DNA from: a virus
Taxonomy: Duplodnaviria; Caudoviricetes
DNA: 64,000 nt
IMG/VR virus record: IMGVR_UViG_3300027766_000001
Reading direction: 5' to 3' (one strand)
Shown: piece after piece, positions 1 to 64,000 of the stretch
Numbering within the stretch: the first letter of the stretch is position 1
Layout of the letters: every line of letters begins with the position of its first letter
Notes under the pieces: generated by a model
The model's input: the letters and a program-made list of their open reading frames with translations, nothing else
Told to the model about the DNA's origin: nothing
Database searches by the model: none
Translations under genes and position numbers: made by a program

Positions 1-183
1 CAGCTTCGCTATGATGCGTCTAACATGCCTGAGGACACAAAGATTGTAGTGGACAGTAAGTTCATTGCAGAACGTGCCAAAGCCATTCTGGAAGCCGTAC
101 CTGCGCGTGTCCCTCGTCATAAACCGGTTAATGCTGAAACAGCGGTGTTAGCCAGTTTGGCTGAGTTATTGCGTAGTCGTTAA
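1..183 (+). CDS. 3' end of a gene running into the window; possible HslU/ClpX-like AAA+ protease ATPase C-terminus
   Basis: Frame 1 is open to TAA at 181-183: QLRYDASNMPEDTKIVVDSKFIAERAKAILEA resembles the HslU C-terminus ([21 protein letters not shown]) from recall; only 60 aa visible. Confidence 0.45.
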   Translation, partial: QLRYDASNMPEDTKIVVDSKFIAERAKAILEAVPARVPRHKPVNAETAVLASLAELLRSR

Positions 184-186
184 TCT

Positions 187-212
187 ATGCCCGCTTCGGC
201 GGGCATTCCTTT
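187..212 (+). terminator. Hairpin with cUUCGg tetraloop, terminator-like
   Basis: ATGCCCGC-TTCG-GCGGGCAT followed by TCCTTT, right after a stop codon. Confidence 0.6.
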
Positions 213-229
213 ACTTGTAGGAGTATTAC

Positions 230-778
230 ATGTTCAACGTGGTGACTGATATACAGTTTGATATCATCTCCCGTCGCTGGGAATCATGGTTAGCCAAAGA
301 TCTACCAGATGTTGACCCACGTATAGCGGAGAGTCTGAAAAAGTTCAATGCCCTCACGGGTGTTTGTAGCACTTGGTCGTGCTCCGGTCACACCAAAGGC
401 GAGTACGAAGCCCGTGATGACATGAAACACTACAGCGATCGACAGAAGCGCAACATCATCTTTGTTATCAACAAAGACGGTGGTTGGTTAATGAATGCCT
501 TTGAATTGTTCATGGCAAAAATCGACCGGGATGCGTGGGGTCTCTATCGTCCTGAGATTCGCGCCTTCTTGTTGTCGTGGGCTTTTGATGTTGATGAAGC
601 AACAGGCAAGCGAAAGCACTCCTCGTTGTTGTACCCGACGTGGCAAATTGTCATGAGTTATAACAACATCGGCGACTCCACCTCGGATGTCTCTAAAGCG
701 ATTCATGACGGGTTAGAAGCGACCTGGAATGAAATGATTGATTTCTTTGTTATGTACCACGAGGAGTTTGTTAAATGA
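230..778 (+). CDS. Hypothetical protein with TYW3/Taw3-like N-terminal motif
   Basis: SD GGAG; DVDPRIAESLKKFNALTGVCSTWSCSGH resembles the TYW3-type D..I..L...N......TTSSCSGR motif. Confidence 0.75.
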   Translation: MFNVVTDIQFDIISRRWESWLAKDLPDVDPRIAESLKKFNALTGVCSTWSCSGHTKGEYEARDDMKHYSDRQKRNIIFVINKDGGWLMNAFELFMAKIDRDAWGLYRPEIRAFLLSWAFDVDEATGKRKHSSLLYPTWQIVMSYNNIGDSTSDVSKAIHDGLEATWNEMIDFFVMYHEEFVK

Positions 779-1416
779 ACACTGATTTCTCCACCATTTT
801 ACAGTTCCAGCCACTGGAAGACAAAGGCAACCACATTCGCCTTTCAACGCAGTCTAAACAAGGCATCACTGTTGACATGTGGCAAATGGATGTAGAAAAA
901 CCGCACTATCAGGCAGTGGCTTACATCCCTGGTCCAGACGGTAACGATGATCTGGATATTTTGCTTGGCCGTGAAGACACGTACAAGTTCCCACTGCCAG
1001 AAGATCGGTTAGCGTTTATTGCGCAGAATTACCTCAGCAGGTTGCGTAAGGCTGTGGTGCACGGCGCGACTGACCAGCTGCATTACAAACTGACGGACGC
1101 TGATCTCGTCACGGCACAAGCCGCTATGAAGCCACTGGACAGTGTTGTTGATAACCAGTACATCAATAACGATAACATCGAGATTGGTGGAAAGGAAATC
1201 TACTGGCGCATCTCCTCTATCTTCCTGGACAGCATGGGACGTACCACACCCGGCTTCTTGCAGAAGATCACCTTCACCGTGGTGGATGGCAATATCGAAC
1301 GCAGCGTCACCATCAAAGACGATATGACCGAGAACCCTAAGATTGATGTGGGTCATGTGTTCGAAACCAACAAACCCCTCATTGCCGAAGTTTTAGGCTT
1401 GGACCTGACTAAATAA
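775..1416 (+). CDS. Hypothetical protein
   Basis: 213-aa ORF, ATGA overlap with upstream stop, phage-like codon use. Confidence 0.8.
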   Translation: MNTDFSTILQFQPLEDKGNHIRLSTQSKQGITVDMWQMDVEKPHYQAVAYIPGPDGNDDLDILLGREDTYKFPLPEDRLAFIAQNYLSRLRKAVVHGATDQLHYKLTDADLVTAQAAMKPLDSVVDNQYINNDNIEIGGKEIYWRISSIFLDSMGRTTPGFLQKITFTVVDGNIERSVTIKDDMTENPKIDVGHVFETNKPLIAEVLGLDLTK

Positions 1417-1425
1417 GGAAAGACC

Positions 1426-1965
1426 ATGAGCGCCATTGCAAATGTATTAAACGACCTGGTTAACTGCTGGACTGTGTATAACAGCGACCGTCAATTGGAA
1501 GACCGCGCTGCAACAGTGAAAGTCATCAACAGCGGTGACTGTGGTCTGGTGGCAATTGCGGCCAGTCAGGTACTGCGTGAGAAGTTCAACTACAACGTGA
1601 CCATTCTGGTTAACCGTAATCACTGCTGGATGCGTATCAACGGTGTGGATTACGACACCCGTTATCCAGAAGGTTACCCGGAAGGGACGTCTGCTAACCA
1701 GGAATGGAGCCGCGACGAACTGGAAACGGTTCATGAGCTGGATTATAAATCAGCCTGTGATGAATGGATGCCGGCGGATTCGCATGGTGCGTTCCTGGTG
1801 AAAGCCTTTGTTGAACGCTACGGCCTTACCCTCCCTCAGGAACTGCACCATTGCATTACTAATGCGGCGGAGTATGAGCATGAATCGGTTATCCCGGTTC
1901 TGCAGGCGCGTTACCGTGCGGTGAAAGAAACCCCGGCTCTGGAAGTTGTTGCACAAGACATGTAA
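1426..1965 (+). CDS. Putative papain/transglutaminase-fold protein (Cys-His-Asp)
   Basis: SD AAGGA; motifs SGDCGLVAIA and NHCWMRINGVDYD. Confidence 0.7.
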   Translation: MSAIANVLNDLVNCWTVYNSDRQLEDRAATVKVINSGDCGLVAIAASQVLREKFNYNVTILVNRNHCWMRINGVDYDTRYPEGYPEGTSANQEWSRDELETVHELDYKSACDEWMPADSHGAFLVKAFVERYGLTLPQELHHCITNAAEYEHESVIPVLQARYRAVKETPALEVVAQDM

Positions 1966-1989
1966 TCGCGGACTAATTCCACTCTTTAT

Positions 1990-2406
1990 ATGGAGGACAC
2001 TATGACCGAATTAAAGCTGTGGAATATTCGCTGGGCGGTTGACGAATCAGCGGGCCTGTATCGCATGTTACGTGAGATACCGACACCGGAGTTCTTAAGT
2101 TATTGGATCACCGGACAAAGCATGAACGATGATCGTTGTACGTACATGGGTGTGATTGCTGCAGCCAATGAGACGGACGCGATTCAAATCTTGCTACATA
2201 ACGTGCAACCGGTAACAGAAATAAGCTGGGTGCGGCCGTATGTGATGAGCCCAAATGCGCAGGACAACTTCAATCATTACATGATGAGTTACAACCTGCA
2301 GCGTACGGTCTACTTTAAATCCCTGGGTTTGTTGTATGACAAACCCGTGGTATCACACACGGATTACGATGGCTGGGAATGCATCACGTTAACTGAACTG
2401 CTTTAA
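1990..2406 (+). CDS. Hypothetical protein (start may be ATG 2002)
   Basis: 138-aa ORF; GGAGG lies upstream of the second ATG. Confidence 0.75.
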   Translation: MEDTMTELKLWNIRWAVDESAGLYRMLREIPTPEFLSYWITGQSMNDDRCTYMGVIAAANETDAIQILLHNVQPVTEISWVRPYVMSPNAQDNFNHYMMSYNLQRTVYFKSLGLLYDKPVVSHTDYDGWECITLTELL

Positions 2407-2416
2407 CGGGTAAGAC

Positions 2417-2788
2417 ATGAAAGCAATTGCGTACAGTGTGTTATTTCATGTTACGTGTCCCGAGGAACCTCAACTGAAACTGGTAGGGGTGTGTAACTAC
2501 GACCTCTACGTAACAGCTGAGCGCATAGCGGGGATTCAAAAAGAGTTGAAGCGGGAAATGAACCGGATAGGCGATCGCTTTGATGCGGTCTTCGATGCTC
2601 AGGATCATGAACGCGCAATGACCGTTGAATTCCCCTATGTTCCTATTCACCCCTCAACCATGTCACCGCCACCTGAGCCCGGTTCAAGTGCGTTGGCACG
2701 TTTACCGAAGAACATCAACACGTGCATTAATATCTGCATGAAAGGCGTTCATCAGGTCTTGTATGACTTAACCAAACCCGTGGGGTAA
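2417..2788 (+). CDS. Hypothetical protein
   Basis: 123-aa ORF in a tightly packed + strand run. Confidence 0.75.
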   Translation: MKAIAYSVLFHVTCPEEPQLKLVGVCNYDLYVTAERIAGIQKELKREMNRIGDRFDAVFDAQDHERAMTVEFPYVPIHPSTMSPPPEPGSSALARLPKNINTCINICMKGVHQVLYDLTKPVG

Positions 2789-2790
2789 TT

Positions 2791-3399
2791 ATGTTCTACG
2801 GAATCATGTTCTATTTTGATCAACCGGTGAAGCGGCTTTGGTACGTCGCCTCCTCGCAAAACGGCGAAGAGAAGTGGGACACCTTGTACAAGTTTAGCAA
2901 GCAGTACCCCACAGGTGTACCAAACGAGATCTATAAACTGATGGCGGGTGAGCACCAGCATGCGCCAAAGGTAAAGATCTCCATGGAAAACACGTTCCTC
3001 ACCATCGAGGACGCGATTGCGCACATCAATGGCTTGATTGAACACGACATCAAAGGAATGCGTGTGGCTGGGTTGTCTGATGAACAAATCCAAACCAACA
3101 TCATTAACGTCGATGATGCGGTGCGTCGCATTCGCATGATGCGTTCTGCGGTGTCAGTCAATGCTGGGTTGTATTATGACCACGGTGTGACAGCTATTAC
3201 CGATGAAGCATGGGATAGCATGGCAAAACAGCTTTGCGACTATCAACAAACCCATGCGTATGCCTTACCATTTGTGAACTTCTTTGATAAAGAGTTTGCA
3301 GACTTCACGCCGGACACGGGTTTCCATTTACCGTATCGTAGTGAACCGATCTACAGCACGGTGTTGCGCGCCGTTGAGTTTCTGGCACAACGCAAATAG
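2791..3399 (+). CDS. Protein with a stand-alone NAD-ligase domain Ia-like C-terminal module
   Basis: GLYYDHGVTAITDEAWDSMAKQLCDYQQTH matches the LigA Ia pattern YY....P.ISD.EYD.L...L..LE..HP; no KxDG adenylation motif. Confidence 0.7.
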   Translation: MFYGIMFYFDQPVKRLWYVASSQNGEEKWDTLYKFSKQYPTGVPNEIYKLMAGEHQHAPKVKISMENTFLTIEDAIAHINGLIEHDIKGMRVAGLSDEQIQTNIINVDDAVRRIRMMRSAVSVNAGLYYDHGVTAITDEAWDSMAKQLCDYQQTHAYALPFVNFFDKEFADFTPDTGFHLPYRSEPIYSTVLRAVEFLAQRK

Positions 3400-3406
3400 T
3401 CTTGTG

Positions 3407-3425
3407 CCTACATTACTGTTGTGTA
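3407..3425 (+). promoter_or_regulatory. Early-promoter-like motif (variant)
   Basis: CCTACATTACTGTTGTGTA, similar to the copies at 12720, 17593, 30901 and 53896; intergenic. Confidence 0.45.
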
Positions 3426-3458
3426 TCCCCTATTAACCATTACCTATACTCGTAAGGA

Positions 3459-5135
3459 ATGCTCATGAGCAACGAATTGAACTTCACCCCTGTTGACCAG
3501 GTATTGACCATTGCCCGTAATCCCGAGGACAATGAACTTGCTCCAGTGGTGTTGTATGTAAACGACACCGTTGTGCGTGCTGTCCATGAGCGCGATGCGA
3601 TTCACTGGACCGATAAAACTATCCTGGCGCACGTTTACCTGGAAGCGTTGTTCGAGCGTGACCGTAATAAACAGAATGATCCGTTTGCTGAGAGCATTCT
3701 GACGCTGATCATGAACACGCTGAAGCAGGCCAACGATCAGTACGACTTCGTCACCGAAGATTGGCTGGGTGTAAAACTCAACCTCGCGGAACAAGTCAAC
3801 GGTGAAACACTGTACGTGGAAGTGACCACCACTGACGGCTACGATCTGAACATCCGTTACATGGTACCGGGTCAGGCGTGGCAGGAAATCGAAGTGCGTC
3901 ACGATGAACCTGTGCCGGGTCCGTATGAACTGTATCGCCGCTTAACGGCAAATGACCACGTTAAGATGGAGCACCTGGGTAGTGTGTTCTTTGACGGTCT
4001 GGTTTATCAATACGAAGCAGCGGCCAACAGCACCTTTACACTGCAGTCACGTCTGGTGATTCTGCACGACGGTGGTGAAGAGCTATTCTCGGACGGTAAC
4101 CTGACGCAGTACGGTCTGATCAACGTGTTGCTGGAACTGCATCGTAAACTGATCCTGGGTATCAATTACGGCGACATGGAAACGATGGACATCGCGACCC
4201 GTCAGTTGGTTGCACAGAACTTGAACAGAATGCTGAACGAGCTGTTCGGTCTGCACGAGTTCACGGCGTTGGTTGACGGCCTGACAGTATCCGTGCGTGG
4301 TAGCGTTAACCCGGAAGTGAACTGCATGATTACCCACACCTATGTGGAATCGCAGAATGCAGTCCGTGTTGAGAGTCGCTTCTTTGTAGGTGCGGCAGAT
4401 TCGGCAATGGAAATCTCCGGCATGTTCGGCCTCGATGAAGCACCGATCGATGTTGCAACGGTTTACCAGAAGAACGAACAGCGTATCCGTGCGGGCCTTG
4501 GCTTACTGCCGATTCAACAGCCTGAAGCGGACGTGCCGTTCGGTGATCCGGACATGAGCAAGTCAACTGTGTCTGCGATAGCTGCAGTGGGCCCGACCAA
4601 TGGCATTGGGATTGGTTCTGATCTGTTGTGGCGCATCAAAGAAGATCTGCAGTTCTTCAAGAAGACCACTTCAGGGTGTGTTGTGATCATGGGACGTAAG
4701 ACCTTTGAATCCATTGGTCGCCCGTTACCGAACCGCATTAACATTGTGTTGACTCGCGATCCTGAATACGTCATGCGTTATCGGGAAGAGCAAGCTGACC
4801 AAAGTCTGCTCGCGAGCGGTGATGAGACCAATTACAACAACCTGCTGTGTGTTACCACCAAAGAAGAAGCGCTGCTGTTGGCGAACCGCGTGGCCAAAGG
4901 TAAAGAGATCTTTATCATTGGTGGCGGTGAAGTGTATAATCTGTTCATGGAAGACACGCAGAAAGTGTATCTCACCAACATCTACGGTGACGACTCACAT
5001 GCTGATGTGTTCTTCCCACTCACAGGTAATGACATCCCCGGCAAATGGGATGTTGAAGTACTGGCTGAAAACATGGAAGACGATTCTGTCTCACCACCGC
5101 TGGCGTACAGCCGCTACCTGCTGACCCGTAAATAA
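3459..5135 (+). CDS. dfr: Dihydrofolate reductase fused to a 365-aa unknown N-terminal domain
   Basis: C-terminal part from aa 366: AIAAVGPTNGIG, WRIKEDLQFFKKTT, VIMGRKTFESIGRPLPNRINIVLTR, IFIIGGGEVY, ADVFFP. Confidence 0.92.
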   Translation: MLMSNELNFTPVDQVLTIARNPEDNELAPVVLYVNDTVVRAVHERDAIHWTDKTILAHVYLEALFERDRNKQNDPFAESILTLIMNTLKQANDQYDFVTEDWLGVKLNLAEQVNGETLYVEVTTTDGYDLNIRYMVPGQAWQEIEVRHDEPVPGPYELYRRLTANDHVKMEHLGSVFFDGLVYQYEAAANSTFTLQSRLVILHDGGEELFSDGNLTQYGLINVLLELHRKLILGINYGDMETMDIATRQLVAQNLNRMLNELFGLHEFTALVDGLTVSVRGSVNPEVNCMITHTYVESQNAVRVESRFFVGAADSAMEISGMFGLDEAPIDVATVYQKNEQRIRAGLGLLPIQQPEADVPFGDPDMSKSTVSAIAAVGPTNGIGIGSDLLWRIKEDLQFFKKTTSGCVVIMGRKTFESIGRPLPNRINIVLTRDPEYVMRYREEQADQSLLASGDETNYNNLLCVTTKEEALLLANRVAKGKEIFIIGGGEVYNLFMEDTQKVYLTNIYGDDSHADVFFPLTGNDIPGKWDVEVLAENMEDDSVSPPLAYSRYLLTRK

Positions 5136-5142
5136 ACTTACT

Positions 5143-5167
5143 GGGGATGACAACATCCCCTTGTTCT
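5143..5167 (+). terminator. Rho-independent terminator-like hairpin
   Basis: GGGGATG-ACAA-CATCCCC then TTGTTCT after the DHFR stop. Confidence 0.6.
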
Positions 5168-5171
5168 CCCT

Positions 5172-5816
5172 TTGAGGTACCCAATGACTAAACCCGTAGC
5201 AGTGCCCAGCTTGACCGCCGCAGCAACCGTAAAAGAAGCCACCGGCAATCCCTTTACCATTCAGGCACAGTTGAAAGGCGTGATGCTGCTCAGTAACAAC
5301 ACTGTGTGGCTGAAGAACAACTACGTACTCGAAAACTTCCTGCTCGATGCAAAACAGCGTGACGCGTTGATCGCCAAGTATGACGTGACCCCGCTGATCA
5401 AACTGGAAGCGGCTGTCCGTGACGACGGCAAAGCAGTCAATGATCGTGCTGCACCGATCATGCTGACGCAGTACGCGACCGTGCCGTATGACGCGCGTAA
5501 ACTCGGCCACCTGATGATCCTGGAACGTGACAGCCTGATCATCATCTCCACGCATTACCACACCTCGAAGAAAGTGTCGTTTAACTACACGGCCTTTGAG
5601 AAGTCGCTGATTGAATACTGTCACCTGGTGACACTGGAGAAGCGTCGTCAAGATCCGATCATCATCCCACTGCCGGGTATGGATTGTGGTGATGTGCGTT
5701 TGGCGCAGGACGACGCGTCTTATGTGATCGATCCGATGCACATCGTGCGTGTGAAGAAGATCATCGCGAATACCATGTTCCCCGAAGCAGATGTCACGCT
5801 GGTTATCCCCAGCTAA
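5172..5816 (+). CDS. Hypothetical protein, possible degenerate macrodomain
   Basis: C-terminal half THYHTSKKVSFNYTAFEKSL...IIIPLPGMDCGD...KKIIANTMFPEADVTLV follows the macrodomain pattern TQY....DY.A...L...I.IP.IG.G; start may be ATG 5184. Confidence 0.6.
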   Translation: MRYPMTKPVAVPSLTAAATVKEATGNPFTIQAQLKGVMLLSNNTVWLKNNYVLENFLLDAKQRDALIAKYDVTPLIKLEAAVRDDGKAVNDRAAPIMLTQYATVPYDARKLGHLMILERDSLIIISTHYHTSKKVSFNYTAFEKSLIEYCHLVTLEKRRQDPIIIPLPGMDCGDVRLAQDDASYVIDPMHIVRVKKIIANTMFPEADVTLVIPS

Positions 5817-5828
5817 CTGGAGCACCCT

Positions 5829-6224
5829 ATGCACGTAGCAACCCGTATGACTTCTCTGGGCGTCCATGCCCCTCTGATGCAGGTACCGGCTTGGGACAAA
5901 TTCATGTCCCGTGTGAGTAAATTGCACGACGATCGTGGCATTCCTAATAAGCGGGATCGTTTCCTGCTGGATGACAATATCCTCACCCGGATGCCCTCGT
6001 CACCGTGTCGCTACATCAAAGGGATTCGCGACTTCATGCAGACGTGGATGCGTTATGCGGATTATCGCGATAGCTTCATTGATCGTTTGCAGCAAGATCC
6101 AGAATTGGCTGAAGTACGTCTGCGGATTGGAAAGGTTCATGAAGATGGCCGGATCCACCTGTCGTTAGCCACACGTAAGGGCTTTATATCGGTTAGCTTT
6201 ACCCAAGACCAGTATGAGTTCTGA
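5829..6224 (+). CDS. Hypothetical protein
   Basis: 131-aa ORF, SD GGAG. Confidence 0.7.
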   Translation: MHVATRMTSLGVHAPLMQVPAWDKFMSRVSKLHDDRGIPNKRDRFLLDDNILTRMPSSPCRYIKGIRDFMQTWMRYADYRDSFIDRLQQDPELAEVRLRIGKVHEDGRIHLSLATRKGFISVSFTQDQYEF

Positions 6225-6301
6225 TTAATGTATATGACCACCTGATTGGGTGGTTCATTACACACAAGCAACCTGTCTATTCTAACAATGGGAATACCTC
6301 A

Positions 6302-6595
6302 ATGTCGACGAAGAAAACTGTAACTGTGGCTGAGATCGAAGCGGGCGTATTCGCCTTTGAAGGGATCCGTGTGATCCTGCGTGCGCCGGCTGGCAAGAAA
6401 GTCGCTAACATCCCGTACACCGATGGCTTCATCAATCGCTGCGCCAAAACCCACAATCTCGGTACCTTGCGTAAACGCATTGCCCAGATCGTAGGTGATG
6501 GCATCGAGGTTGAAGTTATCGATGCCAAAGGTAACGCGGTCCACGGTGGTACCAAAATTGGTAACCTGCGCGATACTTACGCCGTTCCGGCGTAA
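6302..6595 (+). CDS. Small basic hypothetical protein
   Basis: 97-aa ORF with strongly biased codons; C-terminal VEVIDAKGNAVHGGTKIGNLRDTY. Confidence 0.8.
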   Translation: MSTKKTVTVAEIEAGVFAFEGIRVILRAPAGKKVANIPYTDGFINRCAKTHNLGTLRKRIAQIVGDGIEVEVIDAKGNAVHGGTKIGNLRDTYAVPA

Positions 6596-6614
6596 TAAAA
6601 ACAAAGACACACCA

Positions 6615-6682
6615 GCATAAAAGAGGCACCTCCTTCCCACACGGGAAGGAGGCCCTCTCTACTTATGCCGTCTTTTTTTTTT
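6615..6682. terminator. Bidirectional terminator-like GCATAA-hairpin-TTATGC element
   Basis: GCATAAAAGAGGCACCTCCTTCCC-ACAC-GGGAAGGAGGCCCTCTCTACTTATGCCGTC plus T10, at a convergent gene junction. Confidence 0.8.
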
Positions 6683-7541
6683 AGCTCAAGTTTAACTCGT
6701 AAATAAACAACACCACGTAGTTAGACGTCAATGCTGTTGCTAACAGCTGCTGGTATGAAGACCATTGCATCGCATTGATGGTGGTGGTGGTATTATAGTT
6801 CGCGGTTAACACATGGCCGCTGGTGATAAAGGTAATTGCCGCATCGTTGTAACGGTAAGTGTACAAGACACCCGGTAACGTCGTGCTGATGTTGGTGAAC
6901 GTCGCAGCAATCGCACCCCAGTCACTGACCTTCAACGTACTATCAAATGCCGTGATCGGAGCATTGTCCAGTACGTTGGTAAATGAAGGCAAGCGGATAG
7001 TAAACCCGTAACCCGCTTTATCAATGGTTAGATACGGTGTTGTCGTATCATTCACCGGTCGCATAACCTTCGCTGAGACCAAGGTATTGATTGACATCTG
7101 CGCGTAGGTGCTGTCGGGGATAAAAATGATTTTACCGTTGACGATCCACTTGTAGAACTTGGTCAGGTTCGCTGCACCGGATGCGGCAGTACCAATAGCC
7201 GTGCCAAGCTCAGTGAAGTTAGGAAGCTGTGACAAATCGGTAACCTCACCGAAATAGCCAAAGTCCCAATCCCCCAATGCCAGGTTCTTCGGCCCAGGCC
7301 CTGTATTGGTGAAATACCCAATAGCAGTAACCGGGGTACCTGTTCGACCCGATCCTTTTACACTGACGATTGAGTAGTACGACACCTTGTTCAATGGTGC
7401 CGTTGTATCCTCATAGCTTAACGCATCACCAGCAAGCGTGGCCACTTTGGTCAGTGTGCCCGTCTTGGTGGCTGCACGCCAAACCTCGATTGCATCCAAC
7501 GCCACCGTCCCTCTGTTCTTCCAGGCGAGTTTTGCTCCCAT
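6681..7541 (-). CDS. Virion/tail-associated structural protein, paralog 4 of 4
   Basis: FN3-like N-terminus (KLAWKN...IEVWRA) plus the shared motif GPGPKNLALGDWDFGYFGEV. Confidence 0.75.
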   Translation of the reverse strand: MGAKLAWKNRGTVALDAIEVWRAATKTGTLTKVATLAGDALSYEDTTAPLNKVSYYSIVSVKGSGRTGTPVTAIGYFTNTGPGPKNLALGDWDFGYFGEVTDLSQLPNFTELGTAIGTAASGAANLTKFYKWIVNGKIIFIPDSTYAQMSINTLVSAKVMRPVNDTTTPYLTIDKAGYGFTIRLPSFTNVLDNAPITAFDSTLKVSDWGAIAATFTNISTTLPGVLYTYRYNDAAITFITSGHVLTANYNTTTTINAMQWSSYQQLLATALTSNYVVLFIYELNLS

Positions 7542-7553
7542 GATTCATTCCCC

Positions 7554-8471
7554 TTAGAATAACAGTTCCAGCACGCCTTGAAAGCGCAGGTTGCTTTGAG
7601 AGATAGCCGACCAGCCAGTAGAACCCGACGTGATGTTCATGTAACCGTAGGTGTTGGCGGCGGAGACTTGCGTGTCTACCCACGCCAGACCCATCCACGT
7701 CCCCATCACCTGATCACACAGTTTATATTTGATCTGCCCGTTCACACCTGGCGCAGGTGGCACCATTGGAGTGGGTCCTGTCCCAAAGAGCGACATGATC
7801 ATCCCAATCTCGGACACCGCTGCTTCAGCACCGTACTGAGCGGTTTGAAGAACTGCAGTAGGATTGCCCACTGTTGCGTGCGGCAACCGGAAGACAAAGT
7901 CATACCCGTTCTTGCTGACCACCACGCCATTGGTCTCGTAGGTGTTGTCCTTGACCAACAGCTTACTGTTAATCAATTCCCCCGGAGAAGGCGCGGCGTT
8001 GTTGTAGAGCTGGTCAGCCGTGAACAGAATACGACCACCCACCACAAACTTGTGATACACCGACAAAGTTGGTATGGCGGCTTGCGTGGCCAGCGGAGTA
8101 GTTGCGCCCGAGGCAACGATCCCTGCATAGAGTTCAGAGTTACTGAACAATAAATTAGGATCTACCTCGCCGAAGTAACCAAAGTTCCAGTCGCCGCGTG
8201 CAAGCTTTTGCGGACCCGGGCCGGTGTCAGTAAAGTAACCCAGTAGGAGTTGTTCGGTGTACGTGATGTTACCATCAGGCAGCACAGCGCCAACCAGAAT
8301 ATAGTAGATGCTACGGTTTACCGAAGTTTGGTACGTGTAGCTGGTAACGTCAGATCCAACGTTGACCACGTCACTTGGCGGCGAAGCCAAATTGACCTTA
8401 CTGCCCGCGCTACGATAAAGCCGGTAACCGGTTGCACCTGAAACCGCATTCCAAGAAACAGTCAACGACAT
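7554..8471 (-). CDS. Virion/tail-associated structural protein, paralog 3 of 4
   Basis: FN3-like N-terminus (LTVSWNAVSGATGYRLYRS); GPGPQKLARGDWNFGYFGEV. Confidence 0.75.
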   Translation of the reverse strand: MSLTVSWNAVSGATGYRLYRSAGSKVNLASPPSDVVNVGSDVTSYTYQTSVNRSIYYILVGAVLPDGNITYTEQLLLGYFTDTGPGPQKLARGDWNFGYFGEVDPNLLFSNSELYAGIVASGATTPLATQAAIPTLSVYHKFVVGGRILFTADQLYNNAAPSPGELINSKLLVKDNTYETNGVVVSKNGYDFVFRLPHATVGNPTAVLQTAQYGAEAAVSEIGMIMSLFGTGPTPMVPPAPGVNGQIKYKLCDQVMGTWMGLAWVDTQVSAANTYGYMNITSGSTGWSAISQSNLRFQGVLELLF

Positions 8472-8472
8472 C

Positions 8473-9369
8473 TTACGCCTCCACTAATTCAAGCACAGGC
8501 CACCAACCCAGAGCTGTACTGCTCAAAGTCAGTGCAACGGTTGTTAGCCCGGCAATTTTAGCACGCTCACTGGTGGTGATACCGCTAAAGTAACGCACCA
8601 GACCCGTGTCGCCTTCACTGGTCTTTTCAGCAATGATGACCTGTGCGCCCGTGCCGCTTAATGCCGCCGTTGATAACCAATTGGGCATGCGCTGACCAAT
8701 AGGGGTTGCGGCGAACATCGGATACACCAGATCGTTGAATTCACAGGTCTGTGCAATGGTTTGCATATCGAGTGGATAGGTACCGGTTTTAGACGGCAGT
8801 GCGGCAGCACTACCTACCTCACTCCAACCACGCATCAAGCGCACCTTGAACGTATACCCCTGAATGACCACAGTGGTTTCACCGTTAATCAACTTTTTGG
8901 TATCCAGCGAAGATACCGTGGTGGTATACCCCATCGGGCGTTCTGGAACAAACAGCACTTTGCCGTTGCGCGCATATTTGTACCAGTACTGGTTGGCACT
9001 GGCGGTTGTGACTGCGGCCACAGCCGCATTCAGGTTTGCTGCAGTAATCAGCTGTTCTGCAGAAAGAACGTCGTACAGACCCAAATCACGGTCGCCGTAG
9101 AGCAACACGTTCGATCCAGGACCACGGGTTTCAGCTGCCTGAATCTTCTGGTTACGAGAGACGATCGTCTCATTGGCGGATGCCGTCTTAAACACGTAGT
9201 AGTACGTATTACCCTGGATGGCTGTTGCATCAAGATACTGAGATTCGTTGTTTGACAACGTCACCAGCGGCGTGGGAAGGTTTGTACGATCAAGCGGTGC
9301 ATCACCGCGGTAGATCGTGGTGGTGACAGGGATGGTGTTACGATTTGTCCACGCGAGTGTAATTGCCAT
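8473..9369 (-). CDS. Virion/tail-associated structural protein, paralog 2 of 4
   Basis: FN3-like N-terminus (ITLAWTN...TIYRG); RGPGSNVLLYGDRDLGLY; C-terminal WWPVLEL. Confidence 0.75.
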   Translation of the reverse strand: MAITLAWTNRNTIPVTTTIYRGDAPLDRTNLPTPLVTLSNNESQYLDATAIQGNTYYYVFKTASANETIVSRNQKIQAAETRGPGSNVLLYGDRDLGLYDVLSAEQLITAANLNAAVAAVTTASANQYWYKYARNGKVLFVPERPMGYTTTVSSLDTKKLINGETTVVIQGYTFKVRLMRGWSEVGSAAALPSKTGTYPLDMQTIAQTCEFNDLVYPMFAATPIGQRMPNWLSTAALSGTGAQVIIAEKTSEGDTGLVRYFSGITTSERAKIAGLTTVALTLSSTALGWWPVLELVEA

Positions 9370-9381
9370 GGTTGCCTCTAA

Positions 9382-10527
9382 TTATGAATTACTAACGGTA
9401 ACGCCGCTCAACTGCGCCGGATCATACATAGCTTTGATCTTGTACGGGTTAAGTGGTGTATCGATTACATACTTGACAGGGCCTGGTCGTTTACTGAGCA
9501 GGCTGACTGTTTTAATGCTGCCTGGTATCACGGGGCTGACTACAGACCCACGTGCATCTGGTGTCTTACTTAACATCTTAACAGTAAGCTTACCAGCTGG
9601 GGCGATTGGGTCAGCAATGGCTTTTCCAACAATCTTACCCAACACTGTGGCTTTAAGGTTGATTATATCAAACAGTCCTGTGGTTGACTCGCCCGGCGCT
9701 ATCTTAAAATCCACCGGCATCGGTGGTGGGTTAGCAGCCACTATGTTGACCGGCTCCAACACGGTTTCGCTGGGATCATGGTACTCCAACACAGGCCACC
9801 ATCCGACACTGGTAGACCGTACCGTTTTACTGGTTGACCCGTAACGCATGAAACCCGGCGTGGTTGTCACGTTCTGTGCAAACAACATTCCGGTCGCACT
9901 GACCGAGGTCTTAGACAAACCGCCAAAGGTTGTGGTAGTCACGTCTGCTGTGAAGCTGTCCCATTTGCCGGTACCTGCACCAACACCGTAAGCAAGCACT
10001 TTTGTCAGCAATGCGGTTAACTCACCGTATTCACTGACGTTAGCATTTGTATTTGTATCAGGATCGGTATTCGTTGCTGCTGGTAACCGCAGGAGGAACG
10101 CAGCCAAACGACCTTCTAATTTCTTAGTGATCATTGTCCGCTGTGGCTGTGGTGTAGCAGCAGGAGAAGGATATGCGCCTACACCACTGATCCCGTAGAC
10201 CACGCCTAACTGATACAGGTCTTCCCATGATACGGGTTGATTGGCTGTGTTAATTGGACGTGATGGGATATAAACAGTTTTACCCTGGTAGGAGAATTTA
10301 AACCAAAGGGTAGTTGGGTCAGTGTCGTTACCGTACGCTAACAGCCCTACCTGGTTAAAGATTTCTAAGCTTGTAAACAGTTGCGATTGCGTGAGCGTTC
10401 CAAAGTAACCGGCATCGCTGTTGCCGGCTTGCAACGACTTTGGCCCCGGTCCTGATTTGGCGTAGTAGGTTTTACCCCCTCCCGCAGCAATCATCTCTAA
10501 CATCTTAACCTCCAATAACAAAGACAT
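9382..10527 (-). CDS. Virion/tail-associated structural protein, paralog 1 of 4
   Basis: SGPGPKSLQAGNSDAGYFG near the N-terminus, WWPVLEY mid-protein, then a Pro/Lys-rich tail. Confidence 0.75.
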   Translation of the reverse strand: MSLLLEVKMLEMIAAGGGKTYYAKSGPGPKSLQAGNSDAGYFGTLTQSQLFTSLEIFNQVGLLAYGNDTDPTTLWFKFSYQGKTVYIPSRPINTANQPVSWEDLYQLGVVYGISGVGAYPSPAATPQPQRTMITKKLEGRLAAFLLRLPAATNTDPDTNTNANVSEYGELTALLTKVLAYGVGAGTGKWDSFTADVTTTTFGGLSKTSVSATGMLFAQNVTTTPGFMRYGSTSKTVRSTSVGWWPVLEYHDPSETVLEPVNIVAANPPPMPVDFKIAPGESTTGLFDIINLKATVLGKIVGKAIADPIAPAGKLTVKMLSKTPDARGSVVSPVIPGSIKTVSLLSKRPGPVKYVIDTPLNPYKIKAMYDPAQLSGVTVSNS

Positions 10528-10542
10528 CCTTGTCTTACTGAT

Positions 10543-12711
10543 TTACCAGTTCATGGCTTTGGAACGCACAGGCTTGACTGCTTCGGGGATGTCTTCCACA
10601 ATCATGTCCTGCTCTTCCAGGAAGTCGTATAACGCTTCGTTACCGACTGATAAGAACCCTTCGTCTGGGTCAAACGGAGGCTCGTCCATGCCTTCCATTC
10701 CAATTCCATCCGCTACCTCAGGCACATTCACCGTTGAACCGTAACGATCATACCCCATCAGCTGATCGACCTGATCGCGAGACCAGTTCATGATGTCTTC
10801 TGAGCGGGTAGAGATGTTCGGCTCGGCACCGGTGTCCAAAACGAAGTTGTTAATGTACACCGTTTTGTCCTGACCGATACGGTGCATACGCGCCATGGCC
10901 TGTTTGTAGTGGTGGAAACGGAAAGGCTTGTTCAACATCATCCCATTGTTGGCTTCTGTCACGGGTACCGCTTCAGCCAATGAACGGAAGGTAGCAACCA
11001 ACGGGTTGATGTCTTCATTACTGCGGAAGTCCTTAATGATGTTCACCAACTCATTGTTCGTGTCACCATAGACCACCACTGGCGTGTACCCTTTAGCAAT
11101 ACACACCCGCCGAGCTTCTTCCAACACCGGCACAAAGTCCGTGAAGATCAAGGTCTTCTTCTCGGCGTTGTCGATGTACTGCTGGAAGTCAATGTACGCC
11201 ACCATGTCAATGTGACACTGGGTGCGTTCTTTACCTAGGACGCGGCCCAGACACTCACCCTTGATCTTCAAGTCCACGTACTTGATCACTGAGCGGGCGT
11301 CTTTGAACGGTGCCTTCAGCGATTCGGGTAACGAAGGAATGATCACGTTGAGTTCGTAATCATTACAGTACTTGGATTCCTCTGACATGGTCCGCGGGTC
11401 AAAGCCGTACTTCTGGAACATCGCCACGTTTGCCTGGTACTGCTTAAAGGCTTCGTGGTCTTTGGGTGTGCGCAAATCACGACGGTGAGAGGTCATCGCA
11501 TCGTCGTAGATCTGTTGATACACCGGACGGTTCTTGGTGTAGTACTCAAAGCGCTCCTTAATAAAGGACACCATGAGGGTACGAATCGCCTCCAGGGTAT
11601 AACGTTGACCGTTCGGGATCTTGACCTTGACCGTGGCTTCAACCGGCTTGTCCGACATGAAGCTTTCTTTAGGTACCAGGAAGCTCACAATCCCCAACCG
11701 GTTTGCCAGGATGTCATTTGCCTTACCACCGACCTTGCCCCAGATCTTACGCATGGCAAACTCAACGTCACTGTTGAAATCAGGAATGATCGAGCGGAAT
11801 AACGGAATGGCCTCAGACCCCATGGCGGTCAGCGCGGTACCGGAAAGCCACAGCACGTCTTGTGACCTCGATACCGTGCACAGTTCATCAAAGGTCGAGG
11901 TACGAATCGATTCCTTTGATTTCATGTTGAGGTTGTGGGATTCGTCAAGGATGATTCCGACGTTAGGCAGGCGAAGGCTCTTAGCCATCTCCAGCGCCTG
12001 TCCTAAGCGTTCGTAGTGGAAGATCATCCACTTGGTACCCTTTGGACACGCAGTGTTGGTATCGGCCACCCAGGTCGTCTGGTTACCACTGACGCTTTCC
12101 TTGAGGGTTTTCTCCCAGACATCGTACACGGCTTTCTTTGGCGAGATAACAAAGACGTAATCCATGTCGCGGGCAAACATGGTGGCGATCCCACCAATGG
12201 TTTTACCGGCACCGGGGTCAGCTGCATACAGTGCACCGTTTAACCGATAGCGCGGTTTGGTGTAGTTGTAGTATTGCAGGAAACCACGTTGACTGGGCAG
12301 TAGCGGAAACTTGATGGGTTTGGTGCGGTTGATATCTATGATGTCCGCCCAGTTCTCATCGATGTCGTTCATCCAGGTGTTTTCTTTAATCAGTTCGACG
12401 ATACGGACCAACACCCGACGACTGCAGTAACGGGTTTTGTCGTTGATCATCTTCTCGAACATGTACACCACTTCAAGTGCAAAGAAACTGTGGAACGAGA
12501 ATTCACTGGGCTTCACGTTCTTAAACATGTACTTGGCGATTTTAGAGGTGCCCCACAGTTTATCGATGTCGTACTGAATAAAGCGTGAGGGCGTGCCGGA
12601 GATCGTGATTAAGCCGTTCTGTTCCCGAACGCTGATGATCCCAAGCATCCCTTTAACGCGGTCAAAGAGAGCCATAAGTAGTTCCTGTTTTAATAGTTGA
12701 ATAACATACAA
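10543..12711 (-). CDS. SNF2-like SF2 helicase (phiKZ-type)
   Basis: Walker A ADPGAGKT, IILDESH, LSGTA, QAMARMHRIGQ; acidic C-terminal tail; start may be at the second Met (MALFDR). Confidence 0.88.
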   Translation of the reverse strand: MYVIQLLKQELLMALFDRVKGMLGIISVREQNGLITISGTPSRFIQYDIDKLWGTSKIAKYMFKNVKPSEFSFHSFFALEVVYMFEKMINDKTRYCSRRVLVRIVELIKENTWMNDIDENWADIIDINRTKPIKFPLLPSQRGFLQYYNYTKPRYRLNGALYAADPGAGKTIGGIATMFARDMDYVFVISPKKAVYDVWEKTLKESVSGNQTTWVADTNTACPKGTKWMIFHYERLGQALEMAKSLRLPNVGIILDESHNLNMKSKESIRTSTFDELCTVSRSQDVLWLSGTALTAMGSEAIPLFRSIIPDFNSDVEFAMRKIWGKVGGKANDILANRLGIVSFLVPKESFMSDKPVEATVKVKIPNGQRYTLEAIRTLMVSFIKERFEYYTKNRPVYQQIYDDAMTSHRRDLRTPKDHEAFKQYQANVAMFQKYGFDPRTMSEESKYCNDYELNVIIPSLPESLKAPFKDARSVIKYVDLKIKGECLGRVLGKERTQCHIDMVAYIDFQQYIDNAEKKTLIFTDFVPVLEEARRVCIAKGYTPVVVYGDTNNELVNIIKDFRSNEDINPLVATFRSLAEAVPVTEANNGMMLNKPFRFHHYKQAMARMHRIGQDKTVYINNFVLDTGAEPNISTRSEDIMNWSRDQVDQLMGYDRYGSTVNVPEVADGIGMEGMDEPPFDPDEGFLSVGNEALYDFLEEQDMIVEDIPEAVKPVRSKAMNW

Positions 12712-12719
12712 TTTCCATC

Positions 12720-12739
12720 AGATTTTAAACCTATATCAC
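12720..12739 (+). promoter_or_regulatory. Putative early (vRNAP) promoter
   Basis: AGATTTTAAACCTATATCAC, close to the phiKZ early consensus TATATTAC; sits at the head of a + strand block. Confidence 0.65.
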
Positions 12740-12796
12740 TATGGTGAGTTTTCAGCTGAAAACAGATGTAATACTTTACATGTGAGGAATAATCTG

Positions 12797-12880
12797 ATGA
12801 GCAATTCACTCGTTAACCTTGGCATCATTATGTTCACCCTTATCGGTTTGACGTTAATGTTTGTCTTTAACGTAAAATGA
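12797..12880 (+). CDS. 27-aa hydrophobic peptide (not in ORF track)
   Basis: SD GAGGA; MSNSLVNLGIIMFTLIGLTLMFVFNVK; first ORF after the promoter. Confidence 0.55.
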   Translation: MSNSLVNLGIIMFTLIGLTLMFVFNVK

Positions 12881-12966
12881 TGTTATGACGATTAAGTTCG
12901 TCAAGCCAATACTCTGCTTAGGGGTTGAGTATTAACAACCAATTATAAATTCGAAGGTCCACCACC

Positions 12967-13524
12967 ATGATTAAATCCATTATTCAAGAAGCTGTCGTAA
13001 GAGCACTGGCAGCCACAAACGCTGAAGAATACCTTATCCGCTTGAGAAGGAACATCGAGTCGGACATCCGCCATCAGATCAAACTGCATGGTGGTCGCGA
13101 AAGCTTTGACGTGAACACCCGTTTTAGCCTGGGCTTTAATGGTGAAGACGGTTTCTTCCAAACCATCCGCACCAACATCATCAACGTGAAGTCGGGTGAA
13201 GAGATTGCCGATACCGTAAAAATCCCTATCCACCAGTATCACATGCTGGGTGGTTTACGCGGTGCTTTCCATCACGCTTCCATCAAAGCCAAGCTTGCCA
13301 ACGACTACTACTTTGCTGGCGGCGAAATCCATACTCTGAAGTCAGTCCTTGAGAACGAGCTGAAGCCACTTTTCGGCAACCACAAAGTCATCATCGCCGT
13401 GAACCACGCGCGTAAAGGTGATTGTGCGGTTGACGTTGAACTGATTCAGTGTTCACTCAAGAGCCTGGCCGATATGTTCTCTGCACTTGAGAGCGGGTTG
13501 TCTGACGACGCGGCAGTAGCTTAG
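12967..13524 (+). CDS. Hypothetical protein
   Basis: 185-aa ORF followed by a terminator. Confidence 0.8.
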   Translation: MIKSIIQEAVVRALAATNAEEYLIRLRRNIESDIRHQIKLHGGRESFDVNTRFSLGFNGEDGFFQTIRTNIINVKSGEEIADTVKIPIHQYHMLGGLRGAFHHASIKAKLANDYYFAGGEIHTLKSVLENELKPLFGNHKVIIAVNHARKGDCAVDVELIQCSLKSLADMFSALESGLSDDAAVA

Positions 13525-13532
13525 TTCACAAC

Positions 13533-13566
13533 AAGAAGAGGGTGGTAACACATCCTCTTCTTTTTA
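13533..13566 (+). terminator. Rho-independent terminator
   Basis: AAGAAGAGGGTG-GTAACA-CATCCTCTTCTT followed by a T-run. Confidence 0.75.
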
Positions 13567-13608
13567 TGTCGCACTTGTTTTTACTTTTTGTAATGGACGT
13601 ACTTTGTA

Positions 13609-13983
13609 ATGACTCCTCCACCACGACTCGTGAGCCAGGTGACCTGGTTGCTGCACGAGATCAGTGCGGCACTTACCCAACCCGATGATTACCTGGCCGT
13701 CCTCAACCACAAGCCAATCGGTGATCGCGTAGATCGCATGAACTTTATTGCCACCCGTTTACGTAAGTACGTTGAGCGACAAGTATTAGAATACATAAGT
13801 ACTTGTATCTATGTAGACCACAGTACGTGGTTACGTAAACCGCGTGTTACTGCTGAAGTAATCGATTTCCGTATTCGGTTGACCGTCCATGGACTCAGGG
13901 GCGTTGTAATCCACTCTGTGGAATTTGCACCAACCGTGTATGCACATACCAAACCGTATTTCAAAAATACGATCTGTCAATAA
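13609..13983 (+). CDS. Hypothetical protein
   Basis: 124-aa ORF. Confidence 0.65.
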   Translation: MTPPPRLVSQVTWLLHEISAALTQPDDYLAVLNHKPIGDRVDRMNFIATRLRKYVERQVLEYISTCIYVDHSTWLRKPRVTAEVIDFRIRLTVHGLRGVVIHSVEFAPTVYAHTKPYFKNTICQ

Positions 13984-13994
13984 AGAGGCCTCGC

Positions 13995-15203
13995 ATGTCT
14001 GGTAAGAAAAACAACATGAAACAAGTGCGTAAAGAAGCTCAGCGCAATGCTCCGGTTCACTGGGAGCAGAACTGGATTGACCAGGTGCTGGACTCTATTC
14101 GCGAATTCGCCAGCCAGTCTGTGCGTCTGCGTTTCCAACGTGAAATCGCAGTAGCCGATCGTGCGAACTGGACCTTTGGTTCAGACATCGACGTTGAACA
14201 CGATCGTCGTCGTATTATCGTAACCGAATGGTTTGTGCCGATTGTTGACGGTAAGCCGGTGGTGTACCTGGATGAAGCCAACACCCAGCTGAACCCGGAC
14301 ATGCAGGCGTTCAAATTCATCCTGCGCTACGACCATCTGCAGCAGGCAGCCAAAGACGCACATCAGCGTCGCACCAACCCGAACATCGGCTTGTACTACC
14401 TGCCGGAAGTCACTCTGCAGGCTGGCGAGAAAGGCTGGGAAGCGCGTCTGGAAAACATCGACCGTATCGGCCGTAAGCTGGTACAGGAAGCGGTGGAATA
14501 CCTGAACGCGAAGAAGGTGGTGCTGGAAGCCGAATACGGTAAAGAGTCTGATGACGGTATTTACCTGGGCGCCACCCTGGCGTACAACGAAGACGAAAAC
14601 CTGCTGCAGGTGGTAACCCACAAACGTGGTCCGCTGGACGTCATCGAAAACAAAGATGGTGAAGTGAACTACGAAGACATCCAGAGCATCGACATCACGG
14701 GTACGTATCCGGCTGATGATACAACGGGTGCCAACGTGCGTTCTGCTGTCGCGCGTCATGCGGCTGAGCACCGTGACTGGAAGCGTGTGGTTAAACCGTC
14801 TCAGGCTGCGTACAAGCGCTTCTCAGGCGATCTGGCTGATTACCTGATGTCTATCAGCGAAGAAGTCTACAAGCGCGCTCAGGCCGCTGCACCGGCTGAT
14901 ACGAAGGTCGACTTCGAATACAACCTGATGAACGGTGGTCTGGAAGCAACCTACCAGAAAGTACTGACTGAAGACGCTGATGGCCAGACTGGCGATGTGG
15001 GTGTGAAAGGTAAGTTTGCTGGCGATAAAACTACCGTCAACATCGAACTGGCGCGTGAAGACCGTGCAGCTATCATTCTGGTGGCAGGTCGTATCGAACC
15101 GGACATGTGGTTCCATGTGCAGGCTGATTACCTGGCTCGCTTCCTGGCGACCTACGGCAACGGCCAGACCACGGTGTCAAAAGAAGTACTGGGTACCGCA
15201 TAA
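13995..15203 (+). CDS. Hypothetical protein, probably highly expressed
   Basis: 402 aa, SD GAGG, strong CTG/GAA/CGT codon bias, basic N-terminus. Confidence 0.85.
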   Translation: MSGKKNNMKQVRKEAQRNAPVHWEQNWIDQVLDSIREFASQSVRLRFQREIAVADRANWTFGSDIDVEHDRRRIIVTEWFVPIVDGKPVVYLDEANTQLNPDMQAFKFILRYDHLQQAAKDAHQRRTNPNIGLYYLPEVTLQAGEKGWEARLENIDRIGRKLVQEAVEYLNAKKVVLEAEYGKESDDGIYLGATLAYNEDENLLQVVTHKRGPLDVIENKDGEVNYEDIQSIDITGTYPADDTTGANVRSAVARHAAEHRDWKRVVKPSQAAYKRFSGDLADYLMSISEEVYKRAQAAAPADTKVDFEYNLMNGGLEATYQKVLTEDADGQTGDVGVKGKFAGDKTTVNIELAREDRAAIILVAGRIEPDMWFHVQADYLARFLATYGNGQTTVSKEVLGTA

Positions 15204-15251
15204 GTAAGACCTCAACCTTTCTCCTCACGGGGAAGGGTTGGGGTTTTATGC
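15198..15251. terminator. GCATAA-hairpin-TTATGC element
   Basis: GCATAA...CTCAACCTTTCTC-CTCAC-GGGGAAGGGTTGGGG...TTATGC, then a T-rich tract. Confidence 0.7.
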
Positions 15252-15287
15252 CGGTTTGTTGTTTATTTTTTGTTTCTTTTGAGTTGT

Positions 15288-15310
15288 AGATTTTTTCAGA
15301 CCTATATTAA
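15288..15310 (+). promoter_or_regulatory. Putative early promoter
   Basis: AGATTTTTTCAGACCTATATTAA upstream of the small-membrane-protein array. Confidence 0.6.
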
Positions 15311-15368
15311 AAAGGTGAATAAGAGCAATAAACTTCTCTTCTATCTATCTAATCAATGAGGATTTACC

Positions 15369-15605
15369 ATGAACACTAAACTGATCATTACCGTAACTGC
15401 ATCCATCGCTGCAATGGCAACTGGCATTACCCTGCTGGTTAAACATCGCAAAGAAGCCAAAGCCACCATCAGCGAACTGTCTGATGCGATTGCTGAGTCC
15501 TCTATCGCTGCAATCAACAAAGTGGCTGACGCACATCCAGAGAACACCGAAGTACAAGCCCAAGCGAAGAAGTCAATCGACAACATCGCTGCAGCATCCC
15601 TGTAA
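15369..15605 (+). CDS. Small membrane-anchored protein
   Basis: SD GAGGA; N-terminal hydrophobic helix followed by KHRK. Confidence 0.8.
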   Translation: MNTKLIITVTASIAAMATGITLLVKHRKEAKATISELSDAIAESSIAAINKVADAHPENTEVQAQAKKSIDNIAAASL

Positions 15606-15641
15606 TTAACTTTATCAACCTTAACCTGTGAGCTTGCCATT

Positions 15642-15893
15642 ATGTCAAATGTAAATACCGTTGCTATCGTCGCTGTCGCTGTTGTGGCTGTAACCGCTGT
15701 TGTCACCGTGTTCAAACGTAAACCAAAACCAGAGCCAGTGGTTCTGCGTAAACTGACTAGTGAAGAGCAGCACGAAGCAGTCATGCAAGTAGCACGTCTG
15801 TCCAACGATCCAAACTACATTGAGCTGATGGACATCATGGGTAAAGCCGTTGATTTCAATCGCATCGCCCCACTGTACGAAGTTGTCAAATAA
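15642..15893 (+). CDS. Small membrane-anchored protein
   Basis: VAIVAVAVVAVTAVVTVF followed by KRKPK. Confidence 0.8.
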   Translation: MSNVNTVAIVAVAVVAVTAVVTVFKRKPKPEPVVLRKLTSEEQHEAVMQVARLSNDPNYIELMDIMGKAVDFNRIAPLYEVVK

Positions 15894-15917
15894 CCCTTTA
15901 ACTTGTGAGACTCTATC

Positions 15918-16151
15918 ATGAACACTTTAGCTAAAATCGCTTTCGCTGCAACCTGTACCGCCATGATCGCTGCCGGTGTCTACTACGAAGTGCAGATCCA
16001 GAAGATCCGTAACAAACGTCACGGCAACAAAATCAACCAGACGGATAAAGGTGCAAACATCATTATCCTGGCACCACTGCCAACCGTCCGTGTCAAAGCG
16101 GTCCGTTCAGTTGCTGCCCTTGATCCACGTGTTCGTAACCTGACCCATTAA
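15918..16151 (+). CDS. Small membrane-anchored protein
   Basis: N-terminal hydrophobic helix, basic tail. Confidence 0.75.
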   Translation: MNTLAKIAFAATCTAMIAAGVYYEVQIQKIRNKRHGNKINQTDKGANIIILAPLPTVRVKAVRSVAALDPRVRNLTH

Positions 16152-16186
16152 TCTCTCTTCATTACCTTAACCTGTGAGGCTATTCC

Positions 16187-16282
16187 ATGTTTGACTTAAC
16201 GACCGTATCATCTTTAGTTCTGTTAGTTGCTCTGGTCGTTGTATGGAATTTCCCATATGGCGGTAACAAAGAAGCAGTCTAA
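16187..16282 (+). CDS. 31-aa membrane peptide (not in ORF track)
   Basis: Leader motif plus GAGG SD; MFDLTTVSSLVLLVALVVVWNFPYGGNKEAV. Confidence 0.65.
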   Translation: MFDLTTVSSLVLLVALVVVWNFPYGGNKEAV

Positions 16283-16323
16283 TACGCAGTACCTTTTACA
16301 CCTTAACCTGTTGGAGCATTACC

Positions 16324-16455
16324 ATGAAATCAATCATCACCAAAGTTGTTGTCTCTGTAGTCGTCTCTGTTGTCGCAACCGCGGCAGTCAACTACATCAA
16401 TAAGAAGTCTGGCCGTGGGCATCTGAAATCCACTGTCACATACCTGCAGTTTTAG
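16324..16455 (+). CDS. 43-aa membrane peptide (not in ORF track)
   Basis: Leader motif plus GGAG SD; MKSIITKVVVSVVVSVVATAAVNYINKKSGRGHLKSTVTYLQF. Confidence 0.65.
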   Translation: MKSIITKVVVSVVVSVVATAAVNYINKKSGRGHLKSTVTYLQF

Positions 16456-16467
16456 GAGGTGGTCGTT

Positions 16468-16548
16468 ATGCCATTATCCTGTCCGTTAAATCAAACTAAC
16501 CTGGTTACTCCTACGAGGGTTTACCGGTGCGTTTGCAATAGTACTTAA
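16468..16548 (+). CDS. Possible 26-aa peptide
   Basis: Strong SD AGGAGGT; MPLSCPLNQTNLVTPTRVYRCVCNST; too short to judge. Confidence 0.3.
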   Translation: MPLSCPLNQTNLVTPTRVYRCVCNST

Positions 16549-16616
16549 TCCTGCTGAGCGTTCATGTGGACCTCAGCAAACTAACCAAAACTAATCAATT
16601 GCAAAGAGGTATTACC

Positions 16617-17060
16617 ATGAACACTATTAACACTGCTAAACTGACTTTCGTAATGTCTGATGAATTCGTTGCGATGGTACGTGAAAACATCAATGAACTG
16701 GGTGTGAATGGCGTGGCCCGTATGGCTGAACGTCGTTACCAGTTCCGTAACCCTAAACTGATCGGCATCGATGTTGATGCATCTGACATCAAACGCGCTG
16801 TAGCCATGGGCTATGGTCTGGTTGATGAGAAAGACCGTCTGGCTAATATCTATGCGTGGCTGAAAGCAAACGTCCGTAAAATGTTTACTGGCGCTGCTGT
16901 CACCAAAGAAGGCGTGGCGAATGCCTGGAAAGCCTACCGCAAATATGTATCAGACAAAGGTCTGGAGCGTCTGTTTGGTGGTGCTGGTATCACTGGCACT
17001 AACAGTATTGTTGAACGTGAGTTCAAAATCATATGTTCAAACGTCGCAGAATCGATCTGA
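16617..17060 (+). CDS. Hypothetical protein
   Basis: SD GAGGT before ATG 16617 (ORF track starts at 16566). Confidence 0.8.
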   Translation: MNTINTAKLTFVMSDEFVAMVRENINELGVNGVARMAERRYQFRNPKLIGIDVDASDIKRAVAMGYGLVDEKDRLANIYAWLKANVRKMFTGAAVTKEGVANAWKAYRKYVSDKGLERLFGGAGITGTNSIVEREFKIICSNVAESI

Positions 17061-17070
17061 GGGAAACAAC

Positions 17071-17544
17071 ATGTTTGATTTAGTTAAGTGGGTCGCTATC
17101 ATGGCGATCGTCACCTTCTTCATTCTGCTGATTCGTGCAATGTTACGTAAACCAGCAGGTACCAATCAAAAGCGGTGGGTTGTACTCTCCACCCCTGAGT
17201 TGTTGGACCGGGCGTTTCAAACTGAACAGATGTATGAGATTGCAGAGCGTACGGCACAGCGACATCTGAGTGCTTATGGCACTCATTCGTTTGTTGAGTT
17301 CTACACTGAAATCTTTAAAGAGTTCGACAACGCCCGAACCACAGACGGCTATCTACTGTCAGGTACGATTACTGACCAGGGTGAAGATGCCCTGTTTAAT
17401 ATCACGCTGACAAAAGGCATGGAAGCGCAGACCAAAGAATACAAAGTGAGTTATGTGCATTTAGCACGGGTCACTGACGTTCTTTCTCCTGCCTTACTGT
17501 CTCGTTTAAACTGGCATGTTAAGAGTCATAACAGCGAGGGGTAA
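17071..17544 (+). CDS. Membrane-anchored hypothetical protein
   Basis: SD GAGGG before ATG 17071; WVAIMAIVTFFILLIRAML. Confidence 0.8.
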   Translation: MFDLVKWVAIMAIVTFFILLIRAMLRKPAGTNQKRWVVLSTPELLDRAFQTEQMYEIAERTAQRHLSAYGTHSFVEFYTEIFKEFDNARTTDGYLLSGTITDQGEDALFNITLTKGMEAQTKEYKVSYVHLARVTDVLSPALLSRLNWHVKSHNSEG

Positions 17545-17561
17545 TCCCCCTCGCTTTATGC
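17527..17561. terminator. CATAA-hairpin-TTATGC element
   Basis: CATAAC-AGCGAGGGG-TAAT-CCCCCTCGCT-TTATGC. Confidence 0.65.
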
Positions 17562-17592
17562 CGCCCTAATTTACAATGCATCGGATATCACC

Positions 17593-17611
17593 CCTACATC
17601 ACTAATGTGTA
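17593..17611 (+). promoter_or_regulatory. Early-promoter-like motif (variant)
   Basis: CCTACATCACTAATGTGTA between a terminator and the next SD. Confidence 0.5.
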
Positions 17612-17642
17612 TCCTGTGCCTAATCTTTTCGAGGAACGTATT

Positions 17643-18356
17643 ATGAGCAATTCCGCAATGATCAATTCAGTCCGTGATTTTAAGAAAGCACGTAACGCTC
17701 AGACTGACAACGTCGTGGATATTCGTTCACAACCGTCTCTGGCTGAAATGCATTTTGCCCGTGCTGATGAAGCACACATTGAAGTAACCATTGAAACCCC
17801 ATCTGAAACCTTGACCTGTGAGGAAGTAATCATGAACACTAACACTACTGCTAACACCGCTGGCGCAACCCCTAACAACCTGAAAGTTGAACTGAGTGCT
17901 TTGGCAAAAACTGTTGAAGCGGCGTTGCAGGAAGGTACTGCGCAAGCACAGCCTGCTGTGGAAGAGCAGATCGAAACCGTATCAGTACGCGATGTGGTCA
18001 AAGCCCGTAAAGGTATCCGTACCAAACAGATCATTGAGAACGTCGGCATGGCAGTGGTAACTGCAGCCACTATCTCAGCAACCGGTCGTAAGTTTGGCCG
18101 TAACAAGAAGGCTGCTGACATCACTGCGGGTGTCTTCGGTGGTCTGATTGCTTACAACGCAATCTCTAAAGTCAGCCAGGGCAAGGCAGAGATCATCGCT
18201 AAATACGGTGATGACGAAGAAGTGAAAGCAGCTTCTACGTTCAACCTGTTTGACGAAGTCATCCCGAGCCTGGTTGGATCTGTTGTGTGTGGCGCACTGG
18301 TTGGTCGCTTCCTGGTGCGTAAAGCCAAAGAAGTTGTTAACGACGCGGCTGAATAA
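17643..18356 (+). CDS. Hypothetical membrane protein with a probable second in-frame start at 17832
   Basis: SD GAGGA before 17643; leader motif plus GAGGA before 17832; C-terminal Gly/Ala-rich hydrophobic helices. Confidence 0.75.
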   Translation: MSNSAMINSVRDFKKARNAQTDNVVDIRSQPSLAEMHFARADEAHIEVTIETPSETLTCEEVIMNTNTTANTAGATPNNLKVELSALAKTVEAALQEGTAQAQPAVEEQIETVSVRDVVKARKGIRTKQIIENVGMAVVTAATISATGRKFGRNKKAADITAGVFGGLIAYNAISKVSQGKAEIIAKYGDDEEVKAASTFNLFDEVIPSLVGSVVCGALVGRFLVRKAKEVVNDAAE

Positions 18357-18366
18357 GGATCGCATC

Positions 18367-18735
18367 ATGAGCCAAATTGATGAGGTGAGCTTACCGCTCA
18401 CCGCACGTAAAAACGTGCTGCTCACTCGCCTGTCCCGTGGGGCAGGCTTCGTGGGTGCTGTGTCAGCTGGGTTGCTGTTGAAGAAACTCCCGGCTGAAAA
18501 GATCGCCTTGGCGGCGGCCTTGCTCTGTTCGATGGAACTGGTGACCGCAGGCTTAACCGCTGTGGATGACCAGACCGTCAAAGATGAAATGAAACGTGAG
18601 AACTTCGGTCGCCCACAAGAGAAGCTGGAAGCAGCGGGTGTGGGTATGGGTACTGGCTTCGTCATCGTAGCAGCAGGGCTGCTCATGGTGAAGCTCCTCA
18701 GTAAAGGTAAAGACAATGAGCAAAACACAGAATAA
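18367..18735 (+). CDS. Membrane protein with Gly-rich helices
   Basis: SD AAGGA before ATG 18367 (track starts at 18250); three hydrophobic segments. Confidence 0.75.
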   Translation: MSQIDEVSLPLTARKNVLLTRLSRGAGFVGAVSAGLLLKKLPAEKIALAAALLCSMELVTAGLTAVDDQTVKDEMKRENFGRPQEKLEAAGVGMGTGFVIVAAGLLMVKLLSKGKDNEQNTE

Positions 18736-18922
18736 GCAGTGCGAACAAATCGAAGTGGTTGCCCGTCCTGAGCGTTGGGGTATCCCGTTGGTGGCAATCA
18801 CCATGGGCGCCGTGCTGGCTGGCAGTGAAAACCGTGGCGTTAAAGCGCTGGGTGCAGGCATCGTCATGGCCTCTGCATTGAGCATCCTGAAGAAATTAGC
18901 AAGATTGGTGGACGAAGAATGA
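18716..18922 (+). CDS. Small membrane protein
   Basis: 68 aa, hydrophobic hairpin, overlaps both neighbours. Confidence 0.7.
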   Translation: MSKTQNKQCEQIEVVARPERWGIPLVAITMGAVLAGSENRGVKALGAGIVMASALSILKKLARLVDEE

Positions 18923-19395
18923 AACACAAAGAAATGATTGAAGAAATGGAAAAGGTGACCCACTCCGAACTGCTGGAGTGGTTTGGGTCAGGTAAGAATG
19001 CTGAAGACTGGATCGTTAGCTATTACAACTTCGATGGCTTCAGTGACGAGGAGAAAGAAAAGGCACACGCTGATCTGCGTGTTGAGATCGTTACCATTCT
19101 GACCGAAGATCTGCTGCCAAGCGAATACCCGTATGCTGCGCTGAAACAAATGGGTGCAACTTCACAGGAGCTCCAGGACGCCAGCGCCTACGTACCGGGT
19201 AATCAGGTCTCCATAGATCTTTCTCTGGTCGCCGGTGAGTGGATCAATAAAGATCCGGTTAACGCCGTGGAAGAACAGATCGATGCGGTGAAAGCCAAAC
19301 TAAGCAGTAACCGTAAAAACCTGTTGCTTGGTATTGCGATCGGTAGTGTCGCAACCGCAGCTGTCGCTTATTGTCTGACCCGTGCAGATAAATGA
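18919..19395 (+). CDS. Acidic protein with C-terminal membrane anchor
   Basis: ATGA overlap; C-terminal LLLGIAIGSVATAAVAYCL. Confidence 0.8.
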   Translation: MKHKEMIEEMEKVTHSELLEWFGSGKNAEDWIVSYYNFDGFSDEEKEKAHADLRVEIVTILTEDLLPSEYPYAALKQMGATSQELQDASAYVPGNQVSIDLSLVAGEWINKDPVNAVEEQIDAVKAKLSSNRKNLLLGIAIGSVATAAVAYCLTRADK

Positions 19396-19402
19396 TGTGA
19401 TA

Positions 19403-19436
19403 AGAGAAGGGAGCATTGCTACCCTTCTTTTTTTGT
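19403..19436 (+). terminator. Rho-independent terminator
   Basis: AGAAGGG-AGCATTGCTA-CCCTTCT followed by a T-run. Confidence 0.65.
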
Positions 19437-19452
19437 TTAACAGGGGGTTATT

Positions 19453-19917
19453 ATGCACGACCTATTAGTGGTGATTGGGACGGTCATTGGCTTGTTCGTG
19501 CTGCTGTCCATTACTCGGCTGATGTTTGATTCCTGGTTGGCTCGAATGATGGAACGGCGTATACGTGCCTTGGCGTTGTTCCTGCGTGGTTATGATGGTG
19601 CGGTGAGTTCGACACTGTGTATGGTTGTGGTGGCAGAACTTCATTCGCGCTTATTCATGCCCAAAGAATTGAAAGTAGAAGAAGAACACAGCATCCTGAT
19701 TAACACGATTGCCAACTGGATCGTGGTACTGTGTCAGCAAGAAGTGCGCAACCAATTTGAAATGCTGTTGGTGATTGCCAGTGAATTGAACCATCAACCC
19801 AACCACAAAGCGTGTGTGAATATCACCACCACCAATCGCCTGGAGTTGATTGTTACCACCGAGGGATTATCACAACCTCTCTACCTGAAGTTCCATTCGA
19901 CCAATACCTTGTTTTGA
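19453..19917 (+). CDS. Membrane-anchored hypothetical protein
   Basis: SD GGGGG; N-terminal TM LLVVIGTVIGLFVLLSI. Confidence 0.75.
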   Translation: MHDLLVVIGTVIGLFVLLSITRLMFDSWLARMMERRIRALALFLRGYDGAVSSTLCMVVVAELHSRLFMPKELKVEEEHSILINTIANWIVVLCQQEVRNQFEMLLVIASELNHQPNHKACVNITTTNRLELIVTTEGLSQPLYLKFHSTNTLF

Positions 19918-19920
19918 TCG

Positions 19921-19958
19921 GCATAAAGGCAGAGCCGGAGCCCTGCCTCGGTTTATGC
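19921..19958. terminator. GCATAA-hairpin-TTATGC element at a convergent junction
   Basis: GCATAA-AGGCAG...CTGCCT-CGGT-TTATGC; includes the minus-strand stop. Confidence 0.6.
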
Positions 19959-20567
19959 TTTGCCTGCAGTGAGACGTTGCTCGTAATCCGCGATGATTGT
20001 CCGAAGACGCTCGTTCTCGGCTTCAGAGGCAATCAGCTGAGCATGTTCCGTTACCCGACGCTTAATGGCATTGAGGCGGTTCTGCTCATTGATACGGTGC
20101 TGCTCAGCGGTGACGGTACCCACAGACGGTGCGACGTTAATAGACACGGTAGGTTCAATACCCACCAGATCAGATACCGTTGCCTTGACTTCATCCATAG
20201 TCTGTTGCAGTGAGCTCACCAGTGACGAAGGCACTGCACCCAGTGGAATCGACAACACCACGTAGTCATACGCAATGGCGGTATCGTCCGGCATCGAGGC
20301 AATGTACGTACTGGGTACGTAGATCGTCTTCTGCCCTGGTGCTGTCAACGTGATGATCATGGCATTGTTCAGTACGTCTGATTCGTACTCGACCTTGGTC
20401 AACCCTACCGGCGTGTAAACACGCTCCAGGATATTGACGTTCAGACCGAGCATCTCATCGATGGTACGAACTGCTTCTGCCATGTAAATGGTGTCAGGCG
20501 TAACCGCAAAGGGCGCGTTTAACGACCAGATACCTCGTAGGCGCGGTGGAGGTGTAATGTTAGCCAT
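19953..20567 (-). CDS. Putative virion structural protein (phiKZ-like)
   Basis: 204 aa, coupled to the upstream 442-aa gene; position next to RNase H as recalled for phiKZ-like genomes. Confidence 0.65.
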   Translation of the reverse strand: MANITPPPRLRGIWSLNAPFAVTPDTIYMAEAVRTIDEMLGLNVNILERVYTPVGLTKVEYESDVLNNAMIITLTAPGQKTIYVPSTYIASMPDDTAIAYDYVVLSIPLGAVPSSLVSSLQQTMDEVKATVSDLVGIEPTVSINVAPSVGTVTAEQHRINEQNRLNAIKRRVTEHAQLIASEAENERLRTIIADYEQRLTAGKA

Positions 20568-20577
20568 GGCTTACCTC

Positions 20578-21906
20578 TTACACAGTAACCGGGTACAGAG
20601 ACTCGGTATACGGCTTCGCCACCATCAGCAGTTTGATACCGTCTACGGTCTTGGTGCCACAGATGACGCCGTCACGTACCACACGGTTCACCCCAGCAGG
20701 CAGCTCAGAGAACTCTTGCATGGTTTCCGTGGCAATGACCAGCTCTTGCACCGCGTAGATGAAAGCCTGCGTGCCGCGTGAGATGCTGTCAAAGGTGACA
20801 TTGTCAGAGGGGATCAGCGCGTAGTCCGGGTACAATTCTTTCAGCTTGAACTGACCTGAACGGTTAGTGGGTTTAGCCACCGCATTCAGGATCAGGGATT
20901 TGTTCAGGCTTGGGAAGATCTGCAGTGATTTACGGACGTGATCCTCTGGGTACCACTTCATGACTTTCAGTGGGAGTTCCAGCATGGTTTCGAAATCGAT
21001 AACCGGGCTGTACGTACCTGCCTGCACCGTTTTGTTCGGAATGCTATAGGACATCCAATTCGGCGCGATCACGTACTCGATTGGGTTGAAGAGATCCGGG
21101 ATCACTAAGCCCCATTCTTCTTCATCGTATTTCGAGTTCGCCAGGATAGACGCTTTGATGGCTTCATACGCCGCATCATCGTTACGCCCGTTCTTACCCC
21201 AACCCACAACCTGCCAGTAGGCAGTCTGGAATTTGGCGGTATTGGCTTTGTCGTACACTTTGAACGAGTAGGTCTGAATGAAGGTCTGTGGATGAACACC
21301 GATCATCTCGTCCAGCGCCTGCGACACATCCCCCTTCGTGACAGCATCAATCGCTGTCTTCTGTTGAACGTAATCTTCATGCAAGATGTCCAGCTGATCG
21401 TTGGGCACACAGTTCAACACATCCAATTCAAACCGTGGGTAACTTAACTGGAATGCGGCATCCGTAAACCAGATCTTCACGGTGTTGTCGTCAACGTTAC
21501 TGCCAACGATGCTACCAGAGACCCATTCTGGCGCCCAGTGTTGTCCGTCGGTTACCATCGCACCAATCGCCAGGTTCGACCAGGCGTTGCCAAATTCGCT
21601 GGTGATCTGCTGCAGTGTAATGGTCTTATCGTTAGTGATCCGCCCGTCAATAATGCGCGTCATCAACCAGTAATGTAACTGGAGGATGGGTGACTTATAG
21701 ACATCGGTTAAAACAAAGTCGGCACCGTTATCGTTTTCAGCGGTGAACGCCTGAAAGACCGCACCGGGTTGACTATCGTTAGTATAGGTTCCGATGTTTC
21801 GGGAAGACGTCAAGGAGATTGCTGATAACTCGCCGATTGCATTTGTAATCTGCGGGCTATTGTTGATCAAGGCATTGCATACCGCAAACCCGAGTATCGT
21901 TTTCAT
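20578..21906 (-). CDS. Putative virion structural protein (phiKZ gp157-like position)
   Basis: 442 aa, core-gene codon use; synteny from recall. Confidence 0.65.
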   Translation of the reverse strand: MKTILGFAVCNALINNSPQITNAIGELSAISLTSSRNIGTYTNDSQPGAVFQAFTAENDNGADFVLTDVYKSPILQLHYWLMTRIIDGRITNDKTITLQQITSEFGNAWSNLAIGAMVTDGQHWAPEWVSGSIVGSNVDDNTVKIWFTDAAFQLSYPRFELDVLNCVPNDQLDILHEDYVQQKTAIDAVTKGDVSQALDEMIGVHPQTFIQTYSFKVYDKANTAKFQTAYWQVVGWGKNGRNDDAAYEAIKASILANSKYDEEEWGLVIPDLFNPIEYVIAPNWMSYSIPNKTVQAGTYSPVIDFETMLELPLKVMKWYPEDHVRKSLQIFPSLNKSLILNAVAKPTNRSGQFKLKELYPDYALIPSDNVTFDSISRGTQAFIYAVQELVIATETMQEFSELPAGVNRVVRDGVICGTKTVDGIKLLMVAKPYTESLYPVTV

Positions 21907-21981
21907 GGTTCACCCTTTACAATGGGAGTGGATAAAAGACATAACATTCAGCAACGGTACGTGATTTGGGGGAATAACAGC

Positions 21982-22398
21982 ATGCTACTGTTACGTATAC
22001 TTTTTATGTGTCTCCCCTTTATTCGGAAGCACTCGAATACCTTCATGTCCGACGGCGCCACCCGGTACAGCACCTCGCGCAAAAACAAAGGGATTTATTA
22101 TGCGCTAATCGCATCCATTGTTCTGCTCTCAGGCTTAGTCATCTATGGCTATCGTGAATACGAGAACTTGAGTAAGCAGAATCGGCAGTTCGTTGACGAG
22201 TTAGGTGTTCTTCGTGGCATGACGAGCATCTACCCCAACATGACGGATATGTTGCAGCAAAACCGGATGCTGTTACAGCATAATAAAGCATTAGGCGATG
22301 AAGTGTTAGATCTCCGTGAGGAAAACAGTCGTTTACATGTTGAGTTGATTGGGAAATGTGAAACTCCAGTAAAAACGGTTGCGAAAGTACCTCCGTGA
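21982..22398 (+). CDS. Membrane protein with TM and coiled coil (i-spanin-like architecture possible)
   Basis: TM GIYYALIASIVLLSGLVIYGY followed by heptad-rich segment; SD GGGGA. Confidence 0.65.
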   Translation: MLLLRILFMCLPFIRKHSNTFMSDGATRYSTSRKNKGIYYALIASIVLLSGLVIYGYREYENLSKQNRQFVDELGVLRGMTSIYPNMTDMLQQNRMLLQHNKALGDEVLDLREENSRLHVELIGKCETPVKTVAKVPP

Positions 22399-22468
22399 CC
22401 GTTTTGGTATTTCTTTACCTACCCGACCTATTATAAGAGAGTATTGCGGATAATTTGAGGAGTTTACG

Positions 22469-23980
22469 ATGGAAGTAACATCATTGCCGAAAGTCTCCAT
22501 GGTGTTATACACCGATGGTGGTTTTCGACAGAATGTCGGTGGTTGGGGGGTGCATGGTTACAGCTACACCGTAGACGACGAAGACAAGAAGAAAAAGAAG
22601 AAACCCGCTGTTGGTGTACCGACCACCACAGGGTACATTATCAAAGACGATCCAAAGATGCAGCAACGTGAAGTTGTACGTCCTGCACAGGTCTTTGAGT
22701 CATTCGGTGGCTTGCTACCGGAAACCACCAATAACATCGCTGAGATGACGGCTACGTTGAACGGCATGGATCTTGCCGTGAGCCAAGGTGCCGAGAAGTT
22801 GCTCATCTACACTGACAGCGAGTACGTAACGAAAGGCCTCACACAGTACCTCAATAAATGGAAGTCAAACGGCTGGCAAAAAGCTACAGGGGGCGAAGTT
22901 GCCAACAAAGCCTTGTGGGTTGCATTAGACAGCAAGCTTGCTGAATTGCAAGCAAAGAACATCCACTACACGTTCCAGTGGGTGAAGGGCCATGATGGCC
23001 ACAGAGGGAACGTAATGGCGGACTACATGGCAACGCGTGGTGTGCTGCTCGGTAAGAACGGCGATACCACACCGCGTCATAATGTCCAGGACTTCGGCGA
23101 GTACGACAAATACAGAGCGGACCGTCATCGCTTTGTGTCTCACGCTCGCTGGTACTTCAACCTCAGTGATGAGGACTTGCTGAAGGCGAACGAGCATGGC
23201 TTTTACGAGTACTGCTTCGGTCACCCTTCAAAGGAAGATACCGACCAAGTCTATCTGGGTAAAGCGTTGGCGGATACTGCATTCAGTACGGTGTGGTTGA
23301 AACAACCGGAAACCTGTTTGGACCTGGTGTATACCCGCGTGAAGAAGATCGCAACCAATGTGTACGGTAATGCCTTCATTGGGCGTCTTGACAACATCTA
23401 CTCCCCGTTCAACCATAAAGAGATTATGGACTACGGCGGCGAGTTGTTGTTCCGGGCGAACAAGAACGACAACGACATTACTAACTGCACAGGTGCTTTG
23501 ATTGTGCGTGAGTGTAACCCGCCGGCGATTTCGTATCGTGCGGTGAATAACCTCATGTTCCTGAACAAGTGCCTGACGGAGTTCCATACGGGGAAACTCA
23601 GTATCCTCAGTAAGGTGTATGACATTACCGATCTGATTTACGATCAGGAGACCACCAAGAAAGGTGAGGTGAAGTTCAACTTGGTGAAAACCATCAAGCA
23701 GAACACCAAAGCGATCAAGGTGCCGGTGTCGTGCGAAGTCCTCAATAAACCCATCACCGTAGACGTCACGTTGTCGCTGGGTCTGGATGTTCCTAACCGG
23801 AACACCTTAGCCGGCATCAGCGAAGCCAGTCCGAAGATTCACATCATGGTAATTAAGGAATCGGATGTTGCTTTCCGTTACTTGACTATCATGTCGTGTG
23901 ACGACGGTTATTGCATCATGGCAAACGTCTACGCCAACCTACGCATTCTGTCCAAAGCGGATCTGGACAAGTGCGCGTAA
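22469..23980 (+). CDS. rnhA: Ribonuclease HI with long C-terminal extension (phiKZ gp155-like)
   Basis: YTDGGFR, TNNIAEM, IYTDSEYV, WVKGHDGHRGNVMAD (D-E-D-H-D set intact). Confidence 0.92.
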   Translation: MEVTSLPKVSMVLYTDGGFRQNVGGWGVHGYSYTVDDEDKKKKKKPAVGVPTTTGYIIKDDPKMQQREVVRPAQVFESFGGLLPETTNNIAEMTATLNGMDLAVSQGAEKLLIYTDSEYVTKGLTQYLNKWKSNGWQKATGGEVANKALWVALDSKLAELQAKNIHYTFQWVKGHDGHRGNVMADYMATRGVLLGKNGDTTPRHNVQDFGEYDKYRADRHRFVSHARWYFNLSDEDLLKANEHGFYEYCFGHPSKEDTDQVYLGKALADTAFSTVWLKQPETCLDLVYTRVKKIATNVYGNAFIGRLDNIYSPFNHKEIMDYGGELLFRANKNDNDITNCTGALIVRECNPPAISYRAVNNLMFLNKCLTEFHTGKLSILSKVYDITDLIYDQETTKKGEVKFNLVKTIKQNTKAIKVPVSCEVLNKPITVDVTLSLGLDVPNRNTLAGISEASPKIHIMVIKESDVAFRYLTIMSCDDGYCIMANVYANLRILSKADLDKCA

Positions 23981-23992
23981 GGAGAATGTGTT

Positions 23993-24355
23993 GTGTTTGA
24001 TGCAGCAACGACATTACCAATACGCAACGACGTAGACATCGGCGCGTTATTTGACCGTGACCGAGACCTAGAGGCGCCGATTAAACGGCGCTTGTTTCTG
24101 ACCTATGTTTGCAGACTGCGTCACCCTACGGACAATGCGGATGAGCTGAATCGTAAGTATGCGATTACGCGCAATGCAAAGGACGTGGACCGCTATCTCA
24201 AATATCTGTCAGTACTGGATCGCAGATTGGGCCGTGTGTATGAGGGGGTGGACATGTCTTCGCCACTGGACATCATTGCACACATGCCTGACTGGATTCG
24301 CTATGGGTCAACGGTCGAAGTGTTTCGTGATCTCAAAAACCTGAAGTATCTGTGA
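23993..24355 (+). CDS. Hypothetical protein
   Basis: SD AAGGAG, GTG start. Confidence 0.7.
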   Translation: MFDAATTLPIRNDVDIGALFDRDRDLEAPIKRRLFLTYVCRLRHPTDNADELNRKYAITRNAKDVDRYLKYLSVLDRRLGRVYEGVDMSSPLDIIAHMPDWIRYGSTVEVFRDLKNLKYL

Positions 24356-24358
24356 TCG

Positions 24359-24420
24359 GCATAAGAGGCGTTTCCTCCCAGTGGGAGGAAACCCTCTACT
24401 TTATGCTGTCTTTTATTTTT
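24359..24420. terminator. Bidirectional GCATAA-hairpin-TTATGC element
   Basis: GCATAAGAGGCGTTTCCTCCC-AGT-GGGAGGAAACCCTCTACTTTATGCTGTC, convergent junction. Confidence 0.8.
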
Positions 24421-25195
24421 TGCTTAACAGTTTGTCAGCGGTGTTGTTCAGCGCAGTACCGGTCGCAATCATCAGCGTCAGGGTCACGCTGTAGACATCT
24501 ACCGCACGGGCCAGACTCAGCATGAGGTCACCCAACATCTTCACCTGCACGGCAGTCATCGGCAGCGCACCAGACGCAACGTCGTTGTGGATGAGTTCAG
24601 CCAGGGCTGCGATACGGTCCACGTTGAGGCGGGTGTCTTTGGCATTACGACGCAACAGGCCTTGCACCAGTGTGTTAAATTCCACATAGGTGGCCTGATA
24701 TTGTGTCATAGATTCAAAGCGCGTAGAGAACACCGCCTCTGTAACATCACGCCCGTTAAAGGCTTTCTGCAGCATCAGCTCGGTTTTGTTCTTAGCATTG
24801 GTGACATTGCTCGCCACATACACCGAGGCACTCTCACCGTTGCTCAGATTCGCTAAGCAGGTCAACACACTGGGAAGTGTTTGCTCAACCGTTGCCAGGT
24901 AAGCACACCCCTGCACCAGTGTCGGCATCAGCTCTTTATATGAGACGTTCAAACGCTGCGGTTGGAAAATCAGACTGTCCATGACCTGCGTGTAGTTCAT
25001 GGATCCCATGACTTTCTTGGCAGCATTAACGTCAGCCAGTACCAGTGGTTTGTCCAGACCCAGGAGTTTACCCTGGAAGTAATTCTTGATACCTGCAAAG
25101 AGATTACCGATCGAAGACTTGACATCAAAGCCTTCGTTACCGATGCCCTCGTTGAGGTCCTTTACAGCATTTTCAAAATCGCTAATGGTATACAT
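24413..25195 (-). CDS. Putative head (ejection) protein with propeptide
   Basis: N-terminal EGIGNE|GF resembles the S/A/G-X-E prohead protease site; helical body. Confidence 0.65.
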   Translation of the reverse strand: MYTISDFENAVKDLNEGIGNEGFDVKSSIGNLFAGIKNYFQGKLLGLDKPLVLADVNAAKKVMGSMNYTQVMDSLIFQPQRLNVSYKELMPTLVQGCAYLATVEQTLPSVLTCLANLSNGESASVYVASNVTNAKNKTELMLQKAFNGRDVTEAVFSTRFESMTQYQATYVEFNTLVQGLLRRNAKDTRLNVDRIAALAELIHNDVASGALPMTAVQVKMLGDLMLSLARAVDVYSVTLTLMIATGTALNNTADKLLSKK

Positions 25196-25276
25196 ATTTG
25201 CTCCGAGGGACGTTTGTTTTCTTCAACATATTATCACTTCTTATGAAGTCATTTTCTTTTTATCTAAGGAACAACC

Positions 25277-26665
25277 ATGAGCTTATCTTTTGGTGAAGTT
25301 ATTGAGAAGTCTAAGCCGATTCGGCCGTTGCTGAATATCGGTGCCGGCTTTGACATCCCGACCGGCAGTTATCGTTTTGGTAAGCATGGTGAGTCTATCC
25401 TGAACGGTGGACTGGCTCCTTACACAGCGATCGTCGGGAAAGGCAACACCTTTAAAACCGCCATTATGATGTTTAAGATGGGTCGTGTACTGGAACGCTA
25501 CGGCAACAGTAACGCCCTGCACTACGATACCGAATGTACCTTTGGTACTGACCGTATCCTGAGCCTGATGTCCCACCTCGATCCGGGTGTGGCGCAAAGC
25601 TGGATCGATGAAGGTCGTATCTACCTGACCGATGACTCGATTGCCAAGGGTAACGAATGGTTTAAGAAAACCGTTCAGGAGTATGCGACGTTAAAACAAA
25701 AAGATCGCAAGTCCATGGGTACCCTGCCTTTCGTTGACAGCAACGGCAATCCAATTCCTTACCTGTTCCCAACCGTGAACGGCGCGGACTCCATCTCTGA
25801 GATGAAGTTCAACGACCTGGAAAAGAACTACGCGAAGATGGAAATCGGCCAGGGCGAAATGCAGACCGAAGCCATGCGTGTGTCGAACGCCAAACGTATG
25901 CTGATCGAAAAGACCCAGGGTTATGCAAATGCCGGCGGGTTGTATGTGATCATGTCAGCGCACCTCGGCAAAGAGCTGAACATGGACGGCAAACCGCAAG
26001 AGAAGAAAACCACCTTCATGAAGCAAGGTGACAAAATCTCTAAAGTGCCAAGCCAGATCCTGTCACTGCCGAACAACGCCTGGGAAATCTCCACCGGTAC
26101 GGTGTTGATCAACCGCGACACCAAAGAGTGGTTGTATCCGAAACCGGGTGATGTTGAAACGGCGGGTAACCCCGATCTGCTAACCCTGGTGGCGAAGAAC
26201 CTGCGCGGTAAGAACGGCCCGTCTGGTGTACCGTGGGAATTTGTGATGTCACAGTCTGAAGGTCTGCTGCCGTCACTGACTGAATTCAACCACATCAAAA
26301 ACTGCAACCGTTACGGCCTTGGCGGGAATGACCGTAATTATTATGTTGAGTTACTGCCTGATGTGAAGCTGATGCGTACCACGGTCCGTGGCAAGATCGA
26401 TGAAACCGCTGAGCTGCGTCGTGCGCTGGAAATCACCATGGAGATGTGCCAGATGCGTTACCTGTGGCACACCCGTGATCCGAAGTACAACGTGACACCT
26501 GAAGAACTGCGCGTTGGGCTGGAGAAGAAAGGGTACAAGTGGGATGTCCTGCTGAATACCCGTGGCTTCTGGACGTTTGAGGAAGATAACCATCCTCTGC
26601 CGTTCTTGAGCACCATGGACTTGCTTCGCATGTACCATGATGAGTACCGTCCGTACTGGATGTAA
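25277..26665 (+). CDS. uvsX: UvsX/RecA-like recombinase (phiKZ gp152-like)
   Basis: Walker A GKGNTFKT, YDTE motif, GADSISE, IMSAHLG; SD AAGGA. Confidence 0.85.
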   Translation: MSLSFGEVIEKSKPIRPLLNIGAGFDIPTGSYRFGKHGESILNGGLAPYTAIVGKGNTFKTAIMMFKMGRVLERYGNSNALHYDTECTFGTDRILSLMSHLDPGVAQSWIDEGRIYLTDDSIAKGNEWFKKTVQEYATLKQKDRKSMGTLPFVDSNGNPIPYLFPTVNGADSISEMKFNDLEKNYAKMEIGQGEMQTEAMRVSNAKRMLIEKTQGYANAGGLYVIMSAHLGKELNMDGKPQEKKTTFMKQGDKISKVPSQILSLPNNAWEISTGTVLINRDTKEWLYPKPGDVETAGNPDLLTLVAKNLRGKNGPSGVPWEFVMSQSEGLLPSLTEFNHIKNCNRYGLGGNDRNYYVELLPDVKLMRTTVRGKIDETAELRRALEITMEMCQMRYLWHTRDPKYNVTPEELRVGLEKKGYKWDVLLNTRGFWTFEEDNHPLPFLSTMDLLRMYHDEYRPYWM

Positions 26666-26681
26666 TGTGTCCGCGCGCTAA

Positions 26682-26706
26682 GGGGTGAGGAAACTCACCC
26701 CACTTT
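26682..26706 (+). terminator. Hairpin with GAAA tetraloop
   Basis: GGGGTGAG-GAAA-CTCACCCC then ACTTT. Confidence 0.55.
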
Positions 26707-26750
26707 ATACCGCCGGTTGGGAATGTAATGTTGTATTGGGAAAGACTATT

Positions 26751-27167
26751 ATGTTGAATAAAGAAGTACGTATAGTCGTTGCCGGCGATAAGGGGTTTCA
26801 TAACAAGGACCGCCTGAAGTCGGCACTGGACTCACTGATCAGTGACATCTTTCTGGTTAATGAAGGTGTTACTGATGAAGACGAGCTCCTGACGAAAGAG
26901 CATGTGGTGCTGATCACCAACGGGGAAATCAAAACCCTGGCAGCAGAGGTGAAAGAGTACTCGGTAGCTGCAGGTATTGACATCCAGGAAATCCCGGTGG
27001 AATGGGATCGTGGAAAGAAAGCATTCTTCGACAACTGTGGCGTGTTAGGTCTGCGTTCAACGCATGCCCTGATCTTCACCAACCACAACGACGAAGGTAT
27101 GTCTTCGCTGATCAAAGCCTGCCTCACTAACGGCAGTCGTGTGCGGGTCTTTACCTGCGCGATTTAA
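26751..27167 (+). CDS. SLOG-family protein (YspA/DUF2493-like), divergent
   Basis: RIVVAGDKGFHNKDRLKSALD, LITNGE, IPVEWDRGKKA, HALIF; ATG 26751 (track starts at 26685). Confidence 0.7.
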   Translation: MLNKEVRIVVAGDKGFHNKDRLKSALDSLISDIFLVNEGVTDEDELLTKEHVVLITNGEIKTLAAEVKEYSVAAGIDIQEIPVEWDRGKKAFFDNCGVLGLRSTHALIFTNHNDEGMSSLIKACLTNGSRVRVFTCAI

Positions 27168-27176
27168 GGATTCACT

Positions 27177-28466
27177 ATGATCGTATCGGAATCACACATC
27201 GGCATTCTTGATGTACCAGTTAGCCACGTCATTTGCACCGTCAATACTGAAGGGCATATGGGTAGAGGCATCGCGCTGTACCTTAAGAAGTGTATTCCCG
27301 GTCTTTATGACGCATACCGTGAGCAGTGCAAACAAAAACAATTACTGGTCAACACGTTATGGGTTTATGATCACAACACGCCAAAAATTCTTTGTTTCCC
27401 AACGAAAGATAAAACGTGGGAAGATAGCAGGTTGGAATGGATTGAAACCAACCTGCACACGCTGCGGGATACCTACCGGGAACGGGGTATCACGAGCGTG
27501 GCTATGCCGCCATTAGGCTGCGGCAACGGTGGTCTTAAGTGGGAGGACGTGCGTCCTCTCATTTATGCCATTCTCGGGGATTGCGACTTGCAGGTGCATA
27601 TTTGCCTGGGTGTCAAATTACCCAAACCTGAAGAAGACAGTCATACCCACATCAACATCTGGACCAAAGGTCGCACCAGTCTCGGTCGTCGTTTGAGCAA
27701 TTTGTCAAAGCACGGGTTCCTGCATGAGGATCACGGTTGGTTTGAATGTCTCGAAGGTTACTGGTATTGGTTAGCAACCGGCTGCAAACATGAACAGTTC
27801 AAACAGATGAACGGGTTTGAAGCCAAGCAGATCGGGTCCAAGATGGAGCGGGTGGAAATGCCTGACTTCCAGGAACGCTTCAAAGAAGGTATGCGACTAC
27901 GCATCGAACAAAATGAGATCCTGCGCTCAGAGCTCTTGAATTCCTCGTTGCCGTTTGAACACTACTACGTCTATGGCAATGATGCAGTTCGTGACATGAA
28001 AGCGCGGCATCAATGGCAGCTGGACTTCTACGTGGAGTACCGGAATAAAATGCAAGAAGAATCTGAAAGCTCCAGGAAGAAACCCATGAAGATCTTGATT
28101 GCGGGTTCACGCACGTTGAAGAACTATAACCTGTTCAAACAGATTGCTGATGAATACATCGGTAACTTTGTCACCCCGTTTGATAAAGACTACGACATTG
28201 AGATCGTCACCGGTCTGGCGTTAGACGGTCCTGACAACATGGCAATCCGTTATGCACGTGAACGGGGTCATGGGTTGATTGGTCGTCCAGCGCTGTGGGA
28301 TAAGTACCAAAAGCCTGCGGGGATGATTCGCAATGGCGTTATGGGTAAAATGGTGGATGCGGCACTGGTCCTGTGGGACGGTGAGTCTCGTGGCACCAAA
28401 AACATGATCGACCTCCTTGTGAAAAATAATATAAGCCATTTCGTGTTTATATTCAGCAAGGACTAA
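27177..28466 (+). CDS. Macrodomain (DarG-like) - NADAR - SLOG triple fusion
   Basis: Macro: TVNTEGHMGRGIA, ILCFPTK, SVAMPPLGCGNGGLKWEDV. NADAR: LGRRLSNL, FECLEGYW, GFEAKQIG. SLOG: KILIAGSR, IVTGLALDGPD, AGMIRNGVM, WDGESRGTKNMI. Confidence 0.85.
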   Translation: MIVSESHIGILDVPVSHVICTVNTEGHMGRGIALYLKKCIPGLYDAYREQCKQKQLLVNTLWVYDHNTPKILCFPTKDKTWEDSRLEWIETNLHTLRDTYRERGITSVAMPPLGCGNGGLKWEDVRPLIYAILGDCDLQVHICLGVKLPKPEEDSHTHINIWTKGRTSLGRRLSNLSKHGFLHEDHGWFECLEGYWYWLATGCKHEQFKQMNGFEAKQIGSKMERVEMPDFQERFKEGMRLRIEQNEILRSELLNSSLPFEHYYVYGNDAVRDMKARHQWQLDFYVEYRNKMQEESESSRKKPMKILIAGSRTLKNYNLFKQIADEYIGNFVTPFDKDYDIEIVTGLALDGPDNMAIRYARERGHGLIGRPALWDKYQKPAGMIRNGVMGKMVDAALVLWDGESRGTKNMIDLLVKNNISHFVFIFSKD

Positions 28467-28469
28467 CCC

Positions 28470-29138
28470 ATGAACGCTGCACGTGCTGCTGTTGAGAAAT
28501 ACCTGATCGGGGCAATGGATCAGGTGATGCCAGGGAATAAAAACCCTGACATCTACCGCGACTACTTTGGTCGCTTAGATGACAATGCTTTTGATGCCAT
28601 GATGGACCGCATGGAAAAGGATGATGAATCCTTCCCGTTCTACCATCCTAACTTCACCGGCAAGAACATCGACCTGGAACACCTGATCGGGATGATCACC
28701 AAAGAAGGTGGTGCGTTCATGGAGAAGATCAACATGGTTGACTTCGAAACTGGACAGCGCTTCCTGACTCCGATTGAATATCCGATTCTGCGTCTGCCTC
28801 TGCGTATTCAGCAGCAGAAGCTGCAGAAGAAGATGTCGGTGCCCAAAGACAACAAGCACGTCGACGACTTAACCGGTCAGCCGACGACCGAGTCGAAAGG
28901 CTCCGCCATCTCCTATCCTGAGATCCAGATCCTGTATGCAATGGGCATGAACAAAACCATGCAGGAGCTGCTCAAGGTGCGTGGGGGTGACGAGCAGGCT
29001 TACCGTAACTATAACAACGAGATCATCGCCACCGGCGGTGTGAACGTCGGCGCCATTGCCAGTCAGAAGACCAAGGTGAAATCCACGAAGACCGTGGGTG
29101 CGATCCTGCACGCAATGATGCTGACCAACAACCTTTAA
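28470..29138 (+). CDS. rpoB: Virion RNA polymerase beta subunit, C-terminal fragment (phiKZ gp149-like)
   Basis: LTGQPTTESKGSAISYPEIQILYAMG...QELLKVRGGD parallels the RpoB GGQRFGEME..ALEAYGA..LQE.LTVKSDD region. Confidence 0.85.
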   Translation: MNAARAAVEKYLIGAMDQVMPGNKNPDIYRDYFGRLDDNAFDAMMDRMEKDDESFPFYHPNFTGKNIDLEHLIGMITKEGGAFMEKINMVDFETGQRFLTPIEYPILRLPLRIQQQKLQKKMSVPKDNKHVDDLTGQPTTESKGSAISYPEIQILYAMGMNKTMQELLKVRGGDEQAYRNYNNEIIATGGVNVGAIASQKTKVKSTKTVGAILHAMMLTNNL

Positions 29139-29148
29139 TAGGACGCGC

Positions 29149-29727
29149 ATGAGAAACAAGCTGGCCGCCTTTGCCAGTGCGCTCAGTCAGAAACCTAACG
29201 ACCCCCTGGTGCTGGAAATGGACGGTGCAGCCCAGGAAGTCGTTGAGGACTATTTCATGACGTGGTTACGCGCACGCATCAAGCACAATAAAGCACTCGA
29301 ACGCAAGATCTCCGATGATGAAATTTACAACGCGGTGATCAAATATGCGGTCGGGTTAAACTCATCTTTCTTTTATGCCCGCCTGTGGTCTAAACCGGGG
29401 ATTGAAGAACACATCTGGGGTCCGCTTGAAGCCCAACAGGATTTGTTGGATTTCGTCTATCGTGGTGCCAGTACGTTATACGCCCGGGTCTTTGGTCGCT
29501 CTTCGGATACGGCCAACCTTTCTGCTGATGCACTGGGTAAGCACCTGGCGGATTGTTTGACGCTGATGTCAAGCAGTGCCAGTCTGATACCGCCTGCAAT
29601 GCGGGAAGTCTTCCCGCGTTATCAGGACCTGGAAGCCCAGTTCAAAGATAACCCGTGGTTGTTCTTCATCTACTACCTGACCCGGATTGACATCATGGTC
29701 GCGATTGAAAAGGAACCAACTAAATGA
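29149..29727 (+). CDS. Conserved-type hypothetical protein
   Basis: 192 aa, SD AGGA, same operon as the vRNAP subunit. Confidence 0.75.
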   Translation: MRNKLAAFASALSQKPNDPLVLEMDGAAQEVVEDYFMTWLRARIKHNKALERKISDDEIYNAVIKYAVGLNSSFFYARLWSKPGIEEHIWGPLEAQQDLLDFVYRGASTLYARVFGRSSDTANLSADALGKHLADCLTLMSSSASLIPPAMREVFPRYQDLEAQFKDNPWLFFIYYLTRIDIMVAIEKEPTK

Positions 29728-30449
29728 GTGGTACCATTAAATGCCTGGTGCAACTCGACTGCCTGATGGATACTCGTCTGGGTACCTTGAAGCGGTTGAA
29801 TGCAGCTTCAGCGGAAATGATTGAAGACACGTACTACCACAAACGTACGGTCGACCGCTTTGACCTGAATGGGTCAAAAATCAATCAGGCGGCATATGAG
29901 GCGCTTTACAGCGCCCGCGATGAAGAGACGTTGAAAGTGTCTACCATGACACATCTGCCGATCTATCTGATGTCGCTGATCTCACGGCTGACCACGACCC
30001 AGGGCATGCCGTTGCTCTCTGAACAGTTTGCTATCCACGTCAACGTCTACCCGTATGTGTTGAGCGATGAAGTGTGCGACTCCATTCAGCAAGTGATCGA
30101 GACTTACACCAACAATGCGGCGGTGGTAGAAATTGTATCGTTTGCGCCAGAAGACCTGACCGTGTCGATGTTAAAGCACAGTTACGCGATTTGGTTTATG
30201 TACAGCTTTGATGAGTGGCTGATGAAGCACACAGAAGAGTTTAAGCAGACGACCATCCCAGAAGTGCGTATTGTTGCGCCACGTCTGTACTTAGCGGATG
30301 CGCCTACTCAGTTGGTTGAGAAGGTAAAAGCGGAGGAGTATGGGTGGGAGCAAATGGCGTTGATGTTTGCAGGGTTGGCGGGTGTGGTCTTCATGGATGT
30401 CAACATCTATTCCGTGATTACCGACACACCGCCTGACCTGGAAGTGTGA
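29724..30449 (+). CDS. Hypothetical protein, possible degenerate HAD fold
   Basis: N-terminal CLVQLDCLMDTR resembles HAD motif I with the first Asp replaced by Gln. Confidence 0.65.
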   Translation: MSGTIKCLVQLDCLMDTRLGTLKRLNAASAEMIEDTYYHKRTVDRFDLNGSKINQAAYEALYSARDEETLKVSTMTHLPIYLMSLISRLTTTQGMPLLSEQFAIHVNVYPYVLSDEVCDSIQQVIETYTNNAAVVEIVSFAPEDLTVSMLKHSYAIWFMYSFDEWLMKHTEEFKQTTIPEVRIVAPRLYLADAPTQLVEKVKAEEYGWEQMALMFAGLAGVVFMDVNIYSVITDTPPDLEV

Positions 30450-30890
30450 TTACTTCTTGGCCATGATGTCATCGTAGTCGATGTGCTCAACCCCGATGTG
30501 GGCCTCTTCTGAAGAGATTTGGTCCATAGGCAGGTTAGCCAACTGTGGCGCAGGTGCGGACATCTGATCAGACGGAGAGCCAGCGTCAGCCAGAGCCATG
30601 CCACCTTTCTCCATGATGAAGTTAATGGCGCCGGCAATCTGACGTTGGAAGTCACCTTCGTTTTCTTGTGCCTGTTTGTCAAGGTCAAGACGCGCTTGTT
30701 TGTGAATGGAGTTATCCACGTCACCCATCGCAACCAGTGCGACACGCAACATCTTTGGATCTTTGTCCACGATGCGCTCACCAGGGTTCTCCGCAGGGGC
30801 TTCCATCACGCCTTCAATGATGTCCATGCGGTAGCGTTGCATTTTCTGCATTAACACGTCGTTACTGTCGAGGGCAATGTTACCGCTCAT
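30450..30890 (-). CDS. Hypothetical protein
   Basis: 146 aa, SD GGAGG on the minus strand; converges on the + gene with no gap. Confidence 0.75.
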   Translation of the reverse strand: MSGNIALDSNDVLMQKMQRYRMDIIEGVMEAPAENPGERIVDKDPKMLRVALVAMGDVDNSIHKQARLDLDKQAQENEGDFQRQIAGAINFIMEKGGMALADAGSPSDQMSAPAPQLANLPMDQISSEEAHIGVEHIDYDDIMAKK

Positions 30891-30900
30891 ACTTCCTCCA

Positions 30901-30922
30901 AGAATTTTCAGGACTATATTAC
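30901..30922 (+). promoter_or_regulatory. Putative early promoter
   Basis: AGAATTTTCAGGACTATATTAC contains the exact phiKZ early consensus TATATTAC. Confidence 0.65.
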
Positions 30923-30956
30923 TAGTGTGTAAGTGGAACTGAATTAAGGACTACCC

Positions 30957-31481
30957 ATGCGGTTCTTAAAACGTCTGTTGTTGAATCGTCTGCTCTCAGG
31001 GCTAGAGAAAGCACGACGTGATAGTTATAAGCCCGATGATGGCTTACGCGTGCTGGGCGCATTACGCAAAGTCATCAACAGCGACAATCCCATAGAATAC
31101 TTTAGCGTGCGTTGCATGTTGGACGTGCGCTTTAGAGTACAGACTCACCGAGGCGTGGATTTGTTGACTACCGTTAGGGAAATCAACGAGAACCTCTCCT
31201 CTGAGTCTGGGTCGTTACCTGAGTCCCGAATCACCTATCGTTACCTGCAGGACGTACGGGTGATGTCACTCTACGATTGGTTAGTCGATGAAGACGGCAA
31301 CGTTCTCGATATCCCCGAGTTCTACGACGCATTCATCAACCAGCTTAATCTGTTGTGTGACTTGGTGTACCAGGTGGACGACATTGACCGTGAGTACATT
31401 CTGCGAAAACTAACACCGTTATACAGCGAGCTGTTAATAGTGTTTGCCGGCACGTTAGAATGTGGTTTACGTAGCGTTTAG
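30957..31481 (+). CDS. Hypothetical protein
   Basis: 174 aa, SD AAGGA. Confidence 0.75.
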   Translation: MRFLKRLLLNRLLSGLEKARRDSYKPDDGLRVLGALRKVINSDNPIEYFSVRCMLDVRFRVQTHRGVDLLTTVREINENLSSESGSLPESRITYRYLQDVRVMSLYDWLVDEDGNVLDIPEFYDAFINQLNLLCDLVYQVDDIDREYILRKLTPLYSELLIVFAGTLECGLRSV

Positions 31482-31495
31482 ATGGAGTATACCCG

Positions 31496-31954
31496 TTGGA
31501 TAATAAGAAACCGAAAGAGAAGATGGAAGAGCTGCTTACCGACCCCAGTAAGAAAAGCTTCTCCACTGCGCACCATCTCTTACGGATCTGGCGTGAGTTC
31601 TTGGCCGCTGAACAAGTGACCCCTTCAAAGTGGACGCGCTTGGTCGGAGAACACATCAGTAAATTGCGACAGATCAAATCGATGGATGCACAACAAATCG
31701 GAACGGCGCGTGGTAACTTGGTGAAGTCTTTCATTGAGAAGCCATCCATGTCGTTCCAGGCTCTGGTACGTGGAATGGAATTTTTGGGATATAAAGCCAT
31801 TCGTATTCAGATTACTGGCATTCGCCCGGACGGCACTGAGATCACAAATGCAGCAACGATCTCTTTGCAGAAACGACGCATGCTTGGTGAGTCGCCTGAG
31901 AAAGAGGGGTCGTCGACGTCGGACCCTTCTATTGACGACGCTGAAGAAGATTAA
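31496..31954 (+). CDS. Hypothetical protein, possible DNA-binding
   Basis: 152 aa, SD GGAG; PSMSFQALVRGMEFLG weakly resembles an HTH recognition segment. Confidence 0.7.
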   Translation: MDNKKPKEKMEELLTDPSKKSFSTAHHLLRIWREFLAAEQVTPSKWTRLVGEHISKLRQIKSMDAQQIGTARGNLVKSFIEKPSMSFQALVRGMEFLGYKAIRIQITGIRPDGTEITNAATISLQKRRMLGESPEKEGSSTSDPSIDDAEED

Positions 31955-31966
31955 AATGATATAGTT

Positions 31967-32002
31967 GGTGGGGCGACGGCCTCACCTCTATTCTTTTTTT
32001 TT
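31967..32002 (+). terminator. Rho-independent terminator
   Basis: GGTGGGGC-GACG-GCCTCACC then a long T-run. Confidence 0.7.
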
Positions 32003-32019
32003 GATTTGTTGGAGGCTCC

Positions 32020-33084
32020 ATGGCGGTTGATATCGGAAGCTCGATAGGCAGTGCGTTAAAGCAAGCCAGTTCATTAACGACCAACGCGGTCTCGAAGGCT
32101 ACCTCGATGTTCACCACCGGGTTGTCCGAAGACATCGCGCTGGTTGACTCAACAGCAAAGAGTGGCCTGGCTTCCCTGAACACCTTCAAAGACAATCAGG
32201 TCAACGCCCTGAATGGGTTTATTAAGAAGGTCTCAGGAGGCGCGCTTAGCATCAGTGAACTCTCCAGTTACATTGATGTGCGCAACGGTTTTAAAGTGGA
32301 CTACATGTCGCTGGGTAAACGTTTGGGTGAAGCAGCTGGCTTCCCTATTAACTCTATCCTGAACATGTCGACCCAAATTCAACAGGAAGCGATGAACCTG
32401 TTGGATGCGTACCAAAGCAAAAACTACATGGGTTTGCTGAACACCCTGGGAATCAACATTGCGACCGATGGCTCGTATGAGATCACCAGTATGCTTACTG
32501 ATGTCATTAACCGTTATGCGGATTCTGACAGTGAGTTCAGTACTGTGGTGGACCGCACAGCCCAGGTAGCGTTCTTAAACGTGATGCTGCAGTACACGGT
32601 GTCCTCCGGATTATGGGAAGGGATTGATACCCTACTCAACCAGTACACCAATAAACAGGATGGCTTAACCGCCTTGGGTAATTGCGCCAGCTATGCAATT
32701 GCCAACGGTGATATCTATACCCTGCAAGCAATTGTGGATCGTGTCGGTGCTACCCAGGTAAAAGCGTTGAACGCGAACGTGATTGTTGAGATGCTGCGTA
32801 ACTTCCGCTTTCGCACCGGCGTCACCACCAGTGACTATCCAAACTACCGCGGTCGTTTAGCGGGAGTATTAGATGGTCTTGAACCTGGCTGGGACAAAGT
32901 TAACTTCGGTGGTGTCGTGGCCAATCGGCTTGAGCCGTTTACAGCGTGTTCACCGGATGTCATTACACTGCTGCAGTACGAGCCTCGGTTTCGTGACCAG
33001 GTGTTAATGGCAAAGCTTTACCCCAGTCAGAACCTCATTGATCTGCTGCGGTCAAGCTACCCGAACTTAGCAGTCGTGCAATAA
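32020..33084 (+). CDS. Putative virion structural protein
   Basis: 354 aa, SD GGAGG, Ser/Ala-rich N-terminus, next to the tail genes. Confidence 0.7.
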   Translation: MAVDIGSSIGSALKQASSLTTNAVSKATSMFTTGLSEDIALVDSTAKSGLASLNTFKDNQVNALNGFIKKVSGGALSISELSSYIDVRNGFKVDYMSLGKRLGEAAGFPINSILNMSTQIQQEAMNLLDAYQSKNYMGLLNTLGINIATDGSYEITSMLTDVINRYADSDSEFSTVVDRTAQVAFLNVMLQYTVSSGLWEGIDTLLNQYTNKQDGLTALGNCASYAIANGDIYTLQAIVDRVGATQVKALNANVIVEMLRNFRFRTGVTTSDYPNYRGRLAGVLDGLEPGWDKVNFGGVVANRLEPFTACSPDVITLLQYEPRFRDQVLMAKLYPSQNLIDLLRSSYPNLAVVQ

Positions 33085-33087
33085 TCA

Positions 33088-33137
33088 GCATAACGAGCAG
33101 AGGCCAACGCCTCTGCTCTTATGCCGGTTTATTTTTT
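33088..33137. terminator. Bidirectional GCATAA-hairpin-TTATGC element
   Basis: GCATAAC-GAGCAGAGGC-CAAC-GCCTCTGCTC-TTATGC, convergent junction. Confidence 0.8.
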
Positions 33138-33314
33138 ATACACTGCTTTTACCATCTTATCACTGAACGCCAGGACATCGCTTAACCGATCACCCAGGGT
33201 CTTTGCAATACGACGTTGCTTGCTGAGCTCAAACCACAACCCACAGCACAACAAACCGAGTAGAGTCACCGTAAAGCTTAACCCTACAATTACTTCTTCG
33301 TAATACCCTTCCAC
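33129..33314 (-). CDS. 61-aa single-TM protein (holin/antiholin-like architecture possible)
   Basis: GGAGG SD 7 nt before GTG 33314; MEGYYEEVIVGLSFTVTLLGLLCCGLWFELSKQRRIAK...YKK. Confidence 0.55.
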   Translation of the reverse strand: MEGYYEEVIVGLSFTVTLLGLLCCGLWFELSKQRRIAKTLGDRLSDVLAFSDKMVKAVYKK

Positions 33315-33327
33315 TGCATGCCTCCGA

Positions 33328-35328
33328 TTATGAACGTCCTGTTCCCTGTACGAACATCTTAATGGCTTCACCGGCCAAAGAGTTTGAGAACGTGGCCGCC
33401 ATCTGTGTCGGTGACACCCACTGCTTCACATCAAGCTTGGTACGTGCTAACACGCGCGCCAGTTTGTCTGACGTATAGATCTGTTCGTTCACCCCCATAG
33501 CGGAGAGCACGTTCAGGTAGTCAGAGTAGTTGGTGTCATCGGTCAACAGTTTGTTCATGGCAGCTGCCGGGTTAGTCAGGTCACCTGGGTTCAGCGCCGG
33601 CTCGATGGGGATGTGCATCAACGGCGACAGATCTACTACGGAGAACGTCACATCGATACCCAGCGGATGTTTGTCACGTGTCCAGCCCACATTACCCACA
33701 CCACGCTGAATACTCATCGAGTCCACCATCCCTAAACGGGTCTGTGAACGCCCTTTGGAGAAGGCTTCGATAAGGAACGGTGAAGTATAGGCCTGAGAGC
33801 CCGCAGAATGCGGCAGGGCCATGTTTAGCAAACAAACCAGGGGAATGATCAGGTTTTGGATACGTGCCACTGGATGGCCGTACGGAGAGCGTAGATTGAT
33901 GGTGTACGTTTCACGCGGAAGCGATACCGTCGATCCTGCCCAGTGCTGTGGAATGTCCACAAACCCCTGACCCAGCACGATGTTGGCAATACCACCTAAC
34001 CCGGTCCCTGAGATTGCTCCTGCGACCACATCCTGCGCACCCCTGATCAAAGCATCGATACCGGGGATACCGGTTGCCCCGCCTGACATGGTAAAGCGCG
34101 CATCGTTAGTCTGTGCCGAGAAGCCGTTGAAGAACCCTGCCAGGTCGTTGTCTTTAAACGAACTGGAGAAAGACTCACCCACAGCACCATTGTGGTTAAC
34201 CTTGAAACCAATGAACGCACCCCCGTCACGAAGTTCCGAGGCCAGGTGGGATTCAATGGATTCCATGAACGTCATGGGTTTCTCGGTGTTACTTACCGAT
34301 ACCGTCTGGCCGTTCTGCTGCACCGCGTTATTCACACCGGTGTCACCATCGGAGTCAGGGGTGTAGTTACCCGCCCGCTCGACGCCGTTGTTGTGATCGC
34401 CGTCACTGCCCAATCCTGAATTGAAGTAGGAGTTCAAATACGTCTTCAGGTTAGACTGTGAGGAATCCCCGGCTTTATCGGTCCAGTTATTGCCGTGCTG
34501 GTAAATGGCTCGAATCGCGGTCTCACGGTTCGTGGTGCTGGTTAAGCGTGACTCCAGGGCTTTCTCCCAACGAATCTGTTTACGCGTGGCACGGTTCGCC
34601 AGATAGAACAGATCCACAGTGCCGTCTGCTTTCCACAATCCCGGTAACAGGTTCGCAATCTGCTGACGTTCGTTCTGTGTGTACATCGAGAAATCAAAGC
34701 CTGAGACTTTACCCACATCAGCCAACTGACCATGACGGGTACGGAACACACGCGGCACAATTCCCATGTTAATGAGAATCTGGTTCAGCATGTGTGTACA
34801 CGCTTTCCAGTAAAGCGGCATAACCGGTTTAGAATAGTAGAACTTGGATTTCGGAATACCGGCTAACCAACGTACGGTATTGTACGTGACCGAGATCGCC
34901 TGGATTGGCCAGTGCACAATAGACGAGGCCAATTCTGCAATCTTAAACAACCAACCCGGTGAACGACCCGTACGCGCCAGGTAGGCCGAGTTGGAGTCGA
35001 ACATGTTGGAGAGGAACGTGAACATGCCGTTGAACTCTGGCACACCCATACGAAAATAAACGACGTCTGCGTTATCATCGATCGACACAGAGTAGTCAGA
35101 ACCCATGCCCGAGAATTGGTCGGTCCAGAAACGTGAGGAACGAATGTCACACGTTGGTGACCACTGCGGCGGTGGGTTGATCCAGAAGTTACCCCCTGGG
35201 GTAGTATCAGTAAACTTGTTACGTGCTGCTTGGAAACGACGACGGTCTTTTAGTCCATCATCGATTGCCACACCCGAAAGCATGAACGCCTGCTGGATGT
35301 AGTCATGGTCCCGGATACTGACAGTCAT
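33328..35328 (-). CDS. Tail/baseplate structural protein (phiKZ gp182-like)
   Basis: 666 aa directly downstream of the giant tail protein; contains a RLGMVDSMSIQRG baseplate-type strand pattern. Confidence 0.7.
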   Translation of the reverse strand: MTVSIRDHDYIQQAFMLSGVAIDDGLKDRRRFQAARNKFTDTTPGGNFWINPPPQWSPTCDIRSSRFWTDQFSGMGSDYSVSIDDNADVVYFRMGVPEFNGMFTFLSNMFDSNSAYLARTGRSPGWLFKIAELASSIVHWPIQAISVTYNTVRWLAGIPKSKFYYSKPVMPLYWKACTHMLNQILINMGIVPRVFRTRHGQLADVGKVSGFDFSMYTQNERQQIANLLPGLWKADGTVDLFYLANRATRKQIRWEKALESRLTSTTNRETAIRAIYQHGNNWTDKAGDSSQSNLKTYLNSYFNSGLGSDGDHNNGVERAGNYTPDSDGDTGVNNAVQQNGQTVSVSNTEKPMTFMESIESHLASELRDGGAFIGFKVNHNGAVGESFSSSFKDNDLAGFFNGFSAQTNDARFTMSGGATGIPGIDALIRGAQDVVAGAISGTGLGGIANIVLGQGFVDIPQHWAGSTVSLPRETYTINLRSPYGHPVARIQNLIIPLVCLLNMALPHSAGSQAYTSPFLIEAFSKGRSQTRLGMVDSMSIQRGVGNVGWTRDKHPLGIDVTFSVVDLSPLMHIPIEPALNPGDLTNPAAAMNKLLTDDTNYSDYLNVLSAMGVNEQIYTSDKLARVLARTKLDVKQWVSPTQMAATFSNSLAGEAIKMFVQGTGRS

Positions 35329-35378
35329 GATGTGCTCCGAAGAAAGAAGGCTACCGGATACCCGGTAGCCATTCTGGT

Positions 35379-38300
35379 TTAGTTACTGTACGTGCGCTTC
35401 ACGGAGATCCCTGGATTGCCTGCGCCCACAGGTGTCGACCGCACGGCACTGGTAGCTTGCTGTGGAGTCGGTGCTGCTGGAGTCGGTTGGGCTGCAGCCG
35501 GGGCCACGACCTCTTTCTCCGCCATCTGTTGGTTAGTGCCCGCAATCTTGTTCAGGGCCGCGATCATCTGATCGAGTTTCTCATTCGTGGTAGCCGTGTT
35601 CGCAGCGGTGGCCTTAACATGTGTATCATCCATTTCCATAGAAACTGGAACAGGCTGAACAGGTGCTGCAGGTTCGGGCTGGAGCTGTGGCTGCATCTCA
35701 GTCTTGTTGAGTACACTTGGATCGGCCGATGCCGTGGAGTCCGGTGCATTCGGTGTGACCGAGGCGGCGTTGTTGGTTGCAGTGGCGCTTGGACCTGCCG
35801 TGGACGACATGTCTGGCGGTGTGCTGCTTGGACCGGCGTTGGTGGTTGCACCAGGAGGAGGCGGTGCAGCTGCCGCAGCAGTTGCGCTGGTCGCCGCGGA
35901 CTTATCATCCGGTACTGCCCCTTCCTGTTTCGCTTGCTCTTGTGCAGACTGACCCATCATATCTTCCATGGTCGAGCCGCCATCCGACGTGGTGCCGGTG
36001 TCGCCCTTGTCCTTGCCAGAGAGGATGTCGTCGTACTGACCGCCGTCTAAGGTCTGCATGTACTGCTGAGCAAGTTTCTGGGTATCTTCCAACCCAATCG
36101 TGCCGCCGTTGACAATCTTACGCACCCCTGCTACGTCGCCAGCTTTCGCTTTCTGACTGATCGCCTTGTTGGCTTTCCAGAAGTAGAGCGCAGATGCTGC
36201 CGCCATCGTTGGGTCTTCCGCAATGATATCCGGATCATCTACCAGGTCCACACCCAGTGCTTTAGAAGCACGTGTGTAGTTGTCTTTACCCGTTAACTGG
36301 ATAAAGCCACGACCCCGGTATTTGTATCCATCACCTGGATTCTCGTTCCCCATGCGATTACCGTAAATGGTGTTCGCAATGGTGACCGGACCGCCACTGG
36401 CCACTTCCTGGGCTTTGGCTGCATTCGGGAACCGTTTCGGCCAGAGCTTCATTAACGTTTCAGGACGGTAACGTAAGTTCTCTTCCACATTCTTAAAGCC
36501 CCCGGTTTCATGGTGGGTGTTCGCCAACATGATCGCCAGTTCTTTCTTGTCTGTGATGCCGTTCTTCACCGCTTCACGAATCATGGCACGGGCACCCTCT
36601 TCGGTACCTGGACCCATCTTCAGCGGTTCAACCTTCCCGGTGCTGTCTAACCCACCGCCATCTTTCTTACCGACGCCATCAGGCATCTGACCGCCACCGT
36701 AAGCCCCATTGGTCTTACCGGTTGCTGGATCGTACGCGGTCTCTTGACGCTGAGAACTGCGCACCACCCCATCAGTACCTTTCACGGCGTTGGTGGTCTG
36801 CTGACCGGTGCTGTTATCCTTACGCCACTGTTTGTCAGTCGTACCATCCTCGCTTTGCTTCACACCCCCTTTAACTGGCTGGGCTTCGTACTGCGCCGTC
36901 TTCGCCAACTGTTTCAGGTTGTTGATGTGCATGTCGAGAATGGTGGCATCGGTATTGGAGGTATCCAAATCCGACCACGGACTGTCAGACACGGTCCAGA
37001 TGTTGAGGTCAGTGCGACCGTCATTGTACGTCTGGGCCGTCATGGCGTTGATGATCATCAGTTTGGTTTCTGGCGGTAACTTCATCGCACCCATGGTTGG
37101 CTTGTCATCACCTACCTGGTTGTACACCGTTGAAGCAAACGCCAAATACGCCGGCAGGAAACGACGCGAGAACCACTTCGACCAACTGTTAAACGAGAAC
37201 GAGGAGAGCCAGCCGTGACCAAACGAACTGGCCATGACATCAAACACCTCTTTCGTCTTACCGGTAAAGTGAACACCCCGACCGTTAAACGAGATCTTGT
37301 TCTGGATTACCAATTCCAATTGCAGCAAGGTCGAGACTTTGCTCACATCCAGATTCGGCAAACCGTAGATCTTCATTCGGGCAGCGGTTAAATCATCCAG
37401 CGCCTGACCTTTCGCTGGGAGTATGGACCCCAGGACGTCTTGCACGGAAACGATCGTTACCTCTTGCCCCCAACCTACGCCAATTTTGTGACCATCCAGA
37501 TCCACACCTTTCAACTTACCGCCATCGGCAGGACGAATGGCATCCACCACATCTTTGTCTACCAGCGTTGCACGTGCGCGGTTTTCATTACCGGTGAGTA
37601 CCAGTGAAGTCGACTTAGCATCCTTACTCGTGTTCTTCACTTCGGCCTTAAGCTGATCCACCACATTCTGTACTTCTTGCGTGGTTTCACGGTACCCGAG
37701 TGCTGGCTTGGTATTAAACAGCATACCTGACCAACGGTACGGATGATCAATTGACTCGTCAAACTGCTGACAGCGTTTGGCCATCTCATACTTCGCCGCA
37801 TTGTCCTTAGAGGAATCAAGATCAGCGAACTTGACACCCGGGAACATTTGCTTGGCAACCGCATAGTGCGTTAAGAACACCGGTTTGAAACGTTGCACGA
37901 ACCACCCACCAAACGCTTCCACTTCGTCACGGCTGTTCGGGTCTTCAATGAACGGTTTAGCCAACTCAGCCATTGGTGCTTTTGGATCGATCATGGCTTT
38001 ACCGGAATCCAGTATTTTTACATACGGCTCCAGTGCGGCTTCCAGGGCAAAGATCTTCCCAGTGTAGTCAGACTTGATGGAATCCAAGCCGTACTGGTAA
38101 AGACGCATCTGCTGGAGCAAACCCGGTGAGTTGATCCATTTGTAGATCGCAGCACCGACACTGCTACCCGCCAGTGCACCCAGTGCAGAACCTACCACTG
38201 CACCAATAGCGGTACCGACCACAGGCACAACAGAACCAATCGCAGCACCCATTGCCATGCCACCCAGTGCACCACCTGCAGCACCGCCCAATCCTTCCGC

Positions 38301-41300
38301 TACACCCAGACCGTCATCATCCTGCCAGGCTTGATAGGCTTCGAACCCACCCACTGCCAGTGACCCCACAATCGGGATACGCCGCGCCAGAGTTTTAGCC
38401 CCACCTTTCAACAGCCACGATGCACGACCTGCCATACGACCCGGCTCACCGAGAATTGCTTTCGCACCTCGACCCAGCACGTTCTTGGCAGTCCAGCGCA
38501 CAGCCCGGTTGATGATACCGCGTTTCTTCGGAGGACGACCCCCACGACCCCGACCGCGACGGTTACGACCACCGCGTTCCGGTGTGTCAACATCCGGCAC
38601 GTCATCCATGAGATCACCTGCGGCATCGAGGGCTTTCTTACCCATGAGCAGTTTGCCTAATCCACCGACAAGGGTTCCGACCCAGCCAAGCTTAAGAAAG
38701 TTTGCCAAGCCTGCGAGAATCCCGTACTTCTTAATCCCGCCGAAGAACCCTGAGACGCTGGTGAAGATCCCACCCAGCAGACCAAAGAGTGACGTGGGTT
38801 TTTCCTTAGGCTCACCATCCTTGTCAACCTTCTCTTTCTCAGGTTTCGCTTTCTTACGGCGAAGCTGATCCAGCCAGGAATTATCACGAACGCCATCGCC
38901 GTCTGAGTCACCACGGGTACCCTCCTTCTTCTTACGTAAGAAAGACCAGACTGCTTTCGCACCCTTAAAGCCGAGAATCGCCGGACCCAGGGTTGCCCAC
39001 TTAGTGACCGTGAACACACCGCTGGAATACATACGACCCAGACCAAAGGCTTTGGCAAGCTTACTGGCTTCGCGTCCTTTCATGCGATCACCCAACGACT
39101 TCAAGAACCCTTTACGTTCCTGGATGCCGTTGTTGATGACATTCGGGTCACCGGTGATCTGTGCCATGGTGGCGTCTTTCGCTGCACTGACCTGGTCACG
39201 GGTAGACGCAGTGATGCTAATCAGCTCACGGAGCAAGTCATTTTGCTCACCGGCTAATACCACCTCCGGTGCGGGCTCTTCCGATGCCTGGATTGCCTCA
39301 GGTTCAACAACCGGTACACGCGTTGGTTTGGCACCATCAACGATCGGTGTTTGAGACTGATCAAGGTTGACACCCACACCACTGCGCAAACTGGTGATGC
39401 TTAATCCGTCGAGTTGCTTTTGCAAAGACTGTACAATGAACGCGCCCCGTTTCTGTGCAGCATCGTACGCCTCTTGGCCCATCTCTTCTGGATCAAGATT
39501 GTGCAGCTGCTCTTTCACCTGGCGAATCATATCGGCCGTACGTTCTTTGATCCTGGCAATGCTGACATGGACAACATGCTCGTCACCGCTACCTTGCAGC
39601 ATCCGTAGCTCATCGACCATGGCATCGTACTTGTCGCTGCAATCGGCGTAAAACTTGCTGAGCGCATCGTTAGTCATGCTGGCACGTAGACGTTCGGTTG
39701 CGGCAGCACCAATCCCTTTACCCCGATTCAGGATGTCATCGACTTTGCTCTTCGCTTTGTCCATACCACCTGAGAGACCCAGGTCTTCGGCTTTGCCTTT
39801 TACCTTGTCCGCCAGATCACTGGCTGCGCCTTTCACTTTCTCCTTGGCTTTGTCTTTGAGATCATCCACAGCACCCGTATCAATACGGTCTTTCAACGGG
39901 GCAGGGCCTTCGTCTTCGGCATCAGGACGGAAGTTCGGGTTGCTGATGAATTTCTCCATCATCTTCCAATACATGTCATGGTTGAAGACTTCCTGACCAT
40001 TGACACGCTGGATAATCCCCATCTCCTTCAGCATGGCGCGCTGACCACCGTTGGCCAGTGCGTTGACGGAGTCCTGCACGTTAGGCATGTAGTTCTGCTG
40101 GGACTGCATGTTTGTTGCGACACGCTTACGCAGGTCAGCCACATCCGCACTGTCACCAATCTGGTACTTACCTAACAGCTTCGCCTTACCGGTGGCTTCC
40201 TTGGTATCGAAACGTTTGTGCAGGAAATCATTGATCTCCCGAATCGTCTCTTTACTGGCGTTGATCCAACCCGACTCCGTGAGATAGTTGTTGATGTTAA
40301 AACCATCGCCGGCATCCGCATCACGGGCAAAGCGCATCGCAAGTGCGACACGGGCATTGGCCGAGAGTTCTTCATCCGGGTCGATGGCTTCGACCATGCC
40401 GTTAAAGGAACCGGCGGCGGACTGGAACTCACTGCGGTTAAAGATGCTGGCACGGATATCTGCTTTGACACGGGCCTTGGAGGTAAACGCACCCTGACGG
40501 TGGTTAAAGGCTTGTTCCGGTTTGGCTTCCCCACCCCACACTTCGTACAGTTTCTGTTGCACGCTGAGCTGTTGAGTTAACAGACCCGGAATGACTTCCA
40601 CGATCGAGCGACGGGTCATCATGTCAAACTGCGCCGGCTGCATCAGGTCCTTGATACCAGGCGTGGTAACACGGGTCTTGTTGCCTTGCGTAACCGGGAT
40701 GTTAAACAGGGCGTTGTTCATCAGGGGATTCAGCACCCCTTTCTGCAGACGCGTGTACCATTTGTTGTTCGGGTCGAATTCGTTGTAGAACTCGTCGAAC
40801 TGTTGACGGTTACGTAACCAACCATTGATCAGACCCGGTGCTGACTCGGCGTAGTAGCTGAGGTTGTGACCCAAGCCATTAGCCCGCGGGTTACGCTCCA
40901 TACGGCTACGCATCAGCTGCTGTAACAAGAACGGGGCTGCACTGGCAAGCATACCGCCGGCAATCCGTCCTTTATTACCTGCACCACGGGTCATGCCTGA
41001 CATCCGGGCTTGCTGCATCGAGCGCATGGCCGCACCCAATCCTGCGGCACCGGCTGACCAACGATGGTTCCCGTTCTGCGACATGTTGTCGACCATGTTG
41101 TACACAGAGTCGAACAAGTGGTTACCGTAGCGCGATACCGTGGCACCGATCTTACCTGTCCCGTATGCCTTGTTCACCAACTTCTGGTGATTAGGGGATT
41201 TATGGGCTTTCTCCAGGTCCGTCATGGCCGAGTTAGAGATCATGTTTGAGAAGGCTTCGAGCGAGCGTTTGTAATACTGCTCTTGCATCTTCGCAATCGA

Positions 41301-42026
41301 GATGTCCAACTTATAATGACGATACTGCAGTTCCAATGATCGGCGTTGGAAGGTCGAGGTAATGGTTTCGGTGTGACCAACCAGACGACGCTGCATGGTC
41401 AGGATCTGATCTAACAGAACCGCCTGCTTCGCGTCACCCTTTTGATTGGCCACGGCACCGGCTGCCAGAGTCGCCAGGAGTTCCTGGTGTTGGGCTTGTG
41501 ACAACTCTGCATTGGCAGCGGCACCGTGTGTCATGGCGTCGAGGAGATCACTGGTGTCAGCGTCCACGTCAAGCTTCTGCCCGTCTTCGGTGACGTAGTC
41601 CTGCCAGCTGGTATCAGACGATGAGGCGTTGGCCCAATCTTCTAATCGTTTTGCAAGCTTTGCAGGAACCTTGTTACCGTACAGGCCGAGGGCTTCACGG
41701 GTGAGTTCACGGAACTCGTACACCGTCTCTTTGGTGTTCTCCCGGACTTTATCGTATAGGTCATCTTTAAACCGTAAGGTACGGTCAACTGTATCCAATG
41801 CCGGACCATACGAACGCGGAAGCATGGATTTGATCAGGCGTTGCGGGACACCGTAACCCGTTAACTCTGTGGTAACTCCCTCCCACAGACCCGACGCAAA
41901 TTCTCTAATTACGTCGCCTTTCTTTTTGGCTTTCTTCGCACCCGAATTGGACGACTCGCCGAAGTCATAATCCAGATCGTAGTCAGGTGAGAAGTCACCA
42001 AAACTTAAATCGAAATCGTTAGCCAT
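35379..42026 (-). CDS. Giant tail/tape-measure protein with GH19 lysozyme-chitinase domain (phiKZ gp181-like)
   Basis: 2215 aa; MLANTHHETGGF, GDGYKYRGRGFIQLTGKDNY; Gly-zipper hydrophobic segment; divergent from vRNAP beta'. Confidence 0.85.
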   Translation of the reverse strand: MANDFDLSFGDFSPDYDLDYDFGESSNSGAKKAKKKGDVIREFASGLWEGVTTELTGYGVPQRLIKSMLPRSYGPALDTVDRTLRFKDDLYDKVRENTKETVYEFRELTREALGLYGNKVPAKLAKRLEDWANASSSDTSWQDYVTEDGQKLDVDADTSDLLDAMTHGAAANAELSQAQHQELLATLAAGAVANQKGDAKQAVLLDQILTMQRRLVGHTETITSTFQRRSLELQYRHYKLDISIAKMQEQYYKRSLEAFSNMISNSAMTDLEKAHKSPNHQKLVNKAYGTGKIGATVSRYGNHLFDSVYNMVDNMSQNGNHRWSAGAAGLGAAMRSMQQARMSGMTRGAGNKGRIAGGMLASAAPFLLQQLMRSRMERNPRANGLGHNLSYYAESAPGLINGWLRNRQQFDEFYNEFDPNNKWYTRLQKGVLNPLMNNALFNIPVTQGNKTRVTTPGIKDLMQPAQFDMMTRRSIVEVIPGLLTQQLSVQQKLYEVWGGEAKPEQAFNHRQGAFTSKARVKADIRASIFNRSEFQSAAGSFNGMVEAIDPDEELSANARVALAMRFARDADAGDGFNINNYLTESGWINASKETIREINDFLHKRFDTKEATGKAKLLGKYQIGDSADVADLRKRVATNMQSQQNYMPNVQDSVNALANGGQRAMLKEMGIIQRVNGQEVFNHDMYWKMMEKFISNPNFRPDAEDEGPAPLKDRIDTGAVDDLKDKAKEKVKGAASDLADKVKGKAEDLGLSGGMDKAKSKVDDILNRGKGIGAAATERLRASMTNDALSKFYADCSDKYDAMVDELRMLQGSGDEHVVHVSIARIKERTADMIRQVKEQLHNLDPEEMGQEAYDAAQKRGAFIVQSLQKQLDGLSITSLRSGVGVNLDQSQTPIVDGAKPTRVPVVEPEAIQASEEPAPEVVLAGEQNDLLRELISITASTRDQVSAAKDATMAQITGDPNVINNGIQERKGFLKSLGDRMKGREASKLAKAFGLGRMYSSGVFTVTKWATLGPAILGFKGAKAVWSFLRKKKEGTRGDSDGDGVRDNSWLDQLRRKKAKPEKEKVDKDGEPKEKPTSLFGLLGGIFTSVSGFFGGIKKYGILAGLANFLKLGWVGTLVGGLGKLLMGKKALDAAGDLMDDVPDVDTPERGGRNRRGRGRGGRPPKKRGIINRAVRWTAKNVLGRGAKAILGEPGRMAGRASWLLKGGAKTLARRIPIVGSLAVGGFEAYQAWQDDDGLGVAEGLGGAAGGALGGMAMGAAIGSVVPVVGTAIGAVVGSALGALAGSSVGAAIYKWINSPGLLQQMRLYQYGLDSIKSDYTGKIFALEAALEPYVKILDSGKAMIDPKAPMAELAKPFIEDPNSRDEVEAFGGWFVQRFKPVFLTHYAVAKQMFPGVKFADLDSSKDNAAKYEMAKRCQQFDESIDHPYRWSGMLFNTKPALGYRETTQEVQNVVDQLKAEVKNTSKDAKSTSLVLTGNENRARATLVDKDVVDAIRPADGGKLKGVDLDGHKIGVGWGQEVTIVSVQDVLGSILPAKGQALDDLTAARMKIYGLPNLDVSKVSTLLQLELVIQNKISFNGRGVHFTGKTKEVFDVMASSFGHGWLSSFSFNSWSKWFSRRFLPAYLAFASTVYNQVGDDKPTMGAMKLPPETKLMIINAMTAQTYNDGRTDLNIWTVSDSPWSDLDTSNTDATILDMHINNLKQLAKTAQYEAQPVKGGVKQSEDGTTDKQWRKDNSTGQQTTNAVKGTDGVVRSSQRQETAYDPATGKTNGAYGGGQMPDGVGKKDGGGLDSTGKVEPLKMGPGTEEGARAMIREAVKNGITDKKELAIMLANTHHETGGFKNVEENLRYRPETLMKLWPKRFPNAAKAQEVASGGPVTIANTIYGNRMGNENPGDGYKYRGRGFIQLTGKDNYTRASKALGVDLVDDPDIIAEDPTMAAASALYFWKANKAISQKAKAGDVAGVRKIVNGGTIGLEDTQKLAQQYMQTLDGGQYDDILSGKDKGDTGTTSDGGSTMEDMMGQSAQEQAKQEGAVPDDKSAATSATAAAAAPPPPGATTNAGPSSTPPDMSSTAGPSATATNNAASVTPNAPDSTASADPSVLNKTEMQPQLQPEPAAPVQPVPVSMEMDDTHVKATAANTATTNEKLDQMIAALNKIAGTNQQMAEKEVVAPAAAQPTPAAPTPQQATSAVRSTPVGAGNPGISVKRTYSN

Positions 42027-42064
42027 TTGAACACCCTTTTACGTGACTAATAAAGGACACCATT

Positions 42065-43681
42065 ATGCGATCGGCTATGCTGCCTTTTAACATTGAATTA
42101 ACCAACCCGCAGCGTATTCCGTGGGCGATGATGCGACCGGTAACGTCGTTGGATATTTACGACGGCCTCACCACCGACCTCAACGACAGCGGTTTATACT
42201 CCATCCCGATCTTCGGTCGTGTGGGTTCCGAGGAACGTGACGAGCGTTTCAGTTACATCCACATTAAAAGTTCTGTTTTCCACCCAGAGATGTTTAAGAG
42301 CATCGTGGCTTTGAAACAGATGTACGCCGGTATCCTTTCGGGTAACACATACGCGGTGTGGGATGAAAATGAAAAGGACTTCATAAAATCATCCGCACTT
42401 GAGGGTCAAACCGGTTTTGCCTTCTTTGTCCAGCACTGGAAAGACATCGAATTCAAAGAGACCGGATCCCCTAAGCGCAGTGATAAGATAAAGCTGGTGA
42501 ACAAATACAAAGACCGCGCGATGCACCGTAACATCCTGGTGCTGCCAGCGGGTCTGCGTGAAATCCAGATTGATGAACGCGGTCGGACCGTTGAGAACGA
42601 AGTCAACGATATGTACCGTAAGCTGTTAAGCGCCGCTAACACCATCACAGACGATCCCGAGCTTGCAAACGGGAGTTTGTATGACACGGCGCGTTGGACG
42701 CTTCAGAATCGGTTTAACGAGCTCTACGAGTACTATGCCGGGATGCTGTCCGGTAAGCGTGGCTTACTGCAACAGAAGTGGGGCAGTCGTCGTGTGTTCA
42801 ACGGCACGCGTAACGTCATCACCGCGGTACAGTTAGGCACAGCGACACTGGGGTCAAAGACAGCACCGGATATCAACGATACCCGTATTGGTCTGTACCA
42901 GTTAATCCGTGGTGCACTGCCGCTGACCATTCACCTCCTGCAAACCGGTTGGCTATCGCAAGTCTTCTCCTCGGGTACCCTGGCTCGTCTGATTGATCGT
43001 AAGACGTTGAAAAGCAGTGATGTCGAAATCGATGTCACGACGCTCACCAAGTGGACCACGCAAGAGGGCCTTGAGAAACTGATCAACGGTTTTCGTGACT
43101 CCACACTTCGCAATAAGCCCATTACCGTCAACGGGTACTATTTAGGCTTAGTGTATAGTGATGCGTCGACCTTTAAGATCTTTGGTGATATCGACGAGTT
43201 GCCGGCGAACTTCGATAAGAAGAACGTACACCCAATGACCTACACCGAGTTGATGTACCTCTCGGGTTACAAGCGTTGGAACGAACTCTACATGTTGGTG
43301 GTGCGTTATCCGATCACTGGCATGGGCTCGGTTTACCAGACCAAGGCGTATTGCTGCACCACGTTGAAGTCGTCCATTAAACAGGAACGTGATGAGTACT
43401 GGGAGCCGATCGATGGCGCCTATGCTATTGAGTTCCCAACGAATGAACGTGAAGCGGAGTTCATGGAATCCCTCTCGATGCATGCGTCCCGTATGGGTCT
43501 GCTGGGTGCGGACCATGATGGCGACACCTGTGGCGCAACGGTGCTGCTAGGTGACGATGTGCTGCGTGAATGCCGAGAGTCGTTAGCGAAACGAGAAACG
43601 TACATCACAGGTCGTGGTGAGTTCCTGATTGACTTAACCAACGATACCCTGGATTTCGTATTAAAAGCTCTTACCAGCTAA
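42065..43681 (+). CDS. rpoC: Virion RNA polymerase beta' subunit with catalytic DxDGD (phiKZ gp180-like)
   Basis: YSIPIFG, LSGKRGLL...SRRVFNGTRNVIT, VVRYPIT, LGADHDGD. Confidence 0.92.
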   Translation: MRSAMLPFNIELTNPQRIPWAMMRPVTSLDIYDGLTTDLNDSGLYSIPIFGRVGSEERDERFSYIHIKSSVFHPEMFKSIVALKQMYAGILSGNTYAVWDENEKDFIKSSALEGQTGFAFFVQHWKDIEFKETGSPKRSDKIKLVNKYKDRAMHRNILVLPAGLREIQIDERGRTVENEVNDMYRKLLSAANTITDDPELANGSLYDTARWTLQNRFNELYEYYAGMLSGKRGLLQQKWGSRRVFNGTRNVITAVQLGTATLGSKTAPDINDTRIGLYQLIRGALPLTIHLLQTGWLSQVFSSGTLARLIDRKTLKSSDVEIDVTTLTKWTTQEGLEKLINGFRDSTLRNKPITVNGYYLGLVYSDASTFKIFGDIDELPANFDKKNVHPMTYTELMYLSGYKRWNELYMLVVRYPITGMGSVYQTKAYCCTTLKSSIKQERDEYWEPIDGAYAIEFPTNEREAEFMESLSMHASRMGLLGADHDGDTCGATVLLGDDVLRECRESLAKRETYITGRGEFLIDLTNDTLDFVLKALTS

Positions 43682-43691
43682 GGGACCCTTT

Positions 43692-46600
43692 ATGATTTTG
43701 TATAATAGCTTCTTTCGTAAGATCTGTGTGCGAAAGAAAGAGCACGTGTTCAGTCCGCACTTCTTTCCGATGGCGGACTTTGAATTACCCCGTGGTGCAC
43801 TCCTGCACTACGTGCCGTCTGATCTAACCGAATACGGCATTGAGCAGAACGACCTGCTGATTAACAAGTACAGCGATGACGTCTATATTGACCACGTGCG
43901 TCAGATCAAAACGCCACTGGGCAACCCCCAGGTCAAGACGTTGTCCTTGAACAACATGATCAAGCAGTACCACAACCGCCATAAACGTTTCAAGCTGGTC
44001 CGTAACATTGCGTCCGTGATGTCAAACCAGCGTTACTGTATTGTTGAAAACTACGCGATGGCGCAACACCAGTTGACCTATCGTCCAGCGATGTTCGTGA
44101 ACTACTTCCGCTGGTACAACATGCAGTACACCGTGATGGAGCGGATGACCAACATCCAGAAAGAGTCTGACCGTAACCAGTTCATCTATTTACAGATGCC
44201 GGCGTCACTGCCTCAGCTGTCACAGCTGCGCGTCTATGATGAACGTATGGCCAAAGGGCTCGACAAGATTCAAGGTGTCGGTAACGAAGCCTTTATGGAC
44301 GGTGTACCGGTTACCCAGTGGTACGGTGCAGGTCTTGAGTCACTGGATGATTACGATCAGGGCATGTTGATTGACGTGGCATTGGAAGCGTTTGAAGATA
44401 CCCGTGATTCGTATTACGGTGCATCGGACCAAGCGTGGGAGCCAGGTGCGCGTATCAGTAACCAGGATGGACGTCTGCTGGATACGTTAGTGCGCATGGC
44501 CACCGGGAATGAGGTCTACCTGATCCCTGACACACTGCCACATTACGAACCACTGCTGACCGATCTGTCAGCCGGTATGGAAGCATTGGCTGCGTTCCAG
44601 TCTCGTGTCATGCGCTTTAAACCTGAGCTGCAGATGTCGGTGATGAACCGTCTGCGCACGGCGAACGATTACTGGTTCATTCACTTCTGGCTATGGTTAG
44701 GGAGCAACCGTGAAGCGTCACTGTTCAGTATGCTGGACCATGATCCAAAACAGCTGGAGAAGATCCACCTGGTATTTGGTAACGTGGGTGCGTACACTGT
44801 GGTACGTCTTGATGTCATTGAAAGATGGCGTGAAGAAATCCTGAAACAGTCAAAGGGCAACAACGGTCTGGATAACTTCCGCAAGCACATGCTGAAGTTC
44901 ATGACCAAGCTCTTTGAAGTGAAAACGGGTGGCACGTCAATCAGTGACAGCGATGAACAACCTGAAGTGATTGAAGCCATTGCTCCGCCAGTAGAGGCGC
45001 AACCCACTGAAGGCGCTGAACCTGATACTGACGAAGAAGAAGCACCGGCACCGGTGGCGAAGTCTACCAATGTCTTTGGTGTGGACATTCCTTCACTGGA
45101 TGAACCGGAACCGGCTAAACCCATCGTGACGGCCAAGCCGAAAACCGAAGAAGGGGACGAACCACTTTCAGATATTGAAGTCTACGAACAACGTAGCTTT
45201 GGTGATGAGATTGCGGACGATGAGTTCAACCATGACCGTGAAGGCCGGGTTGCGCAAGTGGTTCCCAATAACAACGTGGAAGCGAAACCTGAAGACGGTG
45301 TGTTGGCGCAGGTGGAAGTACTGGCAGATGCAGGCATGCTCTCGGCGGCTGAGTACAAACGTTTCCAACGTCTGGCTGAGCAGTACAAGAACATCCCTAA
45401 CCCAGTCGGTCCGGGTACACTGGCAGATCTCATGAAGATCGACCCTTCTGTCCTGACGGATCTCTCAGGTGGGGAGGCGCCTGACTCGGTCAGTATCCTG
45501 AATAAAGGCATGCTGAGTACCTGTCTGGTTAACCTGGACAAGAACTACATCAAGAACGTACTCGAATCGGATATTGCGAACGCCGTGATGTCAGTGATGG
45601 GTGCGGGTGTAGCGGTACTGGATTACCAGCGTGAAGAGAAGCAGGATGCGGTCACGGCCTACGTGGTGTACGCGGTACAGGTTCAGCCGGTGGGTGGCAA
45701 AGTCAGCACGATTCGTTTCCGTGTACCGAAGCTCGAAGAAGACGGCACCACCATGGTGAACAACGTCAAGAGCCGTGTGCGTAAACAGCGTGTGGATATT
45801 CCTATCCGTAAGGTGTCCTCGACCAAAGTCTCCATGACCTCTTATTACGGTAAGAGTTTCATGACCCGTTCTGAGAAGGCGGTGCATGACTACGGTAAAT
45901 GGCTGGGCAATCGCATTAACCTGATGTCACTGGCTAACCCAAGTGACTCGACGTATGTACCGCCGGTGTCCAACCTGGTGATCGGCCGTTACTTCGTTTC
46001 CAGTGTGCGCGTACCTCACACCTACGCCGTGATCTCTCAGCGTTATAAAGGCTTCGATTACCAGGGCATCTCTTTCCTGTTCTCCGTCAAACAAGCGAAA
46101 GCCCAGTTTGGTGAAGAGCTGTGGGATCGTTACTACGGTAACAAGCTGGTGATCTGTGGTCATCAAAATGGTAGCCCGGTATTGATGGATGATTCCGGTG
46201 CGCTGTATCTGGCCAACGGGGATTCACTGGAGCAGCTCGGCGACTTCGAAACCTTCTTAGGATTAGATGCCGCGAAAGCGCCGGTGGAGACGGTGGAACT
46301 GCAGGTCTTCCGTAAAGCTATTCCGGTGGGCGTGATTCTGTCCTACTACTACGGCTTGTCGGTGATGATCGAACAGCTGCAGTTGCAGGTGCGTATTGCC
46401 CAACGTGGTGAACGTCTGAACCTGACGGCGGATGAACGCACTGTGACCTTTAACGATGAGGTCCTGATCTTCAACCGCAGTGATCGCTTTGCTGCCATGC
46501 TCTTAAACGGGTTCAACTATTACGACAAAGAAGTGCAGCGTTTTAGCCGCTATGACTTTGACCGTAAATCCGTGTACTCCAACTTACTGGCATCTGCCGG

Positions 46601-48365
46601 TATGGGTGTGCGTTGGGTGCGTGAACTCGATCTGATGCGTGACATGTTCATTGACCCGATTACCCGTGAAGAACTCAAACGCATGGGTGCGCCGACTCGT
46701 TGGGATCTGTTGCTGCTGCATGCGGTGAAGATGCTCCTGAACGATCAACACATCCGTGAGACCTCGATGCGTGAACAACGTGTGCGTGGCTCTGAACGTG
46801 TGGCCGGTGCGGTGTACAATGAACTGGTGAAAGCAACCCGTCAGCTGAAGGCACGTGCTGTTGCAACCAAAGCGGGTCTGGAGCTTCATCCGGATGCGGT
46901 CTGGTATGCATTGCTGGATGACACTGCGACAACTCCTGTCGAAGAGTGTAACCCGGTGCACAACCACAAAGACTATTCCGTGGTGACCTTTGGTGGCACT
47001 GGTGGGCGTACTGCGCGTTCCATGACCAAACCTACACGTGAGTTCATTCCGGATAACTTGGGCGTTGTGTCTGAGTCGTCGGTGGATAACTCTGACGTAG
47101 GTTACACAGCACACATGGTTAGTGATCCTTTATTAACGGATCTGCGTGGTAACGCACAAGCGGCAACGGATGAAACGAACCCAGCCAGTCTGGTGTCGTT
47201 TACTGCGATGTTGAACCCCGGCTCTGACCGTGACTCACCTCAGCGTGTGATGTTTACCTCGGTCCAGCACTCCCAGGGTATGTATGCGGTGGGGTATAAA
47301 ACCACTCCGTATCGTACAGGTGCTGAGCGTATGTTGGCACACCGTGTCTCCAAGATCTTTGCGTATCCGGCAGAGGGCGATGGGGTGATCACGGAAGTCA
47401 GCGACAAACACGTGCTGGTTGATTACGGTGATCGTGTTGTGGGTGTTGAGATCGGGACACGTTTCGGCTCGGCCTCAGGTACGATGTACGTGCACGAAAT
47501 TGTAACGGACATGAAAGCGGGCGATACGGTGAAGAAAGGTCATGTGATCGTTTGGAACCGCAACTACTTCGAACGCGATTTCATGGAACCGACGCAGGTC
47601 TCGTGGAAGGGCGGTGTGATGGTGAACACTGCGTTGATGGAAGATCAGTTTACCTACGAAGACTCCTCGATGATTTATCGGGGTGTGGGTAAAGAGTTGG
47701 CCACCTTTACCGGTAAGCCAATTCCAATTCTGGTGAACTTTGATCAAGAGGTACGTAACCTGGTGACGGTCGGTGATGAAGTCGATCAGGAAACAATCTT
47801 ATGTACCTTGGAGAACCTGGTGAGCGCCCAGCTGGGCCTGGATGACGACGGCAGTTACGACGGTCTTCGTGTCTTTGGCAACGACAACCCGAAAGCGAAA
47901 GCTACCGGTCGTGTCGCAAAAATTGAGGTGCTGTATCGGGGCAACATTGAGGACATGTCGGAGTCGCTGGCAATACTGGCTAACCGGTCAGACCGTGAAC
48001 GTCGCAAACTGAATCGTCAGATGCGCGGCAATAAAGCGGAAACCGGTGAGGTCATGAGCGGTCTGCGTATCGGTGGTGACACGCTTGAAAACAAACAGGC
48101 GGTGATCTACGTTTACCTGATCGTTCCCATGCCAACCATTATCGGTGATAAGGGTGTATTCGCCAACCAGATGAAATCAACCTTTGGTTACATCTACGAC
48201 GAACGCATCACAACGTTCAAAGGTCTGGAAGTCGGGGCTATCTTCTCCAACCTCTCGATCGCGAACCGTATGGTGACTTCACCGTACATCATCGGTGCCA
48301 TGAACTCCTACTTGTACACGGTGACCAAAAACGCAATTAAGTTACGTCATTCACTGCAGGAGTAA
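43692..48365 (+). CDS. rpoB: Virion RNA polymerase beta subunit, N-terminal/major part (phiKZ gp178-like)
   Basis: EQRVRGSE, TFGGTGGR, DRDSPQRVMFTSVQHSQ, FTYEDS, IGDKGVFANQMKST parallel RpoB conserved regions. Confidence 0.92.
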   Translation: MILYNSFFRKICVRKKEHVFSPHFFPMADFELPRGALLHYVPSDLTEYGIEQNDLLINKYSDDVYIDHVRQIKTPLGNPQVKTLSLNNMIKQYHNRHKRFKLVRNIASVMSNQRYCIVENYAMAQHQLTYRPAMFVNYFRWYNMQYTVMERMTNIQKESDRNQFIYLQMPASLPQLSQLRVYDERMAKGLDKIQGVGNEAFMDGVPVTQWYGAGLESLDDYDQGMLIDVALEAFEDTRDSYYGASDQAWEPGARISNQDGRLLDTLVRMATGNEVYLIPDTLPHYEPLLTDLSAGMEALAAFQSRVMRFKPELQMSVMNRLRTANDYWFIHFWLWLGSNREASLFSMLDHDPKQLEKIHLVFGNVGAYTVVRLDVIERWREEILKQSKGNNGLDNFRKHMLKFMTKLFEVKTGGTSISDSDEQPEVIEAIAPPVEAQPTEGAEPDTDEEEAPAPVAKSTNVFGVDIPSLDEPEPAKPIVTAKPKTEEGDEPLSDIEVYEQRSFGDEIADDEFNHDREGRVAQVVPNNNVEAKPEDGVLAQVEVLADAGMLSAAEYKRFQRLAEQYKNIPNPVGPGTLADLMKIDPSVLTDLSGGEAPDSVSILNKGMLSTCLVNLDKNYIKNVLESDIANAVMSVMGAGVAVLDYQREEKQDAVTAYVVYAVQVQPVGGKVSTIRFRVPKLEEDGTTMVNNVKSRVRKQRVDIPIRKVSSTKVSMTSYYGKSFMTRSEKAVHDYGKWLGNRINLMSLANPSDSTYVPPVSNLVIGRYFVSSVRVPHTYAVISQRYKGFDYQGISFLFSVKQAKAQFGEELWDRYYGNKLVICGHQNGSPVLMDDSGALYLANGDSLEQLGDFETFLGLDAAKAPVETVELQVFRKAIPVGVILSYYYGLSVMIEQLQLQVRIAQRGERLNLTADERTVTFNDEVLIFNRSDRFAAMLLNGFNYYDKEVQRFSRYDFDRKSVYSNLLASAGMGVRWVRELDLMRDMFIDPITREELKRMGAPTRWDLLLLHAVKMLLNDQHIRETSMREQRVRGSERVAGAVYNELVKATRQLKARAVATKAGLELHPDAVWYALLDDTATTPVEECNPVHNHKDYSVVTFGGTGGRTARSMTKPTREFIPDNLGVVSESSVDNSDVGYTAHMVSDPLLTDLRGNAQAATDETNPASLVSFTAMLNPGSDRDSPQRVMFTSVQHSQGMYAVGYKTTPYRTGAERMLAHRVSKIFAYPAEGDGVITEVSDKHVLVDYGDRVVGVEIGTRFGSASGTMYVHEIVTDMKAGDTVKKGHVIVWNRNYFERDFMEPTQVSWKGGVMVNTALMEDQFTYEDSSMIYRGVGKELATFTGKPIPILVNFDQEVRNLVTVGDEVDQETILCTLENLVSAQLGLDDDGSYDGLRVFGNDNPKAKATGRVAKIEVLYRGNIEDMSESLAILANRSDRERRKLNRQMRGNKAETGEVMSGLRIGGDTLENKQAVIYVYLIVPMPTIIGDKGVFANQMKSTFGYIYDERITTFKGLEVGAIFSNLSIANRMVTSPYIIGAMNSYLYTVTKNAIKLRHSLQE

Positions 48366-48368
48366 ATC

Positions 48369-49052
48369 GTGAACGAGCAAAAAGTCCGTAGTCTGCAGCA
48401 GCAGCTAAAAGATGCCGGTTTCTATACAGGTATCGTCGACGGCATCTGGGGCAATGGCTCGCAGGGTGCTTTAACCGCTTACATCAATGCTGGTAAACCA
48501 CTGGCACCTCTGGGGGGTCTCGATCTGGATATCGCCTGGAGTGGCAAAGTGTCACCAGCCTTCACTGCGCGTGTGCGTCTCATGGCACAGCAGCTGAAGA
48601 TGCCAGAAGGTGGTGCCAGCATGCTCATGGCATGCATGGCGTTTGAGACCGGGGAAACCTTCAGCCCGACGATTAAGAACGGCGCAGGTGCTCCTTACTA
48701 CGGTCTCATTCAGTTTGGCAAAGCGGCTGCAACGGACTGCGGAACCACAGTAGAAGCACTCGTGCAAATGACTGCGGAACAACAGCTGGAGTACGTGTAC
48801 CTGTACTTCAAGCCGTTGGCCGGTAAGCTCATGACCGTGAGTGATCTGTACATGAAGATCTTGTGGCCTGCTGCAGTTGGTAAGCCTGAGAACTTTGTAC
48901 TGTGGACCAAAGAAGGTCGTCCTACGACTTACCTGCAGAACAAAGGCCTGGATGCTGACAAAGACGGTGCCATCACCAAAGCGGAAGCCGCGGGGAAAGT
49001 GCTGGAGAAGTTAGCGCGGGGTCTGCAACCACAATTCCGTCGTCCGCTGTAA
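48369..49052 (+). CDS. Modular endolysin: peptidoglycan-binding domain plus lysozyme-like domain
   Basis: LQQQLKDAGFYTGIVDGIWGNGS (PG_binding_1), AFETG catalytic Glu, YGLIQF, EF-hand-like DADKDGAITKAE. Confidence 0.85.
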   Translation: MNEQKVRSLQQQLKDAGFYTGIVDGIWGNGSQGALTAYINAGKPLAPLGGLDLDIAWSGKVSPAFTARVRLMAQQLKMPEGGASMLMACMAFETGETFSPTIKNGAGAPYYGLIQFGKAAATDCGTTVEALVQMTAEQQLEYVYLYFKPLAGKLMTVSDLYMKILWPAAVGKPENFVLWTKEGRPTTYLQNKGLDADKDGAITKAEAAGKVLEKLARGLQPQFRRPL

Positions 49053-49058
49053 TTTAAT

Positions 49059-49088
49059 GGGAGGTGGGAAACCGCCTCCTATCCTTTT
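49059..49088 (+). terminator. Rho-independent terminator
   Basis: GGGAGGTGG-GAAA-CCGCCTCCT then ATCCTTTT. Confidence 0.65.
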
Positions 49089-49099
49089 AAGGAGAGAGT

Positions 49100-49297
49100 A
49101 TGTCCACGAAGCTTTATGAGAACGCCAACGTTCTGGCAAACATTGTCGCAACCACTGGCGCAGTAATGGAAGCCATCAGCGGTAATGAAATTGCGGATCT
49201 CAGCGTTGTTAACGACCCAGACGCATTACCGAACCTGGTGGCTGCTAAACTGCAGAACATCGTTTCCCCACTGCTGATCTCGGCCCCTGCGGTTTAA
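49100..49297 (+). CDS. Small putative head protein
   Basis: 65 aa, SD AAGGAG; contains AVME and SGNE protease-like sites. Confidence 0.65.
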   Translation: MSTKLYENANVLANIVATTGAVMEAISGNEIADLSVVNDPDALPNLVAAKLQNIVSPLLISAPAV

Positions 49298-49309
49298 TAA
49301 GGACGCGTC

Positions 49310-50836
49310 ATGCTGAAGAAACAAGTCGTATCGGCTATTATGCCGCTTGCTGAAATGCTCTCTGAGCGCAATGTGCGCTTGGAAACCTGTGCAGGTTCAC
49401 CCATCGGTAACCTGACCATGGCCAGCGCCACCCTGCATGCAGATGACACATCTGTTGCAGAAACGCTGGTTGCTGTATCCTCTCCGGTTGACACAGGTCG
49501 TCGTGATAACGAAAACCTGCCGATCATTCTGCCTTCTGAACACGGCTTTGTTCAGGCACGTGCTGCACAGTGTATTGCGGCGGGTGTGAAGAAGATGATC
49601 ACCAACGCACGCAGTGTGGTTATTCCGGCGATCAATGCTACCCGTGAATACGTTGACCAGTATGTGGCAGACAATGCTCAGGCACGTTCTATCATTCCTG
49701 AAGTGGACGTCTACAATTACGACCCGCTGTGGGCCGGCGCGCTGGTTGACGGTATTGCAACCCAGTACGACAAAGTCGACCTGGTGGGCATGCCCTCTGT
49801 TTCTCTGCCGGCACTGACCGATGAGCAGCTGCATGCATTGGTGAACTCCGGTTCACAGGAAGTGCGTGACTTCATCTCTCGTGAAGACAAAGAGATCCCG
49901 GGTCACCTTTCTGCAATCTGGCAGATCTGGTTCCAGGGTCAGCCAGTATCCGATTCCGATGACTTCCGCTTCCTGAGTCGTATGCTCGGTAACGGGTCAG
50001 TGGGTCGCGTGCTGAATGCCGGTACCCTCGGTGATGCGCTCGATACCCGTAAAGGTTACGACGCTATCCTGTCTGGCTTCCTGATTGCAAACGCGCTGTA
50101 TGACAATCCGGTTGCCGGCGTGCAATGGGGTATGGATCTGCCAACGTACAACCTGGCAATCTCTGCGTTCAAAGCCCACTTCGGTAAAGTGATCGGTCGC
50201 GTCTACCGTGCCCGTGTTGCCGCACTCGAAAGCAAAACCCTGATCATCAACATGCCGATTGTTCGCAACTGGCAGCTGGGTCAGAAAACTGACAACATCC
50301 TGCTGAACGGCGATGTGCATAAATGGTACCTGCAGCAGGGTGGTACTATTGAAGCGATCATCGGTGATGTGTTCTCTCAGCGTCAGGTGTCGGCTCGCAC
50401 CATTCTCGATCTGCGTCCGCAGTATGAAGCGGCGTACAACAACGTGGTTACCACGTACACCGGTCTGGGTGTGTCGAACAAATACCGCTACACGCTGGAA
50501 GCACTGACCAAAGCCGCGATCCAGCACGTGGTCGACATGGATCAGGATTACTGGAAACAGATTAACCCTGATTGCACCAAGCAGGAAATGATCCGTGATA
50601 TCCAGAACTATCTGGCAAGCAATATCCCGGTTGGTACCAGTGAAGCGCTGGACAAGGTCATCACCTATGTCTTTGCGTCCTTCATTTACTGTCGTCTGCG
50701 CGTGGATGAGTTCATTGCTGCGATGAACAACTATCCGGATCAGACGCTGTCGCCGAAAGCCATTGCGTCACATGTCGTTATGGACATGGTCATCAAGTCA
50801 CTGATGAACGACGTTTACTACAACTTCCAATCGTAA
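49310..50836 (+). CDS. Putative head structural protein (phiKZ gp177-like position)
   Basis: 508 aa, SD AAGGA; synteny between vRNAP beta and protease from recall. Confidence 0.65.
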   Translation: MLKKQVVSAIMPLAEMLSERNVRLETCAGSPIGNLTMASATLHADDTSVAETLVAVSSPVDTGRRDNENLPIILPSEHGFVQARAAQCIAAGVKKMITNARSVVIPAINATREYVDQYVADNAQARSIIPEVDVYNYDPLWAGALVDGIATQYDKVDLVGMPSVSLPALTDEQLHALVNSGSQEVRDFISREDKEIPGHLSAIWQIWFQGQPVSDSDDFRFLSRMLGNGSVGRVLNAGTLGDALDTRKGYDAILSGFLIANALYDNPVAGVQWGMDLPTYNLAISAFKAHFGKVIGRVYRARVAALESKTLIINMPIVRNWQLGQKTDNILLNGDVHKWYLQQGGTIEAIIGDVFSQRQVSARTILDLRPQYEAAYNNVVTTYTGLGVSNKYRYTLEALTKAAIQHVVDMDQDYWKQINPDCTKQEMIRDIQNYLASNIPVGTSEALDKVITYVFASFIYCRLRVDEFIAAMNNYPDQTLSPKAIASHVVMDMVIKSLMNDVYYNFQS

Positions 50837-50845
50837 GGGTAACCC

Positions 50846-51571
50846 ATGGACCTGTCAACTTTAACACGTAACCGGGACAAGGTCCGTGCCAATCTGGTCA
50901 AACTTGACGACAGTTCGGTTGTTTGCCGTGAGGGGTGCAAAGTCTACATCCCTCAGCGTTACGTTAACAAAGGGTTAGCGAACGTCGGTGAAACCTGCTG
51001 GTCAGTGGGTGAGTTCGTGATGGCAACGGACAGTGGTTTCTATTGTGCGACCCTGGTACCGGCGATCATGATTCTGACTCCGACCGAAGTGCGTCAGGTG
51101 AAGCTGGACGGGAACCCGTACTATGAGTTGTCGTTTGCGGCCGGTAGCACGGTATTCGAAACCACGTGGATTCCGAAAACTGACAGCTGCATTCCTCCGC
51201 TGTTTAACGAGCTCATCATTAACGGTAATGCGCCGTATGGCTGGAGCTTGTTTGATTTGGCGAAGTGCTTCCATCTGGCACCGAAGTACGCGGGCTTTAA
51301 GATGGGTGCGAACCCGCAAGTGTTCGAAACCATCATTAACATTATTTCCCGTGATCCGGAAGATCTGAACAAGCAGTACCGTAATGTGCCGCAGGCCTTG
51401 GCCGACGTGTACAAGAAACCACCGACGATCGTGGGACTGCGTAACCCAGCGGTAACGTCAACGAACACCGTGGCGAAGCTGATTGGTAGCTACTTCCAGG
51501 ATGGTGTGGTTTCAGCGTTGATTAACCCGTCAGATCGTGTGGAAGGCGTAGAAGCCTTGCTGAGGAGCTAA
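50846..51571 (+). CDS. Probable fifth vRNAP subunit / head protein (phiKZ gp176, SPN3US gp244-like position)
   Basis: 241 aa; assignment by size and synteny only. Confidence 0.55.
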   Translation: MDLSTLTRNRDKVRANLVKLDDSSVVCREGCKVYIPQRYVNKGLANVGETCWSVGEFVMATDSGFYCATLVPAIMILTPTEVRQVKLDGNPYYELSFAAGSTVFETTWIPKTDSCIPPLFNELIINGNAPYGWSLFDLAKCFHLAPKYAGFKMGANPQVFETIINIISRDPEDLNKQYRNVPQALADVYKKPPTIVGLRNPAVTSTNTVAKLIGSYFQDGVVSALINPSDRVEGVEALLRS

Positions 51572-52290
51572 TGGTGGAAGAGAACACGGACCTGCAGGAC
51601 ATGCGTCGGTTTTTGGAGTATTGGCCAAATACCATCGGTAACAATGTCGACATCCTGACCCCGGCGAACTCGTCGGGGGTGGTGTTTCACATTAGCACCA
51701 ACAACAGTCTGAAGTCCTTTGAGCCGCGTGTCTCACGTCGGACCATGAACCGGGAAGATCGCTCTGTTCCTCGTGTCTCCACTGCGGGAACGTTGAACGG
51801 CTGTCTGTCAGGTTACAGTTCGGCGTTGTATGACTGGGAACAAATGGATGCAGAGAAATGGTCGGGCGGGTGGAAGATCTACGCGATCAACTACGAAGCG
51901 GCCTTAAAGCCCAATAAGAAAATCCTGGGTGATGCGGATTCCACGGAAGAAGTTTGGCTGGTACCGTACAATAAAGCACATGTTCGTTATCCGGCAACAC
52001 CGATTGGTGAAGTCTTCTTTACGAAGGTGGGGCGTGAAGCCACCAGTGATGCAAAGCTGCCCCGTAAGGTGGTGGTGAAAGCATACATCCGAATTGCTGA
52101 AGGGAACATGCTGCCGCTGAACAAATCAACGGTGTTGCGTGCTGGGTATTACCAATTGACTTACAACAACTGGTTCGAAGCAATGGATCTGCGTAACCCC
52201 CAAGATATCATCGTGCTTCCTATTACCAGTGGCGACTACTTCTCTCACAAGAAACTCGGTGCCGGTAATCTGGGGTTAACTGATTCGTAA
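51571..52290 (+). CDS. Putative ADP-ribosyltransferase-fold protein
   Basis: VVFHIST, FEPRVS, EDRSVPRVSTAGTLNGCL, KIYAI, PNKKILGDADSTEEVWL; TAATG overlap with the upstream gene. Confidence 0.55.
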   Translation: MVEENTDLQDMRRFLEYWPNTIGNNVDILTPANSSGVVFHISTNNSLKSFEPRVSRRTMNREDRSVPRVSTAGTLNGCLSGYSSALYDWEQMDAEKWSGGWKIYAINYEAALKPNKKILGDADSTEEVWLVPYNKAHVRYPATPIGEVFFTKVGREATSDAKLPRKVVVKAYIRIAEGNMLPLNKSTVLRAGYYQLTYNNWFEAMDLRNPQDIIVLPITSGDYFSHKKLGAGNLGLTDS

Positions 52291-52302
52291 AAGGAACGTC
52301 GT

Positions 52303-53085
52303 ATGTCGAACATTACGTTTTCGTGCCAGACGTTACGTGGCACAAACAAAGCCGGCACGCTTAAACCGAGCGGGGATGGTTACTGGACGGTGGTGTTGGG
52401 TGGTTTTAACATCCACAACGAATCCGGCAACTACTACCCGTTCAACAAATACCTGGAAGAGATCTTCTTAAAGTCCTCCTCGTTCATGCGCCGTATTGAA
52501 CGTGGTCACCTGCGGGGTGAGCAAGACCATCCGAAGATCCAACCGGGGATGTCACAACAGCAGTACTTCTCCCGCCTGCGTTATCTCGACATGAGTAACT
52601 GGGCACTGCACATTCGTAGCGTGGAACTTGACTTCACTAACTTCAAGTCTCACCGCAACGAGCAGATGGTAGCGGTACTGGGTGAAATCAAACCTGTGGG
52701 TGGTCCAATCGGTGACAAGCTGTTAGCGTCACTGGAAAACTCCAGCGAAGACACCTGCTTCTCTGTGCGCTCTCTGACACTCGATACCATGATGGGCATG
52801 GCGTGGAAGAAAGACGTATACGAGCTGGTGACCTGGGACTGGGTGCCTGAGCCAGGTGTGCGTAATGCCACCAAGTATCATTCACCGGGTCTGGAGTCAT
52901 TTGGTGACTACCAGTTCGATCCAGCGGTTATTCGTAATGAGATCGTCACCAGTCAAAATGCTGGCGGTCAGGGTTACGGCCTGGAGTCGAACTTCAATGA
53001 CACCACGGCGCTGCAGATCATGATGAACGATTACGAAGCCGGTGATAACTCACCGATTCTGCGTCCGACCTCACTGCGTTGGTAA
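52303..53085 (+). CDS. Prohead protease (phiKZ gp175-like)
   Basis: LRGEQDHP (His), CFSVRS (Ser), TWDWVPEPG; C-terminal GLE|S self-cleavage-like sites. Confidence 0.88.
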   Translation: MSNITFSCQTLRGTNKAGTLKPSGDGYWTVVLGGFNIHNESGNYYPFNKYLEEIFLKSSSFMRRIERGHLRGEQDHPKIQPGMSQQQYFSRLRYLDMSNWALHIRSVELDFTNFKSHRNEQMVAVLGEIKPVGGPIGDKLLASLENSSEDTCFSVRSLTLDTMMGMAWKKDVYELVTWDWVPEPGVRNATKYHSPGLESFGDYQFDPAVIRNEIVTSQNAGGQGYGLESNFNDTTALQIMMNDYEAGDNSPILRPTSLRW

Positions 53086-53088
53086 CAA

Positions 53089-53121
53089 CATACGGGGCAG
53101 GGGAAACCCTGCCTCTTATGC
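53089..53121. terminator. CATA-hairpin-TTATGC element
   Basis: CATAC-GGGGCAGGG-GAAA-CCCTGCCTC-TTATGC. Confidence 0.7.
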
Positions 53122-53185
53122 CGGCCTGTGTATTATCGTACCAACCACCCCACTCTTATGTCTAATAACGAACCAGGAAGCGATT

Positions 53186-53722
53186 ATGATTGTTAATGCA
53201 CCGCACAGTGTCGCACGTGCGTTTCTGGCGATGAAGGAACTCGAATCCTTTCTCCCTCGCTACACTGACGTCGCCATGCGCGTCATCGAAGAATACCAGA
53301 ACGTGGTTCCACGTCTGGCTGAAGCCAAAGACAAAGATGCCCGCGGTGAAATCATCGGTGGGTTCTTGGCACGGGTAAATGAATACGTGCTGGGGAAAGA
53401 TGCGGACAAGATTGTGCCGTGGCCGTTGTTTAACCACACACCGATTCAGGTCGGTCTCGCGTTTCGTAGTCAGCTGATTTATACACTGTCACGCGATGAG
53501 GTGACTGTTCACCATATCCTGAACTTCATCAACATCGTCTACTTCCCATCGCTCAACCTGCTGGAGCTGAACAACGCGCTGTTAAAGAACGGTCAGTATG
53601 CGCGGCCGAACAGTGCACGTTACCAGAAGATGTTGGTCCTGCTGGCGCATCAGGTTGCGATGAATGCAACCCACGGTGAGTTGGTGTTGTCTGAATCAGA
53701 ACGTCCAGAAGGAGCAGCATAA
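53186..53722 (+). CDS. Hypothetical protein
   Basis: SD AGGA before ATG 53186 (track starts at 53042, inside the protease gene). Confidence 0.75.
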   Translation: MIVNAPHSVARAFLAMKELESFLPRYTDVAMRVIEEYQNVVPRLAEAKDKDARGEIIGGFLARVNEYVLGKDADKIVPWPLFNHTPIQVGLAFRSQLIYTLSRDEVTVHHILNFINIVYFPSLNLLELNNALLKNGQYARPNSARYQKMLVLLAHQVAMNATHGELVLSESERPEGAA

Positions 53723-53889
53723 TGGGTGGTCCGTCTCCGGAAGCAATGTTGGATGTCTTCAACGCTGCGTACGAATCCTTTATCGTCGATAACCGCTACA
53801 GCGGTCTGACGGCAAAGATGCTGCATGCGAAAGCCATGGCATACGCCGCAGAGAAGCTGCAGTCCACCTGGCCCATCACGGGTGAATGA
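53722..53889 (+). CDS. 55-aa hypothetical protein (not in ORF track)
   Basis: SD AAGGAG, TAATG overlap; MGGPSPEAMLDVFNAAYESF...WPITGE. Confidence 0.55.
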   Translation: MGGPSPEAMLDVFNAAYESFIVDNRYSGLTAKMLHAKAMAYAAEKLQSTWPITGE

Positions 53890-53895
53890 GTTCAA

Positions 53896-53917
53896 AGATT
53901 TTTGAACCCTATATCAC
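53896..53917 (+). promoter_or_regulatory. Putative early promoter
   Basis: AGATTTTTGAACCCTATATCAC, followed by a 14-bp palindrome at 53927-53940. Confidence 0.65.
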
Positions 53918-53975
53918 CCTAGTGTATTCTCTGCAGAGAACACTTTACGTATAAACCACATACCCCTTTATAAGG

Positions 53976-54434
53976 ATGCTCGACATGTCAAAAGAAATCA
54001 AAGCTACTACCCGTACCCTGGCTGACTCCCTGAAAGCAGCAATGACCATGGGCGAGAACGGCGTGGCTGTGACTGAACCGAACTGGTATGAAAATAACCT
54101 GCCAGAAGGTCTGACCATCGAACAGCGTAAAAAGTTCCAGAGCCATGACAGCGCCGTAATGGCTGCTCAGGCTGTGGCTCTCGGTGAACTGGGTCTGCCG
54201 GTGATGCAGAACAACACCGCGCTGTCGCAAATCTCTACGTCGCTGTCAGTGGGCTCGGACACCATTGCCACCGATATCGTGCGTGAATACCAGCACGGCA
54301 AACAGACCATCAACGGTCACGTCATCAGCTCCTACACGGCCAACGCCGCTGGTACGAACCGTGGCGAACTCGCTGCGGCCGTGAAGCACGTACGTGCAAT
54401 GGCTGACGACCTCCTGACCGGTGGTGCGAAGTAA
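53976..54434 (+). CDS. Hypothetical protein, probably highly expressed (start may be 53985)
   Basis: 152 aa, SD AAGGA, strong codon bias. Confidence 0.8.
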   Translation: MLDMSKEIKATTRTLADSLKAAMTMGENGVAVTEPNWYENNLPEGLTIEQRKKFQSHDSAVMAAQAVALGELGLPVMQNNTALSQISTSLSVGSDTIATDIVREYQHGKQTINGHVISSYTANAAGTNRGELAAAVKHVRAMADDLLTGGAK

Positions 54435-54452
54435 GTTTTACCCCGTAGTAAA

Positions 54453-54656
54453 CTGAGCGGCCTAGACACCCGCTCAGCCAAACACAATTCCATTTAACCC
54501 GCTTGGGTCAACTCGGGCTGTGTCCTGTAAGACATTCCAAAAATAGACAGTAATCTAAGGGCTGGTCCGGAAACCGGCTCTTATCTACTGTCGTATTTCG
54601 CGACAGTTTCAAAACCTTGCATTCAGAAAGAATGCCAATAGATAGGAAACTGAAAC
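54453..54656 (+). ncRNA. Structured intergenic/leader RNA candidate
   Basis: About 220 nt non-coding with several hairpins, two of them mutually exclusive, one pairing with the downstream SD. Confidence 0.4.
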
Positions 54657-55703
54657 ATGAAACTCAACTTAACTACTTCTCTGATCAAATCTCCAGCTAA
54701 CGAAAATCACTTCATCTGCACGCAGTATAAAGCAGAGTTTGAAGATGCATCGATGATGATCGTTGAATTGGTCTCAGAAGAGTACGACGAGAAACCAATT
54801 ACGTACGGCCTTGACTGTGACACTAATACGTTACACGGTGAATGGGTCGCGTGCTTTTATCCGCTTGGTGAAGATACACCTTACATGACCATCGGCATTG
54901 GTTCATCTGTAATGGCAACCCCGCTGGGTTATGCTGACCGTGCCCGTCTCGGCATCAACATCCTGGGTATGGAAGGCAATACCGAAGCCAATGCAGAACA
55001 TGCCGTGGTTCAGCAAGTGTTTCGTCAATTACTGACACCGCCTGGTGCACCTAGCTTGGCACACATCGTTATTGATGAACGTGTTAAAATGGCTGAGTGG
55101 ATGTTGTCAAAAGGACTGTACCGTGCAAACGGTGAAGTGAAGACACACTGCCGCGCATATGGTTGCGACTACAGCCGTATCTGGAAAATTGTTGATAACA
55201 CCATCATGGTTAAACAGACTCTGTTGAATATGGACGTGGGTAAGTCGCTTCGTCAGACCCGGATGTTTAAAGCTGATGAGCATATCGTCAGAACTTTCGA
55301 ACAAATAAAAACGGGTCAATACGCGTACATGACGACACAGTTCCAGCCACAGGAAACAGAATACCACTACGGTGATAAAGTTATTACCAATCAGCACCTG
55401 GTTCAACATGTAATGGCGTTTGATCGTGCTGGCTTCTCTCCGGCATTTATCAATCTTTTCATTGAAGAGTCTGAAGCGATTGCTGCGCAGAAACCTCAGC
55501 AACCAATGATGGGTGGGGTGAACCCTCCAATGTTTGGTCAGCAGTCAATGATGCCAACCGGCCACCCTGCAACAGATGCCGCCAACGGTATGCCGCATAT
55601 GGACCCTCAGGCGTATCATCAGCAGATGTGGTTCCATGCTCAAAATAACCAAAATTTCCCTACCGGTGGTAATTTAAACCCGTACACCGGTAAACAGTTT
55701 TAA
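54657..55703 (+). CDS. Hypothetical protein with Q/M/P/G/N-rich C-terminal low-complexity tail
   Basis: 348 aa, SD AGGA. Confidence 0.8.
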   Translation: MKLNLTTSLIKSPANENHFICTQYKAEFEDASMMIVELVSEEYDEKPITYGLDCDTNTLHGEWVACFYPLGEDTPYMTIGIGSSVMATPLGYADRARLGINILGMEGNTEANAEHAVVQQVFRQLLTPPGAPSLAHIVIDERVKMAEWMLSKGLYRANGEVKTHCRAYGCDYSRIWKIVDNTIMVKQTLLNMDVGKSLRQTRMFKADEHIVRTFEQIKTGQYAYMTTQFQPQETEYHYGDKVITNQHLVQHVMAFDRAGFSPAFINLFIEESEAIAAQKPQQPMMGGVNPPMFGQQSMMPTGHPATDAANGMPHMDPQAYHQQMWFHAQNNQNFPTGGNLNPYTGKQF

Positions 55704-55714
55704 TCACTAACCTG

Positions 55715-55740
55715 GAAGGGGCTTCGGCTCCTTCTTTTTT
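55715..55740 (+). terminator. Rho-independent terminator
   Basis: GAAGGGGC-TTCG-GCTCCTTC-T6. Confidence 0.85.
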
Positions 55741-55787
55741 ATAACCGTCCCATGGCCAAAAGTGCCATAAATAAAAGGATGATTACC

Positions 55788-56459
55788 ATGCAACAGATTA
55801 CCGTAAAAGCTGAACACCAAGAACACAACGGCATCCAGTATGTGAAGATGCTGGAAATCGAATTACCGGAATACCGTATCGGGGCGCGCTTACTGCGTCT
55901 TGAAGAAGACAGCACCAATACCACGTATGACGTGTGGATTGGACGTAACCAAAGAAAGATGGGTGAGAACGTCATCATTCGTGACTGGAGTATGCGCGGT
56001 GCGTATCGTCCGGTGGCCGGTGGCGACAAGCTGTTCAACCATCGTTCTAACTACGGTGCAACGCTGTACACACAAGGTAGCCCGTTCGCACACGAGTCTA
56101 CCTCACGGTTGATCTCAGCCATCTTTGATAACCTGCTGGGCACCTGTGATGTAGCCAATACGGACACCATCAGCGATTATGTCGGTGTGGCTGAGGCGAT
56201 GTATCAGGCACGTTTGGTAAACGGTATTGAGAACCAGTACCGGGCGTCGATCATGACACCGAATAAGAACATTACCGGCAGTCGTGTATGGCGTATTGAG
56301 CAAGATCAGTTTAAGTTCGATTCAACGGTTTGGACCTTTAATATTGATGGGCATAACCGCTTGACTCACCGTGACCATGCTCTGGGAACGACCTACAAAA
56401 AGGTTGTCGAGATCATGGCCAATAAAGCTGCTGCTGCCGTGAAAGGCTTAGCGGCATAA
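55788..56459 (+). CDS. Hypothetical protein
   Basis: SD AAGGA before ATG 55788 (track starts at 55752). Confidence 0.8.
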   Translation: MQQITVKAEHQEHNGIQYVKMLEIELPEYRIGARLLRLEEDSTNTTYDVWIGRNQRKMGENVIIRDWSMRGAYRPVAGGDKLFNHRSNYGATLYTQGSPFAHESTSRLISAIFDNLLGTCDVANTDTISDYVGVAEAMYQARLVNGIENQYRASIMTPNKNITGSRVWRIEQDQFKFDSTVWTFNIDGHNRLTHRDHALGTTYKKVVEIMANKAAAAVKGLAA

Positions 56460-56465
56460 CTCCCT

Positions 56466-56494
56466 GAGGGTCACTGCGGTGACCTTCTTTTTTT
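56466..56494 (+). terminator. Rho-independent terminator
   Basis: GAGGGTCAC-TGCG-GTGACCTTC-T7. Confidence 0.8.
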
Positions 56495-56508
56495 GTAAGG
56501 ATGATCGC

Positions 56509-57111
56509 GTGACTACAACACTTCAGTTCTTTAAAAGAAAAGAGCTCTTTGCCAGCGAATTTCTGCAGACCGTTCAAAATGGTGAAGAAGCTTATGGGGT
56601 TGCCGTAAATAACCTGGCGGCGTACTTTAATGATCTGATCAACAACATTGATCTTAACATCAAAGACATCATTGGTGGCTACCATCGTGGCTATGACCCG
56701 ATGGCGGTGGCTGACTACCTGATCACCCATGAATACTTGGGAACGGGTTTTGCCTTCATCACCGGCGATAGCAACAGCAGTCAGGTAAATGAATTCGCCA
56801 AGAAGCTGCTGAACGGCGCCATGTATTCCCTGATGGGTTACGACAAATTCCACTGGGGCCAGGCATACAGCTACACCCCGTCACTGGAAGAGCGCAGTCG
56901 TGATGCAATCGACGTGCAAATGGAAATCAACAATCGTTCAAGCGATGTTGCCAAAGAGATCGGTATAGAGAACTATGTCCGCTTTGGTACTTATGCCAGT
57001 GATTGCGGGTCAGTATCAAAACTTGACAAAGTCGATAAGCTGAAAGATTACCGTGCACTGGTCCTCGTTGCACTCACGTCTCGTCGCGACTATTTCTTGG
57101 TTCAGGAGTAA
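56509..57111 (+). CDS. Hypothetical protein, tandem paralog A
   Basis: SD AAGGA before GTG 56509; GYHRGYDPMAVADYL and HWGQAYSYTPSLEE. Confidence 0.75.
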   Translation: MTTTLQFFKRKELFASEFLQTVQNGEEAYGVAVNNLAAYFNDLINNIDLNIKDIIGGYHRGYDPMAVADYLITHEYLGTGFAFITGDSNSSQVNEFAKKLLNGAMYSLMGYDKFHWGQAYSYTPSLEERSRDAIDVQMEINNRSSDVAKEIGIENYVRFGTYASDCGSVSKLDKVDKLKDYRALVLVALTSRRDYFLVQE

Positions 57112-57114
57112 TCC

Positions 57115-57768
57115 ATGCTAACAATTAATCCGGATTTTGATATCTACCACCCCAAGATCACCGAGCAACATAACGGGGCAATCAGAAACAACACCATCCA
57201 GGCAAAGAACTACAAAGAGACTTTCTACGCACTCATTGAAAAAGTGCATAAAGAACTCTATGGGGTTGTTTACGAGCAAATGCGTGCCAGCACTATTATT
57301 GAAGGCTGGCGTTACGGTTTTGCCCCGACCGCAGTTGCGCAGTATATTCTGAACGACATCATTAGCATTCAGAATCTGGTATACGGTTGCACGGGTTATC
57401 ATGAGATGGTAATCGACCATTTGCGCACGACTCTTCAGTTGAACAACAACACCTGGGGTCAAGCGTACGGCTATGTTCCGGCATTGGAAGAGTTGAAACT
57501 TCCAGTAGGTACCGTGCAGGGTCAGATCAATGCGCGTCTGAAAGACATTGCAAGCAAAACCAGTCGCTTCCCTAGCCTCACTGAGCATTGCGTGTTTAAT
57601 CGCCACATTCCGAACGCGAACGTGGTACACAACGACGATGAGATTACACTGATTAACACCTTTGCCATGCAGACGGTGGGCGCTGTGGTTAAGCTCATTC
57701 AACCAGTGTTCGATGAGACCCATCAGTTTGATGCTGAAACACAGGAAGAAACCCATGAAACTGCTTAA
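57115..57768 (+). CDS. Hypothetical protein, tandem paralog B
   Basis: SD AGGAG; GWRYGFAPTAVAQYI and TWGQAYGYVPALEE. Confidence 0.8.
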   Translation: MLTINPDFDIYHPKITEQHNGAIRNNTIQAKNYKETFYALIEKVHKELYGVVYEQMRASTIIEGWRYGFAPTAVAQYILNDIISIQNLVYGCTGYHEMVIDHLRTTLQLNNNTWGQAYGYVPALEELKLPVGTVQGQINARLKDIASKTSRFPSLTEHCVFNRHIPNANVVHNDDEITLINTFAMQTVGAVVKLIQPVFDETHQFDAETQEETHETA

Positions 57769-57949
57769 ACGCGACCGTTGCTCTCGCTGTGGTCGTGGTG
57801 AGATTGACCCCGTGACGCAAATGCTGATCGTGTTGGTTGTGCTGTCGATGATCGGTATTGGGTTGATTGCACTGCTGGGTTCTACGGTGGCGGGTAAAGA
57901 TGCGCTGAAGGTACTGTGGGATAAAACCCACATCGTCATTAACTTGTAG
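57755..57949 (+). CDS. Small membrane protein
   Basis: SD AGGA before ATG 57755; CSRC motif then TM LIVLVVLSMIGIGLIALLG. Confidence 0.7.
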   Translation: MKLLKRDRCSRCGRGEIDPVTQMLIVLVVLSMIGIGLIALLGSTVAGKDALKVLWDKTHIVINL

Positions 57950-57964
57950 GTGAAGGAGGCGGGG

Positions 57965-58354
57965 ATGGAAATATGGACAATACAGTTAGGTCAGTGGCGA
58001 TTGGCTAAACAACTGGACATCCCATTAGTGGATACCACTTACGCCTCTGGTTTAAAACATAACAACATCCGTTGGTTAGCACCGACGGGTGAGTTATTAG
58101 GGAATTACAAAAGTGGCTGCGTTAACGCCTCTGGGTACCAACAAATCTACTTAAACCTTATGAGAGGGCGTTGGTCAACTGATCCGGAATGGTTCATCGA
58201 CTTTTGTCGCCAACATGAGCGTGTGGCTTTGGCGTGTTATTGCGGGGCAGGTCAGTTCTGTCACCGACTTCTACTTGTGGATATTTTTCGTAACATCTGT
58301 GTTAAGTACAATATCCCTTTTGTCTATCATGGGGAACTGAAAAGGGCTGCCTAA
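57965..58354 (+). CDS. DUF488-like protein
   Basis: SD GGAGG; IWTIQ, LVDT, LAPTGELL, VALACYCGAGQFCHRLLL (C-x-C...CHR). Confidence 0.7.
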   Translation: MEIWTIQLGQWRLAKQLDIPLVDTTYASGLKHNNIRWLAPTGELLGNYKSGCVNASGYQQIYLNLMRGRWSTDPEWFIDFCRQHERVALACYCGAGQFCHRLLLVDIFRNICVKYNIPFVYHGELKRAA

Positions 58355-58755
58355 TGAGCAAATTTATTTACACGCAGATGCAGGACTTAATGCTAGCACC
58401 GTCGGAGCTGTTGGTGAACCCACTCAACACCCTGGACACGCATTACACCCCTGTGCGTTTGCGTTTCCATTTCACGGCCAGCGATATCTTAATTGATACG
58501 CAGGTCCTGGATATCCCGTTTGTGAATCAGCGCGTGTGTGACTTGGTGGGTGCGTGTTTGACGTTCTCACCATTGGTTGACAATGTGTTCATCTTAGAAT
58601 ACCCGTACATGAAAGACAACGCGATTTGGTTAGACCTGGCGGTGGAGCTGACACGATTCCCGTTGTCATCTGCAGATCTGATCAATATGTATTCTTCTTA
58701 CTTTACTGGCTTACTGTCACCGGCAGTACTCGCCAAATTGCCTAAGCGAGAATAA
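58354..58755 (+). CDS. Hypothetical protein
   Basis: 133 aa, TAATG overlap. Confidence 0.7.
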   Translation: MSKFIYTQMQDLMLAPSELLVNPLNTLDTHYTPVRLRFHFTASDILIDTQVLDIPFVNQRVCDLVGACLTFSPLVDNVFILEYPYMKDNAIWLDLAVELTRFPLSSADLINMYSSYFTGLLSPAVLAKLPKRE

Positions 58756-58758
58756 TAC

Positions 58759-59187
58759 ATGGAAACGATCCAAACCACGAACCCCGCAGTGAACGATGCT
58801 GTCAACAGTTTCGATGAGCTGATCCTCATGGTGGGGTTAGGTTTACTGGTTGTGGTATTGGTACTGGGTTACCGTGAACTCCGTCTGCGCAGAATTAAGC
58901 GACGTGAAACCACCACACGTTTAGCGTTGGGTGGCTACGACCTTTACAACTTCAATGACTGCAGTCGTCTTGAAGCAGCAGTGGAAGATCTGTACCGTAT
59001 CTATTTAACGTGCTGTCATGAGCTGGGTGCAGAAGCCCTTGAAGGTGACGAAGGCAAGCAGCAGTTTATTAAACTGGTTGCACACCCTCACATCGAAGGC
59101 CGACTCGATCTCAGCGTCTTGCCCGAGCAGATAAAAGAACGGTTCTACCACCAGTACCAAGACTACCTAAAAGACCAAGCGGCATAA
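58759..59187 (+). CDS. Membrane-anchored hypothetical protein
   Basis: TM LILMVGLGLLVVVLVLGY then RELRLRRIKRR. Confidence 0.7.
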   Translation: METIQTTNPAVNDAVNSFDELILMVGLGLLVVVLVLGYRELRLRRIKRRETTTRLALGGYDLYNFNDCSRLEAAVEDLYRIYLTCCHELGAEALEGDEGKQQFIKLVAHPHIEGRLDLSVLPEQIKERFYHQYQDYLKDQAA

Positions 59188-59248
59188 AAGAGGCGTTCCT
59201 CTCCCATGATGGGAGAGGAACCCTCTGGGTCTTATGCTGTTTTTTTTT
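59182..59248. terminator. Bidirectional GCATAA-hairpin-TTATGC element
   Basis: GCATAAAAGAGGCGTTCCTCTCCC-ATGAT-GGGAGAGGAACCCTCTGGGTCTTATGCTGT plus T-run, convergent junction. Confidence 0.8.
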
Positions 59249-59254
59249 GCTCGA

Positions 59255-60121
59255 TTAACGAACAACCTGATGTGAACGGATATCATTGATATCGTCAACC
59301 ACACCAGACTTAGCAGCGTTGATGTCAGGGCCAATGACCTTGAGCACATCCGGCAGATCGCGGTTGTACGGGCTTGCACCGATCAGCTGACGCGTTTTGT
59401 TAATAGTCTCAGCGAGCTTATCAACCGCGGCATTCATGATGGTGGTGCATTTCCACTCGATGGAGTGAACCAGGTCAGCGGAACCCTGGCTCTTATCCAT
59501 ACGAGACTCACGCGTACCAGAAGAAGACGGCTGCATACCAACGCACAGATAGGCGTTGATGATCTCCTGACCGGTTGGGTCAGTGTCGTAATACAGACAG
59601 ATCATCGACGTCATGTCAGGCAGCAGGTCTTTCGGCGGGTTCGGGTAAGTCATGATGAGTGGACGCTTAACATCCGGGTCCATCATGAACAGACGAATCC
59701 ACCACTCCAGCAGGGTCCCGTTCGGGAAACCGTATTTTTCACCGATTTCGTGCGTTGGGGTCGGCTGCTGTTGGGTAACGTTAGCCAGGTCAAACTGCTC
59801 AGCACCAGAACCACCGGCCGGCTGTGAGAAGTGATCCACCTGCAGCGCACGCTGGAAACCCGTAATACTACGGGTGTGTTTTTCCATCATCGCTTTGATG
59901 TGACCATGCCACGACTCGGGGTGATCGAGGTTCTTGATGGCGCCCGGAGTACGGAGCACCACACACTGCAGCTGCTGCTGACGGAAACCGGCGTTATCGA
60001 CGTAACGTGCGAGGTTAGCCGAAATACCGTGATAACCGCCAGTCAACGCATTGACCATCGTGGCGTTCGAAAACGCCGCGGCGCCAGCTTTAGGCTGGGC
60101 AATAGAGTCATTAAGACGCAT
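59255..60121 (-). CDS. Tail tube protein (phiKZ gp30-like)
   Basis: 288 aa, overlaps the sheath stop; size and position match the phiKZ-like tail tube. Confidence 0.8.
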   Translation of the reverse strand: MRLNDSIAQPKAGAAAFSNATMVNALTGGYHGISANLARYVDNAGFRQQQLQCVVLRTPGAIKNLDHPESWHGHIKAMMEKHTRSITGFQRALQVDHFSQPAGGSGAEQFDLANVTQQQPTPTHEIGEKYGFPNGTLLEWWIRLFMMDPDVKRPLIMTYPNPPKDLLPDMTSMICLYYDTDPTGQEIINAYLCVGMQPSSSGTRESRMDKSQGSADLVHSIEWKCTTIMNAAVDKLAETINKTRQLIGASPYNRDLPDVLKVIGPDINAAKSGVVDDINDIRSHQVVR

Positions 60122-62202
60122 TATGCATTATCCTCACGGTTGCGTGAAACCACGGTGAAGCTACCGATGTACATCCCTTTGTTAAAGGACGCGGAAACTT
60201 CGCACGAGTAGCGCACGCGGCTGTTCTGATCTTTCACCGTACGGAACGCGTTAACAGAGATGTCAACACGGTTGTCGTACAGGTTCGCGGTGAGATCGGT
60301 CAGAATGGTGTTCAGTTCAGACAGGGTCTGTTCTGTGGTGCGACGGGTGTCAACACCCAGCATGCGGTAAGCCTGCTGACATTTCTTCTCGATGTCCACG
60401 CAGATGGTGAGAGCGATCTCATCACGCAGCACAGACGACTCTTCCGTGTACACGGTCTGGACGTGCGGCACGTACGCTTGTGAACGGTTTACGTTCTGGG
60501 CGTAGTTCAGGCCGAGGTTCCAGTTAGTGTTACGGACTTCGGTTGGCTCCCACAGCAGATCCATCTGAGACAGAATCTGCACACGGTTGTTGTCTGCTGA
60601 GTCGTATGCTTTCGCATTCTTCAGCACACCGTCGCCGCTGCCTGCATACAGAGAACGCTTGTACGCGTGATCCAGCAGGTGTGGATACCATTCGCCTGAG
60701 TCATCACCGGCCAGGTAACCTGACTGCATGAAGAACACGACGCGGCAAGTCGAGGTACCGTACAGGCTTGACTCTGGGAACAGACGTGCGTAAGTACGCA
60801 GCGCAGAACCCATAGAGCGTTGCTCCAGTGCGGACAGACGCTCGTGACCATCAATAAAGGTACTGATGTATACCACGATGTCTTTACGCTTGCCGATGAC
60901 GGAAATCAGCGACTTCTTGGTTTCCAGATCGTAACCGCAGTCCCAGTACGCAGACTGAGGATAGCGAGCATCATCCAGGACTTCGATGTCTTTCAGATCA
61001 CCATAGTTGTCAAACTGCTCTTTACAGAGCTGGTTGTACATGGTGGTCTTGCTGATGGTGTTGCCTTTGGCATCTTTGTAAGAGCCGTCGCTACCGCCTT
61101 CCGCGTAGTAGATCGCTACGTCGTTCAGGTTCACGCCGCCATCTGCAACGCCTTGTACACGCAGAGTGTAATAAGGGTTGTTGTAGAAGTCCACGCCACC
61201 CAGGAAGTTGATCTGATGCTGAGCACCTTCACCTTCCAGCAGAGAAGCATTCGCGGCTTTCTCTGCAGTGTACAGAAGACCCAACACCGCTTCCAGGTTG
61301 TCGTAGTACACTTTGGTACGACCGACCGGGCCCGGAACAGGCACGTAGCCTTCTTGGGTGTTGTCGTAATCTTTCACACGCAGCGGGAAGCTGTACTTCG
61401 TTGACGTCGCGCTGTCCACAACTGTCTTCTTAAAGGAGAAGTTGATTTCAGACGAACGATCCGCGGTGAGTTTCAGTACGGCAGTAGACTGCACGTCCGG
61501 ACGCTCATACACACGCAGGGCAAACAGCTGCGCCAGCTGGTCCACGGCAACCGCGGTATTCAGCGGCGTAGTAGACTGGGTGTTCGGTGCCCACAGGGAG
61601 AAACCGACGTTGTTGCCATAGGCACCCGCGTAAGGCACTTCCAGATCCAGCAGCGGATAGAAATCAGACTGCTCACCGGTAGAGGAAGTCAGGAGACCTT
61701 TCTTCTTCACACCTGCGCCAAACAGCACAGTGTCGATGTCGCGGTTGATCACGAGGCGCGCAACATAACCATCGCGCTTGGTGGTATCTTCTTCGAAGTT
61801 ACCGTTGGCATCGCGCTGGGCAACACCGCTTTCATCGCGGACGTAGTCAGTGACTTTGTCTGCAACGATTTCGATACCCAGTGAGAAGTACGCCGGTTTC
61901 AGCGCATCAGCCGGATGCACACGCTGCACCATAATGGCGTTGCCCGTTCCACCAATAGTAGAAACGAACGCGGACCCCATGGTGTAAAACTTAGACAGCG
62001 GATCAAACGTTTTGCTGCCGTAGTAGGCAGTCAACAGCGTCGGATCAAGCAGCTGCGGGGTTAACGGTCCACGCTCAGCGAGAATGTACAGATGCGGCAA
62101 ATGCTGCGCGTACACCTCCGGAACGGGAACCGGAGCAACTACAGATTCATCCCGGATACCTTCCAGAATAAAACGCGGAGCTCCGTTAGAAAGATTTGAC
62201 AT
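60121..62202 (-). CDS. Tail sheath protein (phiKZ gp29-like)
   Basis: 693 aa; N-terminal GAPRFILEGIRD, PQHLPH-like motif, sheath-type C-terminus (YWDCGY, YAQNVNR). Confidence 0.88.
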   Translation of the reverse strand: MSNLSNGAPRFILEGIRDESVVAPVPVPEVYAQHLPHLYILAERGPLTPQLLDPTLLTAYYGSKTFDPLSKFYTMGSAFVSTIGGTGNAIMVQRVHPADALKPAYFSLGIEIVADKVTDYVRDESGVAQRDANGNFEEDTTKRDGYVARLVINRDIDTVLFGAGVKKKGLLTSSTGEQSDFYPLLDLEVPYAGAYGNNVGFSLWAPNTQSTTPLNTAVAVDQLAQLFALRVYERPDVQSTAVLKLTADRSSEINFSFKKTVVDSATSTKYSFPLRVKDYDNTQEGYVPVPGPVGRTKVYYDNLEAVLGLLYTAEKAANASLLEGEGAQHQINFLGGVDFYNNPYYTLRVQGVADGGVNLNDVAIYYAEGGSDGSYKDAKGNTISKTTMYNQLCKEQFDNYGDLKDIEVLDDARYPQSAYWDCGYDLETKKSLISVIGKRKDIVVYISTFIDGHERLSALEQRSMGSALRTYARLFPESSLYGTSTCRVVFFMQSGYLAGDDSGEWYPHLLDHAYKRSLYAGSGDGVLKNAKAYDSADNNRVQILSQMDLLWEPTEVRNTNWNLGLNYAQNVNRSQAYVPHVQTVYTEESSVLRDEIALTICVDIEKKCQQAYRMLGVDTRRTTEQTLSELNTILTDLTANLYDNRVDISVNAFRTVKDQNSRVRYSCEVSASFNKGMYIGSFTVVSRNREDNA

Positions 62203-62404
62203 GCCTTTCTCCTAACTATCGATAGTGTCAAAAGAGCCTTTTTTAGAAACATGTTTCACTGCTTTGTGGCGCCAATCCACCCCACGCAAACCACCGTCGT
62301 GGCAGGGAGTAATGGTATGGTTCACTATTTACGACGATTAAACAGTGCCATACCATTAGGTGTCATTGTTTACATAAAAGCGCGCAGGAGAGGGTTTCAC
62401 GACC

Positions 62405-63358
62405 ATGTTTATTTCCCCCTATCAGACTAAAGCGGCCAGTTGGAACCCGATCGATAAGATCCAATCGGCGATGAAATTGGCAAAGATTGAAAAGCGTCTG
62501 ATCCCCGCAACAAAACCCATTCCTGGCTTAACCGGTGTGTATGGTCCGGTGCGCGTTGAAGGCATGTGGTTTTTAGTGGCTGGGATTACCGGTAACGATG
62601 CGGAACCGGCATTCACTAACCCCATTACGTTTACGGACACGCTCGGTAAACAGAACATTGTCATTGATGCCCGTACGGCATTAATGTTTGATCAAGCCAC
62701 TGGTACGATCGCACTGCGCAGCCGTAACGCGATCACTGATTTGCAACAGCAGATCATTCGCATGAAGGCGGTGTGGTATTGGATGTCAGGTAACCAACGT
62801 GACTTCCTGAACCTGTCGCCTATTCCGATGCAGGTGTATGTACGCTGGGTGGCTGAAGCTATCGCGAACAAGACCAAGATGGGCTACAACGAGATGCCAC
62901 GTTTCCTGGCATACTGCGGTTGGTTCTTCGTGTGTCAGTTCTATAATGAAAGCGACTTCGCCGACCCGGCTGTGCGACTGAACGCGGTGCGTAAGGTCAC
63001 TGACCAATCACGTGTGCGGGCAGACGTCGTTGCAGAGACACTGGAAGACGCGCCGTTCCTGTCAGGTGTTCAGGCTTTCGTTGATCACGCCATGGAAGTG
63101 GTGGGCGCGGAAGAACTGAAACTGATGGACCTGCGGATGTTCGTGTCAGTTGCGGGCGGTGCCTGGATTGGTGGTCATGCTGCTGAGTCGGGTGCAATCG
63201 GTCTGGAATATCCACCGGTGTTCTTGTCGATGCTCTACGGTTCAGCCAACAACAGCTACTACCGTAACACGGTGCTGGGGCGTATCCTGGATCGGGGTGA
63301 GTTCAAGAAAACCAAAGAGGTGTTCATGCGCAGCTTCGCAGGCACCATTGATCTGTAA
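62405..63358 (+). CDS. Virion structural protein (phiKZ gp28-like position)
   Basis: 317 aa, divergent from the sheath; starts MFISPYQT. Confidence 0.7.
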   Translation: MFISPYQTKAASWNPIDKIQSAMKLAKIEKRLIPATKPIPGLTGVYGPVRVEGMWFLVAGITGNDAEPAFTNPITFTDTLGKQNIVIDARTALMFDQATGTIALRSRNAITDLQQQIIRMKAVWYWMSGNQRDFLNLSPIPMQVYVRWVAEAIANKTKMGYNEMPRFLAYCGWFFVCQFYNESDFADPAVRLNAVRKVTDQSRVRADVVAETLEDAPFLSGVQAFVDHAMEVVGAEELKLMDLRMFVSVAGGAWIGGHAAESGAIGLEYPPVFLSMLYGSANNSYYRNTVLGRILDRGEFKKTKEVFMRSFAGTIDL

Positions 63359-63370
63359 GAAGGGGGCGTC

Positions 63371-64000
63371 ATGGCGAGCGTCGATTTAGTAAACCACGCG
63401 ATTGAGAATGCGTGGGCTAACCCACAAGCCGATCGTCAGCACGTGTTGCGTCTGGCTCGTATCTCACGAGACATTGGCGATATCAACTACAGTTCGGTGA
63501 TGACAGCTTATGTACCGCTGCCGACCCGCAAAGAACTGTACCACGTCTTTCAGATCGGACAGAACCACCCCTGGACCTGGAACGTCGGTGACAACTACGT
63601 TACTCCGTTGCCCATGGAAGAGTGGGTGCGTTTAAGCGACCTGCGTTACATGCGTATGCTGGTTGCCAACGTCTATCTGGATACCGGTGTGCAACTCCCA
63701 GCGACCGGTGTCTTTGTGCGACTGCGTTACGACCACAACATCCTGATTGCGATCACGGATTTTCAGAACATGGCGGTACCGCGTAATGTGGATGTGTACA
63801 TGCGCGTCTACAGCAATGCCTACTGGGAAACGCTATTAGAAGAAGAGCGGTTGGATAAACTGCTTTGCTTTGGCGGAATGATGAGCAACCCCACTGACGT
63901 GTTGCGCTGGCAAAACCAATACTTGTCACTGAAGGCAAGCAAGGTCGGGTTAGCACAAGCCCTGGTCAACGGGAAGCTGGTTAACGATTTCGCACCGGGC
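63371..64000 (+). CDS. Virion structural protein, 5' part (phiKZ gp27-like position); runs off the window
   Basis: SD AGGGGG; open frame MASVDLVNHAIENAWANPQADRQHVLRLARIS...YHVFQIGQ to the window end; not in ORF track. Confidence 0.75.
   Translation, partial: MASVDLVNHAIENAWANPQADRQHVLRLARISRDIGDINYSSVMTAYVPLPTRKELYHVFQIGQNHPWTWNVGDNYVTPLPMEEWVRLSDLRYMRMLVANVYLDTGVQLPATGVFVRLRYDHNILIAITDFQNMAVPRNVDVYMRVYSNAYWETLLEEERLDKLLCFGGMMSNPTDVLRWQNQYLSLKASKVGLAQALVNGKLVNDFAPG

Follow-up and report, generated by a model that had tools for sequence, protein, structure and literature searches.

A Macro, NADAR-like and SLOG fusion protein of a chimallivirus as a candidate nuclear eraser of DarT-type ADP-ribose adducts

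The stretch of 64,000 nucleotides analysed here (the 64-kb window) carries an open reading frame whose 429-aa product combines a macrodomain, a NADAR-fold domain and a YAcAr SLOG domain, each of which was verified independently with matches that lie far beyond chance. The three folds, the catalytic-type residues conserved in them and the pattern of fusion and fission among relatives are direct observations. With moderate confidence, we interpret the protein as a nuclear anti-defence enzyme of three modules that keeps phage DNA free of DarT-type ADP-ribose adducts. DarTG systems stop phages through ADP-ribosylation of phage DNA. In the mechanism that we propose, the protein would be imported into the phage nucleus of a nucleus-forming jumbo phage, where it would take off the ADP-ribose that DarT-type toxins of the host attach to replicating phage DNA. 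The first module, an orphan macrodomain of DarG2/AdfM type, is predicted to hydrolyse thymidine-linked ADP-ribose in ssDNA by means of N23 and K77. The second module is a divergent, putative hydrolase of NADAR fold whose closest family by profile comparison is that of T4 AdfN (gp30.3). We predict that it acts on a further adduct that resists macrodomains, either the ADP-ribosyl-guanine of DarT1 or some other base adduct. For the third module, a YAcAr SLOG domain, the prediction is binding, perhaps with cleavage, of ADP-ribose at its adenine-nucleotide moiety, or tethering of the enzyme to ssDNA. The protein and its upstream context comprise the following features:

25277..26665, + strand: UvsX-like recombinase gene (phrog_97 E 6e-46, synteny); belongs to the conserved upstream neighbourhood and not to the protein
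26751..27167, + strand: solo SLOG gene, paralogous to the C-terminal domain (Pfam YAcAr E 4.3e-4, under the cut-off; alignment, synteny)
27166..27170, + strand: Shine-Dalgarno-like AAGGA, read off the sequence, 6 nt 5' of the ATG
27177..28466, + strand: ORF of the three-domain protein, 429 aa, ATG start
27177..27617, + strand: macrodomain of DarG2/AdfM type, aa 1-147 (Pfam, PDB profile, Foldseek, VIA, alignment)
27624..28070, + strand: divergent NADAR-fold domain, aa ~150-298 (AF2, Foldseek, VIA, hhalign)
28077..28463, + strand: YAcAr-class SLOG domain, aa 301-429 (Pfam, VIA, PDB profile, alignment)

The AAGGA in front of the three-domain gene shares nucleotides with the stop codon that ends the solo SLOG gene upstream. 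Every motif that the original prediction had quoted for the 429-aa frame was found again in its module: TVNTEGHMGRGIA (aa 21-33), CFPTK (aa 73-77) and AMPPLGCGNGGLKW (aa 109-122) in the macrodomain, LSNL (aa 173-176) and LEGYWYW (aa 192-198) in the middle domain, and KILIAGSR (aa 305-312), TGLALDGPD (aa 345-353), AGMIRN (aa 381-386) and WDGESRGT (aa 400-407) in the SLOG domain. The fused frame is not a sequencing accident because 11 further 90%-identity clusters (P0002-P0005, P0007-P0011, P0013), some of them on contigs of 250-290 kb, carry the same uninterrupted three-domain layout at 49-94% identity. A duplicated 18-mer with Shine-Dalgarno sequence and ATG is present at the internal M304; a separate SLOG product translated from this start is unsupported beyond this genome because the arrangement is not conserved in SNUABM_48 DNA. 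The AF2 model of the whole protein has a pTM of 0.53 and its inter-domain arrangement is therefore unreliable.

The DarG-like nature of the N-terminal third, as originally predicted, is borne out by Pfam Macro (E 7.8e-11), by a sequence match to the DarG macrodomain 5m31 in the PDB (E 3.2e-24) and by a PADLOC DarG match (E 1.1e-43). Its nearest solved structures are DarG macrodomains, namely those of Thermus aquaticus (5m3e; Foldseek E 8.6e-14, TM(target) 0.88, rmsd 1.6) and Mycobacterium tuberculosis (5m3i; VIA Z 22.8 over 146 aa, 35% identity). When the domain is aligned with bacterial DarG and the AdfM homologues of phages, no sequence deviates at N23, at K77 or in the phosphate loop PPLGCGNGG (P111-G118), and the catalytic residues described for this type are Asn22 and Lys80 in Taq DarG and Asn23 and Lys78 in PhiKZ AdfM (PMC13309987, PMC11543638). 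The original prediction had listed the missing His of the DarG motif PTKxHW as a caveat; the residue is indeed absent, but this is not disqualifying because the aligned phiKZ-like gp104 homologue (FPTKDNW) and PhiPA3 gp108 (FPTKERW) lack it as well, and N23 and K77 are kept. Like DarG2 of DarTG2 systems (Thermus aquaticus 5M31/5M3E; M. tuberculosis 5M3I), the domain retains the Lys of FPTK and the Asn of VNT; unlike DarG2, the protein is phage-encoded, has no C-terminal DarT-binding domain and has no DarT gene beside it. The NCBIfam DarG equivalog NF048014 was matched only in part (model positions 8-179 of 338) and below its cut-off (140.8 bits against 250), and the protein is therefore DarG-like and not a DarG antitoxin; identity as a full DarG antitoxin was rejected.

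The closest characterised counterpart in phages is AdfM (anti-DarT factor macro; PhiKZ gp104, PhiPA3 gp108 and Asesino gp217), which in the case of PhiKZ takes DarT2 ADP-ribose off DNA and rescues DarT2 toxicity, and which localises to the nucleus in PhiKZ, PhiPA3 and Erwinia phage Asesino (Morgan et al, Cell Rep 2026, PMC13309987). Both are orphan DarG2-like macrodomains of chimalliviruses that share the catalytic Asn and Lys and the Gly loop and are without DarG's DarT-binding domain, and homology was detectable by tblastn (PhiPA3 E 6e-12, phiKZ-like phages E 7e-14). Whereas AdfM is a stand-alone protein of ~160 aa in another genome neighbourhood, the macrodomain described here forms the N-terminus of a 429-aa protein and shares 41-44% identity with bacterial DarG but only 29-32% with the AdfM homologues in the alignment, namely PhiPA3 gp108, the phiKZ-like gp104 homologue and Machina gp207. 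Import by this phage's own PicA is thus assumed, given that low identity. The original prediction had regarded a DNA-directed eraser as unexpected in a lineage with a nuclear shell, a view that has been overtaken since chimalliviruses import the DarG2-like AdfM into the nucleus against DarT2 (PMC13309987).

The hardest call of the original prediction, a NADAR domain in the middle third, also held: the domain models as a NADAR fold (AF2 pLDDT 97) and aligns to the T4 gp30.3/AdfN family. VIA ranked YbiA 2b3w (Z 12.3) and the NADAR structures 8bau (11.2) and 8bat (9.9) far above the next chain (3.4), the top three of Foldseek against the PDB consisted of YbiA, 8bau and 8bat only, and all ten significant matches among Swiss-Prot AlphaFold models were YbiA or other NADAR-containing proteins. 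By hhalign, the middle-domain family matched the T4 gp30.3/AdfN family with 97.1% probability (E 6.3e-11, 138 columns), and 8bau was the best PDB match of its profile (E 0.052). The family is invisible to Pfam. Neither Pfam NADAR (PF08719) nor Phage_30_3 (PF08010) matched the protein at E<=1 or any of 49 family members at E<=0.01, T4 gp30.3 as a control matching PF08010 at 4.6e-71; Pfam, NCBIfam and PADLOC scans returned nothing for the middle domain alone, and its PHROGs matches were confined to the function-unknown families phrog_11222 and phrog_652. At 50% identity, the family falls into more than 1,300 clusters.

E193 is the sole invariant column in the 49-member alignment and corresponds to AdfN E36 and PnNADAR E43, the conserved NADAR Glu (E88 in E. 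coli C7) beside the distal ribose. H262, in the motif PF.HYY, is nearly invariant and aligns to AdfN H123, the last-strand His of phage-type NADARs; the charged residue at this position is Glu in YbiA, Asp in DarG1-type and His in gp30.3-type proteins (PMC11125620, PMC11543638). Further conserved features are an N-terminal DG..HIN..KG.T.LGR motif, LSN(L/F) and W281. The invariant Glu together with near-invariant His, Asp and Asn residues argues for an active site. The canonical NADAR Lys (PnNADAR K50, a pyrophosphate contact; AdfN K43; E. coli C7 K95) is missing, family members having A, S, T or V at the aligned position, A200, and the W89/R93 region of PnNADAR has no counterpart in the alignment. 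Because of these two differences, the ligand or the chemistry of the domain may differ from those of canonical NADARs. AdfN, the phage NADAR that reverses DarT1 guanine ADP-ribosylation (T4 gp30.3, PF08010; PMC11257639; PMC11125620), is inactivated by K43A (PMC11257639). The middle domain resembles AdfN in its fold, in the LSNF motif and in the Glu and His positions, but differs in having neither a K43 counterpart nor the loop that bears the invariant R86 of AdfN, and in being fused to other domains with an N-terminal motif of its own. Reversal of the DarT1 mark is accordingly something that we infer, because the Lys essential in AdfN is absent.

The C-terminal third had been suspected to be a SLOG domain of YspA/DUF2493 class, and Pfam places it in the YAcAr/DUF2493 class, with a marginal match of YAcAr (PF10686) to aa 304-377 (E 1.3e-6, 28.6 bits against a cut-off of 28.2). 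The domain has the Rossmannoid SLOG fold with a Gly-rich loop after strand 1, carries the motifs AGSR, G.A.G.D, AG.IRN and DG.S.GT, and retains G310, R312, G346, G351, D353, R385, N386 and G406, which are conserved in the SLOG alignment. In the full model, VIA matched aa 301-429 to YpsA 2nx2 (Z 13.0), ShosA (11.5), DprA (11.0) and TM1055 (10.8).

The phage is, as judged from its relatives, a chimallivirus akin to Erwinia phages pEa_SNUABM_37/48 and to Agricanvirus; the nearest relatives carry a chimallin gene, and none lies within the 64-kb window. Nor did an HMM search find further Macro, NADAR-like or AdfN-type genes in the window. Three arrangements of the domains were seen: the fused form of this phage and SNUABM_37/48, a Macro-SLOG form, and a split form in the Agricanvirus RAY, where two adjacent genes at the same genomic position take the place of the one fused ORF (gp152, 71% identical to aa 1-145; gp153, 47% identical to aa 148-428). 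On other chimallivirus contigs these domains are joined with DUF4326 into proteins of four domains, and the whole pattern speaks for a functional link between the modules. RAY gp153, interpreted as DprA, is seen together with phage DNA inside the nucleus (Prichard et al, Cell Rep 2023, PMC10299810), and in the literature on gp153 we found no mention of its NADAR-like half. Each activity of the three-domain protein is a prediction, for which the activity and import of AdfM and the localisation of gp153 are taken from relatives.

Fusions of Macro, NADAR, SLOG and DUF4326 domains in large phages have been noted computationally (Iyer et al, 2021, PMC7824862; 2022, PMC9503650), and the protein shares the domain vocabulary of this network. 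The original statement that the three-way architecture is uncharacterised therefore stands for experiments, as we found no experimental study of it in the literature, but not for computation, where the class has been described; the protein itself is new and its kind is already known. In Iyer et al (for PMC9503650, the main article), we came across no account of this particular protein, of the nucleus as its setting or of the altered active site of its NADAR domain. That purely computational work favours the processing of soluble signals. Applied here, the proposal of Iyer, Burroughs, Anantharaman and Aravind would have the protein break down soluble immune signals or toxins derived from ADP-ribose, for example ADPr-1''-phosphate or the cyclic ADPR isomers of TIR/Thoeris-type systems, with the three domains cutting different bonds of one small molecule or acting on several molecules. 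We consider this rather unlikely, even though the contextual argument was published for exactly this domain network. The frequent fusion of the NADAR-like family to YAcAr SLOG (22 of 56 multi-domain relatives) and DUF4326 (30 of 56), both predicted small-molecule processors, agrees with it, a NADAR pocket without the Lys would suit a non-canonical ligand, and ORF83, a SLOG protein with an R-N...T motif, is reported to act against Avs and predicted to bind AMP (bioRxiv 10.1101/2025.06.06.658234). The macrodomain, however, belongs to the DarG type, and DNA adducts are what the characterised proteins of this type process; AdfM and RAY gp153, moreover, are nuclear, whereas the host enzymes that make or sense such signals are presumably cytoplasmic. 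A role against Thoeris signals is thus less likely than one on DNA, because both halves of the protein are nuclear in relatives.

It is improbable, in our view, that the NADAR-like and SLOG domains are instead a recombination or ssDNA accessory of the adjacent UvsX, that is a 'DprA-like' mediator with a non-catalytic NADAR-like domain onto which the macrodomain was fused from a neighbouring gene. Position speaks for such a role, since the gene comes directly after the UvsX-like gene in SA002, RAY, SNUABM_48 and Rebecca, and so does the missing canonical NADAR Lys. RAY gp153 is moreover annotated as DprA, is nuclear like the UvsX orthologue gp150 and was grouped with recombination proteins (PMC10299810). 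DprA 3uqz was the best match of the SLOG profile among PDB sequences (E 1.3e-3), in addition to the structural match given above. Yet YpsA scored higher than DprA structurally, and the DprA/Smf family PF02481 (DNA_processg_A) did not match the three-domain protein at E<=1, whereas YAcAr did, on which ground DprA identity of the C-terminal domain was rejected. The architecture of DprA includes separate flanking domains, and none was detected within the domain boundaries found here. RAY gp153, too, matches only YAcAr in Pfam and not PF02481; 'DprA-like' annotations reflect the common SLOG fold, and the "DprA" annotation of gp153 probably needs revision. The conserved residues of the NADAR-like family, which suggest an active site, also count against an accessory role, and the module recurs away from UvsX, adjoining chimallin and fused to Macro and DUF4326. 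Least probable of all, and very unlikely, is a part in RNA metabolism or repair, the clearing of ADP-ribose-1''-phosphate or Appr>p from 2'-phosphotransferase-type tRNA repair or of ADP-ribose/NAD-derived groups from RNA, since the 'phosphatase' or 'Appr-1-p processing' annotations of relatives are generic macrodomain labels, the closest proteins by sequence and structure are of DarG/TARG1 type and not Poa1p/MacroD-type phosphatases, and no RNA ligase, kinase-phosphatase or Tpt1 gene was seen among the immediate neighbours, although Iyer et al drew a link to RNA repair for some of the Macro and NADAR domains found in viruses (PMC7824862, PMC9503650).

NADARs and DarG macrodomains are complementary in base specificity (PMC11125620), which speaks for the preferred reading, removal of DarT-type adducts from phage DNA in the nucleus. 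One nuclear polypeptide might combine two base-specific DNA erasers of unrelated mechanism, the macrodomain for thymine adducts and a Lys-less NADAR branch for guanine, cytosine or other adducts, with a SLOG domain for sensing or destroying the ADP-ribose that they set free, a version that we put forward tentatively. If so, the NADAR-like family would represent a new class of ADP-ribose hydrolases with an active-site solution of its own and possibly a new substrate. The phage answers to DarTG known so far are stand-alone proteins, the NADAR AdfN against DarT1 and the macrodomain AdfM against DarT2. Both types of eraser in one nuclear protein would make a compact, multi-specific counter-defence of nucleus-forming phages, would add to the signs that the nuclear shell leaks to a degree that calls for anti-defence of the DNA-repair type, and would provide a first function for the large unannotated NADAR-like family and for phage YAcAr SLOG domains.

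Two observations concern other SLOG proteins. ORF83 can be compared with the SLOG domain described here in motif spacing only. The upstream solo SLOG, whose ligand motifs are degenerate in the SLOG alignment, keeps its position in all relatives inspected (SA002, RAY, SNUABM_48 and Rebecca) and may belong to the same system; its Rebecca orthologue, QBP07259.1, is the YAcAr example cited by Iyer et al.

The gene under study encodes a single protein of 429 aa, in which every motif quoted in the original prediction of a fused Macro-NADAR-SLOG protein was found at the position assigned to it. Its start codon is preceded at 6 nt by AAGGA, which shares bases with the upstream gene's stop codon.

26751-27167, + strand: solo SLOG gene, a paralogue of the fusion protein's C-terminal domain, separated from the downstream fusion gene by 9 nt
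27177-28466, + strand: fusion gene (ATG at 27177, stop codon at 28464-28466), 429 aa

Pfam identifies a Macro domain (aa 21-128, E 7.8e-11) and a YAcAr SLOG domain (aa 304-377, E 1.3e-6, slightly over the gathering score) and has no match for aa ~146-302. The same uninterrupted three-domain layout is found in eleven further 90%-identity clusters (49-94% identity), several of them on 250-290 kb contigs, and the fusion is therefore not a one-off. With slightly better than even confidence, we read the protein as an eraser of DNA ADP-ribose that would reside in the phage nucleus, combining two catalytic heads (Macro and NADAR-like) of complementary specificity with a SLOG module that would bind nucleotide or ssDNA.

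The region shares 82% DNA identity with Erwinia phages pEa_SNUABM_37/48, in which this fused 429-aa gene is also present, 81% with Salmonella phage SA002 and 78% with Agricanvirus phages (RAY, Rebecca, Simmy50 and others). Agricanvirus falls within the family Chimalliviridae, and a chimallin gene is present in SNUABM_48 as well as in RAY. Gene order around the fusion is conserved, running from a UvsX-like recombinase through the solo SLOG and the Macro/NADAR-like/SLOG unit to a piece of the virion RNA polymerase beta-subunit. The solo SLOG, kept in position in RAY, Rebecca, SA002 and SNUABM_48, has an acidic insert and nearly all family motifs degenerate (AGSR to AGDK, G.A.G.D lost, AG.IRN to AFFDN, S.GT to DEGM); it may be a non-catalytic partner. 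In RAY and Rebecca, the macrodomain and the NADAR-like+SLOG part are encoded by separate adjoining genes, RAY gp152 being 71% identical to aa 1-145 and RAY gp153 47% identical to aa 148-428 of the fusion protein.

Among PDB sequences, the macrodomain (aa 1-147) matches DarG macrodomains best, namely those from Thermus aquaticus (5m31, E 3.2e-24) and Mycobacterium tuberculosis (5m3i), ahead of the Thermosipho DarTG fusion and of TARG1. Of the DarG models in NCBIfam and PADLOC, only the N-terminal halves are matched, indicating that the fusion protein has no DarT-binding domain. In the AF2 model (pLDDT 90), this domain fits onto DarG at TM 0.88 and rmsd 1.6 (Z 22.8). An alignment with RAY gp152, PhiPA3 gp108, a phiKZ-like gp104 homologue, Machina gp207 and four bacterial DarGs has N23, K77 and the PPLG.G..G loop among its invariant columns; N23/K77 are the counterparts of the catalytic residues N22/K80 in Taq DarG2 and N23/K78 in PhiKZ AdfM, an orphan DarG2-like macrodomain. 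The DarG His that the original prediction noted as missing is indeed absent, but this is not peculiar to the fusion protein, as PhiPA3 gp108 and the phiKZ-like gp104 homologue also lack it. Homology to characterised enzymes gives good support to the predicted eraser function of the macrodomain.

An exhaustive HMMER search with the middle domain (aa ~150-298) returned 1,381 cluster representatives at E<=1e-3, and none of 49 solo members matches any relevant Pfam family. The model built from the resulting family alignment (pLDDT 97) has structural matches exclusively to NADARs: YbiA (E 6.1e-4, TM 0.63), Phytophthora NADAR 8bau and Geobacter NADAR 8bat in the PDB with Foldseek, the remainder being noise; NADARs at Z 12.3, 11.2 and 9.9 in an exhaustive VIA search, with the next chain at 3.4; and YbiA or other NADAR-containing proteins for all ten significant matches among Swiss-Prot AlphaFold models. 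In BFVD, family members rank first, followed by many annotated viral NADARs. The family profile finds 8bau as best PDB match (E 0.052) and, in profile-profile comparison, aligns with a 36-member alignment of T4 gp30.3 (AdfN) at 97.1% probability (E 6.3e-11, 138 columns). Here AdfN E36 pairs with the family-invariant E193, and H123, the His defining phage-type NADARs, with H262 of PF.HYY. In contrast, K43, essential in AdfN (K50 in PnNADAR), aligns to A200, a small residue across the family, and the pyrophosphate contacts W89/R93 of PnNADAR have no counterpart. Together with the family's own conserved N-terminal motif (DG..HIN..KG.T.LGR), these results assign the middle domain to a distinct family of the NADAR superfamily, outside PF08719 and PF08010. 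We infer catalytic activity from the fold, the Glu/His pair and the context, an argument that the absence of the Lys weakens.

The SLOG domain (aa 301-429 of the full model) matches YpsA (Z 13.0), ShosA (Z 11.5), DprA (Z 11.0) and TM1055 (Z 10.8) in structure and conserves the motifs AGSR, G.A.G.D, AG.IRN and DG.S.GT. DprA is the best match of the SLOG family profile among PDB sequences (E 1.3e-3); the Pfam label is YAcAr, not DprA, for the fusion protein and RAY gp153 alike. Public annotation of gp153 and its relatives reads 'DprA-like' or 'DNA processing protein A'; their N-terminal half has the NADAR fold, and YAcAr SLOG is the only Pfam match they give. The part in recombination that the RAY study gave them has the SLOG fold as its sole basis. 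A DprA-like function tied to UvsX, with the NADAR non-catalytic, appears improbable to us. AGGA and the ATG of M304, where the SLOG domain begins, lie within an 18-mer, CAGGAAGAAACCCATGAA, present identically at 28073-28090 and 57742-57759 (both +; 0 copies expected by chance). In SNUABM_48 DNA, conservation of this internal site is not seen. A 64-aa ORF that begins at 57755 in the second copy encodes a CxxC pair and a hydrophobic stretch and overlaps the end of the preceding gene.

The original prediction considered such a protein unexpected in a lineage presumed to be shielded by a nuclear shell. This puzzle has been answered: Morgan et al. (2026, PMC13309987) showed for chimalliviruses that AdfM enters the phage nucleus by import, removes DarT2 ADP-ribose from ssDNA and protects against DarTG2, and concluded that the shell by itself does not suffice. 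RAY gp153 was seen in the nucleus, co-localising with phage DNA (Prichard et al. 2023, PMC10299810). The NADAR AdfN reverses DarT1 marks (PMC11257639; PMC11125620), and some NADARs also reverse cytidine ADP-ribosylation. Iyer et al. (2021, 2022; PMC7824862, PMC9503650) described NADAR-Macro tandems and SLOG fusions from large phages, named the Rebecca orthologue of the solo SLOG as a YAcAr example, and preferred a role against soluble ADPr-derived signals; degradation of such signals by the fusion protein is in our view unlikely, and clearance of RNA-repair by-products is the least probable reading. The three domain types and the notion of fusing them were already known, and one of them, AdfM, has by now undergone experimental testing in this virus family; no experimental study of the fused protein, YAcAr or DUF4326 came up in the literature. 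New are this three-way architecture in a chimallivirus, the recognition of a NADAR-fold domain inside the RAY 'DprA' and the Lys-less NADAR-like family.

Relatives combine the same modules differently: P0014 and P0015 are Macro-SLOG and P0020 is Macro-SLOG-DUF4326, while on more distant chimallivirus contigs P0152 is Macro-DUF4326-NADARlike-SLOG and P0233 is DUF4326-Macro-NADARlike-SLOG, each encoded a few kb downstream of chimallin. Two metagenomic chimallivirus loci (L009, L010) hold one module set in differing domain orders.

L009, 5479-7077: four-domain gene; chimallin and an RNA polymerase subunit are encoded upstream, at a distance of a few kb
L010, 6001-7644: four-domain gene, with the same upstream genes

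Of 56 multi-domain proteins in the NADAR-like family, 30 contain DUF4326, 22 YAcAr and two Macro. This repeated and independent joining argues that the Macro, NADAR-like, SLOG and DUF4326 modules act in one pathway.

In SA002 (L001, 5173-7049), a 290-aa Macro+NADAR-like ORF stops early; the ORF after it, of 326 aa, contains the end of the macrodomain and the complete NADAR-like domain a second time and then runs into the SLOG. This is either a ~190-aa tandem duplication or an assembly artefact. Two relatives, P0006 (684 aa) and P0012 (683 aa), contain an in-frame I-TevI-like GIY-YIG homing endonuclease of ~257 aa exactly at the Macro/NADAR-like junction, with catalytic and DNA-binding domain and flanked by a repeat of the P.P..DG..H linker; the junction resembles a homing site between once-separate genes. 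In a chimallivirus contig, the four-domain gene has a LuxI-type, autoinducer-synthase-like gene as its immediate downstream neighbour.

L010, 7656-8360, and L011, 1733-2437: LuxI-type autoinducer-synthase-like gene (PF00765, PF21926, PF13444)

Follow-up and report, generated by a model that had tools for sequence, protein, structure and literature searches.

Genomic context and transcription unit

The window, that is, the whole stretch of DNA that was analysed, comprises 64,000 nt of IMG/VR record IMGVR_UViG_3300027766_000001 (Duplodnaviria; Caudoviricetes), and all coordinates given here are window-based unless another sequence is named. The source phage is a nucleus-forming jumbo phage whose kin include the Erwinia Agricanvirus phages (Ea35-70, RAY, Simmy50, Desertfox, and AH06), Salmonella phage SA002, and Erwinia phage pEa_SNUABM_48. 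The gap studied here (54435-54656, 222 bases) lies between an upstream ORF of 152 aa (53976-54434, plus strand; phrog_9746) and a downstream ORF of 348 aa with a Q/M/P/N-rich tail (54657-55703, plus strand; phrog_11391), and ends with the Shine-Dalgarno sequence (SD) AGGA (54644-54647) that precedes the start codon of the 348-aa gene (54657-54659, plus strand). As had been noted in the original prediction, which was made from the letters of the window alone, it is among the longest gene-free gaps in the window; no plausible plus-strand ORF (none of at least 30 aa on that strand) was found in it.

Upstream of the 152-aa gene, an early-promoter-type motif with the core CTATATCA, preceded by a T-run, is located at 53909-53916 (plus strand). 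The extended motif recurs on the plus strand at 12731, 15302, and 30914; all four sites are intergenic and share the same layout, namely a T-run, A(A/C)C, CTATAT(C/T)A, and GTG a few bases further on. The motif is kept upstream of the 152-aa gene in 7/7 relatives examined. Early motifs of jumbo-phage virion RNA polymerases are AT-rich and centred at about -10 (PMC7598289), and, judged by its sequence, the motif at 53909 fits this promoter type. Transcription of the unit to which the gap belongs likely starts here. The next plus-strand terminator after the gap is an intrinsic one that was identified by terminator scan at 55714-55735 and closes the unit, which thus reads, in order: early-promoter motif, 152-aa gene, gap, 348-aa gene, and terminator. 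With the early motif at one end and the terminator at the other, the gap thus separates the two cistrons of an early unit.

The 152-aa protein displays 48-95% identity in relatives, and is 48-51% identical across those lineages where the fast-evolving 348-aa protein retains 24-30% (SA002-type and Agricanvirus orthologues). The predicted fold of the 152-aa protein resembles solely uncharacterised proteins of phiKZ-type phages (Pseudomonas phages KTN4, Phabio, and Psa21) and of Ralstonia phage RSF1, which makes the gene older than the RNA element that follows it; no convincing PDB match was found for this protein. The 5' UTR of its gene (53917-53975) opens with a hairpin right after the early-promoter motif, and relatives carry a hairpin of different sequence at the corresponding position. 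The structure model of the 348-aa protein is of low confidence and too poor for structure search. Searches for the function of both flanking proteins (Pfam, PHROGs, ESM Atlas, Foldseek PDB, VIA-align, and BFVD) returned just uncharacterised phage proteins or weak matches, and neither family nor fold searches found a recognisable RNA-binding fold in either of them. The 348-aa ORF and the ORF at 55752-56459 both match phrog_11391 and thus are tandem paralogues. The Q/M/P/N-rich tail of the first paralogue is probably disordered, and is replaced by other low-complexity sequence in the Agricanvirus orthologues.

Comparative sample and calculations

We compared 16 sequences from about nine lineages, drawn from annotated phages, IMG/VR, and metagenome contigs. 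These are Erwinia/Salmonella jumbo phages, namely Agricanvirus, SA002-like phages, and metagenomic relatives; in RAY, the orthologous gap is located at about 140,312-140,570. A metagenome scan contributed lineage L023 and three Agricanvirus-like contigs, and two further pattern scans of viral contigs for more lineages yielded chance matches and known loci, nothing else. The lineages form few deep clades, and many of the covariation counts reported below trace to few events. H1 and P1 (see below) were counted by script, MAFFT alignment having failed to register either of them structurally. All energies are nearest-neighbour predictions at 37 °C. Sites were called as terminators when a GC-rich hairpin was followed by TTAT(G/T)YYG or a U-tract.

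Some existing gene annotations in the relatives are probably in error. AH06_183 (57 aa; phage AH06, 1469-1642 of L003) is annotated across covarying RNA helices, and Desertfox gp175 (1630-1828 of L004) is annotated 66 codons short of the conserved start, in spite of a conserved N-terminus and a frame that stays open from 1630.

The gap encodes a conserved RNA structure

The minimum free energy (MFE) of the gap is -71.6 kcal/mol, as compared with -50.7 +/- 4.3 kcal/mol in 200 dinucleotide shuffles (z = -4.9), none of which reached as low a value. Used alone as a nucleotide query, the gap retrieves 18 phage records at 73-78% identity, and in those same phages the downstream coding region is undetectable by nucleotide search. 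The common architecture, 5' to 3', consists of hairpin H1, a lineage-specific stretch with small hairpins, a conserved block, the bipartite hairpin P1/P2, hairpin P3, a short C-rich stretch that ends in CCU, and hairpin P4 followed by CAAT, the SD, and the start codon; P2, P3, and P4 are included in the RNAalifold consensus. Every stem listed in the original prediction (54546-54552/54586-54592, 54556-54566/54573-54583, 54588-54593/54601-54606, 54619-54635, and 54453-54477) can be read directly in the sequence. The helices include G-U pairs and can therefore form on the plus (sense) strand only. That the gap encodes a functional structured cis-RNA of some kind is, in our judgement, very probable.

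A search for a known RNA family (riboswitch, leader, sRNA, or ribozyme) in Rfam, which had been suggested with the original prediction, identified none: Rfam 15 cmscan at E values up to 10 gave no match to the element across 53900-55000, its two hits being chance matches of snoRNA type that lie outside the element and score far under the gathering thresholds. The gap RNA is a new, unannotated motif of a familiar kind, either a phage cis-regulatory leader or an intercistronic element.

H1 and the AGACA block

H1 is a perfect 8-bp hairpin located 19 nt past the upstream stop codon (54453-54477, plus strand), with AGACA in its 9-nt loop. Seven unrelated stem sequences of 8-11 bp occur at this place in the relatives, all of them paired and some with G-U pairs, around a conserved loop of 9-11 nt. 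Further downstream lies a conserved, mostly unpaired block (54528-54555, plus strand) in which two AGACA copies (54530-54534 and 54545-54549) flank an A-run; the 3' end of the block doubles as the 5' strand of P1. AGACA is found 2-3 times per gap in every lineage, as against 0.2-0.55 expected (a 5- to 10-fold enrichment), at the same three places in every gap, and its TAG/TAAG variant is identical between H1 loop and block within each lineage. An antisense or kissing partner for the H1 loop was sought in RAY and SA002, where an 8-9-nt complement was found nowhere else than in H1 itself.

The H1 covariance model, the block pattern, and the P4 pattern each give one match per genome in four relatives (RAY, SA002, SNUABM48, and SNUABM54) and one in the 64-kb window; a second H1-like match in SNUABM48 is weak and lies inside coding sequence. 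As all elements are single-copy, their signals are specific to one gene and not of the generic promoter or terminator kind, and a generic phage signal was rejected on this ground. A host sigma-70 promoter in the block was likewise considered and rejected, with at most 7/12 matches in the window, a worse fit in Agricanvirus, and no site flagged by the scan.

P1, P2, and P3

P1 (54546-54552 with 54586-54592) encloses P2 (54556-54566 with 54573-54583), and together they form, in the window, an 18-bp bipartite hairpin (54546-54592, plus strand) of 7 + 11 bp with a 3x2 internal loop and a 6-nt apical loop; the corresponding helices of Agricanvirus have 9 + 11 bp. Covariation is strong in P2, where 98% of cells are paired, both sides have changed in 7/11 pairs, about 20% of pairs are G-U, and the covariation score is reached by 0/500 shuffles. 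When the partner strand is slid as a control, pairing falls to 34-51%. P1 retains 4-7 contiguous pairs in 9/9 lineages, with compensatory changes in SNUABM48 (G-C to A-U) and L010.

P3 is an 8-bp hairpin (54587-54594 with 54600-54607, plus strand) that is present, with 5-10 bp and compensatory changes, in 8/9 gene-bearing lineages. P1 draws its 3' arm and P3 its 5' arm from a shared strand (54587-54592), and the two helices are therefore mutually exclusive; L023 lacks this overlap. In folds of the leader that extend as far as P3, the two lie no more than 2 kcal/mol apart in 8/9 lineages, and the shared strand is occupied by P1 with a probability of 0.18-0.70 and by P3 with a probability of 0.07-0.79. 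In L010, both partner strands have changed so as to match a change in the shared strand, and this double compensation, read from sequence, is the best single evidence that P1 and P3 both matter. The original prediction held that the leader has two mutually exclusive states; exclusive folds of comparable stability are seen with P1 and P3, and not with the pair of states that it had named (see below).

The P1/P2 helix also bears on the possibility that the gap is a processing or stability element, an explanation that we consider unlikely, if worth taking seriously. RNase E would cut the A/U-rich block, or RNase III the 18-20-bp P1/P2, whereupon the 3' hairpins would cap the upstream message and a 5' hairpin the downstream one, and the cistrons would differ in half-life or translation rate, as they do after such processing in the early mRNAs of T7 and T4. 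The P1+P2 stack of 18-20 bp, with its conserved 2-3-nt internal loop and intercistronic position, has the geometry of an RNase III site (about 20 bp of helix and a small internal loop), and stable hairpins stand on either side of the conserved unpaired A-rich block. Survival of the 5' half after loss of the downstream gene, described below, would fit a 3'-end stabiliser of the upstream message. General RNases, however, need neither invariant loops nor a 21-nt invariant P4 with tail, and processing leaves both the P1/P3 competition and the H1 loop unexplained.

P4, P5, and the ribosome site

P4 is a 6-bp hairpin with a 5-nt loop and a CAAT tail (54619-54639, plus strand). The hairpin proper (17 nt, 54619-54635) ends 8 nt before the SD and the tail 5 nt before it, and a CCU or CCCU is found 1-3 nt upstream of P4 in every lineage. 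P4 and its tail are identical in 15/16 sequences (8/9 lineages), even though the protein encoded behind them is only 24-30% identical. The exception is L023, in which one C-G pair has become U-A by compensatory change and the loop measures 6 nt instead of 5. P4 occurs once per genome and is, as would be expected of an operator, a sequence-specific and gene-specific hairpin beside a ribosome binding site.

The gap could also be read at the level of DNA, with a middle-type promoter in the block, an operator at the perfect palindrome of P4, or some other protein-binding DNA site. Both block and P4 are conserved as sequence and not by covariation, and middle promoters in these phages are not predictable (PMC7598289). 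We nevertheless regard a DNA-level signal as very improbable, given that no early (CTATAT-type) or late (TATG) promoter motif was found in the window gap, that block and P4 each occur once per genome, that the adjoining helices include G-U pairs which can form on the plus strand only, and that the spacing of the P4 half-sites differs by one base in L023. Growth of a loop from 5 to 6 nt would be better tolerated by an RNA hairpin than by a dimeric DNA operator.

In the predicted MFE structure of the window, P4 is enclosed by a 7-bp helix, P5 (54604-54610 with 54646-54652; 54604-54652, plus strand), which covers the last two SD bases and the spacer and takes part of the 3' arm of P3. The full-length leader of the window is accordingly predicted as P1+P2+P4+P5. 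The partition function gives P5 a probability of about 0.99 in the window and 0.94 in L010, with a lower value for SA002; Agricanvirus and L023 do not have the helix. Equilibrium models leave the ribosome site only half occluded (0.44-0.69 unpaired). When the ribosome site is blocked in such models, P1 shifts to P3 in the window and L010; in Agricanvirus and L023, blocking the 5' strand of P1 drives P3, and the accessibility of the ribosome site barely moves. Coupling of P1/P3 to opening of the ribosome site is thus strong, according to the thermodynamic models, in the window/L010 subclade only and weak elsewhere. On the strength of these models, a P1/P3 switch is plausible, its output being putative.

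The original prediction had assigned control of the SD to a different pair of folds, switched by ligand, temperature, protein, or antisense RNA. In its state A, P1 and P2 form and the SD is free; P1+P2 do belong to the predicted optimum, but the SD is not free, as P5 covers its 3' half and the spacer with a probability of about 0.99. In its state B, an anti-SD strand (54579-54587) pairs with the SD region (54639-54647) over 9 bp with one G-U. This complementarity is present in the window sequence and, at -12.0 kcal/mol, is equalled by 4% of shuffled SD regions and beats the other 96%, and a weaker 6-bp form of it occurs in Agricanvirus. State B nevertheless has essentially zero weight in the partition function, because the covarying 11-bp P2 would have to open. 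Across the other eight lineages (L023, SA002, L010, and five of Agricanvirus) the cognate duplexes are no better than shuffles: they reach -4 to -8 kcal/mol, 27-86% of shuffled SD regions do equally well, and cross-lineage pairs score as well as cognate ones. The covariation that had been called for among related phages was found as compensatory changes in P2, P1, and P3, whereas the SD/anti-SD pairing was not kept. Being unconserved, dependent on melting of P2, and devoid of partition-function weight, state B was rejected as a conserved mechanism, and with no riboswitch match in Rfam either, the A/B switch is highly unlikely to operate here. What survives of the proposed switch-like leader is a structured, selected RNA with mutually exclusive helices directly before the ribosome site.

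Lineages without the 348-aa gene and a distant relative

The 348-aa gene is lacking in L016 (IMG/VR contig 3300011242_000002) and in SNUABM48 (L001, pEa_SNUABM_48/37), both of which keep H1, block, and P1/P2 intact. Alignment of L016:2620-2700 and L001:3210-3300 with window 54594-55735 reveals that the P3 loop runs straight into a terminator near-identical to 55714-55735, and the gene after this terminator is the orthologue of the window's next gene. The 5' half has been kept after the regulated gene was lost and therefore may serve the upstream gene or act alone; alternatively, the losses may be recent, L016 and L010 differing by one base in the retained part. The deletions start at almost the same point of the P3 loop and end at the terminator, which suggests a recombination-prone cassette boundary.

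In these two genomes a canonical terminator thus follows within about 15 nt of P1/P2, an arrangement that lends some support to a leaky terminator or attenuator in the gap, whereby P2 or P3 with a U-rich tail would stop part of early transcription, leaving a UTR-derived small RNA and less read-through into the 348-aa gene. Other points in its favour are that P2 of Simmy50, and of that phage only, passes the terminator scan with its tail, that a short U-run follows P3 in the window clade, and that phiKZ possesses 17 candidate 5'UTR-residing RNAs and conditional termination (PMC10914365). In the window, however, H1, P2, and P3 all fail the terminator scan, which flagged no site in 54435-54656 and did flag 55714-55735; the usual terminators of this genome carry a TTATGCCG-type tail, of which the gap has none; P3 of Agricanvirus has no U-tract; and the covariation of P1 needs an RNA that reaches past P2. 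We therefore hold attenuation to be distinctly unlikely.

The more distant SNUABM54 (L021, pEa_SNUABM_54) has a structured gap of 334 nt (2892-3225, z = -4.3) with an H1-type hairpin whose loop is unchanged, a sequence resembling the block, and a P4-like hairpin that ends in the same CCAATAGA tail, in an order that differs from that of the window. This gap precedes a weak, distant homologue of the 348-aa gene (phrog_11391-like).

Proposed function and significance

The gap is probably a gene-specific, sense-strand cis-regulatory RNA that is read by a protein, the mechanism set out here being a proposal. Our preferred reading, to which we assign a probability of roughly 0.35-0.4, is protein-mediated translational control of the 348-aa gene, with P1/P3 as a conformational element. 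The loops and strands are invariant, occur once per genome, and lie against the ribosome site, all of which speaks for a specific factor in preference to general RNases or polymerases. In such a scheme, the multi-helix RNA (H1, AGACA block, P1/P2, P3, and P4) within the early two-gene mRNA would set the output of the 348-aa protein, and a specific RNA-binding protein would read AGACA, both in the loop of H1 and on the 5' strand of P1, together with the invariant P4 beside the SD. In the simplest case this candidate reader would be a product of its own operon, or else another early phage protein. Bound to P4, with CCU upstream and AGG downstream, it could close or open the ribosome site; bound to the 5' strand of P1, it could tip the balance from P1 to P3. 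P1, P3, and P5 may act as a relay in the subclade of the window: with P1 formed, the 3' strand of P3 would be free to pair with the SD spacer (P5), and with P3 formed, the ribosome site would be released. Counting against this reading, neither flanking protein has a recognisable RNA-binding fold, the models leave the ribosome site only half occluded, a block of the 5' strand of P1 changes the accessibility of the site little in most lineages, L023 lacks the P1/P3 overlap, the 5' half outlasts the 348-aa gene in L016 and SNUABM48, and the lineages fall into few deep clades.

An element of the same parts could also serve as a bistable sensor, a reading that strikes us as quite improbable. Here a trans factor, either an early phage protein or one of the host, would read AGACA, which is displayed in the loop of H1 and either buried or accessible on the P1 strand, and flip P1 to P3, thereby timing the early message. 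If true, the sensor would time expression, stability, or localisation of that message as the early vesicle stage gives way to the phage nucleus, and would found a new class of riboregulators, confined to nucleus-forming jumbo phages, that respond to a protein and carry a distal 'decoy' hairpin.

Nucleus-forming jumbo phages rely on polymerases of their own and must export mRNA through a protein shell, and their post-transcriptional regulation is almost unexplored. An RNA of roughly 200 nt that is kept helix by helix in Erwinia and Salmonella phages while the flanking proteins drift to 24-50% identity indicates strong and specific constraint on one early operon. The element offers a defined, mutable target in growable phages (RAY, Ea35-70, and SA002), could enter Rfam as a new phage cis-regulatory motif, and may point to an RNA-binding protein. 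As evidence of a conserved RNA structure the finding is solid, whereas what it reveals about mechanism is modest.

Comparison with known regulatory RNAs

Several known systems share individual features with the gap element. In trp-type attenuators, helices 1:2, 2:3, and 3:4 form a chain; P1, P3, and P5 of the window subclade likewise share strands in a chain, the last helix of which touches an expression signal. Unlike those attenuators, the gap has no leader peptide, its last helix is not a terminator, and the chain is incomplete in Agricanvirus and L023. The nut sites of lambdoid phages, composed of a boxB hairpin and a linear boxA, resemble H1 and the block in that a variable stem carries a fixed loop and adjoins a conserved linear element in an early transcript. 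They act on the host RNA polymerase via N and Nus factors. PhiKZ-type phages, in contrast, transcribe with their own polymerases (PMC7598289). Besides this difference of phage versus host polymerase, the loop of H1 is 9-11 nt as opposed to a pentaloop, and the order of the elements differs.

The processing hairpins R0.3-R1.3, at which RNase III cleaves the early transcripts of T7, are intercistronic like the gap element and, like it, form roughly 20 bp of helix broken by a small internal loop; after cleavage the hairpin remains part of one product, as it would in the gap if cleavage, here putative, occurs. The T7 hairpins are defined by structure and not by invariant sequence, and the competing P3 of the gap has no counterpart in T7.

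For phiKZ, short RNAs residing in 5' UTRs have been described along with conditional terminators, their starts and ends having been mapped (Putzeys et al. 2024, PMC10914365). Those RNAs and the gap element alike are structured, genus-conserved, intergenic, and non-coding, belong to phage-polymerase units of nucleus-forming jumbo phages, and have a proposed regulatory role. They differ in that the phiKZ RNAs are defined by mapped ends and the gap element is known from sequence alone, in that the two share no sequence similarity, and in that the gap element lies between the two cistrons of an early unit, its window copy having no recognisable terminator.

Translational operators of T4 (the gene 32 pseudoknot, the gene 43 hairpin, and the RegA sites) and the coat-protein hairpins of RNA phages provide the remaining comparison. 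Like these, P4 is a small hairpin with a specific loop and stem, immediately before or over the SD, in one gene-specific copy, to which a phage protein, putative in the case of the gap element, is expected to bind and set translation. The gap element differs from them in being larger, with five helices over about 200 nt, and in combining its SD-proximal hairpin with a bistable helix pair and a distant hairpin that shares the motif of the P1 strand.
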